Below, one piece after another: positions 1-64,000 of a stretch of 64,000 nucleotides of DNA. The notes below the pieces were generated by a model. The model was not told where the DNA came from, did no database searches, and worked only from the letters and a program-made list of their open reading frames with translations. The first letter of the stretch is position 1. Each line of letters opens with the position of its first letter. A program made the position numbers and the translations under genes. Source of the stretch: a bacterium (GTDB taxonomy: Bacteria; Patescibacteriota; UBA1384; CAILIB01); NCBI GenBank assembly GCA_037131105.1, contig JBAXRQ010000001.1, positions 637,465-701,464 of the forward strand. Reading direction: 5' to 3'.

Positions 1-618
1 CGTGGGATCGAACTCCATCTGGTGCGCCTTCTCCAAGCTGGACAGCTTCCATTCCAGGTCAGAGACGATCTGATCCTTGTACTGGTTATCGTGCTCCAGC
101 GCCTGAGCGAGCCCTAGCAGATCACCCAGCTTCTTCTGCCGTCGCACCGTGTCCTTGCGGTAGACAAACCAGTCTTCGTCCATGCTAAAGGCCAGAGCCG
201 GATAATCAGCCATAGCCAGCTGGATGTCGGCCAGCAGCTTCACCGAGTCCTCCAAAAGCTTCGGGGAGGCTTGGCACTGCTGAGCAGGAGTCCCCGTGAG
301 AAATGACTGGAGATTGACAGGGCAGCCCTCTAGGACCCAGGTCAGCTCGCCGGAGACGGTGGGATAGTACTGGCTGACCGGCAGGCCCTTCTTGTGCAGG
401 TGCACGACCAGCTCGGGCTCATGGGCTACCCGCTCAAGAGGAAAGGTCGAGGTGAACTCCTTGAGGATATATGTGGAGCCAGAACCAGTCTCCACTTTCC
501 AGACATGGCCGGTGGACGAGCCGGCAAGCTCTGTGGCGCCGGACACGTCAGAGATACCGTAGCGCTCGGCTAGGGTCTGGGCGATCTTTTCGGCGGTAAA
601 AATTGTAGGGACCCGCAT
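1..618 (-). CDS. N-terminal ~206 aa of a protein-kinase-like/phosphotransferase (APH or fructosamine-kinase-like) family protein; the gene runs out of the window at position 1
   Basis: Reverse-strand ATG at 616-618 opens a frame that stays open to position 1. My translation begins MRVPTIFTAEKIAQTLAERYG...GSTYILKEF, a Lys-containing motif typical of the kinase N-lobe. The catalytic HGD motif is not inside the window. Confidence 0.35.
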   Translation of the reverse strand, partial: MRVPTIFTAEKIAQTLAERYGISDVSGATELAGSSTGHVWKVETGSGSTYILKEFTSTFPLERVAHEPELVVHLHKKGLPVSQYYPTVSGELTWVLEGCPVNLQSFLTGTPAQQCQASPKLLEDSVKLLADIQLAMADYPALAFSMDEDWFVYRKDTVRRQKKLGDLLGLAQALEHDNQYKDQIVSDLEWKLSSLEKAHQMEFDPT

Positions 619-670
619 ATAGGCTATCTTAGCAAGATATCGCCACGGCGCGAATATGGATATATAATCG

Positions 671-1090
671 ATGCATATCACTAACCTCGTGCACATGGAC
701 GTAAACTACCTTGCAGTCGCCCTGGCCGCCCTATCAGCTTTCTTTCTAGGATTCCTTTGGTACACCGTCATCTTTGCCAAGCCCTGGATGGCTGAGATCG
801 GCATGAAGAACACCGACGGCAAGATGGAAGCACCGAACCTCGGTAAGCTGCTGGTCGGCTCATTCATCCTGGAGATCATCATGGCTTTCAACCTTGCCGC
901 CTTCATCGGCAAGGACGCCAGCTGGAGTTTTGGTCTGGGAGCCGGCCTTGCTGCGGGCCTTGGCTGGGTGGCACTGGCCTTCGGTGTTAACTATATGTTC
1001 GAAGGTAAGTCGTTCAAGCTCTGGCTGATCAACGCCGGCTACAACGTTGTGGTCTTTGCAGTCATGGGTCTGATCATCGGCGCCCTGTAA
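671..1090 (+). CDS. DUF1761-like small integral membrane protein
   Basis: 139 aa with 4 predicted TM helices and an LGFLWY motif typical of DUF1761 proteins. Confidence 0.45.
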   Translation: MHITNLVHMDVNYLAVALAALSAFFLGFLWYTVIFAKPWMAEIGMKNTDGKMEAPNLGKLLVGSFILEIIMAFNLAAFIGKDASWSFGLGAGLAAGLGWVALAFGVNYMFEGKSFKLWLINAGYNVVVFAVMGLIIGAL

Positions 1091-1091
1091 T

Positions 1092-1274
1092 ATGAACCCA
1101 CCAAGCCTCGCCGATGGTGACACCTGCACAGTCATAGGGGGTACACACAGAGGAAAATCCGGCGTCGTCAGAGACCTCAAGAAAAGCGCCACCGGCGCCA
1201 TAACCCTTACCGTGGTGCAGGCAGATGGCGAACGGTTCAAGACACTGGCAAGAAACGTTAGAGTAACCCGCTAG
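1092..1274 (+). CDS. small hypothetical protein with a KOW-like motif
   Basis: 60 aa containing GDTCTVIGGTHRGKSGVV. It starts 1 nt after the preceding stop and a terminator follows. Confidence 0.3.
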   Translation: MNPPSLADGDTCTVIGGTHRGKSGVVRDLKKSATGAITLTVVQADGERFKTLARNVRVTR

Positions 1275-1284
1275 AACCATCCGA

Positions 1285-1307
1285 AAACAGCCTCCCAGCT
1301 GTTTTTT
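1285..1307 (+). terminator. Rho-independent terminator
   Basis: aaaacagc-ctccca-gctgtttttt: 8-bp stem, 6-nt loop, T6 run. Confidence 0.6.
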
Positions 1308-1321
1308 GGTATAGTGCCACT

Positions 1322-2464
1322 ATGCATATCGACCGCCGTCTCAGAAAACTTGAGAAGCCATTCAAGACTCTTAACCGGGTCGAGGTCTCCCGTGCCGCCG
1401 TGCTTCATAATTTCGACATCTTTCAGTCATTGATGCCAAGTGGCAGCCTCATCCCCGTCCTCAAGGCCAACGCCTACGGCCACGGATTGGTGCAGATCGC
1501 CGAGATACTGAAGGGGCGCAGCTTTCCGTATATTGCGGTGGACGGGTATTTCGAGGCCTTGCACATACGACAGGTCTCTCCCCAGCCCATTCTGGTCATG
1601 GGGGCCATTATGCCTGAGAATTTTAAGAGTATTAGGTTCAAGGATTTTACTTTTGTGGTGCATGACCAGCAGACCATCCAGGCCCTGGCAGATACCGGCA
1701 AGAAGATGACCGTCCACATCGAGCTTGAGACCGGCATGTCCCGGCACGGAATTTCCCTTGAGAAATTACCTGGGATCTTGAACGTATTACAAAAGTATCC
1801 CAAGCTTCGGGTCGAGGGAGTCATGAGCCATCTGGCTGATTCGGACAATCCGGATGAAGGATTCACCAAGGCCCAAGCCACTCGCTTTGACGAAGGAGTC
1901 GAGATCATTTTGGCACACGGATTCACGCCGACTCTTTTCCACCTGGCCCAGACCGCAGGCAGCGCCAAGCCCTTCTCAAAGCATGCCAATGCCATTAGGC
2001 CAGGCATCGGGCTGTATGGGATGAATCCGCTGGAAGAATCTGATCCTCAGTATTCGAAGCTTACAGGCCTTAAACCAGCCCTCACTCTCAAGAGCACAGT
2101 TACCAAGATCGTCGAAGTAGAATCTGGTGAGACGGTCAGCTACAGCCGGACCTTCAAGGCCAAGAAATCCACCCGGATCGGCGTCATCCCGGTGGGATAC
2201 TATGAAGGTCTGCCGCGTGCGCTCAGCAACAAGGGTAGCGTACTATGTAAGGGCAAGCCCCTACCTATCGCCGGCAGGATCAATATGAACCATACGATGG
2301 TTGACCTTGGGGATCTGCCAGTTGAGGTTGGTGATGAGATAGCGGTATTGGGTGGAGATGCAGGTACCGCGAGCTCCATCCAGACGCTAACCAAGGATTT
2401 CGGCCTGTTCCCCTATGAGACACTGGTTCACATCAGCGAGAGCATCAGAAGGGTCATCGTATAA
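1322..2464 (+). CDS. alr: alanine racemase
   Basis: PLP-binding motif VLKANAYGHG, overall length of 380 aa, and a C-terminal beta domain. Confidence 0.9.
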   Translation: MHIDRRLRKLEKPFKTLNRVEVSRAAVLHNFDIFQSLMPSGSLIPVLKANAYGHGLVQIAEILKGRSFPYIAVDGYFEALHIRQVSPQPILVMGAIMPENFKSIRFKDFTFVVHDQQTIQALADTGKKMTVHIELETGMSRHGISLEKLPGILNVLQKYPKLRVEGVMSHLADSDNPDEGFTKAQATRFDEGVEIILAHGFTPTLFHLAQTAGSAKPFSKHANAIRPGIGLYGMNPLEESDPQYSKLTGLKPALTLKSTVTKIVEVESGETVSYSRTFKAKKSTRIGVIPVGYYEGLPRALSNKGSVLCKGKPLPIAGRINMNHTMVDLGDLPVEVGDEIAVLGGDAGTASSIQTLTKDFGLFPYETLVHISESIRRVIV

Positions 2465-2473
2465 TCGTCGGTT

Positions 2474-3061
2474 TTACCTCGTTACCCGTTTCTTAATATC
2501 GTCAAAAAATAGGCCATAGAGCTCCTGGATAACCGGATCGACTTTCACCAGCCGGTTAGTACTCTCAAACAGACTGTCGAGGACCGGCTGCTCTTCCTTG
2601 GTAAATACCCTCACATTCTCATTCAGGAACTGCAATTGCCCCTCTATCCGGTCCAAAGCTTTGAGTACCTTGGCCTCAACGGTCTTCTGCTCTTCAAACT
2701 CCATCCAGAGGGCATGTATCTCATCACTGTCGTTTCCTAGCGCGTTCCGGATGCTTTCCATGGCCTGGGATTCCTGCTCCTTTTTTTGGGTTCGCCTATC
2801 ATGATTGGCAATGTGCTCCAGCACCGAAACATCCTTCGCCTCGATCTCCACAAGGTCGTGGATAACCGCCATTTTCAACGTTTTCAAAAGATCGATGCGC
2901 ACCGACAGTTTCGACTCAATGAGAATCAGCAGTAGGCTGAGGCTCCAGCAATGTTCGGCCACACTTTCAGGCGTACCGTTACTCTTCGAGCTGCGGCGCA
3001 GCTCGGTCTTCAGCCCTTCGGCATAGCGCATGAAGTCGATGATTTTCTGGGTGTCGCTCAT
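2474..3061 (-). CDS. HD-domain hydrolase, YfbR/HDDC2-like 5'-deoxynucleotidase
   Basis: ESVAEHCW...AVIHDLVEIEAKD HD motif pattern of the YfbR family. Confidence 0.7.
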   Translation of the reverse strand: MSDTQKIIDFMRYAEGLKTELRRSSKSNGTPESVAEHCWSLSLLLILIESKLSVRIDLLKTLKMAVIHDLVEIEAKDVSVLEHIANHDRRTQKKEQESQAMESIRNALGNDSDEIHALWMEFEEQKTVEAKVLKALDRIEGQLQFLNENVRVFTKEEQPVLDSLFESTNRLVKVDPVIQELYGLFFDDIKKRVTR

Positions 3062-3069
3062 AACCTCTT

Positions 3070-3654
3070 CTAGCTACCGAATAGCTTCTTTAGAAAACGG
3101 TAGTCGCCCTCCATTTCCTGCTTCACCTCCTCAAACTGCAGCTTGTCATTCCAGTCGCGCTCAATTTTACTGAGAGCCCACGCCTTAATCTTCTGAAGCT
3201 CCTTCCCCTCCTTGCCACCGGAATATGTGGCAAACAAATAGAAATCCCCAGCCAGGTGCACGCATGAATCAGCCGTGGCTAGCACCTTACCTTCCGGACT
3301 TTTGGGCGCATTCCCGTCGTAGCACGAGTGGTTGGCTATGGCATCCCCGATCACGATTTCCATTTCCACTTCGGTAAAGCCTGCTTCCTCGAGGATTTCC
3401 TTTGCCATCTTGTCAGTCTCCTCCTCATGACGCTCATCGTCCCGCTTCATCACCGAATCAGCGAGATCATGTAGTAATGCAGCTGCTCGAGAGAGTTCCG
3501 CATTTGCTCCGAATCGTTCAGCCAGCTCGGTCGCCTTGTCGGCCACCAGGAACACATGTCCGGCATACATCCAGTCGGCCCAGTCAGCCCTGCCCGGATG
3601 CTTGGCCAGATACTGCTCTTTGACCCGCTCTTCTACCACTGAGATCCTGCTCAT
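3070..3654 (-). CDS. HD-domain phosphohydrolase
   Basis: His-Asp pair (GHVFLVADKA...LLHDLAD); 194 aa; in tandem with the preceding HD gene. Confidence 0.65.
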   Translation of the reverse strand: MSRISVVEERVKEQYLAKHPGRADWADWMYAGHVFLVADKATELAERFGANAELSRAAALLHDLADSVMKRDDERHEEETDKMAKEILEEAGFTEVEMEIVIGDAIANHSCYDGNAPKSPEGKVLATADSCVHLAGDFYLFATYSGGKEGKELQKIKAWALSKIERDWNDKLQFEEVKQEMEGDYRFLKKLFGS

Positions 3655-3802
3655 AGTGTGAAAGATTATGTTCTGCGCCTAATCTTACCTATTCTTTTAC
3701 CTTCCTGCTATACTCCCCACTGCCTGATGTCACTTTTTCCAACTGAAATGAAAGAAGGCCCGCCGATGCTATACGGCGAGCCTTCCCGGACTGTGTCCTT
3801 CC

Positions 3803-4225
3803 CTAGTTCCTTGCGACGATATCTTCACGGATTGGCGTCGAATCGCATCCTTCGCCTGTTAGCACGTTTACGCAAAGACCTGACTGGTTGTAGACGGCAT
3901 GTTCGAGCGTCCACTCCCATTGTTCACAGCGCAGCTTTCCAGAAACTGACACTCTGGGAAAGAAATTGCCATCTGGCCTAATAAGCACAGAGCCGTCTAT
4001 CCTTTGCTCACTCGAGGAATCCTCGGCCATGGTGACAACTACCCCCTCAAAAGCATACCGGTACTCACCAGCATCTGATTCGGCCTCCTCGTCCCTGCAA
4101 CGCACCTGGGTAAGCTTCAAAGAACTGAGATAACCCCTCTTATGCCTGTAGGCCAGTACCTGCGCCACTGCGTCATCGACAATCCGATGAGCCAACAGGA
4201 CGCCCTTAGTCAACTGAATCTTCAT
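3803..4225 (-). CDS. hypothetical protein, possibly a PUA/ASCH-like fold
   Basis: Start chosen at MKIQLTKG, preceded by a GGGAGGGAG Shine-Dalgarno. The longer ORF continues upstream only through non-coding-looking sequence. Confidence 0.45.
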   Translation of the reverse strand: MKIQLTKGVLLAHRIVDDAVAQVLAYRHKRGYLSSLKLTQVRCRDEEAESDAGEYRYAFEGVVVTMAEDSSSEQRIDGSVLIRPDGNFFPRVSVSGKLRCEQWEWTLEHAVYNQSGLCVNVLTGEGCDSTPIREDIVARN

Positions 4226-4653
4226 AACTCCCTCCCGTATCAGGAAGCGTACTGTGCAGTATGGATTTACACAACACGTCTGCCGTATCAGCAGAGAATT
4301 ACCAGGAGGATGTCCGGGCAATTCACTACTGAAAGCGATGGCTTATCATAGGCAATAGTAAGCGAACTGTCAAGATGGCCACCCTATCGGCATACCCTTC
4401 ACTTTTCTACATTTCTGATACCTTATCGCCCCGATTGCCGCGTGCAATAGGACCGTAAGCACGAAAACACCGGTTCTTTTGTCACTACATGAAAGTAACT
4501 GGGCCATAAACATGTCGCTAAGGATGAGCTTTCTGATCTGAAGATTCAATAATTGCTTCTGGGGAGATATCCGTAGAAAGGATTTCAAACAGAAACAGGA
4601 GGCACCTCTCGGTACCTCCTGCCACAATTACACCCTCACTTAATCGCTCGGTA

Positions 4654-5322
4654 TTAATCCCGCTCTCGCCAGTCCTTGCCCTGGGGCGGGACATACGTCA
4701 AGTACTCGCAAAACGCCTTCATCCACCGCCACGGGCCATACCCGCTACCAAGACTGACATGTCGGGCGCCATCCAAGATATACAGTTCGGCTCCCAGGCG
4801 CTCAGCAAATGCAGCGAAATGGTCTTCTCCGCCATAGAAGTCGTTTTCACCGCAGATCATCCACGTCTTGCCTCCGCCGCCCACGGCAGTACGGATCCAG
4901 CCCGCCTGAGCCTTGCTTGGCGGTATGAAGTCGCGCACGCAGGGAGGCATTCCACCCGGAACCATACCTGGGGAGATATAGCAGGGCGAGACAAAGATGA
5001 TCCGGTCGGCGACAAAACTTTGGCTTCTCAGCCTGGCGAGTGCGTGCATAAGGGCCACGGCACCGAGGCTGAATCCAATGATGGTGACATCTTTCCAGTG
5101 GGGCAGCCCCTTCAGGATGTTCACGATATCTGCAACCCATTTCTGGAGATTCGGATTCTTGGGTCGCACCAGGTTTGGATATATCACCGTATGCCCTGCT
5201 GCGATAAGTTCCGCCGCCAAATCGTTCAACCAGGTGTCGACGCCGTCATCGTTCGGCTTGCCCTTCCCACCGAGGCCATGAAGCAGGACATAGGTCCTTT
5301 TCTTCTCTGTGCTGATCGCCAT
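4654..5322 (-). CDS. alpha/beta-hydrolase, RBBP9/YdeN-like serine hydrolase
   Basis: GFSLG nucleophile elbow (G-x-S-x-G); ~220 aa, consistent with the YdeN/RBBP9 family. Confidence 0.65.
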   Translation of the reverse strand: MAISTEKKRTYVLLHGLGGKGKPNDDGVDTWLNDLAAELIAAGHTVIYPNLVRPKNPNLQKWVADIVNILKGLPHWKDVTIIGFSLGAVALMHALARLRSQSFVADRIIFVSPCYISPGMVPGGMPPCVRDFIPPSKAQAGWIRTAVGGGGKTWMICGENDFYGGEDHFAAFAERLGAELYILDGARHVSLGSGYGPWRWMKAFCEYLTYVPPQGKDWRERD

Positions 5323-5460
5323 ATTCTCTCACGCTCCATTCATATGATGTCAGCTAACATAGGTAAACCGATCACGACAGACAATACCAGATTATAATCA
5401 TTTTTCAACCCTGGCATAGTACTTTTGATATAGTGATAACGCCATACCTAACTTTTTCCC

Positions 5461-5826
5461 ATGAAACCCCATACCGGCCAGTGCCTCTGCGGATCCGTGA
5501 AATACACCCTTCCGGGTGAGCTTTCCGGCGTAATCAGCTGCCACTGCAAGGACTGCCAGCGCCTGCACGGCATCTACAACCCCATGGTAGTCGTCCCCCG
5601 GAACGATCTCATTCTTACTGAGGAGAAGGGACTGGCCTGGTATCCGAGCTCAGAGGAGAGTGAACGCGGCTTCTGCAAGAAATGCGGGTCAGCCCTGTTT
5701 ATGCGTACCGAGGCTAGGGCCCTGGTATCCGCCGGCAGCTTGGACGACCCGACGGGACTTAAAAATCTCAAAAATATCTTTACCGACGACGCAGGAGAAT
5801 ATTACGATCTTCCCGCCGAAGCGTAA
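5461..5826 (+). CDS. GFA (glutathione-dependent formaldehyde-activating enzyme-like/CENP-V) family zinc protein
   Basis: Cys ligands CLCGSV, CHCKDCQR and CKKCGS, as in GFA-domain proteins. Confidence 0.7.
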   Translation: MKPHTGQCLCGSVKYTLPGELSGVISCHCKDCQRLHGIYNPMVVVPRNDLILTEEKGLAWYPSSEESERGFCKKCGSALFMRTEARALVSAGSLDDPTGLKNLKNIFTDDAGEYYDLPAEA

Positions 5827-5897
5827 AGCGCTCATTCGCAAAACCGACGCCTGGCCAGAAGCCAGACGCCGGTCGACGGTTACCCCCCATAGCCAAT

Positions 5898-6620
5898 TTA
5901 ACCAAGCGGCGCTTCAATATACTGCCTGTGGCGTTCCTGGATGGCCAGGGTATTGGCGTCCTGCTGGGCCCGGCGCACCGGATCGGTAGATATCTGCTCC
6001 CCGTGCATGCGATAGACCATAAGTGGCTGATCAATATAAAGGAAGCTGCGACGACGATCGGACAGCGAGAGCCAGAGGTCATAGTCAACGGCTGACTGCA
6101 GCTCTTCATTGTATCCCACCTCTACCACCAACTCACGGCGGTACACCACCGACCCGTGCGGGATATGGTTCTTGGTATACAGAAGCTCACGGTCGTAGAC
6201 CTGCCAGGACTTCCAAATAAAGAAGTCGTAGGTCCCGTCATTCACGCAGTAGATAGTACTATAGAAAACGTCGACGTCGGGATTAGCCTCGATGGCTGCT
6301 GCCATAGTCTGAAGCCTGAGAGGCAGATTGATATCGTCCGAGTCTGCCACTGCCACCCAATCGGCCCGGGCCTCACGATTACCTAGGTTACGCGAGGCAG
6401 AGATCCCCGGCTTTCCCTCGTTCTTGATATATCTAAAACGCGGCTCATTGAACCCACCGACCGTCGCCGCGATATCCTCAGTGCTGTGGTCGTCGACAAT
6501 GACACACTCCCAGTCGGCAAAGGTCTGCCGCTGCAGCGACTTCAGGGCCTGGGCCAGAAAGTCCGGTCGGTTCTTCACACATATGACCACCGAGATACGC
6601 GGCTTCTCTGTTGATTCCAT
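5898..6620 (-). CDS. family 2 glycosyltransferase
   Basis: N-terminal ISVVICVKNR...DDHSTED GT-A/DxD signature. Confidence 0.8.
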   Translation of the reverse strand: MESTEKPRISVVICVKNRPDFLAQALKSLQRQTFADWECVIVDDHSTEDIAATVGGFNEPRFRYIKNEGKPGISASRNLGNREARADWVAVADSDDINLPLRLQTMAAAIEANPDVDVFYSTIYCVNDGTYDFFIWKSWQVYDRELLYTKNHIPHGSVVYRRELVVEVGYNEELQSAVDYDLWLSLSDRRRSFLYIDQPLMVYRMHGEQISTDPVRRAQQDANTLAIQERHRQYIEAPLG

Positions 6621-6739
6621 AGAAAAAGACTAGGTATGTACCGGCTCACCATACCGTAATCACTAGGAAATTGCATTAGATGCGTGCAACTGTCCCCACT
6701 CTTCCCTATAATGAAGGTCAATCGCGAACCGCACCGACT

Positions 6740-7801
6740 ATGAAGATCGCTCTCCTGGCCCCTGCCGAACACCTCGTCCCGCCCATTACCTACGGTGGGA
6801 AGGAGTTGGTGATAGCCGAACTAGCCAATGGGCTGGTGGAAGCCGGCCACGAGGTGCATCTGTACGCCGCTCAAGGCTCTCAAACCAAGGCTACGCTGCA
6901 TAGCATAGCGGAGCAGACCATTCCAGCCCTTCTTGCAGACCTGGGTGAGTCAGAGAATCATAAGCTACACCTGGCCTACAGCCAGTCTGTATGTGCTAGG
7001 ACAGTGGAGATGGTTCGCGGCGAATCATATGACATCATCCACAACCACCAGCACTGGCAGTACGCCACCCTGGCTCATCTTTTTGACTGTCCACTGGTCA
7101 CCACGTGGCATACCGACCTGCGGGAGCAGTACGCACGCATGCTGGAAGAAATGTATCCTCATGGCAATTATGTCTCTATATCCGACAGCCAGCGCCGCGC
7201 CCGTCCCGGCATGCATTTTCTGGCCACAGCCTATAACGGCATCGAGATGGATATCTACCCTTTCAATCCCGACCCGCAGGATTACCTGGCGTTTCTAGGA
7301 AGGATCTCACCTGACAAAGGCGTGGTGCAGGCAATAGACACGGCTATAGCTGCCAGTATCAGACTGAAGATCGGCGGCTACATCGCTCCAGCCGAACGGA
7401 CTTATTTTGAGAATGAAATCAGGCCTCGTATTGACGGCGACAGGATCCAGTTCCTGGGCGAGATGAACCATTCCCAAAAAGTGGAGCTGCTTGGTGGTGC
7501 GCAGGCGGTGCTCGGCCTGGTACAATGGGAGGAGCCCTTCGGTATGTTCGTGGTCGAGGCCCTGGCCTGCGGTACTCCGGTCATCGCCACCCGCCGCGGC
7601 GCCATTCCCGAGATACTAGAAGACCGCCGAAACGGGTTTATAGTAGAAAACACTATCGAAGCTGCAGTGGGAGCCATCAAGAGGATCGGCGAGATCAGTC
7701 GCCAAGAATGCCGCTCAAGCGTGGAGCAGCGTTTCAGCGCCTCCAGCATGACCACAGCCTACGAAGCAGTCTACCACTCACTGACCAGCCCTAACCGTTA
7801 G
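6740..7801 (+). CDS. family 4 (GT-B) glycosyltransferase
   Basis: EEPFGMFVVEALACGTPVIATRRGAIPEIL GT4 C-terminal motif. Start chosen at MKIALLAP; the ORF could begin 60 nt upstream at 6680. Confidence 0.8.
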   Translation: MKIALLAPAEHLVPPITYGGKELVIAELANGLVEAGHEVHLYAAQGSQTKATLHSIAEQTIPALLADLGESENHKLHLAYSQSVCARTVEMVRGESYDIIHNHQHWQYATLAHLFDCPLVTTWHTDLREQYARMLEEMYPHGNYVSISDSQRRARPGMHFLATAYNGIEMDIYPFNPDPQDYLAFLGRISPDKGVVQAIDTAIAASIRLKIGGYIAPAERTYFENEIRPRIDGDRIQFLGEMNHSQKVELLGGAQAVLGLVQWEEPFGMFVVEALACGTPVIATRRGAIPEILEDRRNGFIVENTIEAAVGAIKRIGEISRQECRSSVEQRFSASSMTTAYEAVYHSLTSPNR

Positions 7802-7803
7802 CC

Positions 7804-8598
7804 ATGCCCAGCATCAGCGCCATCCTGCCCTGCTACAACCAAGGAGCCTTCTTGGATGAGGCGGTGCAGAGCCTGTTGGCCCAGAGCCTGGTGCCTGATG
7901 AGATCATCATCATTGATGACGGCTCCACTGAACCTGAGACGCTAGCAGTACTGGAAAAATCCTCCTGGCCCAAGACCCGGGTCATCCGCCAGGACAATGC
8001 CGGAGTATCTGCCGCCCGCAATGCCGGCATATCTGACTCGAAGGGAGACTATATAGTAAACCTAGACAGTGACGACAGGTTCGACCCGACGTTCCTAGAA
8101 AAAGCCTCCCAAATCCTGGACTCAGACGAGAAGGTCGGTGCCGTGGGAAGCTGGGTAGAAGTATTCGGCTCCCGCACCGGCACCTGGAAGCCCGTCGGCG
8201 GAACGACGGCTGACTTTCTGAGTGAAAACCAGTGCACCTCAAACAACCTGTTCCGTCGCACTTTCTGGGAAAAAACCGGAGGCTTCGATGAGACTATGAA
8301 AAAGGGTTTTGAGGACTGGGAGTTCTGGCTACACGGTACTTCTCTAGGCTGGTCAGTGAGCATCATCCCCGAGGTCCTGACCTTTTACCGAAAAAAGGAC
8401 GTCAAGTCAGGTATGGCCGTTGCTTATGAGAACAAGCCTGAGATCGTCGCTTACATCGCCAAGAAGCATCTGGCCCTGTACCAGGAGCACGTAGTACGGG
8501 TGCTTAAGGAAAAAGAAGAGCTGGTGCAGCGGGTATATAACTCTCCAGTGTACACGGCAGGACTGGAAGTACTCGGCAAAAACCATCCCCTTTCTTGA
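7804..8598 (+). CDS. family 2 glycosyltransferase
   Basis: SAILPCYNQ...IIIIDDGSTE...DSDD GT2 motifs; starts 3 nt after the GT4 stop. Confidence 0.8.
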   Translation: MPSISAILPCYNQGAFLDEAVQSLLAQSLVPDEIIIIDDGSTEPETLAVLEKSSWPKTRVIRQDNAGVSAARNAGISDSKGDYIVNLDSDDRFDPTFLEKASQILDSDEKVGAVGSWVEVFGSRTGTWKPVGGTTADFLSENQCTSNNLFRRTFWEKTGGFDETMKKGFEDWEFWLHGTSLGWSVSIIPEVLTFYRKKDVKSGMAVAYENKPEIVAYIAKKHLALYQEHVVRVLKEKEELVQRVYNSPVYTAGLEVLGKNHPLS

Positions 8599-8602
8599 GG
8601 TC

Positions 8603-9325
8603 ATGCACCCCCTGTACCACGTCTCCCACCGTTCCGCCGGAAACATGTCCTACCACCTTGGTGACGAGAAGGAGACCTCCGCAAATCGCACAGCGTTCAT
8701 AGCCCTCCAAAAGGTCCCCGCAGAGCAGGTTGTGGCCGCCCATCTCTCGGGAAATCGGCGCGTTCACGAGGTAGGCAGGCACCAATGGGGCGCCGGTGTC
8801 TTCAAAGCCGAAGACGCCGTTCCGGCCGACATCTTGGTCAGCAAGGACCCGGAGACCTTTCTCTTCATCAATGTGGCTGACTGCCTGGCCCTAGGGTTTT
8901 TTGACCGTGAGAACCATATCTGCGCCCTCACCCATGCCGGCTACCGGGGAGTGAGCCGACATATGCCGCGGCAGACCGTGGAGTGGATGGTGGATCATTA
9001 CGGTTCCAATCCCCAGAAGATCCACGTCCGCGTGTCGCCGGCCATCCACAAGGAATGCTACGCCTTCCCCGACCGCACCCTGTTTAGGGCTACCGCTTGG
9101 GACGAGTACCTCTACCCCGCCCTGGGTGGTGGCTTTCATGCTGACTGGATACGCTTCGCTCTGGACGAGCTGGCCAAATGCGGCATCCACAGTAGAAACA
9201 TCCAGCAGTCCCATTTCAACACCTACACCAACCATTATTTCTATTCCCACCAGCGCCAGATTGAGCAGAAGGCACTGGAAGAGCCTGAGAAGGGAAACTA
9301 CGGGGTACTGGCCGGCTGGGAGTAA
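8603..9325 (+). CDS. YfiH/PgeF family (DUF152; purine-nucleoside phosphorylase/peptidoglycan editing factor)
   Basis: NVADCLALGF...ICALTHAGYRGV matches the conserved Cys/His core of the YfiH family. Confidence 0.7.
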   Translation: MHPLYHVSHRSAGNMSYHLGDEKETSANRTAFIALQKVPAEQVVAAHLSGNRRVHEVGRHQWGAGVFKAEDAVPADILVSKDPETFLFINVADCLALGFFDRENHICALTHAGYRGVSRHMPRQTVEWMVDHYGSNPQKIHVRVSPAIHKECYAFPDRTLFRATAWDEYLYPALGGGFHADWIRFALDELAKCGIHSRNIQQSHFNTYTNHYFYSHQRQIEQKALEEPEKGNYGVLAGWE

Positions 9326-9362
9326 CAAAAAGAGCCGGCCGTTGAAATGATCAACGACCGGC
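9326..9362 (-). terminator. Rho-independent terminator for the minus-strand amidase gene
   Basis: GC-rich 12-bp stem with 1 mismatch (gccggccgttga/tcaacgaccggc); on the minus strand it is followed by TCTTTTTGTT. Confidence 0.5.
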
Positions 9363-9393
9363 CCCCGGACTCAACAACCGTCCTTCGGAACTC

Positions 9394-9948
9394 TTACGCG
9401 CGCAAGGCCTGCAATATCCGGATGAGGTACTTCAGATGAACGTCTACCTTCCCGTTCATCTTAAGGCAGAAAGCATCGATCATCTGGTGAGTAGCCAAGC
9501 CGTGGAAGCGAATTTCCTCGGTGCCAAGGCCTGTCACCCGGAAGTCGAGCTCAATGTCGTACTTCTCAATCAGATACTTTGCAAGCGCCACTACCCGCTC
9601 AAACTGAAGCTCATTCCCATCAAGATCGGCAGCGTTCTGCCCTTGGATCTCAATGCCGATGCAACTTTCGTTGCCTTCAGCTTTGGCATGCCGGCACCAG
9701 GTATGCGGCTCAGGGACGCACTGGATTATGTCACCATCCGCCATTACGGCAAACTGAACCGACAAAGGCTCGACACCCTCCCGATACAACAGACGGGACA
9801 GGTGCTCAATGCCGCCTTTTTCAATGGGCTCTTGCCACCAGTGAAACACTAAACAGGTCGACTTGATCGTCCTGTCCGGATCCACCCAATGGCATATGGG
9901 CGCCACTTGAATGTCCAAGCCCTCTTTTGGAGTATCCAAATCCCTCAC
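9394..9948 (-). CDS. N-acetylmuramoyl-L-alanine amidase (Amidase_2/PGRP fold)
   Basis: HWW...DGDIIQCVPE...HA...NESCIGIEIQG fits the Amidase_2 profile. Confidence 0.5.
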   Translation of the reverse strand: MRDLDTPKEGLDIQVAPICHWVDPDRTIKSTCLVFHWWQEPIEKGGIEHLSRLLYREGVEPLSVQFAVMADGDIIQCVPEPHTWCRHAKAEGNESCIGIEIQGQNAADLDGNELQFERVVALAKYLIEKYDIELDFRVTGLGTEEIRFHGLATHQMIDAFCLKMNGKVDVHLKYLIRILQALRA

Positions 9949-10104
9949 CTCTTCCTCTTCTCTGCTCCTGGCTCGCCAGGCACCTGTTTTTCTTCAATCA
10001 GGAATTAATGGGTGACAGTACCATTTTTCAGGTGAAATGTCAATTCACTAGCCCCACTTCCCTACCTTTTTGCTATAGTCATCCTAGTACCCGCTAACCT
10101 CCTT

Positions 10105-10572
10105 ATGCATACCCGCTATATCGTCTCAGCCATTGTCCAGCAGAATGACAACATCCTTCTTGGTCGAAAGGCCAAGGGTAAGCCACCGTATCCTGACGCC
10201 TGGCACCTTCCCGGCGGAGGCATTGAGGAGCCTGAGCAAGCCGCAGCCCTCATTGAAAAGATGGAGCTCAACGACCCCTATCTCCATGCCGAGCTGCGTC
10301 GCGAGGTAATGGAAGAGCTCGGCATTGAGATCACAAATATCCGCTGCATCGTGCCGGAGTTCAGACCTACGGTCCGTCAAGCCGAGACCGTAAACAAAGA
10401 CGGTGAGCCAACTCATTACTATTTCCTCGAATATCTCTGCGACTTTGCAAGCGGAGAAGTAGTGCCCGGTGACGATCTGGCCGAAGCGCGTTGGTTCTCA
10501 AAGGACGAATTGAAGGGCCTCGTGCTTACCCCTCCCAGCCAAGAGATGTATCGCGAACTAGGCTGGATCTAA
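10105..10572 (+). CDS. NUDIX hydrolase
   Basis: Nudix box GGGIEEPEQAAALIEKMELNDPYLHAELRREVMEELGI. Confidence 0.8.
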   Translation: MHTRYIVSAIVQQNDNILLGRKAKGKPPYPDAWHLPGGGIEEPEQAAALIEKMELNDPYLHAELRREVMEELGIEITNIRCIVPEFRPTVRQAETVNKDGEPTHYYFLEYLCDFASGEVVPGDDLAEARWFSKDELKGLVLTPPSQEMYRELGWI

Positions 10573-10587
10573 CCTAATCAAGCGGCA

Positions 10588-11073
10588 ATGAGCAATGAGA
10601 TAGAACGTAAGTTTTTCCTCAAGGAAATGCCCGACATCAGTGGCATCACCAAGACTACACTTGAGCGCCATTTTCTGTTTGACGAGGACGGTGTTGAATT
10701 GCGTATCCAGAGTAATGGCAAGGACCACACCCTTCAGCGTAAGGTAACGCTCTCTGATAGCGAACACACCGTTGAAAAAATAGCCCTCAGCCAAAAAGAA
10801 TTCGATATTTTGAAGAAACTGTCTGTCGCCACCATCTCACGGGAAAGCTACCACCTTTCCGATGCTCCTCCGACTGATCTCCGCATCTATCACGGACCCT
10901 TCGAGAGATTGGTACGGGTGGAGTTTGAGTTTGAGAACGCCCCTGCCATGGAAGCCTTCCGGGCGCCCGACTGGGTCGGAAAGGAAATGACTGGCTCCCG
11001 CCTTTCCCGCGACTCCTGGCTTCTCAAACTAAGTAAGGAAGAGTTCGCCACCCTGCTCAGCCAACAGGCATAA
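10588..11073 (+). CDS. CYTH-domain protein (triphosphate tunnel metalloenzyme)
   Basis: N-terminal EIERKFFL (ExExK) signature; 161 aa. Confidence 0.7.
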   Translation: MSNEIERKFFLKEMPDISGITKTTLERHFLFDEDGVELRIQSNGKDHTLQRKVTLSDSEHTVEKIALSQKEFDILKKLSVATISRESYHLSDAPPTDLRIYHGPFERLVRVEFEFENAPAMEAFRAPDWVGKEMTGSRLSRDSWLLKLSKEEFATLLSQQA

Positions 11074-11138
11074 TGGTGCGTCCACGCCATCGCTGGGCGC
11101 CTGTGATATACTAAGTTTACAAACCTAAACATACCTGT

Positions 11139-12050
11139 ATGAGCCTCACCCTCCGTGAAATCCGCGAGAACTGCACCCGGGCCCGCAACCTGATGCAGCG
11201 CACCCATGACGAGAAGTACGCCGTCGGCGCCTTCAATATCGACAACCAGGAGACCCTCATCGCCGCCGTTGGCGCCGCCCAGAAGATGAACTCCCCCATC
11301 CTGGTTGAGGTGAGTGACGGCGAGGTCAAGGCCATGGGCCTGGATACTATCCGCGATATGGTGGACAACTATCGCCGCCAGTTCAACGTCGAGGTCTACG
11401 TCAACCTTGACCACAGCCCCAGCGTCGAGGCTGCCAAGGCCGGTATCGACGCCGGATTTGAGTTCATCCACATCGACGTTAGCCAGGCCAACCATGACGC
11501 CACTGACGAGCAGATCATTGCCGACACCCGTGAAGTCGTCGAATACGCCAAGTTCACCGGCGCCTCGGTAGAGAGCGAGCCACATTACTTCGGAGGCGGA
11601 TCCAACGTCTTCAAGGAGGCCATGGACTACGATGAGATCAAGAAGACCTTCTCCACACCTGACGGTTCCCGCGCCTTCCTGGAAGCCACCGGCATCGACA
11701 CCTTCGCCGCCGCCGTGGGCAACCTGCACGGCAAATACCCGGTACCGAAGGAGCTCGACCTTGAGCTCTTGCAGCAGATCCGCAACGTCATTTCCTGCAA
11801 CATCAGCCTACACGGCGGCAGCGGCACCCCCCTGCATTACTTTATCGACGCCGCCCGTATCGGGGTCAGCAAGATCAACATCAACACCGACATGCGCTTC
11901 GCCTTCAGGAAGACCCTGGAAAAGACCCTGGCTGAGCACCCTGACGAGTACGCAGTCATCAAGCTGATGCCCGAGGTTATCCAAAGCATCCAGCAGGTAG
12001 TCGAGGAAAAGATTGAGGCTTTCGGTTCCACCGGCAAGGCCCAGCTCTAA
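11139..12050 (+). CDS. fba: fructose-bisphosphate aldolase, class II
   Basis: GAFNIDNQETLIAAVGAAQKMNSPILVEVS and the LDHS zinc-ligand region. Confidence 0.9.
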   Translation: MSLTLREIRENCTRARNLMQRTHDEKYAVGAFNIDNQETLIAAVGAAQKMNSPILVEVSDGEVKAMGLDTIRDMVDNYRRQFNVEVYVNLDHSPSVEAAKAGIDAGFEFIHIDVSQANHDATDEQIIADTREVVEYAKFTGASVESEPHYFGGGSNVFKEAMDYDEIKKTFSTPDGSRAFLEATGIDTFAAAVGNLHGKYPVPKELDLELLQQIRNVISCNISLHGGSGTPLHYFIDAARIGVSKININTDMRFAFRKTLEKTLAEHPDEYAVIKLMPEVIQSIQQVVEEKIEAFGSTGKAQL

Positions 12051-12068
12051 GAACATCAGCGTTTCAGT

Positions 12069-12581
12069 GTGAACGCCCCGCCCCGCCTCTACTTCATCAC
12101 CGGCATTTCAGGTTCCGGTAAGACCAGTGTGGCTCGTAGGCTGCAAGAGCTGGGAGAAGTGACCCTGGATAGCAAGCTCCAAGAAGGCCTCTTTCTTTTC
12201 ACAGATAAGGATGGCAAGGCTCCCGAGGATTACCGCCCCCGTGACCAGGACTGGAAGGAGAACTATTCCTGGGTGCTAAACAAGCGTCTTTTTGATACCC
12301 TCATGGAGGAGAACCGCCGCGCTAAGCGCGTCTTTCTCTGTGGTGGGGCCGATGATCTTATGCGCTACTGGAGCGCCGGCGAAAAGGTATTTCTACTATG
12401 GATCGATCTTCCCACCATGCTGAAACGACTGGACCGACAAAATCTCGGCAAGGACGACGTGCTGCGCGAACGACTGGAACGCTACCAAAACACCAAGATC
12501 GAGGCAGGCGCCGTGCCCATTGACGCCATTCGTCCGGTAGAGGAAGTGGTCCAGCAGATCCTAGATCAGACAACCCCCTAA
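12069..12581 (+). CDS. P-loop kinase-like ATPase (AAA_33-like)
   Basis: Walker A GISGSGKTS. Confidence 0.5.
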   Translation: MNAPPRLYFITGISGSGKTSVARRLQELGEVTLDSKLQEGLFLFTDKDGKAPEDYRPRDQDWKENYSWVLNKRLFDTLMEENRRAKRVFLCGGADDLMRYWSAGEKVFLLWIDLPTMLKRLDRQNLGKDDVLRERLERYQNTKIEAGAVPIDAIRPVEEVVQQILDQTTP

Positions 12582-12590
12582 CCCATCCCT

Positions 12591-12992
12591 ATGGACGACT
12601 GTATTTTCTGCAAGATCGCCGCTGGCGAAGCCAAGTCCTGGAAAGTGAAGGAGAATGACACCGCCTACGCCTTCCTGGACATTCACCCAACCAATCCCTA
12701 CCACACCCTGGTCATCCCCAAGGCGCACTACCGGGACATCTTTGACATTCCCAAGGACGAACTGGCAGGGATTATGTCACTAGTCAAAGACATAACAGAC
12801 CTCTACAGCGCCAAGCTGGGCATCCAGAACGTGCAGATAGTAAACAGCTCCGGGGCCGAGGCTCAGCAGGATGTGTTTCATATTCATTTCCACATAGTTC
12901 CCCGCCACGAAGGCGACGGTCAGGACGTCACATGGACCACCCACCCTGAGCTTGCCGAGAAGTTCCCTGAGCTGCTGGCGAAGCTCAATTAA
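12591..12992 (+). CDS. HIT family (histidine triad) nucleotide hydrolase
   Basis: HIHFHIVPR histidine triad; N-terminal CIFCKI. Confidence 0.85.
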   Translation: MDDCIFCKIAAGEAKSWKVKENDTAYAFLDIHPTNPYHTLVIPKAHYRDIFDIPKDELAGIMSLVKDITDLYSAKLGIQNVQIVNSSGAEAQQDVFHIHFHIVPRHEGDGQDVTWTTHPELAEKFPELLAKLN

Positions 12993-12999
12993 AAAAGAA

Positions 13000-13024
13000 G
13001 GTGGGAGAGTCATGCTCTCCCACC
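13000..13024. terminator. bidirectional Rho-independent terminator between convergent genes
   Basis: Perfect 10-bp inverted repeat ggtgggagag-tcatg-ctctcccacc. It is flanked by aaaaaa on one side. On the other side only CCCCGTG follows, with no T-run, so bidirectionality is tentative. Confidence 0.6.
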
Positions 13025-13063
13025 CCCGTGATCTGACCAAAACCCCAACTGCTGGCTTTCCGA

Positions 13064-13459
13064 TCAATAGCCGCTTTTCCGTTCAGGAACGATGAACGGC
13101 ACCATCTGTGAGTAGGCCGAATACGCGCCATTGGCATTCTTGTAGCGCACCCGTACGTACCACGTCCCCGGTGAAAGCGTTGGCGGATTATAGGTGGCAA
13201 AATGCGACTTCTCGCTTTTTGTAACCAGCCGTTGCGAGTCAAACGTATCCACCGTATCAAGCTGCCACTGTGAGGAGACCTGCTTTACCGCGCCCGCATA
13301 CGCCGAGGCGGTAATGACAAGCTTCTTTGTGGAAACCACCGTGCCACTCGTGGGCGAGGTGATAGCCGGAGTATCGACCTCTGCCGAATGGACCGGCATA
13401 GTAACCGACATACCGGCAATGCCCAGTGCAGCAAGTAGCAACTTCCATCGAACCTTCAT
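13064..13459 (-). CDS. secreted hypothetical protein
   Basis: Start chosen at MKVRWKLLLAALGIAG, a signal peptide preceded by a GAGGAG Shine-Dalgarno. Confidence 0.5.
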   Translation of the reverse strand: MKVRWKLLLAALGIAGMSVTMPVHSAEVDTPAITSPTSGTVVSTKKLVITASAYAGAVKQVSSQWQLDTVDTFDSQRLVTKSEKSHFATYNPPTLSPGTWYVRVRYKNANGAYSAYSQMVPFIVPERKSGY

Positions 13460-13692
13460 ATAGACTCCTCTGCAGTCAGTGAGAGGAAAATACACGCACT
13501 ACGCGTGCGCCCACTGACCTTCGTAAACACGGCAATAATGCCCTAGGAAGGGCGACCTGTCAATGATCCAAGACAAGAAAGCACTGCGACTTGTTAGTGT
13601 CCATGCCGACAATCTACCAGGTTAGCACCCTGTAAGCAATCGCATTTTTCCCTGTACCTGAGATACTTTGCCTGTGTGAAAGGGGATGCATC

Positions 13693-14397
13693 ATGAGAGT
13701 AGTACAAGTCGTGATATTGGCGGGTGGCAAGAACGCCTTCCTTCCACGGGGGCTACATCCTACGTACCGGACAAGAGCAGCCACGGCCGCTCTAGCCGTT
13801 ACTTCTCGTAACAACATCTGGGTTGTGACAGATGGGGCTGAAACTAACTTTCAGAACGTACGGGCCGGCAAGAATGTAGGTGCCAGCCTAATCCAAGGCC
13901 TGGCAAAATGTAAAAAGCATGAGCCGGTCATGGTGATCGGGGCAGACCTACCCCATATCACGGGTGAGGCCTTGCAGGCGTTCATAGATGAGGCGAGAAG
14001 GAACGATGACTTAAAAACGAACAGGGAGTCGAAAAGCGATATCTTTGTCGGCTACAGCCTGATGTCTGACTGCCAAGCACTTGGCCACACCAGTAATCAT
14101 GCCGTGAGAATCAACGGCACCGCTGACGCCAAGCTGGCCAGCGTCCATATCCTGGGGCCGAAGGCATTGTCACAGAACTCACGGATACTGGGTCTACTCA
14201 AGAGCCGCAAGAACGTGCCGCTTATGGCATTCCAGCTGCTTGGTATCAGGTGGTTATGCAGAATGGCGTTTCATAGACCACTTTATGTAGCTCAGGCCGA
14301 AGCCGACGTAAAGAAACGCACCGGCCTCGTCATCACGGGAGTCCAGGTACCTGCCGAATTGGCAGTCGACGACGATACAAAGGAGAAACCGAAATGA
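13693..14397 (+). CDS. nucleotidyltransferase-fold protein (MobA/CofC-like)
   Basis: N-terminal VVILAGGK glycine-rich motif and an AAGGGGA Shine-Dalgarno. The family assignment is tentative. Confidence 0.4.
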   Translation: MRVVQVVILAGGKNAFLPRGLHPTYRTRAATAALAVTSRNNIWVVTDGAETNFQNVRAGKNVGASLIQGLAKCKKHEPVMVIGADLPHITGEALQAFIDEARRNDDLKTNRESKSDIFVGYSLMSDCQALGHTSNHAVRINGTADAKLASVHILGPKALSQNSRILGLLKSRKNVPLMAFQLLGIRWLCRMAFHRPLYVAQAEADVKKRTGLVITGVQVPAELAVDDDTKEKPK

Positions 14398-14405
14398 GTC
14401 CAGGA

Positions 14406-14439
14406 CTACCTGCACCGCGCAGGTAGGCCGCCCTTTTTT
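14406..14439 (+). terminator. Rho-independent terminator
   Basis: ctacctgc-accgc-gcaggtag followed by gccgcccTTTTTT; it overlaps the stop of the convergent minus-strand gene. Confidence 0.6.
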
Positions 14440-14833
14440 ATACTTCCCGGTCCCGCAGACTGATGTCGATAAGGGCGACTATACCCCAGGCAATTAACAG
14501 GTATACCGCTATGGCAAGGATTGATGCCGTGTCAAAGTAACCCGTATCACTTCCCGGTGAGGAAAAGATTCCTGCAAACGGCGCAATGAGCGGGTGAGTC
14601 ACTTGGTATAGACTGGCGGTAAAGCCAGTATTCTTGGCTCCTAGTAGCAAAAATACAAAGCGAAGGGCGATCAGTACGTTTAATACCCCTACCACATACC
14701 AGACATAGGCGCCGGCTTTGATGGCGTGATGTTCGCTGACCGCTGACTCAGACGGAACCTTCTCCTGAGTACGCACTGCCTCAGTATTTCCTGTTTGTGG
14801 ATCCTGGGTAACAGTCTCTCGTTCTATTTCCAT
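14438..14833 (-). CDS. YggT-family membrane protein
   Basis: Two TM segments bracketing a THPLIAPF...G.D.ASI pattern like YggT/Ycf19. Confidence 0.45.
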   Translation of the reverse strand: MEIERETVTQDPQTGNTEAVRTQEKVPSESAVSEHHAIKAGAYVWYVVGVLNVLIALRFVFLLLGAKNTGFTASLYQVTHPLIAPFAGIFSSPGSDTGYFDTASILAIAVYLLIAWGIVALIDISLRDREV

Positions 14834-14976
14834 ATGCCTCCTTGCTTAGGGTAGTTAGCTCATCAGTACTATCATTCCATAGTGCAAGGTATAAGGTTGT
14901 AACCTGTCGTGCAAAGCGCTGAAATCTGAGGAGCTTTATGCTACGATCTGACAGAACCTATACGTAACTGAGACCT

Positions 14977-15384
14977 ATGGCCAGCACCAAGCTTGACCCT
15001 TATCTGTTTTTTGCCGGAAACTGCCGCGAAGCAATGGAGTGTTACCACAGTATCTTCGGCGGCGAGCTGAAGATCACCACCATGGGCGAGGCCATGGGTG
15101 AACATGCCGGCGACCGCAAGGACCAGATCATGCACGCCGACCTTTCCGGCGGCGGCATCGAACTCATGGCCAGCGACAGCGACCGCAAGGAGTCCTACGA
15201 GACCAGCTGCATCAGCCTCTCGATCAGCGGTACCGACAGCGACACTATCACTGGCTACTTCAACGCCCTGGCCGAGGGCGGCAAGATCACGACCGAACTG
15301 AAGAAGGAGTCCTGGGGAGACATGTTCGGAACCGTTACCGACAAGTTCGGCATTGACTGGATGGTAAACATCGGCGAGGCCTAG
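14977..15384 (+). CDS. PhnB-like VOC/glyoxalase-superfamily protein
   Basis: LFFAGNCREAMECY...DKFGIDWMVN characteristic of the PhnB/YjdN family. Confidence 0.7.
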   Translation: MASTKLDPYLFFAGNCREAMECYHSIFGGELKITTMGEAMGEHAGDRKDQIMHADLSGGGIELMASDSDRKESYETSCISLSISGTDSDTITGYFNALAEGGKITTELKKESWGDMFGTVTDKFGIDWMVNIGEA

Positions 15385-15405
15385 TTGGGCCCAGCCAAAC
15401 GAAAC

Positions 15406-15436
15406 GCCCCCGCCTCTGCGGGGGCTTTCCGTATTT
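15406..15436. terminator. bidirectional Rho-independent terminator
   Basis: gcccccgc-ctct-gcgggggc followed by TTTCCGTATTT and preceded by aaacgaaac; it sits between convergent genes. Confidence 0.6.
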
Positions 15437-16964
15437 ATTCCCATTCTATAGTCCCCGGCGGTTTCGAAGTAATATCATATACCACCCGGTTTATCCCCTT
15501 CACCTCGCTAATGATTCGGCTGGCCATGGTTGCCAACAGATTATGCGGCAACCGAGACCAGTCTGCCGTCATGCCGTCACTGGATTCCACCACCCGGATG
15601 ACCGCCACCCGCTCATAGGTACGCCCGTCGCCCATCACCCCTACCGACTTTATCGGAAGCAAGACTGCGAAGAACTGCCAAAGTCCCCTGCGGTGCTCGG
15701 AAGCCCCAATCACCTCCCTCACTATGGCATCCGCCTCCTGCACCAAACGCACCGACTGTGGAGTGACCTCGCCGACTATGCGCACTGCCAGGCCGGGACC
15801 AGGAAACGGCTGCCGTCCTGTCATATCAGCTGAAAGCCCTAGTTCCCGCCCTATAATCCGCACCTCATCCTTGAATAGTTCCCTGAGCGGCTCCAGCAGC
15901 TTGAGTTTCATCTTCTTAGGCAAGCCGCCGACATTGTGGTGAGACTTAATGGTGACCGAAGGCCCGTTCACCGAGACCGACTCGATGACATCTGGGTAGA
16001 GTGTCCCCTGCACCAGGAAGGTGACGTCCTTGATCTTATGGGCTTCCTCGTCAAAGATTGAAATGAACTCGGCCCCGATAATTTTGCGCTTCTGCTCAGG
16101 ATCGGTCACCCCCTTTAGCTTAGCCATGAAGCGGCCCTTGGCCCGGATCGGACGCACATGCAAGCCAACCTCGCGGTACATGGCCAATACCTCGTCGTAC
16201 TCACCCTTCCGTAGCAAGCCGGTATCCACGAAAATGCAGGTCTGCTGAGCTCCCACTGCTTGGTTTACCAAGGTTGCCGCCACTGAGGAGTCCACCCCTC
16301 CAGACAGGGCGCAGACTATCTTCTTGGTCCCCACCAGCTCCTTAATCCTGGCGATCTCAGTATGGATGAAAGCCTGTGGGGTCCAGTCCCGCACAAAGCC
16401 GCTGATTTCTATTAGAAAACGCTCTAGGATGAGAGTGCCATTTTCCGAGTGACTTACTTCGGGATGAAACTGCAGTCCATAGATCCGCTTTTCGTGATCC
16501 TCAATAGCGCAGACCAGTCCCCCGCTCTTAGCAGTCACCTTGAACCCCTTAGGAGGGACCGACACATGGTCGCCATGACTCATCCAGACCTGACCGTTCT
16601 CAGCGCCGAGCAGAGTCGAACCCGTCATCGCCTTCATGCGAGCCAGGCCGTATTCGCGGGTCTTCGAGGCTTCTACCGTGCCGCCCAGCATCTGAGTTAG
16701 TAGCTGCAGACCGTAACAGATCCCCAGTACAGGAATCCCGAGCGTAAGCAGCTCGGGATCGATACTAGGCGCCTTCTTGGCATATACGGAGTTGGGACCG
16801 CCGGACAAAATGACGGCCAACGGCTTGTGCTTCTTTATATCGGCAAACGGAGTGCTAAAGGGCAGGATGATACAAAAAACACCCAGCTCGCGGGCGCGCC
16901 GGGCGATCAGCTGGGTATACTGGGAGCCGAAGTCGAGGATGAGGAGGGTCTGGTTTGTTTCCAT
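15435..16964 (-). CDS. guaA: GMP synthase (glutamine-hydrolysing)
   Basis: Class I glutamine amidotransferase N-terminus, ATP-PPase SGGVDS motif, and a C-terminus ending PPGTIEWE. Confidence 0.95.
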   Translation of the reverse strand: METNQTLLILDFGSQYTQLIARRARELGVFCIILPFSTPFADIKKHKPLAVILSGGPNSVYAKKAPSIDPELLTLGIPVLGICYGLQLLTQMLGGTVEASKTREYGLARMKAMTGSTLLGAENGQVWMSHGDHVSVPPKGFKVTAKSGGLVCAIEDHEKRIYGLQFHPEVSHSENGTLILERFLIEISGFVRDWTPQAFIHTEIARIKELVGTKKIVCALSGGVDSSVAATLVNQAVGAQQTCIFVDTGLLRKGEYDEVLAMYREVGLHVRPIRAKGRFMAKLKGVTDPEQKRKIIGAEFISIFDEEAHKIKDVTFLVQGTLYPDVIESVSVNGPSVTIKSHHNVGGLPKKMKLKLLEPLRELFKDEVRIIGRELGLSADMTGRQPFPGPGLAVRIVGEVTPQSVRLVQEADAIVREVIGASEHRRGLWQFFAVLLPIKSVGVMGDGRTYERVAVIRVVESSDGMTADWSRLPHNLLATMASRIISEVKGINRVVYDITSKPPGTIEWE

Positions 16965-17124
16965 AGTTTATTATAGCCCTTCGGACGCAGTATGGCAAAA
17001 GAACGAATAGCAGATCTTTGGGAAGATAATTGCTATAGTCGGTACATGAACGAAGCCTCCATCCACCTATTATCAACTTCCTGAGCCTCACTAAGGGAAG
17101 ATCACTCACTCCTTAAAAAATAGT

Positions 17125-17661
17125 ATGGAAAACATTACCTTCATAACTGGCAATACCGCCAAAGCCGAGCAGCTGGCCTTCCATCTCAAGGCCCCCATCG
17201 CCCACAAGAAGCTCGACCTCGTCGAGATCCAGTCGCTTGACCTGGAAGAGGTAGTCCGCGACAAAGCTGAGCGGGCCTATGCCATTATGCAGTCCCCAGT
17301 ACTAGTAGAAGACACCAGTCTTCGTTTTTCTGCTTTGGGCCGCTTGCCCGGACCGTTGATAAAATGGTTCCTTACCGACCTTGGCAATGACGGTCTGGCC
17401 CACCTCGTAGACGGAAAGGACCGCACCGCCACTGCCGAAGTGATGTTCGGACTGCATGACGGTACCACCTGTCATATTTTTACTGGATCCAAGAAGGGCC
17501 GCATCGCGGAAATACCGCGCGGCGAGAAAGGCTTCGGCTGGGACCCTGTCTTCATTCCAGAGGGGCACGACAAGACCTGGGCAGAAATGACCCTAGAAGA
17601 GCAGAGCGAAACCAGTATGCGCCGGATTGCCCTGGCCAAGCTGCAGGAGTTTTTGGCATGA
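17125..17661 (+). CDS. rdgB: non-canonical purine NTP pyrophosphatase (RdgB/HAM1)
   Basis: FITGN N-terminus and the GFGWDPVFIPEG signature. Confidence 0.9.
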   Translation: MENITFITGNTAKAEQLAFHLKAPIAHKKLDLVEIQSLDLEEVVRDKAERAYAIMQSPVLVEDTSLRFSALGRLPGPLIKWFLTDLGNDGLAHLVDGKDRTATAEVMFGLHDGTTCHIFTGSKKGRIAEIPRGEKGFGWDPVFIPEGHDKTWAEMTLEEQSETSMRRIALAKLQEFLA

Positions 17662-17706
17662 CAGGCATGCGCCCTTACAAAACCACAAAAAGCGTATAGT
17701 AGAGCC

Positions 17707-18198
17707 ATGAAACCCATCCCACCGGCTCGCAGAAACCCGCTTTTCCTCCTCCTAGGCCTGGTCGCCGTCGCCTTGGCTGTCATTTTTTTCCTTTTGCCCC
17801 GGATATTGTTCACCTATGAGGCTACCGTAGATGCACATATCTACAAATTCAACTGCCCGACCAAAGACACGGCTTTTTTTCAGATTAACTGGGAGGTCTA
17901 CCACGGTCCCGCCGCTATCGCCACCTACCCGGACGGGGGCTCAAGCAAGACAGTAAAGTCCGGCACTACCGTGTATCGCTGGAATCTCAAGGACAACACC
18001 GTTACCCAGATTGAAAATATGCCTGATTACAGTCCAAGTGACCAGGTATGTGACGTGAGCAACCGCGGACTCTTTTCTTCTCAGGCTACCTCTCCCACAA
18101 CGACAGCCGCCGAGGAGAACGACAGCGACCTGAATATTCCACCCCGGTATCTGACCTATAGCCAGCTTGGCTTACCGCTGCCGAGCGACTATGTATGA
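17707..18198 (+). CDS. membrane-anchored hypothetical protein
   Basis: N-terminal TM helix; no recognisable domain. Confidence 0.4.
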   Translation: MKPIPPARRNPLFLLLGLVAVALAVIFFLLPRILFTYEATVDAHIYKFNCPTKDTAFFQINWEVYHGPAAIATYPDGGSSKTVKSGTTVYRWNLKDNTVTQIENMPDYSPSDQVCDVSNRGLFSSQATSPTTTAAEENDSDLNIPPRYLTYSQLGLPLPSDYV

Positions 18199-18225
18199 TG
18201 GAGTGTATTATTAGCACTGATCCCT

Positions 18226-18504
18226 ATGACCCCCGTCTTTATCTTCAGTATCCTGGTCACTGTCTTTTCTCTAGCCCTCACTCTCCTGGGTATTCCCGCC
18301 CAGATCGCCAAGAACCACCGTGAAAAGCGTTCCGGCCAGCCGATCATGACCATTCTCATCGCCCTGGCATTCTACGCCTCCCAGATCGGCTTCTTCACCC
18401 TCACCCACGCCTACCTGCCGCTGACCTCGTTCATCATCGGGTTCTTCATGTGGGGGATCACCCTGGTCCAGTGGATTTTGTACCGAAAAAGTGCAGCATC
18501 ATAG
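18226..18504 (+). CDS. small 3-TM membrane protein, possibly PQ-loop/SemiSWEET- or LAB_N-like
   Basis: 92 aa with three predicted TM helices and PAQIAK...S.Q after TM1. Confidence 0.35.
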   Translation: MTPVFIFSILVTVFSLALTLLGIPAQIAKNHREKRSGQPIMTILIALAFYASQIGFFTLTHAYLPLTSFIIGFFMWGITLVQWILYRKSAAS

Positions 18505-18619
18505 ACTCTGGCCTCATTTGAGCTCGTGAAGCACCTCCACAGCAGATAGGCACACCTGTCTCTTGGTAGAACATGCTAGGTCTCGTATACTGAAAGCATC
18601 CTGAGCATTAACCCAATCC

Positions 18620-19702
18620 ATGGAAAAGCAACCCGAGCCTGAAGTTATTGAGAAGCCAGTTGAGACTACATCTCCCGTAGCTGTTAGTGAGCCAGGCAAA
18701 AAACCCATACTTGTTATCGTTGGTCTCGTAGCTGTTACCGCAGTTGGTGCGGGAGTAGCTTACGCCATACTCGGCCGCTCAAAAACCTCTGTCGCCCCTG
18801 TCGCCTCTAGTACTCCCGCACTCACTGCCACAACCAATGCTACGGCTGCGACGCCCACCGCCACCCCTACTCCTACACCTGCAGGCACCACCATCTCAGT
18901 AAAGGAAGAAGGCAAACTCATCCTTCCTGGTGGCTATGCCGACCCTACCGTCGTCCCCTATAGCGGCGGCTTCCGCATGTACGTCAACAGCTTTGGGCAC
19001 GGTCCTTCAGGCTATCTCACCTACACTTCACCCGACGGTGTGACCTGGACCAAGGAGAAAGGGATTATTATCTCAGGTGTTGCCACTGGTCGAGCCATCG
19101 TCCTACCCACCGGCATACGCTTCTACTATCCCGGCATGCAGCCCATCAAGCCTTCCGATCCTCAGGCCGACATGCTTAGCTCATTCAGTAGCGACGGTAT
19201 CACTTGGAAGAAAGACGCCGGCACCATCCTTTCACCCCGGAGCAACCTCTATTACGTAGAAGGTCCTACCGTCTTCCAGCTGCCTGACAAGACCTGGCGC
19301 ATGTACTTCAACGAGAACACTGTAGCCGCCGGTAACAACCGGGATGGCTCCATCTGGGGCGCCAGCTCAGCCGACGGGACCACCTGGAAGCGCGATGCCG
19401 CCCTCACCCTCGAAGCTGACGGCGTCACCGAGACCGGTACTACCACCTGGAAGCAGGCCCTGCACCCATTCGTGGTCACCAACCCCAAAGGCGGCTATAT
19501 CATGTTCTACAATGCCCATTCCGAGCTCTACGCTGCCACCTCCACCGACGGCCTGACCTGGAAGAAGATCGGAAAGATAGGGGTTCACGGGGCTGACGCT
19601 GACGGATATTTCCTTGCCGACGGGACGTTTAGACTGTTCTACGGCGGATTCAGCGAAAAGGACGGCGGCCTGATCTATATGGCGGTCCTAAACGTCAAGT
19701 AG
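18620..19702 (+). CDS. membrane-anchored BNR/Asp-box repeat beta-propeller protein (putative glycosidase-like)
   Basis: Four S-x-D-G-x-T-W Asp-box repeats (SPDGVTW, SSDGITW, SADGTTW, STDGLTW); N-terminal TM helix and a Thr/Pro linker. Confidence 0.6.
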   Translation: MEKQPEPEVIEKPVETTSPVAVSEPGKKPILVIVGLVAVTAVGAGVAYAILGRSKTSVAPVASSTPALTATTNATAATPTATPTPTPAGTTISVKEEGKLILPGGYADPTVVPYSGGFRMYVNSFGHGPSGYLTYTSPDGVTWTKEKGIIISGVATGRAIVLPTGIRFYYPGMQPIKPSDPQADMLSSFSSDGITWKKDAGTILSPRSNLYYVEGPTVFQLPDKTWRMYFNENTVAAGNNRDGSIWGASSADGTTWKRDAALTLEADGVTETGTTTWKQALHPFVVTNPKGGYIMFYNAHSELYAATSTDGLTWKKIGKIGVHGADADGYFLADGTFRLFYGGFSEKDGGLIYMAVLNVK

Positions 19703-19739
19703 ATATTCCTAGCCATATACAGCCCAGTAGTTCGCCCAC

Positions 19740-20651
19740 CTAGGCAAGCCGTGCCTTTGATCTGAGCAGGAAAAAGCCAACTATCGAAAGAGTCACCAAG
19801 GGCGAAAGCCACTCTGGCACATGCAGACCGGATGCGTGTAGGAGCATAATGACACCGAGTACTGCCATTGAGTACATGGCGCCGTTCTTCAGATAGACAT
19901 AGCGTTTGATCTGGGCAATGTTCCGCACAGTAAGCTGGCGCACCACCAAAGCGCCGATACCGTTACCAATGAGGATCAGAGGCACCGAAAGGGTGAAAGC
20001 AAAGGCCCCCAGCACCCCGTCTATCGAAAATGAGGCATCAATGATCTCCAGATAGAATATTTTCTGTATATCCGAGAGACGTTTGGCCTTATCCGCCGGA
20101 GTGCTCTCACTCCGCTCCGCCTTCCACTTTAAGGTATGAGCGACAAAAAACACTACGGTTCCGGCGGCGGCCCCATAGGCCATCAAAGGCGCGTCTCCGC
20201 TGGTTATCCACAGAATAAGGGCAAGAAACACGGCCACCGCTGCATAAAACCAGGCACCGTTACGCATAAAGAACCGCTCTGTAGCCGGAAGTCCGAACTG
20301 TTTCTTCTCTAGAAACAGCCATCGTAAGAACAGGAAGACCAGGAACGTCCCTCCCGCCGCCAGCAGAAGTGGAGACGTGCTTTCAATCGAGTCCCGAACC
20401 CCGGGATCGCCACTAAAGGTAGCAATAAGAGCACTGAGCGGTCCCAGATGCGGATTTACCAGCCAAATAATGGCCCAGGGAAGTACGCCCCGAACTACAA
20501 AGACCGCAAACAGTATGCCCCATAGGAGAAACCAGACCCTCCCCTTCTTGGTCATGGTAGAAAGCACCTCGGCATTAATCACAGCGTTTTCGACGCTGGT
20601 GACCACCTCAAAGACAGAAAGGCCTAGTACGGTAAGAAGAATTCCGATCAT
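19740..20651 (-). CDS. DUF475/TerC-like integral membrane protein
   Basis: FEVVTSVENAVINAEVL motif typical of DUF475; multiple TM helices. Confidence 0.5.
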   Translation of the reverse strand: MIGILLTVLGLSVFEVVTSVENAVINAEVLSTMTKKGRVWFLLWGILFAVFVVRGVLPWAIIWLVNPHLGPLSALIATFSGDPGVRDSIESTSPLLLAAGGTFLVFLFLRWLFLEKKQFGLPATERFFMRNGAWFYAAVAVFLALILWITSGDAPLMAYGAAAGTVVFFVAHTLKWKAERSESTPADKAKRLSDIQKIFYLEIIDASFSIDGVLGAFAFTLSVPLILIGNGIGALVVRQLTVRNIAQIKRYVYLKNGAMYSMAVLGVIMLLHASGLHVPEWLSPLVTLSIVGFFLLRSKARLA

Positions 20652-20699
20652 AGCTCCAGTGTAGCAAACCTACCGATATTACCGAAATAGGCTTAGGAC

Positions 20700-20728
20700 T
20701 TGACAAATCCATCTGATTATGGTACTAT
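20700..20728 (+). promoter_or_regulatory. candidate sigma70-type promoter (TTGACA-17-TACTAT)
   Basis: Perfect -35 hexamer, 17-nt spacer, 4/6 -10 hexamer; it lies in a 630-bp non-coding gap. Confidence 0.3.
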
Positions 20729-21283
20729 AGGGTTATTCGTTTCTGCTCTCCTGATCGTATTCGTACGATCCTCTCTGCTGAAAGAAAGCTGCCGGAACTA
20801 GCAGCACTGACGACCTTATGTCTTCACGACTACGGCGCAGGCCTTGTTCTAGCTCTCTATATTTTTAAACGTCGTTCTGACGTTTGCCGAATACCGCTCC
20901 CCACCCTTTCCCGAGAATCACCGCAATATGCGGGCTCGGAATGCGAAAGGCCTCCGGGACGGGCTTCCCACCGACTACATGTAGCGTCCGTGAGCGAAGC
21001 CGGCCAGAATTATTAGAACCAGATGCGAATAGATAGTCGGACACCTCGGTGCCCGGCTATCTTTTATTATTCAGCAAACAAATAACAGGATGGTGGAAAG
21101 TCGGTAGGCGATGAATTAGCATATGCCCTCTCAATGACTAGAACAACCAGCAAGATTAGATAGAACCGGGCTTTCACAAAGCAATAACTGAGATATCGCC
21201 TAAACAACCTCCCGTCCTCTGCTGGCCAATAGAAGAAGCCGGCTGTATACTCAATCTGAAACTCTATTGGATATATTCTCTTC

Positions 21284-22120
21284 ATGAAAAAGCGTCCTGC
21301 CTTTACCCTTCTGGAAGTACTCGTGGCTATGGTCATCATTCTTGCATTGGCCGGTACCGCCTACTGCCTAAAAAGTCGACCTGTAGCTAGCACTCCTACT
21401 CCCACTCCTACTACCTCACCTAAGGCCAAGGCCAGTGTGACCCCTACTACTACTGCAAGCCCGACTCCAACCCCGACACTTGATCCCAAACAGCTGATTT
21501 CGGTCACCCTGAAGGTCAAGTCATTTCCCACTACGAGCAGCAACACTGGCAAGGACGGTCTTGAGCCCACCGAAAAGCCATACCCTGCCACGGTCACCGT
21601 CTCGCTTCCCCGCTCACTCTCTACCGCAGTGGGAGCCTATGAGGCAGGCAACTTCGTCTTTCTCGCGCCAGCCGGCTGGACTGGCAAAGGTTCGATCGGT
21701 ACTGATGGAGGAACGTATGTAGCCGCCTACCCCGTCGGTGGCACAGATACCAGCGGCCCCCACTTTGCCATTTACGATGAAGAAGGCTGCATGACCTGCA
21801 TTTCAGACGACGCCGCCACCTATTTCCCTGACGGACCCAAGTGGCGATCGGATAACTGGCCGCCTCCTTACGCAGCATCAACCGTTATCTTCAAGAGTCG
21901 CACACTGCTTACTCCCCAGATTGTCAGCTACAGCCTACCTACCACTAAAGACGGACTTTCCCAGGATGGCATCGCCTATGTCGGAATGAGTGGAGGAAAA
22001 GTCGCCGCACCCCTGTACCATACTGAGATTACTCTTCCAGCTTCTCAACACGACCTAGCCAGTACCCTGCTCAATGACTTCATTGACCGCCAGAAGCTGA
22101 AGAGCAATCCAACCCATTAA
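21284..22120 (+). CDS. type IV pilin-like protein (prepilin N-terminal cleavage/methylation domain)
   Basis: MKKRPAFTLLEVLVAMVIIL class III signal/N-methylation motif, then a Thr/Pro-rich linker. Confidence 0.65.
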   Translation: MKKRPAFTLLEVLVAMVIILALAGTAYCLKSRPVASTPTPTPTTSPKAKASVTPTTTASPTPTPTLDPKQLISVTLKVKSFPTTSSNTGKDGLEPTEKPYPATVTVSLPRSLSTAVGAYEAGNFVFLAPAGWTGKGSIGTDGGTYVAAYPVGGTDTSGPHFAIYDEEGCMTCISDDAATYFPDGPKWRSDNWPPPYAASTVIFKSRTLLTPQIVSYSLPTTKDGLSQDGIAYVGMSGGKVAAPLYHTEITLPASQHDLASTLLNDFIDRQKLKSNPTH

Positions 22121-22128
22121 TTGATCGC

Positions 22129-23343
22129 ATGCCTTCCACCTCCTCTACCCCCAAGCTCATCTCACCCGTCGTAATAGCCGGCCTTGCAATTGTTCTCATG
22201 GCCGCAGGTATAGTCCTGTATTGGAACGGCAAAAAAGCCACTACGGTCGCAACGGTTGTGACCGCATCTCCCACTGCAAAGGCCACCGTTACGTCTTCTG
22301 CCACAACCGATCCAACGAGTAACTGGAAGACCTATACTGCCACGACCATTCATCTGAGTTTCAAATATCCATCGGGCAGCACGTATACACAGAAAGAAGC
22401 GATACCGCCCCCTGTTAAAACCGCAGGACATCAGATTTACTTCAGTGACTCCAGCAAAGCATACCCCTCCTTCTACGCCACTAGTACGGACTTTGTCGCC
22501 AGCGATACCATTCCCCACGACCTGATCAAGGGAGATCTTACTTCAGCCACGTCATTTACTGTCAACGGCTTCGACATGACCAAGAGCCTAGTGAAAGAAG
22601 TTACCCCAGGTGTCTACCTGTTTTCTGGCTACTCCACAGCCGAGTGCTCCCCCGGCACCTCTTCCCACCTGTTTATTGCAGCACCCAAGAACTCAGGACT
22701 GAAGTATATTGATTTCTATCTTGGCGCCGGAGCAGCATTTACGGATGCTGACAACGGCACCGAGCCCTGTGACATCAAGGCAGCCTCTATTACACAGCGC
22801 GTCAATGACCTTCAGAACGGCAAGGTGACTGATGTTAAGGCAAGCCTAGATAAGGCACTACTCATTACTACTACTTTCAAGGCCACAGAGCTGACTGCGA
22901 CCGAACTCCAAAACGAGACATACCCCAACGACGGCATCCCCCACGATTCCCAGACCATCATCCTTACCAAGGGCGCCTACACCTTCAAGGACCCTGCCTA
23001 CCCACTGTACGACTTCACGGCAGTCATCGATGACAAGCTCACCGCCTTTGGCGACCTGAACGCTGACGGCACCAAGGACGCCATTGTCACCATCACCAAG
23101 ACCGTGGGCAGCGGTGGCGGCCCACAAATCTTTTCAGTAGTGAATGACCATGGCAAAACAGTCAGCCATACTTCTGACCTTCCTGCCTTGCAAGATCGTG
23201 ACATCATCAACTCCATCACCATCAAGGACGGTATCGCCACCTTTGACCTCACCGTGCATGGCCCTAATGACTCACTAGCTACTCCCACCGTTCACGAGGT
23301 AGACCGTTACAAGCTCTCAGGAACCCAGCTCGTTAAGGCCTAA
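22129..23343 (+). CDS. membrane-anchored hypothetical surface protein
   Basis: N-terminal TM helix, Thr-rich linker, no known domain; starts 9 nt after the pilin-like gene. Confidence 0.45.
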   Translation: MPSTSSTPKLISPVVIAGLAIVLMAAGIVLYWNGKKATTVATVVTASPTAKATVTSSATTDPTSNWKTYTATTIHLSFKYPSGSTYTQKEAIPPPVKTAGHQIYFSDSSKAYPSFYATSTDFVASDTIPHDLIKGDLTSATSFTVNGFDMTKSLVKEVTPGVYLFSGYSTAECSPGTSSHLFIAAPKNSGLKYIDFYLGAGAAFTDADNGTEPCDIKAASITQRVNDLQNGKVTDVKASLDKALLITTTFKATELTATELQNETYPNDGIPHDSQTIILTKGAYTFKDPAYPLYDFTAVIDDKLTAFGDLNADGTKDAIVTITKTVGSGGGPQIFSVVNDHGKTVSHTSDLPALQDRDIINSITIKDGIATFDLTVHGPNDSLATPTVHEVDRYKLSGTQLVKA

Positions 23344-23442
23344 GTACCCTTCCCTAGCCCCTTCTCACTTACTGCGCTTGTCGTGGTTTGCCCCTGATCA
23401 GGTTCAGGCTGTATACTTAGTTCATCATTCGTCACACATCCC

Positions 23443-25131
23443 ATGGACCTCAAGGAAGAACTGAAGCCGTTACTGAAGGGTGAACTACATGACGACGCTG
23501 CCGCGCTTGACGCTGCCAGCCGTGACGCCAGCCTGTTCGAGGTACATCCACGCCTGGTAGTCGCTCCCGCTGACGCCAAGGATATCTGCGCCATCGTCGA
23601 GTACATCAACAAGCATCCCGACCAGGAACTTTCCGTCACTCCTCGCAGTGCCGGCACCGACATGTCCGGCGGCCCTTTGACCGAGTCCATCGTCCTAGAC
23701 ATGCTCCCCCACTTCAACAAGGTCATCAAGGTAGGTGACGGCTGGGCCGAGACCGAGCCAGGCGTATTCTACCGCGACTTTGAGAAAGAAACTCTGAAGA
23801 AGGACTTGCTACTACCTTGCTACACCGCCTCACGCGAGCTTAATACCATGGGCGGCATGGTCGCCAATAACTCCGGGGGCGAGAAAAGCCTGACCTTTGG
23901 TAAGACCGAAAACTTCATCGAGGAGCTGCACATGGTCCTGGCCGACGGCAAGGAATACGTCGTCAAACCCCTGAACAAGAAGGAGTTAGCCGATAAGATG
24001 AAGCTGGACGGCTTCGAAGGCGACCTCTACCGCGACATGTACCACCTCATTGAGAGCCACTACGACAAGATCAAGGCAGCCAAGCCCCATGTCTCTAAGA
24101 ACTCGGCAGGCTACTTCCTTTGGAATGTCTGGGACCGGGAGACCGGTGTATTCGACCTCTGCAAGCTTATCGCTGGATCTCAAGGTACGCTCGGCGTCGT
24201 TACCAAGGTCAAGTTCCGCCTGGTCAAGCCCAAGCCTCACTCTCGCCTGCTGGTCATCTTCCTAGCTAACTTCAACAACCTTGGTGACTTAGTTAATGAA
24301 GTGCTCGAGTTCAAACCTGAAAGCTTCGAGTCCTACGACGACCACACCTTAAAGCTAGCTATCAGGTTCGCCCCTGAGATGGCTAAGGCCATGAAGGGTT
24401 CGATGTTTGGCCTGGCCCTGGACTTCATTCCTGACGCCTTCACGGTCATGCAGATGGGACGCCTACCAAAGATGGTACTGATGGCGGAGTTCACCGCAGA
24501 CACCGAGGAAGAGGCCGACGCCACCGCCAAGGCCGCCCAGGAGCGCATCGCCCACCGAAACCTGCACACGCTCACCACCCGCAGCGAACATGACGGCAAG
24601 AAGTACTGGACCGTCCGTCGCGAAAGCTTCAGCCTGCTGCGTCACCATATCAAGGAGAAGCACACGGCTCCTTTCATTGACGATACCGCCGTCCTCCCTT
24701 CCCAGCTTCCTGAGTTCCTGCCTGCCCTGGATGCCATTATGGCTAAGTACGATCTGATCTATACCATTGCCGGCCATATCGGCGACGCCAACTTCCACAT
24801 CATCCCGCTGATGGACCTGGCCGACCCTAAGACCCAGGACATCATCCCGCAGCTGTCACGCGAGGTCTATGACCTTATCTACAAGTTCCACGGCACCATC
24901 ACGGCCGAGCACGGCGACGGCATGATCCACGGCCCCTTCCTGAAGGGCATGTACGGCGAGCAGATCTTCGGACTCTTTGAGCAGACCAAGAAGATCTTCG
25001 ACCCCAAGAACATCTTCAACCCCGGCAAGAAGATCCAGTCCAAGCTGACCTACTCAATGCATCACTTCATCGACGACAGCCACATCCTGTCCGACGAGAA
25101 GACCCGCTGGGCGGCCCCAAAGAAAGCCTAG
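23443..25131 (+). CDS. FAD-linked oxidase (GlcD/D-lactate dehydrogenase-like, FAD_binding_4 plus FAD-oxidase_C)
   Basis: LVVAPADAKDICAIVEYINKH...RSAGTDMSGG FAD-binding region and ITAEHGDG C-terminal motif. Confidence 0.8.
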   Translation: MDLKEELKPLLKGELHDDAAALDAASRDASLFEVHPRLVVAPADAKDICAIVEYINKHPDQELSVTPRSAGTDMSGGPLTESIVLDMLPHFNKVIKVGDGWAETEPGVFYRDFEKETLKKDLLLPCYTASRELNTMGGMVANNSGGEKSLTFGKTENFIEELHMVLADGKEYVVKPLNKKELADKMKLDGFEGDLYRDMYHLIESHYDKIKAAKPHVSKNSAGYFLWNVWDRETGVFDLCKLIAGSQGTLGVVTKVKFRLVKPKPHSRLLVIFLANFNNLGDLVNEVLEFKPESFESYDDHTLKLAIRFAPEMAKAMKGSMFGLALDFIPDAFTVMQMGRLPKMVLMAEFTADTEEEADATAKAAQERIAHRNLHTLTTRSEHDGKKYWTVRRESFSLLRHHIKEKHTAPFIDDTAVLPSQLPEFLPALDAIMAKYDLIYTIAGHIGDANFHIIPLMDLADPKTQDIIPQLSREVYDLIYKFHGTITAEHGDGMIHGPFLKGMYGEQIFGLFEQTKKIFDPKNIFNPGKKIQSKLTYSMHHFIDDSHILSDEKTRWAAPKKA

Positions 25132-25143
25132 GCCTAAGGAACT

Positions 25144-25172
25144 AAAAAGGAGCGGCATGAGCCGCTCCTTTT
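25144..25172. terminator. bidirectional Rho-independent terminator
   Basis: aaaaaggagcggc-atga-gccgctcctttt perfect hairpin with an A-run and a T-run. Confidence 0.65.
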
Positions 25173-25187
25173 GCTGTGCGCGATGAA

Positions 25188-25283
25188 TTATTTGCAGTCT
25201 TCGCAGGCGCAGTGATCAGCGCAGGCGCACTCAGCAGTGGTCTCGGCGTGCTTAGGGCATTCGACGCAGGTACATTCTTCCAT
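25188..25283 (-). CDS. candidate 31-aa Cys-rich metallothionein-like micro-protein
   Basis: My translation is MEECTCVECPKHAETTAECACADHCACEDCK, with 8 Cys and 2 His. It shows C-rich third positions like the neighbouring genes, and the terminator hairpin with a T-run lies immediately downstream on its own strand. It is below the ORF-track length cutoff and overlaps the antisense track ORF 25176-25391. Confidence 0.35.
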   Translation of the reverse strand: MEECTCVECPKHAETTAECACADHCACEDCK

Positions 25284-25472
25284 ATGATGGTGTTACTGGT
25301 AGGCAGAATCATACTCTCACCCCGCCCGGCAAGACGTCAACCTCTGCTAGTCTTAGCCAGGTTCAAGCCAAATCTCAGATTCCTGGCGTAGGCTAAAGCC
25401 ATAACCATTAAACCAAGGAGGTTCATGAGATAGCCGTTCCACAATCTGCATTTCACCCATTAATACCTACCC

Positions 25473-25874
25473 ATGATCAGTAAGCGCACGGTCCTCTTCG
25501 CGAGTCTAGCCCTAGCGGCCACCGCAGGCAGCGGCCTTCTCACACCGACAGGATTTGCCAAGGCAAGTAGCGGAGAACCCAACAGTGGGGACCATCCCCC
25601 AAGCCACCACCAGCGTGAAGCCAGGCCCCCACTCATCGACAGCCTTGATTCAGCGGTCGCCAGGGGCTCACTTACCACATCCCAGCATGATCTCATTGAG
25701 GCAAAACGAGCCGAGACCAAGACTTCGCTTGATGCCATCAGGAAGCTCTCCACGGTTACAGAGCGGAAAGCGGCCATCCAGAAACTCCGGACTTCCCTCT
25801 CCGACTGGGCCAAGCAAAACAATATCGATGAACAGTGGATACGAATCCCCGTCTTACACCCTAGGCACAGATAA
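25473..25874 (+). CDS. secreted hypothetical protein
   Basis: Signal peptide MISKRTVLFASLALAATAGSG. Confidence 0.45.
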   Translation: MISKRTVLFASLALAATAGSGLLTPTGFAKASSGEPNSGDHPPSHHQREARPPLIDSLDSAVARGSLTTSQHDLIEAKRAETKTSLDAIRKLSTVTERKAAIQKLRTSLSDWAKQNNIDEQWIRIPVLHPRHR

Positions 25875-25890
25875 CGACTAAAGATTGACT

Positions 25891-25919
25891 CCGGCCCCAT
25901 CTAGGGGCCGGTTTTTTTT
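25891..25919 (+). terminator. Rho-independent terminator
   Basis: ccggcccc-atcta-ggggccgg followed by T8. Confidence 0.7.
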
Positions 25920-25925
25920 GCCGAC

Positions 25926-26249
25926 TTGAGCCGACTTACTATTAGACGTAGACTGAGAGCGTCTATCCGTCATTATTTATCTATGCTCTTCCAGGAATTT
26001 GAACACGAGGCATTTTACTATGGTAAGGGCAGCGCCGTCATGAAGGTTGGCGACATCCTGGAAACCATGGTCGGCAGCGAACCGCATTATCTCAAAGTAG
26101 CTAGAAATCCCACCACTGACCTGATCCATCTTATCGACGGTGCAACCCATGAGGTCAGGGATATCAGTCCCAGTGACAGGGAGTTCTTCGACCAGGAATG
26201 CTATGCACCCATGAACCCCAATAGCATCCCCAGCTTTCCTGAGTACTAG
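25926..26249 (+). CDS. hypothetical protein (start uncertain)
   Basis: ORF begins immediately after a terminator; alternative starts at 25983 or 26040. Confidence 0.3.
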   Translation: MSRLTIRRRLRASIRHYLSMLFQEFEHEAFYYGKGSAVMKVGDILETMVGSEPHYLKVARNPTTDLIHLIDGATHEVRDISPSDREFFDQECYAPMNPNSIPSFPEY

Positions 26250-26756
26250 GTGCCGCCCGTGACCGTCTCACAGGCCCGATCCGAGTTCAGTCATCTACTC
26301 TTTGACGTCACCATTTGTTTTTTAGTACGGGCTGACGAGATCCTTCTTGCCCGCAAGGCACAGAAGATAGGGGCAGGCTTCTGGAACGGCGTTGGAGGAA
26401 AGGTAGAGCCAGGTGAGACGGTAGAAAAGGCCATGGTGCGCGAAACCGAGGAGGAGCTCTGCGTTACGCCCCTTACTTACCGCCAAGCGGTCGTCGCAGA
26501 ATTCTATAACCTGGGGAAGCCCGAATGGACCATGCGCTGTCACATGTACTTTGCTGACTCCTGGGATGGCACCCCTACCGCTACCGTTGAAGCCATACAT
26601 CCGACCTGGTTTAAGCTGGACTCGCTCCCTTGGGAAGAGATGTGGGAGGACGATAGCCACTGGCTGCCGCCGGCACTCGAAGGCAAAACCGTTACGGCTG
26701 CCTTTGTCATCGGCGAGGACAAGCGTATTAAGGACCTGGAGATAAACGCTAGCTAA
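26250..26756 (+). CDS. NUDIX hydrolase (MutT-like)
   Basis: Nudix box GGKVEPGETVEKAMVRETEEELCV; GTG start directly after the upstream stop. Confidence 0.75.
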   Translation: MPPVTVSQARSEFSHLLFDVTICFLVRADEILLARKAQKIGAGFWNGVGGKVEPGETVEKAMVRETEEELCVTPLTYRQAVVAEFYNLGKPEWTMRCHMYFADSWDGTPTATVEAIHPTWFKLDSLPWEEMWEDDSHWLPPALEGKTVTAAFVIGEDKRIKDLEINAS

Positions 26757-26802
26757 CCCCGGCCTGACACGTTACGATAGAGACACTACATAATCAATCC
26801 CT

Positions 26803-28485
26803 ATGAATACTCTCCGCGGCAACCGCTGGGCCAGCCTGGCCATTCTCTCCATTGGATTCCTGATGATCCTGTTGGACACCACCATCGTCAACGTCTCCAT
26901 CCCTACCATTATCCGCGACCTCAGCGCCTCGCTCAGCGATCTTGAATGGGTCATCAGCGGCTATGCCCTCAGCTTCGCCGCTCTTCTGATCACTTTCGGA
27001 CGTCTGGGAGATCTCTACGGTCGCCGCAACCTCTTCGTAGGGGGACTGGCAGTCTTTACCATCGCTTCCTTCTTCTCAGGTGAGGCAACCAGCAGCAGTA
27101 CCTTGATCATCGCCCGGCTCTTCCAGGGGGTCGGTGGCGCCATGATCTCCCCTGCTACTCTTTCCATCATTTCCTCTACCTTCAAGGGTCGAGAGCGGGC
27201 TACCGCCTTCGGCATCTGGGGAGCAACCGCCGGTATCGCCGTGGCGCTCGGACCCATCCTGGGTGGCTACTTTACCACTTATCAGACGTGGCGCTGGATC
27301 TTCCGGGTAAACATACCTATCGGCATCCTGGCCATCATAGCTACGTATCTCATCGTCGAGGAATCGAAGGAGCCGAAAGACCATAGGATCGACGTTCCCG
27401 GCATGGTCACATCTACCCTGGGCTTCTTCTTCCTGGTATTCGCCCTTATCGAGGGACAGACCTACGGCTGGTGGTCGCAAGCCAAGGCTTTCTCTGCAGG
27501 CGGCTTCGGCTGGGACCATAGCGGACTGTCGATCATCGGCCTTTCATTTATCCTGAGCGCTGTCTTCCTGGCCATCTTCGGGATTATCGAATACATCAAG
27601 ACCAAGGCAAAGCTGGGACCGGCCATCAACATCGACTTCTTCAAGCTCGCCTCCTTCCGCTATGGACTGGTAGCCATCGCCGTCATTTCGCTGGGAGAAT
27701 TCAGCTCGCTCTTCACCCTTCCCATCTTCCTGCAGTCCATCAAGGGAATGACCCCGCTGCATTCCGGCATAGCCACGCTGCCCCTGGCAGTGGCTGTCAT
27801 GATCGCCGCACCGCTTTCCGCCAAGCTGGTAAACCGCATAGGTAGCAAGTGGGTGATCACCACCGGTATCAGCGCTGAGTTTTTAGGTATCTTCCTACTG
27901 AGCCGTCTGAACCTGGACACTGAGTACACCAGCCTACTCCTGCCATTGGCAATTCTTGGCGCCGGCATCGGTCTAGCCATCTCCCAGAACACCCAAGTAA
28001 TCCTCTCTGAGATCAATCCTCAGGAAGCCGGCAGCGCCTCTGGCATCCTAAATACGGTCCGCCAGGTGGGCTCAGCTCTGGGCATCGCCGTTATCGGAGC
28101 CGTGCTGGCCCACCAGTTCAATGCCAACCTCCCCGGACGCGTCAACGCCGTCCCCAATCTTCCCGAAGCCGCCAAGCAGTCCATCGTCAGTCAGGTAGCA
28201 GCAAGAGGAACCGGTGACACGGGACAAGCCCAGGAAGCCACCGCGATCTTCCCGGCCCCATCGGAAGAAGTGGCAAACAACTCAGTGGCCCTGGCTGAAT
28301 ACCAACGCCAGGCCAGGAAAGTCTCCGACGACCTCACTACCGCTTTTCACGGTGCCTTAGCCGACGCTATCGCCTCAGCTATGCGGGTAGGCTCGCTCTT
28401 CGTACTGCTCGGGGCCCTCTGCTCACTACTTATCCCCAACGTCAAACAGCGACGCGAGGAAGAGGCTCAGGCTAGCGCACACTAG
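26803..28485 (+). CDS. MFS transporter, DHA2 (EmrB/QacA, 14-TMS) family
   Basis: 14 predicted TM helices; motif-A-like GRLGDLYGRR; 560 aa. Confidence 0.8.
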   Translation: MNTLRGNRWASLAILSIGFLMILLDTTIVNVSIPTIIRDLSASLSDLEWVISGYALSFAALLITFGRLGDLYGRRNLFVGGLAVFTIASFFSGEATSSSTLIIARLFQGVGGAMISPATLSIISSTFKGRERATAFGIWGATAGIAVALGPILGGYFTTYQTWRWIFRVNIPIGILAIIATYLIVEESKEPKDHRIDVPGMVTSTLGFFFLVFALIEGQTYGWWSQAKAFSAGGFGWDHSGLSIIGLSFILSAVFLAIFGIIEYIKTKAKLGPAINIDFFKLASFRYGLVAIAVISLGEFSSLFTLPIFLQSIKGMTPLHSGIATLPLAVAVMIAAPLSAKLVNRIGSKWVITTGISAEFLGIFLLSRLNLDTEYTSLLLPLAILGAGIGLAISQNTQVILSEINPQEAGSASGILNTVRQVGSALGIAVIGAVLAHQFNANLPGRVNAVPNLPEAAKQSIVSQVAARGTGDTGQAQEATAIFPAPSEEVANNSVALAEYQRQARKVSDDLTTAFHGALADAIASAMRVGSLFVLLGALCSLLIPNVKQRREEEAQASAH

Positions 28486-29518
28486 CTGCACTAATATTAA
28501 CGGTTCCGGCTCCGACAGTAAGAACGATTGTGATCTTCTTGCTTGCATTACTATATGAAGGAGTGGCGTAGCCAAAGGTGCCGTCACCGTGAAGGATAGT
28601 GCCATCAGCCTTTATCAGGCCCAGGCCCACATGGTAGACAAGGTTGATTCCTATGCCGTCGGGTACGACGAGATCAAGGGTACCCGTACCGACCTTAAGA
28701 TTAATGGCGCCGGTAGGTACGCTCTCCTTACCCAACTTGATAGCAGCAGAACCGGCTCCCATATCAAAACCAAGGGAGCCTACCTTCAGCGTGTTGAACT
28801 GTACGCCGGCACTCCCTGCCCCCAGCCTAAGGTTCAGGTCGGTCACTAACTCGGTCTGACCCAGGCTCAGGTCATATTCAGGCTGAGCCGGACTAAACGA
28901 AATCGAGTTCTGGTCAACCGTGAGATCAATTACCGTCTTGCCATTCGTAGTGTTCTGGGTGAGCGTAGGCGAGCCACCCATCCCAGTGGCATAAGACTTT
29001 AGACTGGCAGACTTGTCACCACCCAAGTCATCAAGCTGAAGCTTGCCATAACCAGTGGAAACATTGAGAGTACGGCTGCTTGCCGCCGGGGAAGCAGTAG
29101 GGACTGGAAGCTGTACCTGCTTCGTCTCGGTCTTTGGGGTGAACCACTCACCTACCCGTGACGGCACCTGGCCCAGGCCCAGCAAAATGACTCCGCAGAT
29201 AAGCAGCAGTCCAATGAGAAAGACCAGGAAGCTACCCACGCGAGACCTCCCAACAGCCGCCTGAAGTCCCCAGAGCACTAGCAGCAAAGGCCAGAGGCGC
29301 CAGAGCTGCACAGCAAGGCCCAGGTCAAGCGCCCCGTAGTTATTGAGCAGGAAGAGTATGCCTGCACCGATGAGAATAACGGCGAACACTGGCCGGCCAT
29401 GATGACGACGATACCGGTACGCATAAGTCGGCCGCACCGGGTCTTGTTCTGGTGCCGCCTTGATAGGTTCTTCGGAAGTGGTCATGGCTATCTCCTTGAG
29501 CGGGTTAGGATTTGCCAA
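28472..29518 (-). CDS. LiaF-like membrane protein with an N-terminal LiaI/LiaF-type TM region and a C-terminal toastrack (DUF2154/DUF4097) domain
   Basis: PVFAVILIGAGILFLLNN...LWRLWPLLLVLWGL TM region, then a Gly/Thr-rich beta-rich C-terminal domain. Confidence 0.65.
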   Translation of the reverse strand: MANPNPLKEIAMTTSEEPIKAAPEQDPVRPTYAYRYRRHHGRPVFAVILIGAGILFLLNNYGALDLGLAVQLWRLWPLLLVLWGLQAAVGRSRVGSFLVFLIGLLLICGVILLGLGQVPSRVGEWFTPKTETKQVQLPVPTASPAASSRTLNVSTGYGKLQLDDLGGDKSASLKSYATGMGGSPTLTQNTTNGKTVIDLTVDQNSISFSPAQPEYDLSLGQTELVTDLNLRLGAGSAGVQFNTLKVGSLGFDMGAGSAAIKLGKESVPTGAINLKVGTGTLDLVVPDGIGINLVYHVGLGLIKADGTILHGDGTFGYATPSYSNASKKITIVLTVGAGTVNISAASVR

Positions 29519-29949
29519 CCGATAATAATAAGAATTATGGGCCAGAGACGACCCAGTAGACTAAATGAAAAGAGTCCGAAGTTTACCAGTAGAAAGAATA
29601 TGCCGATGCCCACCAGCCAGAGTCCGGCCTGTGAACGGCCCCGGCCATAGCCATGGTCGATCTTTTTCCAGCTATCTTTGATCTCCTGGGCGAACTGCTC
29701 GGCATTGCGGTGCAATGACTCCTGCGATACTGTGCGCTCCTTTTCGGTCTCACTGGGCAAGAGCAGCCAGCATATGCCGTACAGAAGTATTCCGCTCCCC
29801 CCTACAAACGTAAGTAGCAAAAAGAGAAGCCTCACCAAGGTGGGGTCGGTCTCGAAGTATTCGGCAAGTCCGGCGCAGACGCCGGCAATCATTCGGTCGC
29901 TCTCGGAGCGGTAGAGGCGGTGCGGTTTTGGAGATTCAGGATCAGGCAT
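29488..29949 (-). CDS. PspC-domain protein (phage shock protein C family)
   Basis: RLYRSESDRMIAGVCAGLAEYFETDPTLVRLLF canonical PspC motif; C-terminal LiaI/LiaF-like TM hairpin. Confidence 0.85.
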   Translation of the reverse strand: MPDPESPKPHRLYRSESDRMIAGVCAGLAEYFETDPTLVRLLFLLLTFVGGSGILLYGICWLLLPSETEKERTVSQESLHRNAEQFAQEIKDSWKKIDHGYGRGRSQAGLWLVGIGIFFLLVNFGLFSFSLLGRLWPIILIIIGWQILTRSRR

Positions 29950-29969
29950 GGCGGTGACTTACTGATAAG

Positions 29970-30719
29970 CTACCTGCGGATCATCGTCTTATGGGCCTTT
30001 TTCTTTTCTATTGATTCGTTCAGCAGGTCTTTGTACTCCATCTCAGCCGGAGCCAGCTTCAGGGCCTTCTTGAATGAGGACTCGGCCTTGGCGTACTGGC
30101 GCATGGCCATATAGGCCATCCCTAAGTTTGCCTGCCGAGCGGCGTTCAGCTCATCCTGACGGACTGCCTGCTCGAACTGACGAATAGCGTCAGCATAGCG
30201 GTCCTGGTGGTACAGAACGAGACCTAGATTGTTGAGGATGAACCCGTTCTGGGCGTCGGTCTTAAGGGCCTGGCGGAAGGCTGCCTCGGCATCCTCCCAG
30301 TTGTCTCCGTTCTCCAGGTAGATGACACCCAGGCGGCTATAGGCCTTGCTACAGCGGGGATCCTTGGCAGCAGCCTGCAGGTAGAACTGCTCGGCGGCCT
30401 TCATCTCACCCTTACGGAAACAGACGTCTGCCTCGGCCAGCAGTCCCATTACCTCTGAGTCAGACTCATAGGCAGGCTCCTCCACCTCCTCTACCACCAC
30501 CTGGTCCACCGCCTCCTCTTCCTCAGCGGTCATGTCAAAATCAAAATGTCCGCCTGGCTCTTCCTTCTTTGTAGCAGACTTTCCTTTGAACTGCAGTAAG
30601 GAAGCTTTGGCTGGCTTGGAATGAGAATTCTGCTTGGACTTCTGCTTAAGCAGCTTGGGCCAATCAATTAAAAGACCGGCGAAGATGACTACGAGAAGGA
30701 CAAGGATGATTGCAATCAT
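29970..30719 (-). CDS. membrane-anchored TPR-repeat protein
   Basis: N-terminal TM helix, acidic linker, 4-5 TPR-like repeats. Confidence 0.65.
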   Translation of the reverse strand: MIAIILVLLVVIFAGLLIDWPKLLKQKSKQNSHSKPAKASLLQFKGKSATKKEEPGGHFDFDMTAEEEEAVDQVVVEEVEEPAYESDSEVMGLLAEADVCFRKGEMKAAEQFYLQAAAKDPRCSKAYSRLGVIYLENGDNWEDAEAAFRQALKTDAQNGFILNNLGLVLYHQDRYADAIRQFEQAVRQDELNAARQANLGMAYMAMRQYAKAESSFKKALKLAPAEMEYKDLLNESIEKKKAHKTMIRR

Positions 30720-30721
30720 GG

Positions 30722-31285
30722 TTAGCGAGGAGACGTGAATGGCTTAATGAGAAGATCGCTCTTGATTCCCGAATGGGCCAGGGCTTGCAGATGCAATAGG
30801 TTTCTTGCTTCCTGGCGCTGCTTGGGGTCCGTGAGGTCAAAGCTAGTGAAGGCCTGACGCCAGGCTTCGTAGTCTGAGCCTGCCTTACCTTCCAGTGTAG
30901 CATATTCCTGGTCTGAGGATAGTCTGGTAAGCCGAGAGCGCAGCGTAGGAAGCAGATGGTCGCTTTCCGATAGTAGTATCAGAAAAAACCCCGGAGGTGG
31001 TTCTTCCAGGATCTTGAGTAACGCATTAGCCGGCTCCATCTTGAGCTGGTCAGCACCGCGAATAATAGCGAGCTTCATCTCACCTACCCGGCTTCGGGCG
31101 GCAAACTGCCTAAGTAGACGTACTTCGGCGATAGCCAGCGGCTTCTCCTCGCCGGCAGACCATAGATCAGCTGGGTGAACCTGGACAGAGAGCTCAGTAG
31201 CTAGAGCAGACCATTCGGCTATAGGAGCCACAATGAGACTACTCGGTGCGAGGGGCTGAGAATAGGTAGAAAGGGTAAGTGGCAT
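30722..31285 (-). CDS. DNA polymerase III delta-prime-like protein lacking a P-loop
   Basis: KLAIIRGADQLKMEPANALLKILEEPP, the HolB/DnaX-type xNALLKxLEEPP motif. The protein is only ~187 aa with no Walker A. Start chosen at MPLTL. Confidence 0.5.
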   Translation of the reverse strand: MPLTLSTYSQPLAPSSLIVAPIAEWSALATELSVQVHPADLWSAGEEKPLAIAEVRLLRQFAARSRVGEMKLAIIRGADQLKMEPANALLKILEEPPPGFFLILLSESDHLLPTLRSRLTRLSSDQEYATLEGKAGSDYEAWRQAFTSFDLTDPKQRQEARNLLHLQALAHSGIKSDLLIKPFTSPR

Positions 31286-31475
31286 AGTACATTTACTATA
31301 TCCAATTAATACCGAAAAAACAGGGTACCAACCGATTGCGTAGGCGCTCCGGACAGGAACTCCCGCTTTCCGCAGGATTTCATCCTGCAAGTCGACCGGC
31401 TAGCTCCCATCCAAAGCTTTTAGCATTGTAGGGAGTCAAGTTGCACGTGAGCTGACCATCGAGTACACTCAGCCT

Positions 31476-31883
31476 ATGAGCGATACCGACACACCCCAGG
31501 TCCCCAGCGTACCAAACTTCCAGGACGTCACCCTGTACGACAAAGACACGGGCGAGCCGTTTATCTTTACCGCCAAGGAACAGGAGTTCTTCGCCCGCCA
31601 AGGCTTTACCCATGTGCCCGCCCACAGTCCGGAGCGGCGTAAACTACTCCGTGAGCAACGTTACAAGGGCAAGCCGATATTCAATGTAAAATGTATGTCG
31701 TGTGGCCGGGTTGGCAAAGTCACCCAGGAGCCACCCTATCCCCGCCAGATACTGTGCGAGTATTGTTTCGACGAAAAATGGAACGCTTTCCTAGAAGCGA
31801 ACCCTGAGAAACGAGCCCTCTATGAGGACGCAGCGGCTATTGAGCCGTTGCAAGGGCAGGCTGAGCCTGAGCTACCCGCTTAA
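31476..31883 (+). CDS. zinc-ribbon protein with a degenerate zf-trcl-like N-terminal segment
   Basis: PFIFTAKEQEFFARQGFTHVPAHSPERR resembles the conserved core of PF13451-type probable zinc-binding domains but the flanking CxxC ligands are replaced. An intact CMSCG...CEYC ribbon lies downstream. The 3' end overlaps rpmB by ~47 nt. Confidence 0.4.
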   Translation: MSDTDTPQVPSVPNFQDVTLYDKDTGEPFIFTAKEQEFFARQGFTHVPAHSPERRKLLREQRYKGKPIFNVKCMSCGRVGKVTQEPPYPRQILCEYCFDEKWNAFLEANPEKRALYEDAAAIEPLQGQAEPELPA

Positions 31884-32025
31884 GAGTACGCAGGCACCGG
31901 GTGCACATGCGAATACCATCCACTTTCTGGATGTTGGGCTGGATCGTGCGACGGGTCTTGTGCTGGGACTTCGGAACGTTGTTACCAGCGTGAGGACCTT
32001 TTGTGCAGAGCATGCATTTCGCCAT
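31837..32025 (-). CDS. rpmB: 50S ribosomal protein L28
   Basis: MAKCMLCTKGPHAGNNVPKSQHKTRRTIQPNIQK matches the L28 consensus (M-x-K/R-x-C-x-x-T-G-K...GNN-SH-K-T-RR---PN-QK). Confidence 0.85.
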   Translation of the reverse strand: MAKCMLCTKGPHAGNNVPKSQHKTRRTIQPNIQKVDGIRMCTRCLRTLKRVAQAQPALATAQ

Positions 32026-32101
32026 GGCAATCGGAGAGAGAATTGATATGATAGACTTTGCTTACCTTACCAGAATCTCCTTACAGGGTCAACTATAACC
32101 A

Positions 32102-32740
32102 ATGAGTTCTATATACTTACTCAACCTCCTGCAGGAATCCCTCCCCACTGCCGTTGTGTTCATAGTATCTCTGGTCGCGGCTATTTCCGTACACGAGTGC
32201 GCCCACGCCTGGACCGCCTATCGGCTTGGTGATGACACCCCCCACCTCCAGGGTCGCGTTACTCTTAATCCTGCCGCACACCTCGATCCACTTGGGAGCA
32301 TTGTCTTCCTAGTATTTGGTATGGGCTGGGGTCGTCCGGTCGTCTACAATCCCATGCGGCTCTCTCGTAAAGTGGACGAATTACTGATCGCCCTGGCCGG
32401 GCCAGCCAGTAACCTGGTATTTGCCCTCTTCTTGAATATATTGGCCTATGCAGTAGCCGGACCCGCTCCTTTTTACTCTGAAATACTCAGACAGGCCGCC
32501 GCCATCAACGTCATCCTGGCCGCCTTCAATATGGTCCCCATCCCACCTCTCGACGGATCTTCCATAGTGGCCTATTTCTGGCCTCCCTATCGCTCGCTTA
32601 TCGGCGGGCAGATTGGACTCATCATCCTGCTGGCGATAGTATTCGTACCTGTCGGCCCACACGGCGGCATTATCGGGACGATCATTCCTCCCGTTATCAA
32701 TCTATTCGACCTGGTCACCCACCTCTTCGGCCTTATTTAG
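32102..32740 (+). CDS. site-2 protease family zinc metalloprotease (peptidase M50)
   Basis: HECAHA (HExxH), NPAAHLDPLG and the NMVPIPPLDG motif. Confidence 0.8.
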   Translation: MSSIYLLNLLQESLPTAVVFIVSLVAAISVHECAHAWTAYRLGDDTPHLQGRVTLNPAAHLDPLGSIVFLVFGMGWGRPVVYNPMRLSRKVDELLIALAGPASNLVFALFLNILAYAVAGPAPFYSEILRQAAAINVILAAFNMVPIPPLDGSSIVAYFWPPYRSLIGGQIGLIILLAIVFVPVGPHGGIIGTIIPPVINLFDLVTHLFGLI

Positions 32741-32741
32741 G

Positions 32742-32927
32742 CTAGTAGCGGGTCCTGAGGTAGTCCTCAATGCGTGAGGTCAGGTTTACTGGCCGCTTGG
32801 ATGACCCCCTAGCCCCAGCGTCACGCTTATCCAGCAGCCGCTCCAACTCAGCATCACCAAAGATGTCCATCTCTTCCATTCCCCCATTTCGTTCCCAGGG
32901 TCGTCCCCTTCGGTTCTTGTCTGGCAT
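32742..32927 (-). CDS. small hypothetical protein
   Basis: 61-aa ORF abutting the M50 gene end; no recognisable domain. Confidence 0.2.
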   Translation of the reverse strand: MPDKNRRGRPWERNGGMEEMDIFGDAELERLLDKRDAGARGSSKRPVNLTSRIEDYLRTRY

Positions 32928-33076
32928 ACCGTCTCCTTTCTACTTGGTTATGGTTTGATCACCCTGCCTTTGCCCCATGCTACGGCCTGACACCTCGGAC
33001 GTCCGTAAACCAGAAAACAAATGATCTGTAACCTGGCACACATTGCATAGCTCAGCCGCTGTGCTATCCTTGCCCT

Positions 33077-33733
33077 ATGACTCCAAGTCCAGCCACCCAA
33101 CAGCTCGAGGAGTTCTTCTCCCACTACACCACTGTCAGCTTTGACAAAGGCGAGAGGATCCTGCGCGAATACGACTCACCAAACGGCGTCTTTTATATCA
33201 AGAAAGGCGTTGCCCGCATCTACCTGATCTCCGAAGAGGGCAACGAGCTTACCGCCCTACTACACTCACCCAAGAGCATACTGCCCTTGCGCTGGGCCAT
33301 GACTGGCTTACCTAACATCTACAACTACCAGGCCATGACCGCCGTGGAGATGTACCGGGCTCCCCGCGAGGGCTTCCAGGACTTCTTGAAGCACCATCCC
33401 GAGGCCTGCTTCCAGGTCTCCCAGCAGCTGGTGGCCGACTGTAGTGCCCTAGTGTACCGCATGCAGCACATCGTCTTCGGCAACGCCCACTCCAAAGTCT
33501 CCTCAGTGGTCCTTACCGCCGCCAAGCGCTTCAGCGTTAAGAACGAGAAGAACGGTGACATGATAGTGGAAGTTCCCTTCACCCACCAGCAGATCGCTGA
33601 TTCGGCAGGTATCACCCGTGAGACCGCCAGCCTGGAGATGAAGAAACTGAAGGAAGAAGGCCTAATCAGCTATAAGGGTCGTTCGCTTATCATTCACGAC
33701 ATGGAAAGCCTAGCCAAAGCTTCGTTCCTATGA
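33077..33733 (+). CDS. Crp/Fnr family transcriptional regulator
   Basis: cNMP-binding-like N-terminal domain and C-terminal HTH (THQQIADSAGITRETASLEMKKLKEEGLI). Confidence 0.8.
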   Translation: MTPSPATQQLEEFFSHYTTVSFDKGERILREYDSPNGVFYIKKGVARIYLISEEGNELTALLHSPKSILPLRWAMTGLPNIYNYQAMTAVEMYRAPREGFQDFLKHHPEACFQVSQQLVADCSALVYRMQHIVFGNAHSKVSSVVLTAAKRFSVKNEKNGDMIVEVPFTHQQIADSAGITRETASLEMKKLKEEGLISYKGRSLIIHDMESLAKASFL

Positions 33734-34044
33734 GCATTCAGAGATTCATCACCAGTCTCATGGAAGAAGACACTGCTCCTGGTGAGGCAGTGGCCCGTGA
33801 GGTAAAGGCCGGACTGGCTCCGGTCAGCTCGTACCTGCGCCGGGCAAGTGCCGGTATGGTCGTAGTACTCAGCAGTGCCATCGCCTGGCTGGGAGGAGTA
33901 TTCTGCCTGCTCATGGCCCTCTTTTTCTATCTCGCCAAGCTGGACAGCTTCGTAGTGCCCGCCATCCTTACCGCCGGCTTCAGCTGGCTGCTGGGACTAA
34001 TTATGGTCATCATCGGGTTCTGGCTGCTGCGACGGCCACGCTAA
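33730..34044 (+). CDS. small 2-TM membrane protein (holin-X-like topology)
   Basis: ATGA overlap with the crp-like gene; charged N-terminus then two TM helices and RRPR at the C-terminus. Confidence 0.4.
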   Translation: MSIQRFITSLMEEDTAPGEAVAREVKAGLAPVSSYLRRASAGMVVVLSSAIAWLGGVFCLLMALFFYLAKLDSFVVPAILTAGFSWLLGLIMVIIGFWLLRRPR

Positions 34045-34064
34045 TATATCACTAACGTACACTG

Positions 34065-34271
34065 ATGAGAGAATGGTCAATCCTCTTCCCCGATAAAGAA
34101 AAAGATCCTAAAGATGACCTGGAAGGGGAGATAATCTCCCATGATCTTCCGCCCCTGACTGAGAATCCTTTCGGCAAGAAGAATCCAGGTACTGATACTC
34201 CTCCCCACCATGTCCCTGAAGTACCCCCAGCAAGTGACCGGCCGACTTACCAAGAGCCTCCCCAGGATTAA
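34065..34271 (+). CDS. hypothetical Pro/acidic small protein
   Basis: ORF only; low complexity. Confidence 0.15.
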   Translation: MREWSILFPDKEKDPKDDLEGEIISHDLPPLTENPFGKKNPGTDTPPHHVPEVPPASDRPTYQEPPQD

Positions 34272-34834
34272 TCCTTTCGGAAATCATAGACTCGGATCTC
34301 TTTCTGCCAGCTCTTTAGCGGGATAATTTCTTTTGGCCTAATTCCCTTTATCTCAAAGGTAAGGCAGATAACCAGGCAACCCCGAAATATCCCCCGCTGG
34401 TACATCTTGTCTAATATAGTCCCGGTAAGGTAGCAGTACACGACGGTCGGCTTGGTGGGACGATAACTAAGTAGATCCTCGCGCCGCCACTGCATGGGAA
34501 GATTTCGATGTTTCAGATATGATCGGAGACGACCGGCCCAGTAGACACTGGTGCGCAGCTCCACGGCGACTATGCTCTTCCAGGAAAAGCGTTGACCAAG
34601 AAACGTTGCCACCGTGGCAATGCCGGATCCCGGCTCGTACAGCTCGTACTCCTCAGTGTCTTTGACATAGCGGCTGACGACGTCCTCCAAAATGGGGCCT
34701 TGTTCACCAAGGTCTGAACCCATGTACACCACCCGGTCAGACTTCTGATAACGAGTACCCTCAACCAAATAAAAAATCCCACCAAGGGTAATGGGTAGGA
34801 GAAGGATGATAATGATAATCTGGAGGATAAGCAT
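34268..34834 (-). CDS. membrane-anchored hypothetical protein, possibly SAM-methyltransferase-like
   Basis: Start chosen at MLILQIIIIILLLP (TM helix). LYEPGSGIATVA resembles the MTase motif I. The gene is AT-richer than its neighbours, and a TATAAT box lies ~6 nt upstream of the ATG. Confidence 0.35.
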   Translation of the reverse strand: MLILQIIIIILLLPITLGGIFYLVEGTRYQKSDRVVYMGSDLGEQGPILEDVVSRYVKDTEEYELYEPGSGIATVATFLGQRFSWKSIVAVELRTSVYWAGRLRSYLKHRNLPMQWRREDLLSYRPTKPTVVYCYLTGTILDKMYQRGIFRGCLVICLTFEIKGIRPKEIIPLKSWQKEIRVYDFRKD

Positions 34835-35076
34835 AGTACTATAATAGCATCTAGAAGCCACCCAATAACTACCCTGCTGCCTGCAAAGCAGGCTAACCAA
34901 GTTGTAAGGGAAGTGTGCCTCGTCAAGGTATCTTCGGATACCCTTCCTCCGCACTCTCCCCTTTCACTGCGGTTATCTGCTTTTCGGATCAAGGATAATT
35001 ATGTGATGACTTCTGGAAACGACTAAGGGCGCGCAGCAGTTGCTGCGCGCCCTTTGCGAAATACAAACGGCGTTTC

Positions 35077-35910
35077 CTAGGCGCCTTCCAATGGTTCGGT
35101 ACGATAGCAGAGTGCCCTCATGAGCATGTCGACTTGCTCGGGAGTGTCCGTACAGGCGGGAATCCTCTCCCAAAGGTCATGGTCAGCCCGGCAGATGGCT
35201 TGAAGGGTAGAGTTTTCTACTCCCACAGCCGGAGCCAACAGACGGGGATGACCTACCACCATGTTGGGGCTAAATCGCTCCTGAACCATCTTATAAGCTC
35301 CTACAAAATGCTCAGCCGTTAGTCCCCTGGGAAAGTACATGTTGACGCCCTTACCTGCACAGTCGTTGTGCTTGCAGGTATAGACTTCTCTAACCTCTAA
35401 GCGACGTCTGTGCAATAGGGCCTTGCGAACAAGGATGGTCAAGGCTCGTGGGACCATGAATGGACCCACCCCTGGTGGCCCAGCGATATAGAAGATTGGG
35501 AAGTTTTCGCTTCCGGGAGCCGTCAGCGAGTGCGTACACAACTCCTGAACAATCTTTTGCTGCACCAACCGTGAGTCCATACATCCGGTCAGGAGTCCGA
35601 TGACCAGATTAGGCTGCTCCGACTCAAGTACCCTTTGCCGGATTGCCTCCAGCATCGTGCACCCAAATTCTTTACGAGCCCACTCATCGTCATTCAAAAT
35701 TTCGTGTACAGCACCGTTAGGGCCGTATATAAAGTAGGCCAGAAGGTCCAGGTCCACCTGGAGGCCACCCACAACATCCTGTTCCATACCAGTCCCCACC
35801 CGGGCAATCCTGCCACATTCTGAAGCGGCATCATCTACCCCGCTTAGATCCTCTTCAGCCAATTGCTCACTTCCTTTCTTTTCCCCTGTCCTCAGCATTA
35901 CAGCATGCAC
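35077..35910 (-). CDS. hypothetical protein with beta-carbonic-anhydrase-like zinc motifs
   Basis: Hydrophobic strand plus CMDSR (LVIGLLTGCMDSRL), then ~70 aa later HNDCAG (VYTCKHNDCAGKG), which is the CxDxR...HxxC(G/A) pattern of beta-CAs. The start is uncertain, at 35910, 35898 or 35787. Confidence 0.4.
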   Translation of the reverse strand: MHAVMLRTGEKKGSEQLAEEDLSGVDDAASECGRIARVGTGMEQDVVGGLQVDLDLLAYFIYGPNGAVHEILNDDEWARKEFGCTMLEAIRQRVLESEQPNLVIGLLTGCMDSRLVQQKIVQELCTHSLTAPGSENFPIFYIAGPPGVGPFMVPRALTILVRKALLHRRRLEVREVYTCKHNDCAGKGVNMYFPRGLTAEHFVGAYKMVQERFSPNMVVGHPRLLAPAVGVENSTLQAICRADHDLWERIPACTDTPEQVDMLMRALCYRTEPLEGA

Positions 35911-36050
35911 GGACCCTTAGATATGTAGACTATCTTTTGTAATATGTCAAGATGCTTCTTCATTTCCCCCATGTAGATCTTTACGTTTTCCAGGGAAAAG
36001 GCTAGGCTGGAGAATGTGAACCTCACCTATCTCTAACCTCATTCATACCT

Positions 36051-37109
36051 ATGGCTTCCACCCGCTCCACCGGTGCCTCGTCACTGCTTACCCTTAACAA
36101 AGAGCAGAGCGCCCTGTTTTGCTCACCTGATGCCCACAACGCCCGCCGGCTTTACCGCGCCAAGCACCCCACCGCCGTGGCCGCCTTTAAGTGTATGGAC
36201 GGGCGCCTGAATCTTTCAGTCATCACCAAGACCCAAGCGGGACTAATCCAGCCGTTCCGAAATCTGGGTGGCAAGTTCGACCTTGGCTGGCCCTACTTTG
36301 GCAAGATGGTAAAGGACTGGGTAGATTCCTCCATTTCCCAGGGACGTGACTGTCTGATCCTGGTCACCTATCATTTCTCAAAGGGAGACACCCACCGCGG
36401 CTGCCGGGGATTCAACTATGACGTGGACAAGGCCCAGGAAAGCACTTCACACCTCAAAAAGCAGGTCGAGGATATCTTTGGCAGCCATCACAGCGTCATT
36501 TATCCCATCCAGGTTGGCATTGAGACCGATGAGGACGCCCTGCTTATCCATGGCGAAAATGGCGAGATCCTCGATCTGGGCAAGGAAAGTGACCTTTCCG
36601 AGTCCGATCTGCTAATCCGACTTGCCAAGCTTTTCCCAAGCATGAAGCAGCGGGTACGCCAGGATCTGCTTCGACTCCTCGTTGGTAACCAGCGCCATAT
36701 CCATGACATTCGCGAGGAGAACCGTCCCATCGCCGATGCTGAGCACAAGGAGTGGGTATTGGCGGTTGGCCGTGGTTTCGACTGGCTACATACGCTAAAT
36801 ACTGCCCTAATCGTCGGCCCTTACAGTCCTGATCTAGCCGATCCTATCCGGGTAGCCGCCGGTCTGCTCTGGGACAATATCGCCAGTGGGCGCATTCCCA
36901 AGACTACCGAGATGGTACTCCTAGCCTCTAGTCCTAGCTATGAGCTGGGTGGTACCGAGTGGCAGATCGCCGTGGAAAAATCCAACTTCATGGCCCACTT
37001 CGCCATGGACGTGGTAGCCGAACACGCGCCCGAGCTTGCCAAGATTATCAAGCCGGTAGTCGGTGTGGTGGATATGCATACGCTCCTCTTCCATCCCCAG
37101 AAATACTAA
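36051..37109 (+). CDS. hypothetical protein with an N-terminal beta-carbonic-anhydrase-like domain
   Basis: AVAAFKCMDGRLN, then QPFRNLGG (like beta-CA FVxRNxGN), then ILVTYHFSKGDTHRGCRG; an unassigned ~150-aa C-terminal extension follows. Confidence 0.4.
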   Translation: MASTRSTGASSLLTLNKEQSALFCSPDAHNARRLYRAKHPTAVAAFKCMDGRLNLSVITKTQAGLIQPFRNLGGKFDLGWPYFGKMVKDWVDSSISQGRDCLILVTYHFSKGDTHRGCRGFNYDVDKAQESTSHLKKQVEDIFGSHHSVIYPIQVGIETDEDALLIHGENGEILDLGKESDLSESDLLIRLAKLFPSMKQRVRQDLLRLLVGNQRHIHDIREENRPIADAEHKEWVLAVGRGFDWLHTLNTALIVGPYSPDLADPIRVAAGLLWDNIASGRIPKTTEMVLLASSPSYELGGTEWQIAVEKSNFMAHFAMDVVAEHAPELAKIIKPVVGVVDMHTLLFHPQKY

Positions 37110-37196
37110 GGCACGTCAATCCCCATGCTGATTGACTGATCTGGCGGTGACTGGTACGCTGACCCTGAACTTAGTTCGTCTATTTTTGTTTCGCCT

Positions 37197-38003
37197 GTGA
37201 CTCCGAATATTTCTTTGGCCGCGGAAGTCGTCTTCCACATCGGCCCGTTTGCCATCACCAATAGCATCTTCACGGCCTGGCTGGTCAGCCTCGGCCTACT
37301 ACTCTTTGGTGCCTTCATACGGTTCAATCTAAAAAAGATGGGCGGAAAGCTCCAGACCGGTTTGGAGCTCATCTACGACTGGCTAATCGAGACCGCTAAC
37401 GGCATCATCGGTAACCGTGCAGCCACCGCTGAGGTACTTCCCTATCTGCTGACCATCTTTCTCTTCATTCTCTTCTCGAACTGGTCCGGCCTACTACCTG
37501 GCTTTAACTCGGTTGGCTTCCACGAGATGAAGGAGGGACACGAAATCCTAGTACCTCTGCTGCGCGCACCTACCAGCGACCTGAACATGGTGGCGGTACT
37601 TGCCCTCTTCTCCATGGGCTACGTCCAATACCTGGGCTTCAAGTACGCTGGCTTCAAGGGCTACGCCGGCAGATTCGTCAACATCAGTAACCCCATCGGT
37701 TTCTTTGTTGGAGTCCTAGAGCTGCTTGGAGAGTTCACCAGGATCATCAGCTTTACCTTTCGACTATTCGGCAACGTCTTTGCAGGAGAGGTACTGATTA
37801 TGGTAATGTTCTACCTGACGATGACGCTATTACCCTATATAGCCATCATTCCGCTGCCATTCTTCCTCTTGGAAATGTTCGTAGGTCTGATCCAGGCCTT
37901 TATCTTCACCTTCCTTACCATCATCTTCGTCTCCCTGGCCGTCATCTCGCATGATACCGAGGGGCACGCACATGGCGGAGAAGAGCTTCACCTTACTACC
38001 TAA
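37197..38003 (+). CDS. atpB: ATP synthase F0 subunit a
   Basis: GTG start; ISFTFRLFGNVFAGEVL conserved Arg region; 5-6 TM helices. Confidence 0.9.
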   Translation: MTPNISLAAEVVFHIGPFAITNSIFTAWLVSLGLLLFGAFIRFNLKKMGGKLQTGLELIYDWLIETANGIIGNRAATAEVLPYLLTIFLFILFSNWSGLLPGFNSVGFHEMKEGHEILVPLLRAPTSDLNMVAVLALFSMGYVQYLGFKYAGFKGYAGRFVNISNPIGFFVGVLELLGEFTRIISFTFRLFGNVFAGEVLIMVMFYLTMTLLPYIAIIPLPFFLLEMFVGLIQAFIFTFLTIIFVSLAVISHDTEGHAHGGEELHLTT

Positions 38004-38028
38004 TCTATAGCCGTAACCCGGAGACCGT

Positions 38029-38256
38029 ATGAATCCAGAGACCCTGAAACTTATCGCCATGGGTGCCACCATCGCTGTCGGCGCTATCGCACCTGGCATC
38101 GCCATGGGCATGATCGGAAGCAAGAGCGTTGAGGCCATCGGCCGCAACCCAGAGACTGAGAACGCCGTCCGTACCGCCATGGTGCTTGGTCTGGCCTTCG
38201 TGGAGTCACTGGCCATCTTCTCCCTGGTCGTCGCCCTGATCATCCGCTTCGTCTAA
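38029..38256 (+). CDS. atpE: ATP synthase F0 subunit c
   Basis: 75 aa, two TM helices, GRNPE loop, carboxylate in FVESLAIF; GGAGACC Shine-Dalgarno. Confidence 0.9.
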   Translation: MNPETLKLIAMGATIAVGAIAPGIAMGMIGSKSVEAIGRNPETENAVRTAMVLGLAFVESLAIFSLVVALIIRFV

Positions 38257-38259
38257 CCA

Positions 38260-38742
38260 ATGGAAGCACTCGGCATAAATCTGACTTGGTTCCTGTTCCA
38301 GCTTGGCAACTTTATCGTGCTGCTGGGCGGACTTACCTTTCTTCTGCACAAGCCAATCATGAAGCTCCTGGCGAGCCGGCAGCATGAGATCAAGGAAGGT
38401 CTGGAGAATGCCGAGAAAGTGCGTCTAGAGATGGAGATCGCCCGCCGCCAGCAGGAAGAACTACTGGAAGAGGCTCGCATGGAAAGTGCCGCCCTCCTGA
38501 AGGAGACCCGCGAGCAGTCCAAGAAGCTGGAGGAAGAGCTGCGCAAGGACGCTGCCGCCCACAGCGAGGAGCTGCGCAAGAAAGCCATGCAGGAGCTGGC
38601 CTCCGAGCAGGAGCAGTTGCGCAAGGAACTGAAAGGAGAGCTTGCCGGCATGGTCATCCAAGCCACTGAGAAAGTACTCGGCCATGAAGTGAAGTCAGCC
38701 GACAAGGAACAGGGCGTCAAGAAGCAGATTGAAAACCTATAG
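38260..38742 (+). CDS. atpF: ATP synthase F0 subunit b
   Basis: N-terminal TM helix then a long charged helix. Confidence 0.8.
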   Translation: MEALGINLTWFLFQLGNFIVLLGGLTFLLHKPIMKLLASRQHEIKEGLENAEKVRLEMEIARRQQEELLEEARMESAALLKETREQSKKLEEELRKDAAAHSEELRKKAMQELASEQEQLRKELKGELAGMVIQATEKVLGHEVKSADKEQGVKKQIENL

Positions 38743-39073
38743 CACTGCCATGACCTTACCTGAATCCACCGCCCAGACCATCGTAAAGTTCCTCAAGGAC
38801 AACGGTCAGTACGACCAGCTGCCCGCCATTACCGAGATCCTACAGAAAGAGGCCATCCGCAGCCAGCGCATTTCCATTATCTCCGCTGTCGCTGTCCCTG
38901 AAAAAGAGCGTAAGGAACTGGAGGCCACTCTCTTCAAGAAATGGGGTGAGCATGAAACCGGTTACACGGTGGACGAAAGCTTGCTTTCCGGCATGCTTAT
39001 CCGCTACCAGAACCAGCTGCTCGACCTTACCGGCAAAGGCAGCCTTACCCAGCTGTCACAGGCCCTGAAATAA
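38729..39073 (+). CDS. atpH: ATP synthase F1 subunit delta (short form)
   Basis: Operon position between b and alpha. The C-terminal region resembles OSCP/delta, but at 114 aa it is only ~60% of the usual length. Confidence 0.55.
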
Positions 39074-39086
39074 TCGTAACCCCGCC

Positions 39087-40604
<1,518 letters not shown>

Positions 40605-40606
40605 CA

Positions 40607-41470
40607 ATGCCCGCTCCTCGCGAACTTCGCCAGCGCATCCGGTCGGTAACCTCGACCAAGCAGATCACCAAAGCTATGGAGCTGGTGTCGGCTTCACGTA
40701 TGCGTCGGGCCACCGAGGCTACCCTAGCTAATCGCCCCTACGCCACCCAGTTGGAGGTCATGGTACAGCGGATTATTAGCTCGTCCAGTGACCAACCTCT
40801 TAGCCACCCCCTCCTTGAAGAGCAGAAGGGAGACAAAACCCTGCTCATTGTTATCGCTTCTGACCGGGGCCAGGCAGGTGCTTATAATTCAAATCTGGGA
40901 AAACTGGCCAGTCAGTTTGCAAGCGATGAAAAGGCAGCCGGTCGCACCGTAACCTCGATTACGCTTGGAAAGAAGGCCGAACAGGCCATGAGTAAAGCCG
41001 GTATCGACGTTCTGCAGCGGTTTCCTCTTCCCAGTGGGCAGATCGAACTTTCCGATATGCACGCCCTCAATCGCTACGTTGTGGAGCGCTTTCTCCATCA
41101 CGGTATCAGCAAGGTGAGCGTTCTTTACACCGAGTTTCATTCCATGCTTATTCAGAAGGCGGTTATCCAGCCCCTGCTTCCCCTTACTCCCCCCAACCCG
41201 TATCCAGCCAGCGGGGAGCTTATCTTTGAGCCGGACCCTCTGACCGTATTGTCAGAGCTTCTGCCATACCTGGTGGAGATACGGCTGTTCCATTCCGTTC
41301 TAGAGGCAGGTGCTTCTGAGCACTCCGCCCGCCGCATGGCCATGAAGAGCGCCACCGACAATGCCAACTCCATTATCGACCGCCTGACCCTTACCTACAA
41401 CCGTCTGCGCCAGAGCGCTATCACCCAGGAGATCGCTGAGATCACTTCGGGTGCTGCCGCTTTAGAGTAG
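40607..41470 (+). CDS. atpG: ATP synthase F1 subunit gamma
   Basis: LRQRIRSVTSTKQITKAMELVSASRMRRA N-terminus. Confidence 0.9.
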   Translation: MPAPRELRQRIRSVTSTKQITKAMELVSASRMRRATEATLANRPYATQLEVMVQRIISSSSDQPLSHPLLEEQKGDKTLLIVIASDRGQAGAYNSNLGKLASQFASDEKAAGRTVTSITLGKKAEQAMSKAGIDVLQRFPLPSGQIELSDMHALNRYVVERFLHHGISKVSVLYTEFHSMLIQKAVIQPLLPLTPPNPYPASGELIFEPDPLTVLSELLPYLVEIRLFHSVLEAGASEHSARRMAMKSATDNANSIIDRLTLTYNRLRQSAITQEIAEITSGAAALE

Positions 41471-41489
41471 TCACGGACCAGCCACGTAA

Positions 41490-42877
<1,388 letters not shown>

Positions 42878-42878
<1 letters not shown>

Positions 42879-43132
42879 TGCTCAAGATCACCATCACCAC
42901 TCCTGACGGGCTGCTGTTCCAGGGCGAGGCCGACGAGGTCGTCGTCCCCACAAAGAGTGGCATGATCGGCGTGCGCACCAACCACCTGCCCCTTGTAAGC
43001 CTGCTGAAGCCGGGCCAGCTCGAGGCCAAGAAGGACGGTGGCCCAAGTCATAAGTTCCAGGTACGGGAAGGGTATGTGAAGGTAGGACCACAGGAAGTCT
43101 CGGTCATAGCGAGAAGCGCCAGGAAGGCTTAG
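42878..43132 (+). CDS. atpC: ATP synthase F1 subunit epsilon (beta-sandwich domain only)
   Basis: MLKITITTPDG... N-terminal domain typical of epsilon; 84 aa, lacking the C-terminal helical hairpin. Confidence 0.7.
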
Positions 43133-43140
43133 AACAAATG

Positions 43141-43422
43141 TTAATTGCCTTTTCTTACTCTCAGCCTCAAGACATAGTAGATGAGACTGAATAGAGGCAC
43201 TAACACTGCATTCAACGAAAGCACAATAAGAAATAATACGTAGGCTATTAGAAGAAGATCGCCAGCGTAGCTTTTCGATAGTTCGCTATAGGTATAATCC
43301 ACATGCACCCAAGGTGGAGCAAGCCACAGTACCGCACCCAGATACAAGAACACTGAGATGAAGAAAGTGACGACAATCCACCGCTGGAAGTACCAATAAA
43401 GGGACTGGTCAGTTAGGGCCAT
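43141..43422 (-). CDS. small membrane protein
   Basis: 93 aa with 2-3 TM helices. Confidence 0.35.
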   Translation of the reverse strand: MALTDQSLYWYFQRWIVVTFFISVFLYLGAVLWLAPPWVHVDYTYSELSKSYAGDLLLIAYVLFLIVLSLNAVLVPLFSLIYYVLRLRVRKGN

Positions 43423-43431
43423 ATGAAGGGG

Positions 43432-43881
43432 CTAGCGAAGCTCTTCCAGATCCTTCAGTATCTGCTCCGCATGCTTGTCCGGGGTGACCTTGGGGTATTC
43501 CTTGGCGATTTCTCCTTCCGGGCTGATCAGGTATGTCTTCCTGATGATCCCCTCGAATAGCTTGCCGTACATGCTCTTCTCGCCCCAGGAGCCGTAAGCC
43601 CTGATAGTCTCTTTGGTTGGATCGCTGAGCAAGGTAAAGGTCAGGTGGTACTTCTCGGCGAACTTCGCATGCGAAGCCACAGAGTCAGCTGAAATCCCGA
43701 CCACTGCCACGTCCTGTTCAGCAAACACGGCGCCGCTGTCGCGAAACGAGCAGGCCTCCTTGGTGCAGCCCGGGGTATCGTCCTTAGGGTAGAAGTAGAC
43801 CACTAGCCACTTGCCGGCGTAGTCGGAAAGCTTTCGGGTCGTGTCTGTCTGGTCCTGCAGGGAAAAGTCTGGTGCCTTCAT
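43432..43881 (-). CDS. bcp: peroxiredoxin, Bcp type (AhpC/TSA family)
   Basis: YFYPKDDTPGCTKEAC peroxidatic Cys motif. Confidence 0.85.
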   Translation of the reverse strand: MKAPDFSLQDQTDTTRKLSDYAGKWLVVYFYPKDDTPGCTKEACSFRDSGAVFAEQDVAVVGISADSVASHAKFAEKYHLTFTLLSDPTKETIRAYGSWGEKSMYGKLFEGIIRKTYLISPEGEIAKEYPKVTPDKHAEQILKDLEELR

Positions 43882-43882
43882 G

Positions 43883-44704
43883 TCAGTGGCTTAGCTGGTA
43901 AGTATCATCGTCACGACTGAGGAATCCCTCGTCTTCGAGCTGGCTCAATCCTTTCTCTATCTTAGCAGGATCCAGGCCCAGCACTGCCTGCAGGGTTACA
44001 AGGGTAGCCTTGCCATTGTCAACCAGATAGGCCAGTATCCGTCCCCTGGCCTGGCGGCCGGAACCTTCGAACTTCGATTGCACTGAGTAATGCTTGCTGC
44101 GCCGATTGGGGTTGGCCACCCGCTTTGGCAGCTGGGCGCCGTAGTCCATCAGCGCATAATACCACTCACGGGGATTCTCGGGATCTACCGTGGCCTCAAT
44201 GAGAGGCATCAGCTCCTTGTCAGACACCGCCTCGGCATCAGGAAAAAAGAAGTGCAGGTAGACCCGGCGGATATTGGTCTCAATGAAGGTGACCGGCCGG
44301 TTAAAGGCGAAGGCAGAGATGGCGCCGGCCGTGTAGGGACCGATACCAGGGAGGCTTACCATGTCAGCCGGATTCTGCGGTACAACGCCTCCAAAGTTAT
44401 CCACTATCACCTTCGCCGCCTTCTGCAGGTTCAGGGCCCGCCGGTTATATCCCAGCCCTTGCCACAACGTCAGAACCTGGGAAACCGGCGCAGCAGCCAA
44501 GGACTCCACCGTAGGCAGCTCCTCCAGCCAGGCATTGTACTTATCCACCACCCGGGCAGTCTGGGTCTGCTGCAACATAAGCTCTGAGAGCATGATGCGG
44601 TACGGGTCATGGGTCTCCCGCCACGGGAATGTTCGGGGATGCTCACGATAAAAGGCCCAGATAAGGGCCTTAAAATCGGCAAGCTCTGCTTGAGTACTAT
44701 TCAT
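43883..44704 (-). CDS. HhH-GPD superfamily DNA glycosylase (MutY/Nth-like, no Fe-S cluster cysteines)
   Basis: FPWR...MLQQTQ...LGYNRRALNL...LPGIGPYTAGAI HhH-GPD motifs; there is no Cys-x6-Cys-x2-Cys-x5-Cys cluster. Confidence 0.7.
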   Translation of the reverse strand: MNSTQAELADFKALIWAFYREHPRTFPWRETHDPYRIMLSELMLQQTQTARVVDKYNAWLEELPTVESLAAAPVSQVLTLWQGLGYNRRALNLQKAAKVIVDNFGGVVPQNPADMVSLPGIGPYTAGAISAFAFNRPVTFIETNIRRVYLHFFFPDAEAVSDKELMPLIEATVDPENPREWYYALMDYGAQLPKRVANPNRRSKHYSVQSKFEGSGRQARGRILAYLVDNGKATLVTLQAVLGLDPAKIEKGLSQLEDEGFLSRDDDTYQLSH

Positions 44705-44723
44705 ATACCCAGCCTAGCAGAAA

Positions 44724-45011
44724 CTAGGGCTGGAGGTCGTGGCGGGCAGCCTGGGCGGCCTGCTCTTCAAGATCCTTCTTGATGTCGGCCTCGGCGAGGT
44801 CAATCTCTGACTCAAGCTTAGTCATCTCCTCGTCGCCCTGCTTGACTGCAGCCAGAACGCTATCGTCAAATTCCTTAATCAAAGCGTCGGCGTCTCTTGC
44901 CTCGTCCCCAAGAACCTTCTCAAGAATCTCAAGCTCTTCGTTGCTCAGCTCCTGCAGATTGGCGTTAGCCGGTGCAGATGTTGAAACCGGTGCGGTGGTT
45001 ACATCGTCCAT
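44724..45011 (-). CDS. acidic hypothetical protein
   Basis: 95 aa, Glu/Asp-rich, helical. Confidence 0.35.
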   Translation of the reverse strand: MDDVTTAPVSTSAPANANLQELSNEELEILEKVLGDEARDADALIKEFDDSVLAAVKQGDEEMTKLESEIDLAEADIKKDLEEQAAQAARHDLQP

Positions 45012-45032
45012 AATCCCTCTTTTAGATAATAA

Positions 45033-45923
45033 TTAGGCCGGCTGCTGGCTCTGTCTCCGACGAGCCTGCTCTGCATGTACGGCTTCAAGCTGCTTACCAA
45101 TCTGCTGCCTCTGCTCATGTGCCTGTGACCGCAACTCGGTCATCTTAGCTTCAAGAGCCGCCTGCTCACTGGCTTGAATTTGTTGGAAATGTGATTCGTC
45201 GGGGACAGCCTGATATTGTGCCTCAAGAGCGTCCCGAGTAACCTGTAACTTAGCATTCTGACGAGCCTCAATAGCTGCTTTGGCCCTTCCTGGAAGTGAG
45301 CGGAAGCCATTTACCAGCTTGTTGCTAGCGCCGACGATGCTCTCAGTGGTGCGATTGCCGATATCGTCAATACGCTTTCCAGCCTCGACAGCCACCATAC
45401 CGGTACGCTCAGCCGCCCGGTGTCCCTTACCGATGGTCTCCAAGGCAATGCCTGGTGCTCGTTCTGCGACGGTATGCATATCATTCATGGTTCTACTGAG
45501 ATCGTTTCGTGCAAATTCGCCCGCTTTCGCAACCCCGCTCATAACCCTCTCCCCGACATAGTCCCTGGCATTGGCACCAAACTCCTTGGCAGCAGCGGCC
45601 GCTTGTACACCAGCCTCAATGTTGCCTCTTGAAGTCTCAACTACTTCGTTCTTCATAGTTCCGGCCGTCTGCTTGGCGTTGTCCCATTCTGCGGATACGG
45701 CTTGACCTAGACCCCTGGCATGGTCACCCATGCGCTGCATGAGGCCACCTATCTTGGTGCCGGCAATAGCTCGCTTCCGAGCAAAGAATCCACTTACGGC
45801 CTCGACTACTTGCTGCCCACGCTCAAGGTCGCTTAGACCTTCCTGGGCTACTGGTGCGGCTTCGACGGCAGCGATCGGCTGCTCCTCAATGATATGACCG
45901 ACAGCTTCTTCTGAATAGCTCAT
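45033..45923 (-). CDS. Ala/Gln-rich coiled-coil hypothetical protein
   Basis: 296 aa of low-complexity helical repeats; phasin- or apolipoprotein-like composition. Confidence 0.4.
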   Translation of the reverse strand: MSYSEEAVGHIIEEQPIAAVEAAPVAQEGLSDLERGQQVVEAVSGFFARKRAIAGTKIGGLMQRMGDHARGLGQAVSAEWDNAKQTAGTMKNEVVETSRGNIEAGVQAAAAAKEFGANARDYVGERVMSGVAKAGEFARNDLSRTMNDMHTVAERAPGIALETIGKGHRAAERTGMVAVEAGKRIDDIGNRTTESIVGASNKLVNGFRSLPGRAKAAIEARQNAKLQVTRDALEAQYQAVPDESHFQQIQASEQAALEAKMTELRSQAHEQRQQIGKQLEAVHAEQARRRQSQQPA

Positions 45924-46067
45924 GGCGTAGGATTCTTATAGTTAGCCTTATAATGAGCCCAGGCCGAGAGGTTGTCAAGCAAACGTATGACGCAATCCAC
46001 AAGGCTCAATGGTTTGAGCATTCTGGGTTGCGGGCAGGGGAGGCTAGCTCCCCGTGCCCTTGATGCC

Positions 46068-46919
46068 TCAGCCAGCAACGGCTTTGGCCAGTAATTGCTG
46101 CAGCAAAGGCGGATTCGCCATCAGCCTGTCGTGCATGCCGAGGTCGGCGTACACTGCGCGCCCGGTGATCCTACAAACTGGAGAAAGCAGCTCACAGGCG
46201 CCCTCGCCAATCACCTCCCTCGCACGCTCCTGGGTCCACCCGACTTCCTGTTCGTACACTGTGCACATCGCGTCGAAGCCTTCAATGACCCGGCCGGCCA
46301 TACTCTTGACCGGTCCTGTTATTAAGACATTGAAACGGAAGCCCGGGGCCGGCGGCTGCCGGGCACAGTCTAGCGTCCATTTCTCCAAAGCTGCCTTCAT
46401 GGGACCCATGGCGCCATAACCGGGCCAGGTAAAGGCATTGTCAGAACCAAGAGCAAGGAATGAGGCGTTGTCCGCCCACACCTTATGCCCGATCCCCGCT
46501 TCGATCATGTTCCGGAAACCGAGTACGTTCACCTTAAACCCTTCAAGGTACTCTTCTGGGGTGGCATGAAACATGTCTCCCCCGATAATCGACTTGGGGC
46601 CGCCGGCGACGGCAAAGACGTACCCACCAAGAACCACTCCCTGTGCCGCCAAGCCTGCGAAAAGCGCATCAACGCTCTCCTCGTTGGCAACGTCGCATTC
46701 CAGAACGGTGGAATCAAGCAGATGCTGCGCATCTTGCACGGTACCCGCCCACCGGTCAGTCCGTTCTGGCTTCCGGGCCGTTCCCATAACGAGGCCCGGT
46801 CGGGTGGAGGTATACATCACTGTTTTTCCATTTTTCACCTCACGATGCCCGATGATCAGCCCAAGACCACCACCGCGGCAGCCGCTAATCAAAGTGACCC
46901 CATTACTAACGCTTTTCAT
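46068..46919 (-). CDS. enoyl-ACP reductase-like SDR (FabI family)
   Basis: VLECDVANEESVDALFAG, YGAMGPMKAALE (the Y-x6-K catalytic pair of FabI) and RFNVLITGPVKSMAG. Confidence 0.65.
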   Translation of the reverse strand: MKSVSNGVTLISGCRGGGLGLIIGHREVKNGKTVMYTSTRPGLVMGTARKPERTDRWAGTVQDAQHLLDSTVLECDVANEESVDALFAGLAAQGVVLGGYVFAVAGGPKSIIGGDMFHATPEEYLEGFKVNVLGFRNMIEAGIGHKVWADNASFLALGSDNAFTWPGYGAMGPMKAALEKWTLDCARQPPAPGFRFNVLITGPVKSMAGRVIEGFDAMCTVYEQEVGWTQERAREVIGEGACELLSPVCRITGRAVYADLGMHDRLMANPPLLQQLLAKAVAG

Positions 46920-46997
46920 GCCTGTCTCCTTTCTAATCGAACAGGCAGATACTAGCAGGTTTCCCTACTCTTTGAAAGCACTTATGGAAGCTTACTA

Positions 46998-47669
46998 TCA
47001 TTGAAAGACATGCTCCCCGAAGAACAGCTCTTCAGGCGAGGTGCGTTCCAGTTGCTCCACCACCTTAGCCAAGGCTGGGAAATACTCAGACTTGGCCAGC
47101 TCGGCCTGGTCCAGCTTCTTCCAGAACGCCTGGCCATGGTACTCACCCGGACGTAACTCGCCTCCTTTCACTATTCCGCGATACACCAGGCTCAGCACCG
47201 CATTACTAACCCCGTCGTCCTCAAGAGTCGTGGAGATCACCGTCCCGGCATAGTGAAGACTAGCAGTCAGACCTGTCTTGGCCATCAGCTCCCCCTGGGC
47301 CTGCTCTAGCACCGGCTCCCCGGCCCGCACTAGTCCCGAAGGGAAGCCCACCAACCCGTCAAAGGGCTGCCTGCCCTGCCTGAACAGCAGCCACTCGCCG
47401 GACTCATTCTTGCAGGCGATGTCTACCAATATATAGGGCTGCTCGTGGGGCTGCAGGGTCTCGCTGCTCAGCGCCTCGACGTACTTCTTCCCGCCAGAAG
47501 TCAGGCCGTAGCCTCCCTCCACCTTCTCCACCAGTCCCGCTGCCATCACCTCGCGCAAATGGTACATGAAGACATTGCCCTCCACATCCTTGGGACGCAG
47601 CTCCGAATAGCGCCGGGGCGAGCGCTTGAGCAGTGAGGTCATAATGCCGTGCTGGGTGGGATGTGTCAT
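46998..47669 (-). CDS. winged-HTH plus degenerate NUDIX-fold fusion protein
   Basis: N-terminal MarR/ArsR-like wHTH (SLLKRSPRRYSELR...VEKVEGG). C-terminal GLVGFPSGLVRAGEPVLEQAQGELMAKTGL is Nudix-box-like with substitutions. Start chosen at MTHPTQ. Confidence 0.45.
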   Translation of the reverse strand: MTHPTQHGIMTSLLKRSPRRYSELRPKDVEGNVFMYHLREVMAAGLVEKVEGGYGLTSGGKKYVEALSSETLQPHEQPYILVDIACKNESGEWLLFRQGRQPFDGLVGFPSGLVRAGEPVLEQAQGELMAKTGLTASLHYAGTVISTTLEDDGVSNAVLSLVYRGIVKGGELRPGEYHGQAFWKKLDQAELAKSEYFPALAKVVEQLERTSPEELFFGEHVFQ

Positions 47670-47782
47670 TATCTCCAGGTTAGCAGATGGGAGATATTCG
47701 TCGAGTCGAGAACTGTCGACTAGATGGGCCGGACCTATGGCGACTAGGGTGAATGTATCCGATCGGAACAAAGGAGCACACC

Positions 47783-48340
47783 ATGTGGAAGACAGTCATT
47801 ACACAGGCAGGGTTTTTCGGAAAGAAGCGGGCGGATATCTATGCAGGTTATGACGATCAGTTTGGCGCCGGGAAGTGGCGAGTGGCTTGGGAGATCCCTA
47901 CGGATGCCAGCAGCGTCATTACCGACATGGCAGGCGTCATGGCCCTTTACGAAGACGCCTACTTCGCCCATTTGCAGAGTAATCCGGAATTGTTGGCCGA
48001 GCTGACCGCCGCCGCCAGCAACGTCTACGACGACGCGTCCAGCAACGTGGGCTCCGGATTCGACTATACGATCCAGGAGACGAACCTGAACCATCTGCAC
48101 GACATCGCCATCCGGCGATCAGTGCTCCGCCTTGGAACCTGGTTCCACGGCGAGGAATTAATCCAGATCCGCGGCTCCAAGAGCCAGCATCCGTTAAGCA
48201 AAGAACTTTCGCCTGGAGTGGTGCCGTTTCATCTGTCGCGTCTCATCCGGAAGCCGGAGGTAATTGGCTGGTGGAAGGAAGGGTCTATCGAGGCTTTCTA
48301 CCAGTCTGGGAAGATCGTCCAGCAGTGGACTGAAGAGTAA
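47783..48340 (+). CDS. hypothetical protein
   Basis: AAGGAG Shine-Dalgarno 6 nt upstream of the MWKTVITQ start; no recognisable domain. Confidence 0.4.
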   Translation: MWKTVITQAGFFGKKRADIYAGYDDQFGAGKWRVAWEIPTDASSVITDMAGVMALYEDAYFAHLQSNPELLAELTAAASNVYDDASSNVGSGFDYTIQETNLNHLHDIAIRRSVLRLGTWFHGEELIQIRGSKSQHPLSKELSPGVVPFHLSRLIRKPEVIGWWKEGSIEAFYQSGKIVQQWTEE

Positions 48341-48444
48341 AGGAGAAAAGATTTGAGAGAGGGGGCAGCAATGCCCTCTCTTTCCCGTGGCCACCAACCC
48401 CTGATTCTGTTAGGATAAGTGCAGGAAATGAAGGGGGATTTAAC

Positions 48445-49041
48445 ATGTCGAAAGAGTTACAGATGCGTGTCGGACACGGTGCGCAACCTGAAGTAGGACC
48501 TGCCTGGGCGCCAGTGTGGGTAGCAGAGAACGTTGCAATGCTTCCTTTCCAGTACGCTGCCCAAGCAGGGCACGTACACTGGATCTTTGACCTTGACCGA
48601 GTGCTACTCCCTGCCCCACAGCTGGTGGGACTCAGATGGAGAGTATGCCAGGACTTTTGCCAGGCAATTCATGATGCACAGGTAGCAGGATACATACAGA
48701 ATGCCGCCATTGTCACCAACGTAGCCTTTCCGTTGCCCCAGCTCGTACTTCGCACGAAGTCGGTGGGACGTCAGCTTGGTATTGAGAACATAGTCCGGCT
48801 CTACCTCTACAAAGGAAATATGAAGCCGCATCCCTGGGGTGGTATGCGGGCCATGGAAATGATGGGCTCTACGCCGGATACCACCATATTCTGCGGCGAC
48901 ATGATCAGCAAAGATGGTCTGTGCGCCAAGAGCTGTGGCATTCCATTCGTGCACGTCCAGCCATATGGGCCTAATCCCCTCTGGAAGCAAGCTATCGAGC
49001 AGCTTCCCAGACTGCTACCCGCCCGACGGCGTTCAGCATGA
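48445..49041 (+). CDS. HAD-superfamily hydrolase-like protein
   Basis: WIFDLDRVLL (motif I DxD) and TIFCGDMISKDGLCAKSCG (motif IV GD...D). Confidence 0.5.
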   Translation: MSKELQMRVGHGAQPEVGPAWAPVWVAENVAMLPFQYAAQAGHVHWIFDLDRVLLPAPQLVGLRWRVCQDFCQAIHDAQVAGYIQNAAIVTNVAFPLPQLVLRTKSVGRQLGIENIVRLYLYKGNMKPHPWGGMRAMEMMGSTPDTTIFCGDMISKDGLCAKSCGIPFVHVQPYGPNPLWKQAIEQLPRLLPARRRSA

Positions 49042-49325
49042 CATCGACGCACTAAATGAGCGTCACCAACAAGAACTTCTGGGAAGAGGCACGCACCTGC
49101 GGCCTCTTCTTTCAGTTAAGCCCCTGGTAATAAAATAGTGCTCAGAGAGGCTTGACGGTCGCTTCCGCCGCCTTTCGCTTCGTATTGAAGCGGCGTCGGA
49201 GCGCTGCGCTAACCCCGCTCTTTGCTCCGCAAAGTTTGGTTTTGGCGTGGTGCTCGTGCTCCTGGTATTTCCAGGAAGCGGTGGAGCAGGGCGGAACTCC
49301 TCGGGTTCAAACCTCCTTCACGGAC

Positions 49326-49361
49326 AAACAAAAAGACCCACTAAAGTGGGTCTTTTTGTTT
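49326..49361. terminator. perfect 16-bp-stem hairpin (A/U-rich) followed by a copy of the tRNA-Pro 3' terminal 16 nt
   Basis: aaacaaaaagacccac-taaa-gtgggtctttttgttt, then tggtcggggagagagg, which is the same sequence as the 3' end of the tRNA at 49523. Confidence 0.5.
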
Positions 49362-49486
49362 GGTCGGGGAGAGAGGCCAAACGGTTAGTCCTCGCTGCCG
49401 CGCCGACAGCACGGGTTGATCCGCTCGGACACTAGCCGCCCCTCCCGGACCGGCGTCGCCTACGGTTCAAATCCTCTTACCGTTAC

Positions 49487-49523
49487 AGAGAAAAAGAACC
49501 AACATAGTTGGTTCTTTTTCTCT
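49487..49523 (-). terminator. perfect 17-bp-stem hairpin abutting the CCA end of tRNA-Pro(GGG)
   Basis: agagaaaaagaaccaac-ata-gttggttctttttctct; identical to the copy at 56108-56144. Confidence 0.6.
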
Positions 49524-49599
49524 GGTCGGGGAGAGAGGATTTGAACCTCCGGTCTCAGGACCCCCAGCCCTGCGCATTAGGCCACTATGCTACTCCCCG
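49523..49599 (-). tRNA. tRNA-Pro (anticodon GGG), CCA encoded
   Basis: Manual cloverleaf: acceptor CGGGGAG/CTCCCCG, D-arm GCAT-AGTGGCCTA-ATGC, anticodon arm CAGGG-CTGGGGG-TCCTG, variable loop AGACC, T-arm GGAGG-TTCAAAT-CCTCT, discriminator A, then CCA. Confidence 0.8.
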
Positions 49600-49846
49600 A
49601 GGTGAACGCAGACGAAAACGTGTTTTCGGCTATGTGAGCCGAGGGGTCTTGCATACAGAGTATGCTACTCCCCGAAGCGAGATAGAAAAGAAAGCTAGCT
49701 TTCTTTTCTGTGAGCGAGGGGATCCGCCGTGCGAAGCACGGTGCTACTCCCCGCTGTTTGTCATTGGCGTTTCGACGAGGGGATGCTTATCCGTAGGATA
49801 AGTCCCCCGAGCCTGTTTAACACCTTTAAGAGTAGCCGTTTTTCCT

Positions 49847-50767
49847 TTATTTGGCAATTATATCCTTCAACTCCTCCGCCCTGGCCTTCATAATCTTCCT
49901 CTGCCCCTCTACCTGCGCCTTTTGCTCCTCCACCAGTTCCAGCCTCTCCCTCTCATTCTTCTCCAAGATACCTATTTTCTCCGCCAACTCCTCGTGCCCG
50001 CTCACCCGCCGGAAATCATCCGCTTTCATAAGGACCTCGAACCTGTCGTAGCGTCGATCAGTAAACGCCACCATCCCGTTCAGGCAGTATTCCCAATACC
50101 GCTGTGACAGCATTCCCGCCTCATAGTAACTGGGATCCGAGATCACCAAGCCGTATTTAGCCTGCGCATAAAGCTCCTGCAATTCGTTAAAGGTAAGTCG
50201 TCCCCGCATCTTGGGGCCCTCGCCAAACACCGGCGACGAGCTGACGATGGCCGAAACGTACGCATTCTCAGGATTAAGGTAGTCAAGGTAATCGATATCC
50301 CGGCTCCCGTCTCGCTTACCGCCGCCGTAGACCAACTGCAACGCCTTGGTCTCGCCTGAGTGATCCAGAAGATAGAGCACCACCGCCCCCTCAAAGCCCG
50401 CATACAGAAAGTCGGACCGATCTGACTGGGGAATCTGGGTTAGCTTGAGGTGCGGCCCCAGTACACTGTCTGGGATGACCAGGTTAAGGTCGGAGACCAT
50501 TTGAAAGATCTTGACTCCCCGCTCAATCAGACCTTCTGCCTGCCCATGAAAGCTGGGGTTACAGTTGTTAATGAGCACCGTGTCCCCGGATCGTAGCTCC
50601 TCCGCCCCGTCGATGGGTTCGGCACCCAGATAGTCCACACAGTAGCGCAGCTCGCTCATTCCCCCGAACGTGGTAACATCCCCCTTTGACTGCAAAAGCT
50701 CGCGCAGCTTAGCGCCGGGCTTCCAGATTTTAAGACTCATAGTCGTATGAATAGGTATGCTTGGCAT
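49847..50767 (-). CDS. hypothetical protein with a C-terminal coiled coil
   Basis: 306-aa ORF (alternative start at 50740, MSLKIW); no confident family. Confidence 0.4.
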   Translation of the reverse strand: MPSIPIHTTMSLKIWKPGAKLRELLQSKGDVTTFGGMSELRYCVDYLGAEPIDGAEELRSGDTVLINNCNPSFHGQAEGLIERGVKIFQMVSDLNLVIPDSVLGPHLKLTQIPQSDRSDFLYAGFEGAVVLYLLDHSGETKALQLVYGGGKRDGSRDIDYLDYLNPENAYVSAIVSSSPVFGEGPKMRGRLTFNELQELYAQAKYGLVISDPSYYEAGMLSQRYWEYCLNGMVAFTDRRYDRFEVLMKADDFRRVSGHEELAEKIGILEKNERERLELVEEQKAQVEGQRKIMKARAEELKDIIAK

Positions 50768-50839
50768 TTAGTCTAGCATATACGAAAAGCACATCCGGAC
50801 CGGCTGGATGTGCTTTGTCGACCGCTCCCCGAGGGGAAG

Positions 50840-51112
50840 CTATTGAAATGCATGGCCGTGAGGCTGACCATAGTCCATCGGCTGATTTGGGGTAAAACTC
50901 AGGGCAGCATACTTCTGCCTTAGCCGAGAATAGGTCTCGTGGTCCATTCTGACGATACAGCAGTCGTCGCCCCTCATCTCAACCTGGATGACGTCTGTCT
51001 CGTGAAACAGCCTCGAGACCATTGCCTCTTGGCCCTTCTTACCGGTGACCAGATGCTCCTGCAGACTGGTCGGGACGAACAAGCTAAAAAAATTACGCAA
51101 CCATTGCCACAT
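50840..51112 (-). CDS. small protein with a Phd/YefM-antitoxin-like core
   Basis: QEAMVSRLFHETDVIQVEMRGDDCCIVRMDHETYSRLRQ resembles the Phd/YefM N-terminal pattern; no toxin partner nearby. Confidence 0.3.
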   Translation of the reverse strand: MWQWLRNFFSLFVPTSLQEHLVTGKKGQEAMVSRLFHETDVIQVEMRGDDCCIVRMDHETYSRLRQKYAALSFTPNQPMDYGQPHGHAFQ

Positions 51113-51170
51113 GCTGCAACCTCCTCGAAAGTAGAACTTGCCTGAAGAGTACCGTTTATTATCCTTCCAG

Positions 51171-52067
51171 TCAATCCGCTACTCGAATGAGTGCGGCAAT
51201 AAACTCCTCATAACTGATCCCCGCCTGGGGCAGCTCCATGGGCAGCAGCGAGGTCTTGGTCATGCCTGGTAGGGTATTGATCTCAATGAAATACGGCGTC
51301 CCGTCCTCGGAAAGCATCCAGTCAGCCCGGGCATACTGCCTCAGTCCCATTTCCTTGTATATAGTAGCCGTCTCCTGCTGGACCCGGTCGGAGACTTCCT
51401 TTGATACCGGCGCTGGACAGATGTCCTCGCTCTCGCCAGGAGTATACTTAGCTTCGAAATTGAAGAACTCATGCTTGGGCCGGATCTCTACTAACGGTAA
51501 GGCCTGCAAAGTACCAAACACGTCTATGACGCCACAGGTAAGCTCCGTGCCTTTGATGAATTCCTCCACCAAGATATCGACGCCAAAGCTCCTGGCAAAC
51601 TTCACAGCCTCATCCAGGGCCGAGGCGTCCTTAACGATAGTAACGCCAAAGCTGGAGCCCTCTCGGTCCGGCTTTACCACCGCCGGAAAGCCGTGCTCCC
51701 AGGTAACAGGCTCATCTCCGCTATAGGCGACCGAAAACGGGACCTTGATCCCCAGCTTCTCCACCACCTTTTTGGTGGCCGTCTTGTCTATGGCAAACCT
51801 CGAGGAGGCAGAGTCCGATCCGGTGAACGCTATTCCCTTCTCAGCTAGCAGACCCTGGACGGTGCCATCCTCACCAAAAGGACCGTGCAAGGCGATGACT
51901 ACAATCCGGGGCTTCAGGGCCACCACCTGCTCCAGCCAGTCAGTATCAGCAGCATCGATCTCTCTGTATTCCTCACCCAGCTGGATAAGTACCGTGGCAA
52001 CTGACTGGGCCGTCCATAATGAGACTTGGCGCTCGGACGAGTTTCCCCCCTTGAGAATGATGACCAT
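51171..52067 (-). CDS. ddl: D-alanine--D-alanine ligase
   Basis: ATP-grasp fold; HGPFGEDGTVQGLLE, the C-terminal FIEINTLPGMT motif, and LPMELPQAGISYEEF. Confidence 0.9.
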   Translation of the reverse strand: MVIILKGGNSSERQVSLWTAQSVATVLIQLGEEYREIDAADTDWLEQVVALKPRIVVIALHGPFGEDGTVQGLLAEKGIAFTGSDSASSRFAIDKTATKKVVEKLGIKVPFSVAYSGDEPVTWEHGFPAVVKPDREGSSFGVTIVKDASALDEAVKFARSFGVDILVEEFIKGTELTCGVIDVFGTLQALPLVEIRPKHEFFNFEAKYTPGESEDICPAPVSKEVSDRVQQETATIYKEMGLRQYARADWMLSEDGTPYFIEINTLPGMTKTSLLPMELPQAGISYEEFIAALIRVAD

Positions 52068-52183
52068 GTGCTGAAGTTAGGACTGGTGGGTCGTATCGGA
52101 GTCCCCATGGTACCACGCCAAAGGCTTGAGGGACAGGCCGGCCCCTGCTACCATCAATGCAACGACGAAAAAGGAGAGCTGCC

Positions 52184-52447
52184 GTGAAGATCGCCCTACT
52201 GTTAGTGTCGTACCCCATCCTGCTGGCCGGACTGACGGTTGAGCTGCGCTTGGTAAGCGAACTTGGTCAATATTCAATTGTCGTCGCCGCCCTGCTTCTT
52301 GCCTTTGGCACCGTGATTGCCTATGGCAATGACCAGGACTGCAAAGCCCCCGCCGAAAAGAAGCCTCCTCTGGCTGTGCGATTTCAATCCCTATCTCCGA
52401 AACGGCTTCTCACGAGGCTGTCCCCGACCCGACTCGGCCACCCATAG
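52184..52447 (+). CDS. small membrane protein
   Basis: GTG start 5 nt after an AAGGAGAG Shine-Dalgarno; two TM helices. Confidence 0.35.
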   Translation: MKIALLLVSYPILLAGLTVELRLVSELGQYSIVVAALLLAFGTVIAYGNDQDCKAPAEKKPPLAVRFQSLSPKRLLTRLSPTRLGHP

Positions 52448-52516
52448 CGGTGGCCGACCTGTTTTTGTGAGCATCGTATTGGAATATGTGTGTGAGAGGC
52501 GTATGGTCTACCTATC

Positions 52517-52807
52517 ATGATCACCGTCTATTCCTCCCCCCACTCTGACGAGCTCAACCTTCTAAAGGGCTTTCTTGAAGCGCATGGCATTGTCACCCTC
52601 AAAAAGGGTGGCGGAAGAGACGATCCGACTCCTTATCTGTGCCTAGTGAACGACGCGGACGCTGAGAAGGCCGCCGACCTGGTGGCCAGCTGGAAGGAAC
52701 GGGAAAAGAATTCGGCGCCATCGAATCCGCGCCGGTCGCCTCTTCGTATGTATCTTCCTTATTTCGTACTCATCATTGCTCTGGCCGCCATAGCCTATTT
52801 TCTTTAG
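52517..52807 (+). CDS. DUF2007-like small protein with a C-terminal TM helix
   Basis: VYSSPHSDELNLLKGFLEAHGIVTLKKGG resembles DUF2007 (putative signal-transducing) proteins. Confidence 0.35.
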   Translation: MITVYSSPHSDELNLLKGFLEAHGIVTLKKGGGRDDPTPYLCLVNDADAEKAADLVASWKEREKNSAPSNPRRSPLRMYLPYFVLIIALAAIAYFL

Positions 52808-53379
52808 ACGGCTTGCTTCTTTATTTGTTTCTCAAAGGTAAGCAGGTCAAAGGACAACTCATCGATGCCATTCATCTCATAGACCTGGAAGGCTGAACAG
52901 ATCTTCTTATCGTTGGGATCCAAGCCGAGTAGTCCGATCGCCTCATCGACCTGTTCCCAGGTTGTGGCCTCAATCTCCAGGTACGGCTTAAGCAGCGGCC
53001 AGTGGTCGATGTCAAACTCAATCTCTCCCAGCGTGTAGCAGGTGCGCCGGTTCTCTTCATAGAACTTCTGCTTCATGCCGATCTTCTCAAGAAAGGTCCA
53101 AGCGGCATCGAAGTCACTGACTGTCATTTCTACCTCGTCCATGCCGGCGTCGTTGCCGTTCTTATCAGGCTCCAGACGCTGTTTGAACCCCATGGTCACC
53201 TTGTCGCCCTCGTCGCGCACCCGGATCCAGGCGCTAGCCTCGTTGAGACGCAGGTCTGGGTAGTCGTAGACCTTGCGACGATAGAGGCGCTCGAACTGCT
53301 TCACAGCGCCGATAGCCACCAGCTTGGCCTCCATGGCAGACTCATCAATGTCGAGGAATTTTACTTCAATTTCTTGCAT
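52804..53379 (-). CDS. CYTH-domain protein
   Basis: N-terminal MQEIEVKFL ExExK signature; 191 aa. Confidence 0.7.
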   Translation of the reverse strand: MQEIEVKFLDIDESAMEAKLVAIGAVKQFERLYRRKVYDYPDLRLNEASAWIRVRDEGDKVTMGFKQRLEPDKNGNDAGMDEVEMTVSDFDAAWTFLEKIGMKQKFYEENRRTCYTLGEIEFDIDHWPLLKPYLEIEATTWEQVDEAIGLLGLDPNDKKICSAFQVYEMNGIDELSFDLLTFEKQIKKQAV

Positions 53380-53420
53380 CTCGTTAAAATTAACCTGCTA
53401 TTTCCAGGATTTGAAAAGAG

Positions 53421-53849
53421 TTATTGTTTTCTAGTACCACGGCAGGAAGGATAGCCAACACAACCCCAAAATGCTCCTCGTTTACCCGTCCTTCTAACCA
53501 TTGGCCGTCTACAGGTAGGGCATAAAGGCGTAACGCCAGTACTCTTTTTGTCTTTTTTATCCCCAAACATCGAGGCAATACCTATCCATCCCAGATATCC
53601 GCCGCCCAGTATTGCCCACCAGTAATCTTCCCAAAAAGTGTGCTCTTTTTTAGCAACAGTCACACCTGAGCTTTCAGACCCACAATAATTGCTATGCCCG
53701 GTATCTCCACAGACGTAGCTACCTGAATCCGAGGGACATGAATGCCAACGATGGCACCCTGATCGGTGAGCTTCAACTGATAGTACTCCTACAGAAAATA
53801 TATAAACGAGTGGCAAAAAGACAATCAGGTACCAATATATTCTTTTCAT
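53421..53849 (-). CDS. secreted/membrane-anchored protein with a Cys/His-rich module and a C-terminal topoisomerase-type C4 zinc finger
   Basis: Signal peptide MKRIYWYLIVFLPLVYIFSVGVLSVEA; HRSGCHRWHSCPSDSGSYVCGDTGHSNYCG; C-terminal CPTCRRPMVRRTGKRGAFWGCVGYPSCRG (zf-C4_Topoisom pattern). Confidence 0.5.
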   Translation of the reverse strand: MKRIYWYLIVFLPLVYIFSVGVLSVEAHRSGCHRWHSCPSDSGSYVCGDTGHSNYCGSESSGVTVAKKEHTFWEDYWWAILGGGYLGWIGIASMFGDKKDKKSTGVTPLCPTCRRPMVRRTGKRGAFWGCVGYPSCRGTRKQ

Positions 53850-53917
53850 CAGTAAACTGTAACAACTAAGCACCCCCCCTTACAACCAACCATAGAGCAA
53901 CAATCTAGACCTAGGGC

Positions 53918-55387
53918 CTAGCGGGCAACGAATACAATGGCGTTCGGCAGCGCCCGGCCCGGGCCCACTTTATAGGCTCCCTGGTAATACAGCGCGCTGG
54001 AGCCGCCCCCGTCGAGGTTCATGGCGCTGTCCACGCCTAGGGCGTCCATGATAGCGGCCAGATCCGGGACAGTGGCAGAAGAAGCGACCACCGCGTAGAC
54101 TGTCTGCCCCTTCAGGCCAAGGGCTCCGCGGTTGGACTTGGTGCTGCGCTGTTTGTCATCCATCTCGCTGTCCTGCAGAGTGATGCTGCCGCCTTCCACC
54201 AGACGCGGGCCAGAGTTTACGCCGGCATAGGCCGCGAAACCCGATGACTTGTACGAGGTCCAACTGGAGAAATAACGGGCGGTGCCGCTCGAGTCAAAGC
54301 CGATGAACGGTTCAGGCTCAAAGGACCCGTTGTTCTGGTTGATCATGACCCCCACCCGGGTATTCTTCACCTTATAGAGGAACGAATTGGTCTTGCCCGA
54401 GCAGTCGGCGTAATCCGGCGGACAGAAATAGGTGCCATTTATTCCTCCGAAGCCACCGTTTGCCTGGACGTAGGACTGCAGAGACTTGGCGGCGCAGCCG
54501 TTGCTGCAGTCACTGTCATTGCCGGTGTCGGTAGCCACCTTGGCCTTGCCGCTGCCGAGATCTACGGTAAGCAAGCTGATGCTGAAGCTCCCCCGGCTGG
54601 TGGCCACGGTCTTTCTCTCATAAGAGCTGAACCCGTTGGACTGGGTGACGGCAGGAGTAGGAGTGGCAGTGGGCCGAGGCGTAGCCGGCGGGGTCTTGGT
54701 AATGGCGATATCCTTGCTGAGCTGCTGGGTGGCGGCCAAGGCAACCGTCTGTTTGACGCTCACATAGCCGGACTTGGAAACGGTCAGAGCATAGGTTCCG
54801 GCCGGTATCCTTGCCGTATAGGTTCCGTCCACCGCGGTGGTAGCGGTAGTGGCAACAGAGTCTAGCACCAGTGAAAGGGTCACGCCCTCTACCGGCTTGG
54901 CCGATTCAGTCACCTTGCCGGAAAGCACTGCCTTCTGGGCTTCCAAAGCGCCTGCAGCCGCGGCGTCTTGCTCGGCTTTGGCGGTTACTGCGGCGTCATC
55001 GGCTTTCTTGGCAGTAAGCGCAGTTTCCAGAGTTGCCAGTATATGTGCCGAGGCCGCGTCCTGCCCCTTGTAGTCACCTTTCTTGAGAAGTGCCTTGACC
55101 ACCGGTTCTTGGGCAGTGGCCTCAGACACCTCTATCCCCTGGGCGGCATAGGCGTCGATCGAAGCGACAAAGGCGCGGTACTTTTTAGAGGCGTCCGCGT
55201 AGGCGCTAAAGGCGACTTGGTCCGAGGCGACCTTCTTCTGGGCAGCATCATTCTGGTGGCGAGCGTAGATGACAAGTGAGACTGAGCCGGCACAGAGAAG
55301 GAGCAGAAGGAAGTAGACGGCGAAACGAAGCCGCTGGCGGACCAGAAAGGCTAACAACGGCGAGTGCGATGGGTGAGAGGTGGCCAT
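53918..55387 (-). CDS. membrane-anchored phosphodiester glycosidase family protein (NAGPA/DUF2233) with a carboxypeptidase-regulatory-like domain
   Basis: Start chosen at MATSHPSHS, followed by a TM helix. CarbopepD_reg-like GVTLSLVLDS...DGTYTARIPAGTYALTVSKSGY. C-terminal NLDGGGSSALYY typical of DUF2233. Confidence 0.6.
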   Translation of the reverse strand: MATSHPSHSPLLAFLVRQRLRFAVYFLLLLLCAGSVSLVIYARHQNDAAQKKVASDQVAFSAYADASKKYRAFVASIDAYAAQGIEVSEATAQEPVVKALLKKGDYKGQDAASAHILATLETALTAKKADDAAVTAKAEQDAAAAGALEAQKAVLSGKVTESAKPVEGVTLSLVLDSVATTATTAVDGTYTARIPAGTYALTVSKSGYVSVKQTVALAATQQLSKDIAITKTPPATPRPTATPTPAVTQSNGFSSYERKTVATSRGSFSISLLTVDLGSGKAKVATDTGNDSDCSNGCAAKSLQSYVQANGGFGGINGTYFCPPDYADCSGKTNSFLYKVKNTRVGVMINQNNGSFEPEPFIGFDSSGTARYFSSWTSYKSSGFAAYAGVNSGPRLVEGGSITLQDSEMDDKQRSTKSNRGALGLKGQTVYAVVASSATVPDLAAIMDALGVDSAMNLDGGGSSALYYQGAYKVGPGRALPNAIVFVAR

Positions 55388-55479
55388 GGATCTACAGTAT
55401 ACGGGATCCAGGGATATACGCCTAAAGCAGTGTGACGAATGTGGTATTGTGGCGTTAATAGGCAATCCTAAGACCATAC

Positions 55480-55983
55480 ATGAACTACACCTACTGCCCC
55501 CAGTGCAAACACCCCCTGGAAACCCGCAAGAATTCATTCTACTGCCCCAGCTGTGACCTGGAGATATATCAGAACTCCAAGCCGTGCGTGTCGGTGCTTA
55601 TCGTCAAGGACGGGAAGGTACTATTGGCCAAACGCGGGATTGAGCCATATAAGGGGAGCTACGATACGGTAGGCGGGTTCCTCAAGTATGGCGAACCAGC
55701 CGAAGTCGGCGCCTTACGCGAGACCAAGGAAGAGACCGGACTTGACGTGCGTCTCATTGAAATACTGGGGACCTACATCAACCAATACGGCGAGAACGGC
55801 GTCTACACACTCGATGTGGACTTTATCGCCGAAATAACCGGCGGTGAGATGCAGGCGCAGGACGATGTGGCAGAACTAGAATGGGTGGACATCCACGACA
55901 TTCCGTTTGAGGAGATCAGGTTTGCCTCAGCGAAGAAGGGGTTAGAGGATTTGCAGAAATGGTACGAGGCAAAAAATAGCTAA
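55480..55983 (+). CDS. NUDIX hydrolase with an N-terminal zinc ribbon (NudC-like)
   Basis: CPQC...CPSC ribbon, then Nudix box GGFLKYGEPAEVGALRETKEETGL. Confidence 0.75.
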   Translation: MNYTYCPQCKHPLETRKNSFYCPSCDLEIYQNSKPCVSVLIVKDGKVLLAKRGIEPYKGSYDTVGGFLKYGEPAEVGALRETKEETGLDVRLIEILGTYINQYGENGVYTLDVDFIAEITGGEMQAQDDVAELEWVDIHDIPFEEIRFASAKKGLEDLQKWYEAKNS

Positions 55984-56107
55984 TAGTGGGAATAGATTAA
56001 TCGGTTAATCCTCGCTGCAGCGCCGACAGCGCTGATGGCTTCCGCTCGGACACTAGGACCGCCTCCCGGCGGGCCGTCGCCTGCGGTTCAAACCCTCTTA
56101 CCGTTAC

Positions 56108-56144
56108 AGAGAAAAAGAACCAACATAGTTGGTTCTTTTTCTCT
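56108..56144 (-). terminator. perfect 17-bp-stem hairpin abutting the CCA end of tRNA-Pro(CGG)
   Basis: Identical sequence to 49487-49523. Confidence 0.6.
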
Positions 56145-56220
56145 GGTCGGGGAGAGAGGATTTGAACCTCCGGTCTCGGGAACCCGAATCCCGCGCATTA
56201 GGCCGCTATGCTACTCCCCG
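56144..56220 (-). tRNA. tRNA-Pro (anticodon CGG), CCA encoded
   Basis: Same acceptor, D- and T-arms as the GGG copy; anticodon arm CGGGA-TTCGGGT-TCCCG. Confidence 0.8.
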
Positions 56221-56826
56221 GAGAGAACGTCGGGGAAAGCTTGCTTTCACCGATGTGAGCGAGGGGAGGTGCCCACCGAAGGTGGGTGCTACTCCCCGAG
56301 GAGAAATGATGGCGGCCATGCTTGCATGGACATCAGCATTTCGACGAGGGGATGCTCGTCCGTAGGACGAGTCCCCCGAAGCGAGTTGTATTCGGGAAGG
56401 TGGGTGCTACTCCCCGACATTGTATTTTGAAGGATAAGTCCCCCGAGGCGATATTAGAAAGAAGGACTATTTACTCGAGGTACTCGTCTGCCCCGTGGCG
56501 CTACTCATAGACAACAGCAGCGAAGCACCCATTAACCAAATGGAAACTATTACCACCAAAATAATAACCAGCGCCTTTTTCATAATCCCGGCGACATAAA
56601 ATAAAAAGAAGGTGGCTTATCGCTAGAGCGTAGGCGGCCCTAATGGCCAAGTGGGTACTCTCACGCCCGCTCCACGGAGCCGGCAAATATCGAGTTCCCG
56701 TAATACATGAATTGATGACCACCTACGACAGGATAAGCCGCTTATAGAGTACCCTATTTACCCCTCTGTGGCAATCGATCAATACACTGTGTTTACCCCT
56801 TCCCTGGCACTTGCTATACTTATGGA

Positions 56827-59151
56827 ATGAATCACGGTTTCGCTATACAACATTGTCGTATCGTTGCGCCCGAGAGGCTTTCTGACCGCTTTTTAGCCTC
56901 CGGAGTCTTTTTTCAACAGGAGAGCGACAGCGGTCTTGACGACCAGGTCATGCTGGCTTATGTCCTGGAGATCAGTAAACCATGGTTTCCCTCTTCGAAA
57001 GTCCTCCCCTCCTTACTTGAGACCCTGCACACCCAGCACATAGCCCTCAGCTCCAAGCGCGACCTCGGCGACCAATTCGAACTCCTGCTGCGCTCTATCA
57101 ACCAGCAGCTCAACGCCATTTCCGAGCAGGGTGAGACCGACTGGATAGGAAACCTGAACGGCCTAATCATGGTGGCCAGTGGCGATGAGATTCACTTCTC
57201 CCAGACCGGACAAAGCCCCGCCTATCTTCTGCAAAAAAACCGTATTCGCCAGATCACTGACGACACCGGCCACGAGCGCGAGCCCCATCCTCTTAAGACC
57301 TTTGCCAACCTTGCCTCCGGCAACCTGAAAGCCGACGATTATATCCTCGTCTCAAACCGCGAGCTCTATAACGAAGTCTCCCTCGATGCCTTGCGCCGGG
57401 TAATGAACAACAACACTCCTACCGCCGCCTGCCAGTCTATTGTCAAAGAACTCAAGCGCGACAAGAACCTGGCTGTCTCTACCATCATCCTCAAGGTTGC
57501 CTCAAAAGCGGAGGCCAGCCACAAGCACGCCGCCGAGATACATGAGATTATTCTTGAGGATGAGATGCAGAGTAGCTTTAGAAAGGCCCAAAAACGGATA
57601 ATGCCCTGGGTCCAGGTGGGCAAGCGACATTCAGCCACCATTGGCAGGGCCGGACTGAAGGCAGCCAAGACTACCGGCACCGTCATGAAGGAGAAAGTTG
57701 CTCCCAAAGCCGCCGACCTGCTCAACAAAGGCGCGGATCATGCCGTCCAGCTTAAGGGACAGATCGCCGAACGGCGTCAGCATCGTCGTGAGGCTCCTGA
57801 AGAAGAACTTCCCGTAGTCGAGATCATCCTGCCAAAGGCCCAGCGCGAAGCAGCTGCAGAGGCTTCTGTTGCTCGCTTTGAAGCTCCCCGGCTTATCCCT
57901 GATGAAGAGCTGGCTCTGAGCTCATCACATAAGCTCAAGCGGGCACCAGGGGTACCCCTTCCCACCCGCATCCTCAGCTTCTCACGCAATTGGCTGCGCT
58001 CACCCCAGCACAAGCGGCTGGCCGCCTTAACCGTCGCAGTCCTGCTGGTTGCCTTCACCGTGCTTACCGCCATTTCCCGCAGGCAGCCCAGCGCCTCAAC
58101 TACCCCCGACAACCAAATTTCCAAGCAATTAGCCCAGGCCGCTGATCTCCAGAAAAAAGCTGCCAATGCCCAGAAGCTCAACCAACTAGTCGAAGCAAGC
58201 AAAGAGATAAAGCAGGGCGAGGACATTATCAATGGTCTGACCGGACTGACCGCCGATCAGAAGAAAGAAGCTGACGCTACCTGGAAGCTACTAAGCGACG
58301 TAGGAGACTCTCTCAGCACCACTACCCGTCTAGCAGGTACAGCGACCACCTACAAGTTCACTACTGCCAGCCAAAACCTGGTGGCAAGCCTTCCCTTCTT
58401 CTACGGCTCTTCTTCTACGGTAAACGGTCTGCTGCAGACCGGGCAGGGCGATGCCAAGACCATACAACAAACTATTTCCCTGCCCGAAAGTGACGACAGC
58501 ATCGTGAGCATTGCCTCCAGTAGCGAAAGCGATACCGCCGGCTACGCCCTAACCAAGAAGGACAAGGTTTACCGTATCGCCCAGAGCGGAAGCACCACCT
58601 CACTCCACGTCATTGCACCCACCTCTGGAAGCTTCGCCCCTGGGGACGACATCGCTAGCTATAACGGCAATGTCTATATTCTCGACGGTACTACCGGCCT
58701 GCTCTGGAAATACACCAACGGAGGCACTACCTACAGCAAGGGGGTCAGCATCATCGATACTACCAAATATGACATTAAGAAAAGCGTGTCGGTGGCTATC
58801 GACGGTTCGATATATATCCTGAAGCAGGACGGCAGCCTGATGAAGTTCACCAGCGGCGCAGAGGACACCTCATTCAAGATCAAGAGTCTACCTACCCTTT
58901 CGGCAACGCTCACCCAGCCGGTCCAGGTGATCACCAGCGTCGACATGGATGAGATCTACGTTTTGGACGCAGGCGTCAGCAGTGGGAATCATTCTACAGT
59001 ACGGATACTAGTCTTCGACAAGACCGGTCTCTTCCTACGCCAATATGCCTTCCCAGACAGTATGCTACAGGTCCAGGCCTTTGCCGTGGACGCCAGCGCC
59101 AAGAAGATCTGGCTTCTCAGTGGATCAACAATAAGTGAATTCCCCTTTTAG
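56827..59151 (+). CDS. large single-pass membrane protein: N-terminal cytoplasmic PP2C/SpoIIE-like domain (tentative), TM helix, extracellular beta-propeller-like repeat domain
   Basis: TM helix LAALTVAVLLVAFTVLTAI near aa 395. The N-terminal region ...MVASGDEIHFSQTGQSPAYLL...DDYILVSNRELY resembles the SpoIIE-type phosphatase core. The C-terminus has repeated VYILDG/IYILKQDG/IYVLDAG strands. Confidence 0.45.
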   Translation: MNHGFAIQHCRIVAPERLSDRFLASGVFFQQESDSGLDDQVMLAYVLEISKPWFPSSKVLPSLLETLHTQHIALSSKRDLGDQFELLLRSINQQLNAISEQGETDWIGNLNGLIMVASGDEIHFSQTGQSPAYLLQKNRIRQITDDTGHEREPHPLKTFANLASGNLKADDYILVSNRELYNEVSLDALRRVMNNNTPTAACQSIVKELKRDKNLAVSTIILKVASKAEASHKHAAEIHEIILEDEMQSSFRKAQKRIMPWVQVGKRHSATIGRAGLKAAKTTGTVMKEKVAPKAADLLNKGADHAVQLKGQIAERRQHRREAPEEELPVVEIILPKAQREAAAEASVARFEAPRLIPDEELALSSSHKLKRAPGVPLPTRILSFSRNWLRSPQHKRLAALTVAVLLVAFTVLTAISRRQPSASTTPDNQISKQLAQAADLQKKAANAQKLNQLVEASKEIKQGEDIINGLTGLTADQKKEADATWKLLSDVGDSLSTTTRLAGTATTYKFTTASQNLVASLPFFYGSSSTVNGLLQTGQGDAKTIQQTISLPESDDSIVSIASSSESDTAGYALTKKDKVYRIAQSGSTTSLHVIAPTSGSFAPGDDIASYNGNVYILDGTTGLLWKYTNGGTTYSKGVSIIDTTKYDIKKSVSVAIDGSIYILKQDGSLMKFTSGAEDTSFKIKSLPTLSATLTQPVQVITSVDMDEIYVLDAGVSSGNHSTVRILVFDKTGLFLRQYAFPDSMLQVQAFAVDASAKKIWLLSGSTISEFPF

Positions 59152-59284
59152 GAAGTCTTAGTCCGGCGCCTTTCGGCGTTAAAAGCTCCGTCTTTCGATC
59201 AACGTACCCACAAGTACGTCTCACTCAAGTACTCGCTTTTCTCTTGAAATGCGCTCGACCGAAGCCTTCCTATGGTGCGGAAGT

Positions 59285-60487
59285 TTAAACGAGGCGGATA
59301 AAGCGCCGCTTGCCGACCTGAAGTACTAGGCCGGTTGTTAGTTCTATCTCTTCATTAGTATCAGTAATGGTACGATCGTTCACCCGTACGCCTCCCCCAT
59401 CAATAAGACGGCGGGCCTCTGAACGGCTCGGAGCAAGCCCAGTAGTAACCAATAGGTCGACGATGGCCGTAGCACCTTGTAACTGTTCGATAGAAAAATC
59501 AGGGATTTCCTCAGGCTTGTTGCCCTCACTAAATTGGCTAATGAATGCCTCGCGCTGGTGGGCAGCCTCATCATCGCCATGGTAGAGAGCTACGACAGTC
59601 TGGGCGAGCTCAAGCTTGAGGTCACGCGGGTTCTCACCTGAAGCAACGCGCTTTTCAATCTCCTCCTTGGAAAATGGCCGGGCTGAGAGTGGAATGATCT
59701 GAAGGTATTCGCCCATCAGCTCATCAGCCACCCGCATCAGCTTACCGAACTTGTCCTGTGGTGTATCAAGGAGAGAGATTATATTACCCCAGCTTGAGCT
59801 CATCTTGCGTCCATCAGTACCAGCAATAAGAGGATTGGTGATGACCGCCTGGGCTGGCTGTCCTGCCTGCTCCTGGAGCGTACGCCCAGCCAACAAGTTA
59901 AAGCGCTGATCGGTGCCACCAAGCTCGACGTCTGCCTTGACCATGACCGAGTCATAGCCTTGCATGAGAGGGTAGAGCATTTCACGAAGACTGACCCGAG
60001 AGCCACCCTCAAGACGACGGGCGATAAGCTCGCGCTTAATAAAGGTGTTGACTGAAAAGGCGTCAGCCAGGTGACCCAGAGTACCCAGCGAGAGCGTGCC
60101 AAGCCATTCACTGTTGTAATGGATGTGTACTTGGTCCTTGCGAGCCGGATTCAGGATCATCCAGAGCTGCTCAAGGTACTTCTCAAGGTTCTTTTGTATG
60201 GTGGCTTCTTCCAGCATGGGGCGCTCGGCATCCTTGTCTGACGTATCGCCGATCTGGCCGGTAAAGTCACCGATGATAAGGTGGATCTCATGGCCGAGCT
60301 CCTGGAAGGCACGCAGACGCCAGACCGGAATGGAGCGGCCGAGATGGATATTGGGACTAGTAGGGTCGATACCAAGCTTAACTCGAAGAGGTCGGCCCGA
60401 CTTCAGGCCCGCCATCAAGCTCTCTGCGCCGATAATTTCATCGACACCGGCCTCTAGAATATCTTCCTGGGTAAAGGTGAGTTCCAT
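59285..60487 (-). CDS. tyrS: tyrosine--tRNA ligase
   Basis: GIDPTSPNIHLGR (HIGH-type), KMSSS (KMSKS), and a C-terminal S4 domain. Start chosen at MELTFTQEDIL; the track ORF uses an upstream TTG. Confidence 0.9.
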   Translation of the reverse strand: MELTFTQEDILEAGVDEIIGAESLMAGLKSGRPLRVKLGIDPTSPNIHLGRSIPVWRLRAFQELGHEIHLIIGDFTGQIGDTSDKDAERPMLEEATIQKNLEKYLEQLWMILNPARKDQVHIHYNSEWLGTLSLGTLGHLADAFSVNTFIKRELIARRLEGGSRVSLREMLYPLMQGYDSVMVKADVELGGTDQRFNLLAGRTLQEQAGQPAQAVITNPLIAGTDGRKMSSSWGNIISLLDTPQDKFGKLMRVADELMGEYLQIIPLSARPFSKEEIEKRVASGENPRDLKLELAQTVVALYHGDDEAAHQREAFISQFSEGNKPEEIPDFSIEQLQGATAIVDLLVTTGLAPSRSEARRLIDGGGVRVNDRTITDTNEEIELTTGLVLQVGKRRFIRLV

Positions 60488-60527
60488 ATCTGTTACATTA
60501 CACATTATTCTGCTATGCTTCAATCAT

Positions 60528-63485
60528 ATGAAATCGACCCCGCCGCGTAAGCGCAAGCCCGTAAAGGGCGGCAGCCCCCTGCAGCTCCGACAGGTTCCTG
60601 ATAGGCCCCTACCTAAGAGCGGCAGCTCTCTTCGCAAGTCCTCAAAGCCTACCTCAGGTTGGCGGCGTTATAATCCTTTAAGGAAGTTTCGATTTACCTG
60701 GAAGCGCTTCTTCATCGGCCTGGCAATATTTGTTGGTGTCTTCGTACTCGGCATTGCCGGCGTCTTTGCCTATTATGTCCGAGACCTGCCGAACCCTAAA
60801 AAAATTGAAACCCGCTCAGTCAGCCAGTCCACCCAGATCCTGGACCGCAACGGCACCTTACTTAACAATATCCATGGCGACGAGAACCGCACCATCGTCA
60901 CCAATGACCAGATAAGCACTTATCTTAAGAATGCATCAGTAGCAGTAGAGGATCAGAGTTTCTATACCAACCACGGATTCGATCTCCGCGGTATCGCCCG
61001 GGCCGTTGGCGTACGTCTACACTTGGTCCACGGCGAGCTGGCTGGCGGAGGCTCCACTATCACCCAGCAGTATATCAAGGTAGCCCTGGTTGGCGACGAC
61101 CACAGCCTCAGCCGCAAGATCAAGGAGCTGATCCTAGCTATCGAGGTGGACCAGACCTACAGCAAGTCTGATATTCTCACTGGCTATCTGAACCAAATCA
61201 ACTACGGCGGTACCATTTACGGTATCCAGACCGCCTCTCAAACCTATTTCGGAGTCAATGCTAAGGATCTCACTCTTTCCCAGTCAGCCACCCTAGCTGC
61301 CATACCGAACGAACCTACCTATTACTCCCCGTACGGCAACCACACCGACGACTTAATCATACGAAAGAACTACATTCTCGACCGCATGGTCACTGAGAAG
61401 ATGATTACCCAGTCTCAGGCTGACGCTGCTAAAAAAGAAGCGCCCACCACCGACAACCTTGGCTTCAAGAAGCCTACCGACCTGGTAGCACCCCAGTTTG
61501 TCTTCTATATCAAAGAGCAGATGGCTAAGATGCTTGACCCTGATCCTCAAATTGCTCAGAAGATGCTGAATGAAGGAGGGTATACCGTAACGACATCTTT
61601 GGACCTTCCTACTCAGAAGATGGCTGAGGGTATTGTTTCCAGTATGGGTCCTGACGTAGTCAAAAAGTACCATGCCACCAATGCCTGCCTTACCTCTGTC
61701 GATCCAAAGACCGGACAGGTCTTAGCCATGGTAGGTAGCATCAGCTATACCGACTCCATCTCAGGAAATACCAACTTCTGCACCGCTCAGCTGCAGCCAG
61801 GATCATCCTTCAAGCCCTTCGTATACGCCACCGCCTGGAGCCAGCCAAATACCTACTCCCCGAGCAGCATCACTTACGACCTGAAGACCGATCTCGGCGG
61901 GGGCTACTCCCCTAACGACTACGACGGAAAGAACCGCGGCCCCATTACCAACCGTCTAGCCCTAGCCGGCTCACTGAACATCCCTGCCGTCAAGAACCTC
62001 GCTCTCGTAGGCGTCACGAATGCATTGACTACTGCAAGCAACCTTGGCATCACTACCCTGACCCAGCCGGCCAGCGACTATGGTCTTTCCTTAGTACTCG
62101 GAAGTGGGAGCGTGAAGGCCGTTCAGATGGCTGGCGCATACGCCACCTTTGCCAATAACGGCAACAACATGCCTCTCATGCCTATCCTGCAGATCAAGCA
62201 GGGCGGCAAGGTCATCAAGGATTACACTACTATCAACAAACCAAAGCAAGTACTGGCGCCTGAGGTAGCCTACGAGATAAGTAGCGTACTCTCTGATGCG
62301 AGCGCCAAGCAACCAGTCTTTGGAGCACTGACCAAAAACCTGACCCTACCTGACCGCCCGGTAGCCGCAAAGACCGGTACCACTGAGAACTGGCGTGACG
62401 GCTGGACCATCGGCTACACTCCTTCCATTGTGACGGCCGTCTGGGTAGGTAATAACAACCCAAACCAGACTATGACAAAAGGCGCCGACGGCTCAATAGT
62501 GGCTGCTCCGATCTGGAACAAGTTTATGAGCGAGTATCTTAAGGGTAAGCCGGTCGAGCAGTTCAACCGCCCTGACACGGTAAAGGACCTTACTGTAGAC
62601 AAGCTTTCAGGCAAACTTCCTACCGACCAGACGCCTCCCGACGACCTGATCAAGGATATCTTCGCGCCGTGGCAGATGCCCAAGGACAAGGACGACGTGC
62701 ATGTAAAGGTGACCATCGCCAAGGGCAGCGGCCTGCTTGCCACCGCGCTCACGCCTGACGACCAGAAGCAGGATGTAACCTACATCACCATCCATTCGGA
62801 GATGCCCAAGAACCCCGCCTGGGAGGGACCGGTCCAGGCCTGGGCCAAGGGCACCTTCGGGGCGCTGCTCGGTAGTCCGCCAACCCAATCGGACACACTC
62901 TACACCGATGCCAATCGTCCAACTATAAGCTTTACCTCGCCTACTGATGGGACCAGTGTCAGCGGCACCGTCACCCTTTCAGCTTCTCCTGGCGGCTCAC
63001 AGCCCATCTCCCAGGTAGAATACTTCGTAAACAACGTATCGGTAGGCAAGGTGACCAGCGCCCCCTGGAGTCTCTCCTACGATACCAGCGGCCTACCCGC
63101 AGGCAGTCAGGTCATCCAGGCGGTAGCCACCAACTCCCTGGGCCTCACCCAGACCACTCAGGTAAGCGTGACCACCAATACTGATACCTCCCCCCCTGGA
63201 AACGTCATAGGGACTAGCGCCTCCCTCGGCACCCACAGCGTGACCCCCATACATCTGACCTGGATCAATCCCAGTGACTCTGACCTGACTTCGGTTGCTA
63301 TCTACCAGTCCACCGACCTGACCCAACTAGGTACCAAAGTGGCCACGGTAAGTGCGACACCAAATTCCAGCTCAAGCTATGACCTGACCCCTCCAGTAGG
63401 AACCTATTACTACACGCTCCACCCTATCGACGCAACCGGGAACGAGAACCAGTCCACGGTCCGAGTCCAAGGCAAGATGAAATAG
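60528..63485 (+). CDS. mrcA: class A penicillin-binding protein (PBP1A, transglycosylase plus transpeptidase) with a C-terminal Ig/FN3-like extension
   Basis: GT51 motifs VEDQSFYTNHGFD and GGSTITQQY; TPase SSFKPF, SLN and KTGTT. Start chosen at MKSTPPRKRKP, because the upstream part of the track ORF is antisense to tyrS. Confidence 0.9.
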   Translation: MKSTPPRKRKPVKGGSPLQLRQVPDRPLPKSGSSLRKSSKPTSGWRRYNPLRKFRFTWKRFFIGLAIFVGVFVLGIAGVFAYYVRDLPNPKKIETRSVSQSTQILDRNGTLLNNIHGDENRTIVTNDQISTYLKNASVAVEDQSFYTNHGFDLRGIARAVGVRLHLVHGELAGGGSTITQQYIKVALVGDDHSLSRKIKELILAIEVDQTYSKSDILTGYLNQINYGGTIYGIQTASQTYFGVNAKDLTLSQSATLAAIPNEPTYYSPYGNHTDDLIIRKNYILDRMVTEKMITQSQADAAKKEAPTTDNLGFKKPTDLVAPQFVFYIKEQMAKMLDPDPQIAQKMLNEGGYTVTTSLDLPTQKMAEGIVSSMGPDVVKKYHATNACLTSVDPKTGQVLAMVGSISYTDSISGNTNFCTAQLQPGSSFKPFVYATAWSQPNTYSPSSITYDLKTDLGGGYSPNDYDGKNRGPITNRLALAGSLNIPAVKNLALVGVTNALTTASNLGITTLTQPASDYGLSLVLGSGSVKAVQMAGAYATFANNGNNMPLMPILQIKQGGKVIKDYTTINKPKQVLAPEVAYEISSVLSDASAKQPVFGALTKNLTLPDRPVAAKTGTTENWRDGWTIGYTPSIVTAVWVGNNNPNQTMTKGADGSIVAAPIWNKFMSEYLKGKPVEQFNRPDTVKDLTVDKLSGKLPTDQTPPDDLIKDIFAPWQMPKDKDDVHVKVTIAKGSGLLATALTPDDQKQDVTYITIHSEMPKNPAWEGPVQAWAKGTFGALLGSPPTQSDTLYTDANRPTISFTSPTDGTSVSGTVTLSASPGGSQPISQVEYFVNNVSVGKVTSAPWSLSYDTSGLPAGSQVIQAVATNSLGLTQTTQVSVTTNTDTSPPGNVIGTSASLGTHSVTPIHLTWINPSDSDLTSVAIYQSTDLTQLGTKVATVSATPNSSSSYDLTPPVGTYYYTLHPIDATGNENQSTVRVQGKMK

Positions 63486-63490
63486 CAGCC

Positions 63491-64000
63491 CTAGCTGCGA
63501 CCTGCCAGAAGTTTCGAAAGCATACCTGCCAAACTTTTTTCTTTGGGTGGCAACACATAGCCCAGCGCCTTGATCTCTTTGGCGCGACGTTCCTGCTGCT
63601 GGACCTGGCGGACTTCGCCTGCCAGTCCCACCTCACCGATGACACAGAGGTTTTCGGCCAGAACCTTATCCTTAAAGGCTGAGGCGAGCGCCACGCAGAC
63701 AGCTGCGTCGACAGCTGGATCCTTCACTTTGAGACCCCCGACAATATTTACAAAGACGTCATGGGAAGAAAGATCGATATGGGCCCGACGCTCTAAGACA
63801 GCTAGAAGCAGGTTAAGTCGATTTGGATCAAAGCCCGAGGCCGTCCTTCTAGGATAACCGAAAACACTCTTAGTCGTCAGGGCCTGCACCTCGATAAGCA
63901 TAGGACGAGTCCCCTCGATCACCGCCGATAATACCGATCCCGGTACCTGGACCCGTTCTGCCAAAAGGAAACTGCCAGGATTATCCACTTCGACGAGGCC
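63491..64000 (-). CDS. radA: DNA repair protein RadA/Sms, C-terminal Lon-like domain (partial; the 5' end lies beyond the window)
   Basis: HDVFVNIVGGLKVKDPAVDAAVCVALASAFKD...GEVGLAGEVRQV typical RadA C-terminus. Confidence 0.7.
   Translation of the reverse strand, partial: GLVEVDNPGSFLLAERVQVPGSVLSAVIEGTRPMLIEVQALTTKSVFGYPRRTASGFDPNRLNLLLAVLERRAHIDLSSHDVFVNIVGGLKVKDPAVDAAVCVALASAFKDKVLAENLCVIGEVGLAGEVRQVQQQERRAKEIKALGYVLPPKEKSLAGMLSKLLAGRS

Follow-up and report, generated by a model that had tools for sequence, protein, structure and literature searches.

Hairpin modules resembling pseudo-tRNA upstream of the tRNA-Pro genes of an uncultured CPR bacterium and its relatives

Introduction

Truncated tRNA-like helices located beside other transcripts have been described as the t-elements of plant mitochondria and as other tRNA-like processing signals, such as mascRNA (Forner et al. 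2007; Wilusz et al. 2008). They are derived from tRNAs and are thought to be cut by RNase P or RNase Z, thus defining the RNA ends. Such elements keep an acceptor stem plus a T-arm with a T-loop. Here, hairpin units were analyzed that occurred in tandem directly in front of the parent tRNA-Pro gene in a bacterium, had a 3-nt loop, and possessed neither a T-loop nor a CCA-like tail. The functional analogy to the t-elements was proposed by us, and cleavage of the units is inferred only.

In the tyrT operon of Escherichia coli (rtT RNA, Rfam RF00391), a tRNA gene is flanked by tandem units, each containing a short copy of one end of that tRNA. The rtT repeats are 178 bp long, lie downstream and copy the 3' end, whereas the units investigated here were upstream, 63-85 nt long and defined by a covarying hairpin. 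No Rfam hit to this family was obtained, even at E<=10. The architecture of a 162-nt unit carrying the 16-nt tRNA 3' end (49361-49538) was analogous to rtT, and the 5' units resembled it as a mirror image.

The REP/BIME extragenic palindromes are short imperfect palindromes with conserved feet and variable stems, sometimes tandem, which lie in transcribed intergenic DNA and may act on both RNA stability and DNA. REPs are scattered over hundreds of intergenic sites and are tied to a RAYT (Y1) transposase. In the present case, five copies were found in the 64-kb window, all next to tRNA-Pro, and none away from tRNA-Pro in the 855 kb searched, which did not include the whole genome. The units also copied the tRNA 5' end, and none of the neighboring genes scanned was a transposase.

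Integrative elements leave att-site scars and CIME-like remnants at tRNA genes, seen as direct repeats of a tRNA end (Williams 2002). Known integrases replace the 3' part of the tRNA, while the units copied the 5' part with variable breakpoints and carried a covarying hairpin, which att sites do not need. Finally, the TIGR (tandem interspaced guide RNA) arrays of CPR bacteria and phages consist of short tandem units with conserved edges and loop and two variable segments, found in parasitic bacteria (PMC12045711). TIGR units are 36 nt long, carry box C/D motifs, lie next to a Tas (Nop-domain) gene, and their spacers A and B of ~9 nt neither covary nor are complementary. The identity of the units as a TIGR array was rejected, since their two variable segments were complementary and no Nop-domain (Tas) match appeared among the ten neighboring ORFs scanned.

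Results

Two tRNA-Pro blocks and their upstream units

The window was a 64,000-nt stretch of contig JBAXRQ010000001.1 (GCA_037131105.1, positions 637,465 to 701,464), and all coordinates below refer to it. Two tRNA-Pro genes, both on the minus strand, were found by ARAGORN and Rfam. The features of the two blocks were as follows; those without a strand are given by coordinates alone.

56338-56381, minus strand: unit u5 (type B), CUUCGGGGGA-CUCGUCC-UAC-GGACGAG-CA-UCCCCUCG-UCGAAAU; covariance-model hit of 38.9 bits, E=2.4e-6; predicted MFE hairpin, z=-3.8.
56304-56341, minus strand: second small hairpin (h2) of the u5 module, core CCAUGC-AA-GCAUGG, by MFE fold; a hairpin with a GCWWGC center held the same position in relatives.
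56253-56300, minus strand: unit u4 (type A), starting with CGGGGAGUAGCA, the first 12 nt of tRNA-Pro, followed by the inner stem CCCACC-UUC-GGUGGG and then CCUCCCCUCGCUCAC; 35.4 bits.
56230-56253, minus strand: h2 of the u4 module (GAAAGC-AA-GCUUUC), by MFE fold and repeat analysis, about 12 nt before the tRNA 5' end.
56396-56417, minus strand: half unit A', the 5' arm plus loop of u4, 22/22 identical, cut at the loop.
56431-56451, minus strand: half unit B', the 5' arm of a type B unit with the block-1 (UUAU) stem version, cut at the loop.
56144-56220, minus strand: tRNA-Pro(CGG), with CCA encoded; Rfam RF00005, 61.9 bits.
56107-56145: hairpin with 18-nt arms, an A-run before and a U-run after, directly after the tRNA 3' end.
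55999-56107: conserved ~110-nt structured segment downstream of the terminator-like hairpin.
49770-49812, minus strand: unit u3 (type B) of block 1, the paralog of u5; 33.4 bits.
49707-49755, minus strand: unit u2 (type A) of block 1, the paralog of u4; 29.9 bits.
49684-49709, minus strand: h2 of u2, AGAAAAGAAAGC-UA-GCUUUCUUUUCU, terminator-like by MFE fold; z=-4.1 for the module.
49631-49676, minus strand: unit u1 (type A) of block 1, starting with the first 14 nt of tRNA-Pro; 33.9 bits.
49613-49628, minus strand: h2 of u1, CGAAAAC-AC-GUUUUCG.
49523-49599, minus strand: tRNA-Pro(GGG).
49486-49524: the same terminator-like hairpin as at 56107-56145.
49378-49486: block-1 copy of the ~110-nt segment.
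49361-49376, minus strand: duplicated last 16 nt of tRNA-Pro (CCUCUCUCCCCGACCA), 162 nt from the real 3' end, followed by an older terminator hairpin (49316-49371).

The sequence-only reading had claimed that a second tRNA-Pro(CGG) block repeated the order of the first one, and that matched base changes between the blocks preserved a hairpin. This observation was confirmed. The units u3 and u5 differed in the inner stem by exactly four substitutions that made two compensated base pairs, T-A to C-G and A-T to G-C. The half copy noticed at ~56431-56450 was real as well. However, several details were corrected. Only the second block carried the CGG anticodon, while block 1 carried GGG. Since both genes were on the minus strand, the functional order was units (5' leader), then tRNA, then terminator-like hairpin, then the ~110-nt segment, and the so-called tandem units lay in the 5' leader. 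The hairpin reported as 17 bp had 18-nt arms and was identical in both blocks over 39 nt. The ~110-nt segment, reported as ~85% identical, was 83% identical between the blocks. The half unit A', the second paralogous pair (u2 and u4), the h2 hairpin following each unit, and the 16-nt copy of the tRNA 3' end had been missed.

The 39-nt hairpin could act as a bidirectional intrinsic terminator by its anatomy, however the consensus terminator scan did not call it. The ~110-nt segment was also present in L009 with covarying hairpins (L numbers designate the relatives), and gave no Rfam hit.

Compensatory changes in the stems

The pair u2 and u4 showed three more compensated pairs. Hence, the paralogs within the genome had five compensated and no uncompensated inner-stem changes, for which a simple combinatorial estimate gave about 6e-7. 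The pattern GAGGGG-N12-36-YCCCCG occurred 5 times in the window against 1.0 expected, and none of 100 shuffles reached 5.

Further, 18 units from 11 related Patescibacteria (Berkelbacteria-like) genomes were aligned by MAFFT without structural information. The units shared CUCGGGG...CCCCUCG flanks but had unrelated inner stems. In this alignment 85.4% of the cells paired, against 66.2 +/- 1.9% in shuffles and 38-54% in slid controls. All 7 inner-stem pairs, and 8 of the 11 pairs overall, showed changes on both sides, with 42 double-sided changes against 11.8 expected. The type B units that appeared orthologous shared the tail CCCUCGUCGAAA, but their stems were unrelated. Therefore, the interpretation in the sequence-only reading, that compensatory change preserved a hairpin and the secondary structure was under constraint, was supported and became much stronger with more data. 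That reading had left open whether RNA or DNA was constrained. The stems were almost pure Watson-Crick and folded equally well on both strands (11 against 10 G-U pairs; -328 against -330 kcal/mol summed), and nothing in the stems proved that the RNA of the tRNA strand was the folded molecule.

Distribution, specificity and relation to tRNA-Pro

A covariance model was searched against 855 kb on both strands. All 18 hits with E<0.02 were these units, located directly upstream of tRNA-Pro and on the tRNA strand, and there were none elsewhere. The proximal unit ended 30-40 nt before the tRNA 5' end in every genome, and further ones followed at 85-117 and 170 nt. Copy number ranged from 0 to 3.

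Six or seven of the units, termed type A, began with the first 8-15 nt of the local tRNA-Pro and followed its lineage-specific variants: A7 in L032, G7 in the window, L029 and L031, and UCGC in L033. In more distant relatives the upstream modules retained the acceptor 5' strand plus the D-arm (L036, L055), and L039 also kept the acceptor 3' strand. Exact 11-nt copies of a tRNA's own 5' end lay upstream of 10 of 54 tRNA-Pro genes, against 1 of 100 Thr/Tyr/Trp genes of more distant relatives (Fisher p=1.2e-4). No further tRNA was found within 10 kb beyond either window end.

The modal predicted stem was 12 pairs (8 of 19 units; range 10-16), which corresponded to the continuous helix of about 12 bp of an RNase P minihelix-type substrate. 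UC preceded the G run in 15 of 19 units, and the real tRNA-Pro leaders often ended in U before CGGGG. However, the tail after the stem was UCG-CUCRC or UCG-UCGAAA and never ACCA, so the RCCA tail, a defining contact of bacterial RNase P substrates, was missing. The loop was cUNCg on the tRNA strand in 14 of 19 units and cUUCg in 10 of 19. On the opposite strand these loops read cGNAg, which by sequence alone would correspond to the classic very stable DNA minihairpin loop d(GCGAAGC).

Database and motif searches

Rfam was searched at gathering thresholds over the whole window and at E<=10 over both blocks. Only the two tRNAs matched, the remaining hits were noise, and the units themselves gave no tRNA hit. 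A search of genome contigs with the single 774-aa neighboring protein returned nothing, while an alignment-based search was successful. A viral or mobile origin was considered and rejected on the following searches. A scan of IMG/VR for the conserved core of the ~110-nt segment gave only chance hits in coding DNA. A scan for the unit pattern gave generic GC-rich hairpins, and none of 121 was near a tRNA-Pro 5' end. Literature searches for CPR tRNA-linked hairpins or repeats and for tandem tRNA-like minihelices found nothing relevant.

No sigma-70-like promoter was called on the tRNA strand in either block, where only 31 nt (block 1) and 32 nt (block 2) separated the unit's tail from the tRNA. 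When the conserved tails were read as -35 boxes, no -10 box was found at the right spacing. In contrast, L024, which had no units, showed a canonical TTGATA-17-TATGCT just before the tRNA, as read by eye. A far-upstream promoter is plausible on this basis. A leader peptide or attenuator was also considered. It was rejected, since only trivial ORFs of 6-18 codons ending at the UAG of the tRNA (U8-A9-G10) were seen by eye, with no enrichment of proline codons.

The 3' end of tRNA-Pro as an integration site

The 16-nt duplication at 49361-49376 was an exact match against 0.06 expected and looked like an att-type scar. An integrase ORF (phrog_95, E=1.5e-13) ended inside the tRNA 3' end in L024 and in L001, the latter being the same organism from another sample, and the site was polymorphic within one population. 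Fragments of the tRNA 3' end were duplicated in the window, L010, L032 and L033. A tblastn search of the integrase fragment against the phage collection gave no match. The criteria of an att-site duplication were thus fulfilled on the 3' side only. On the 5' side, the copied piece varied between 8 and 29 nt and no recombinase was found.

Discussion

Based on these data, it was tentatively proposed that the units are collapsed, miniaturized derivatives of tRNA-Pro in the 5' leader of the tRNA-Pro genes. Each module consists of a hairpin of about 12 bp, whose outer stem GGGG(A)/(U)CCCC corresponds to the tRNA-Pro acceptor stem and whose 5' arm in type A units is a literal copy of tRNA nucleotides 1-12/15; a conserved tail, CCCCUCG followed by CUCRC or UCGAAA; a small terminator-like hairpin with an A-run and a U-run; and a pyrimidine-rich spacer of about 10-14 nt ending, like the real leader, in U before CGGGG. 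The modules would arise by repeated partial duplication or insertion at the 5' end of tRNA-Pro, with a quick turnover of copies. They would be transcribed with the tRNA from an upstream promoter, as part of the sRNA or small-ORF transcript in block 2 and of the glycosyltransferase mRNA in block 1. In this view, selection would keep each module folded for two reasons. An unpaired G-rich or C-rich pseudo-acceptor strand could mispair with the acceptor strands of the adjacent real tRNA. Also, the folded minihelix, with U at -1 and C at +1, would be an RNase P-type processing site and a stable end separating the upstream RNA from the tRNA, much as the plant mitochondrial t-elements do. The location, the strand-fixed orientation, the covariation, the derivation from the tRNA, the specificity for tRNA-Pro and the copy-number turnover were established by the analysis, while the mode of origin, transcription, cleavage by RNase P and the selective reason for folding were inferred. 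It should be considered that L024 and L232 had no units although their tRNA-Pro 5' sequence was identical to that of the window, and the units are therefore dispensable for tRNA expression. Moreover, half units cut at the loop looked like breakage of a palindrome at the DNA level.

A serious rival, although less likely, was a DNA-level element, namely miniature non-autonomous insertion or recombination modules of about 63-90 bp that would home into the first 12-21 bp of tRNA-Pro genes and duplicate the target, thus restoring the tRNA. The covariation would then reflect constraint on a single-stranded or cruciform DNA hairpin recognized by a recombinase or transposase. The strict specificity for tRNA-Pro, the half units, the cGNAg loops on the plus strand, the copy number of 0 to 3 even among genomes with an identical tRNA-Pro 5' sequence, and the demonstrable recombination at the 3' end of the same tRNA agreed with such a view. 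Type A modules also looked like an insert flanked by a direct repeat of tRNA nt 1-12/15. Further, the conserved type B leader YUUCUCCU directly preceded the real tRNA in L007, L012, L233 and L033, but preceded the type A pseudo-5' fragment in window block 2 and in L032, as expected for an insertion inside the tRNA 5' end. However, no transposase or recombinase was linked to the 5' side, where the neighbors were housekeeping genes, the copied tRNA piece varied in length (8, 12, 14-15, 19-29 nt), unlike a fixed crossover or target duplication, the inserts had no terminal inverted repeats, and no copies were found at any other site or in the viral contigs searched. GC skew placed the tRNA strand on the leading strand, so the plus strand with the GNA loops was not the lagging-strand template. 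An improbable but not excluded extension of this view is a new kind of miniature homing element, an insert of about 65-90 bp targeting the first 12-21 bp of tRNA-Pro genes in CPR bacteria and regenerating the tRNA by target duplication. Next to a stable hairpin it carries a segment complementary to the target (CCCCUCG against CGGGGAG), which could serve as a base-pairing guide for a still unidentified single-strand-DNA or RNA-guided enzyme.

It was considered unlikely that the units were neutral debris, i.e., decaying tandem copies of tRNA-Pro or integration scars whose arms stayed complementary because the copies were young or because mismatches in a palindrome were corrected arm against arm. 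The units were dispensable and turned over rapidly, degenerate forms existed (the second unit of L029, L007a, half units), nested and fragmentary tRNA-Pro copies were common in this group, and there was no strand asymmetry. However, units with conserved flanks and tails in genomes whose adjacent 774-aa protein was only 38-58% identical had completely different stems, yet still paired. Youth could not explain five compensated and no uncompensated changes between paralogs whose flanks were 65-74% identical, and both the non-random loop and the constant spacing to the tRNA argued against debris. Independent or processed small RNAs acting in trans were very unlikely. Each module did have the architecture of a classical bacterial sRNA, with a 5' hairpin, a conserved single-stranded seed (CCCUCG-CUCAC or UCGAAAUG) as its most conserved part, and a terminator hairpin, and the h2 hairpins carried U-runs. 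Nevertheless, no promoter was found in front of any module, no target was identified, the supposed seed was partly inside the stem, and the strict linkage to and derivation from tRNA-Pro remained unexplained. The least likely were ordinary intrinsic terminators of the upstream genes, although the units lay 38 nt after the glycosyltransferase stop codon in block 1 and directly after the small ORF in block 2, and the h2 hairpins were terminator-like. The covarying hairpin (h1) was never followed by a U-tract but by CGCUCAC or CGUCGAAA, and the h2 hairpins had U-runs inside or after weak stems. The terminator scan called none of the units or their h2 hairpins, its only hit in the unit region (49738-49757, plus strand) being a different stem. 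Moreover, conserved flanks, copies of the tRNA 5' end and several copies in a row are not features of terminators.

If the RNA reading is right, this lineage of ultra-small, host-dependent bacteria uses collapsed copies of a tRNA as structural punctuation in front of the real tRNA, which would be a bacterial counterpart of the mitochondrial t-elements and a clean natural example of selection maintaining pseudo-tRNA folding so that it does not interfere in cis. If the DNA reading is right, tRNA-Pro in these genomes is targeted at both ends, by a serine-type integrase at the 3' end and by an unknown hairpin-dependent process at the 5' end. In either case, the family is absent from Rfam and is well suited to experiment, being short, variable in copy number among close relatives and clear in its compensatory changes. 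The locus also yielded a second, well-supported unannotated structured RNA at 56598-56748.

Genomic context of the tRNA-Pro genes

The 774-aa protein encoded at 56827-59151 was identical to a hypothetical protein of an uncultured bacterial MAG (contig of 949 kb). The relatives of this protein were found in Patescibacteria/CPR, mostly labelled Berkelbacteria, the closest one being 55% identical. Metagenome contigs 100% identical to the window were found in five samples. The gene appears to be leaderless, since an extended -10 box (TGnTATACT; region 56792-56827, plus strand) ended 7 nt before the ATG, and this arrangement was conserved in all relatives.

Two tRNA genes were detected in the window by ARAGORN and Rfam. 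The elements of the two tRNA-Pro blocks were as follows:

49523-49599, minus strand: tRNA-Pro(GGG)
56144-56220, minus strand: tRNA-Pro(CGG)
49770-49812 and 56338-56381: a pair of paralogous hairpin units
49707-49755 and 56253-56300: a second pair of paralogous units
56431-56451: half unit
56396-56417: half unit, matching the 5' half of the unit at 56253-56300
49378-49486 and 55999-56107: ~110-nt segment of each block
~56464-56580, minus strand: small ORF of 38 codons
56598-56748, minus strand: conserved structured RNA of about 150 nt

Read in the direction of the genes, each block started with tandem units, followed by the tRNA, a hairpin and the ~110-nt segment. The hairpin had 18-nt arms, an A-run and a U-run, was identical over 39 nt in both blocks, and by its anatomy looked like a bidirectional terminator. 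The ~110-nt segment was 83% identical between the blocks. The genes between and around the blocks were ordinary housekeeping genes, namely D-Ala-D-Ala ligase, NUDIX, CYTH, a glycosyltransferase, TyrRS and a PBP.

The structured RNA at 56598-56748 was located between the divergent 774-aa gene and the tRNA-Pro units, and was also present in the loci L006-L012, L024-L033 and L231-L234 (L numbers denote the compared loci outside the window). It had a long closing stem that ended in a U-run, and its core read CGUAUGUGGUCAUC...GGGAUUCCAAUAUCUG-hairpin-CGUGMGGnAACCCACYUGG...CCAGGCCGCAUACG. In 14 genomes, 14 of 26 predicted pairs showed compensatory changes, and three G-U pairs were invariant on the minus strand, which fixed the strand. 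No Rfam hit was obtained even at E<=10. It was probably an undescribed sRNA of this CPR group. The small ORF of 38 codons, encoding a hydrophobic peptide (MKKALVIILVVIVSIWLMGASLLLSMSSATGQTSTSSK), was located between this putative sRNA and the half units, and relatives carried other small ORFs at this position.

Hairpin units and compensatory changes in the window

The observation made in the sequence-only reading was confirmed, as everything it had described was present within a base or two of where it had been placed. The units at 49770-49812 and 56338-56381, which had been reported to covary, differed in the inner stem by four substitutions forming two compensated pairs, and the half copy at 56431-56451 was real. 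Additionally, the second half unit at 56396-56417 was 22/22 identical to the 5' half of the unit at 56253-56300. The second paralogous pair, 49707-49755 against 56253-56300, contained three further compensated pairs and no uncompensated inner-stem change. A simple combinatorial estimate for both pairs together was about 6e-7. Every unit was followed by a second small hairpin (h2) with an A-run, a U-run and a GCWWGC centre. The pattern GAGGGG-N12-36-YCCCCG occurred five times in the window, all at the two blocks, against one expected.

Conservation of the units in related genomes

The tRNA-Pro gene next to the 774-aa gene was syntenic across this group. The leader was read in every close relative where the tRNA pointed away from the gene, and each leader contained 0 to 3 units of the same design. 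The unit consisted of CUCGGGG, a 6-10-bp stem of arbitrary sequence, a 3-nt loop, the complementary arm, CCCCUCG and a tail (CUCRC in type A, UCGAAA in type B), followed by h2, a pyrimidine-rich spacer and then the tRNA or the next unit.

Further, 18 units from 11 genomes were aligned with MAFFT without any structural input. In that alignment 85.4% of cells paired, against 66.2 +/- 1.9% in shuffles and 38-54% when the partner column was slid. All seven inner-stem pairs, and 8 of the 11 pairs overall, changed on both sides, and 42 double-sided changes were counted against 11.8 expected. A covariance model built from this alignment was run over 855 kb of sequence on both strands, and only these units were found at E<0.02. 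All of them were on the tRNA strand and upstream of a tRNA-Pro gene, the furthest ending 170 nt before it. The proximal unit ended 30-40 nt before the tRNA 5' end in every genome. The interpretation that the secondary structure is under constraint was therefore supported well beyond the single pair of units on which it had been based.

Derivation of the units from tRNA-Pro

Type A units began with an exact copy of the first 8-15 nt of the local tRNA-Pro and followed its lineage-specific variants. The copied sequence was CGGGGAAUAGCAUA in L032, CGGGGAGUAGCA in the window, L029 and L031, and GGAGUCGC in L033, whose tRNA had the unusual UCGC. In more distant relatives the upstream modules kept still more of the tRNA: the acceptor 5' strand plus D-arm in L036 and L055, the acceptor 5' strand, D-arm and acceptor 3' strand in L039, and 21 nt that fold back on a downstream complement in L021. 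The tandem modules of these more distant relatives (L021 8320-8600; L036 3520-3657; L055, L039 and L057 upstream of tRNA-Pro) kept 13-29 nt of the tRNA (acceptor 5' strand plus D-arm) and ended in a hairpin of the type YCGAC-GAA(A)-GUCGR. L036 had two nearly identical 66-nt copies, and the motif UCGWCGAA resembled the type B tail of the window units.

As a control, exact 11-nt copies of a tRNA's own 5' end were counted within 400 nt upstream. They occurred for 10 of 54 tRNA-Pro, 0 of 51 tRNA-Thr, 0 of 26 tRNA-Tyr and 1 of 23 tRNA-Trp genes (Fisher p=1.2e-4). Thus, the units are collapsed derivatives of tRNA-Pro, in which the outer stem GGGG(A)/(U)CCCC is the vestige of the acceptor stem.

The conserved type B leader YUUCUCCU preceded the real tRNA in L007, L012, L233 and L033, whereas in window block 2 and in L032 it preceded the pseudo-5' fragment of a type A unit instead. 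It was therefore inferred that type A units arise by insertion or duplication inside the first 12-15 nt of the gene. The units are also dispensable, since L024 and L232 had none, although their tRNA-Pro 5' sequence was identical to that of the window. A canonical promoter, read by eye, was present directly before the tRNA in L024.

Nested tRNA-Pro-like sequences were observed in L017 (~9740-9900), L022 (~4780-5150) and L019 (4061-4170), where a complete tRNA-Pro(GGG) was located between the 5' half and the 3' half of an older tRNA-Pro-like gene, and the leader and trailer paired to extend the acceptor stem. L022 also had repeated 3' halves. This looked like a gene nested within a gene, or repeated replacement of this tRNA.

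The 3' side of the tRNA-Pro genes

A 16-nt copy of the tRNA 3' end was located 162 nt from the real one in block 1, and similar fragments lay 115-140 nt downstream in L010, L032 and L033. L001 represented the same organism from another sample and was 100% identical over 14.5 kb. However, the sequence to the left of the tRNA was replaced in L001 by the end of an ORF whose last eight codons overlapped the tRNA 3' end. The homologous ORF in L024 matched the phage integrase family phrog_95 (E=1.5e-13) and, weakly, the recombinase zinc ribbon and the SPbeta large serine recombinase. This integrase ORF (L001 1-210 and L024 115-759; compare window 49335-49522) ended inside the 3' end of tRNA-Pro on the opposite strand, and in L001 it replaced the terminator-like hairpin and the 110-nt segment of the window, hence the site is polymorphic within the population. 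Several contigs of relatives (L025, L232 and L233) broke at or just past the tRNA-Pro 3' end. It was concluded that the tRNA-Pro 3' end is a live attachment site in this population, which explains the 3' fragment but does not explain the 5' units. In L056 (5200-5440), a tRNA-Trp gene was followed by a duplicated copy of its 3' end and by tandem CCCCGCAGCUGCGGGGCGUG palindromes, which was probably another integration scar.

The ~110-nt segment after the terminator-like hairpin (49378-49486 and 55999-56107 in the window, 9090-9203 in L009) had two hairpins that covaried among its three copies, one of them with a constant UGUCG loop. Its first ~30 nt (GARGRGGWUUYGAAMCC..AGG) was an inverted look-alike of a tRNA T-arm, and that part followed the tRNA-Pro terminator in 8 loci. 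No Rfam hit was obtained for this segment.

Proposed role of the units

The orientation of flanks and tails was fixed relative to the tRNA, and the units lay where the precursor leader must be. For that reason we favoured structure at the level of RNA. However, the stems gave no help, as the G-U counts (11 against 10) and the summed energies (-328 against -330 kcal/mol) were the same on both strands. The loop was strongly non-random, with cUUCg in 10, cUACg in 3 and cUGCg in 1 of 19 units. On the opposite strand these read cGNAg, which would correspond to the loop of the very stable DNA minihairpin d(GCGAAGC). GC skew was negative on the plus strand throughout the window, so the tRNAs are on the leading strand and the plus strand is not the lagging-strand template. 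The two half units were cut exactly at the loop, which is what palindrome breakage in DNA would give. A DNA-level module was therefore kept as a serious rival.

The analysis itself established that these are tRNA-Pro-specific, tRNA-derived hairpin modules with conserved feet, tails and spacing, that their stems are maintained by compensatory change, and that they are rapidly gained and lost; what follows on their expression and function was inferred. We proposed that the modules are co-transcribed with the tRNA, and that folding is selected because a free pseudo-acceptor strand would compete with the acceptor strands of the neighbouring tRNA. Folding would also be selected because a ~12-bp minihelix preceded by U is the kind of substrate RNase P accepts; the modal predicted stem was 12 pairs, and UC preceded the G run in 15 of 19 units. 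The missing RCCA tail and the dispensability of the units weigh against a strict RNase P-substrate reading. In the proposed view, the modules would punctuate the transcript between the upstream RNA and the tRNA, and the h2 hairpins would act as leaky terminators.

The closest functional analogy was with the tRNA-like t-elements of plant mitochondria, the closest architectural analogy with the tyrT/rtT repeats of E. coli, and the closest sequence-design analogy with REP elements. Where membership could be tested, the units did not qualify for any of these three. TIGR arrays of CPR bacteria were considered and rejected. There is no Rfam family for the units, which were regarded as a variant among tRNA-derived structured leader or processing elements.
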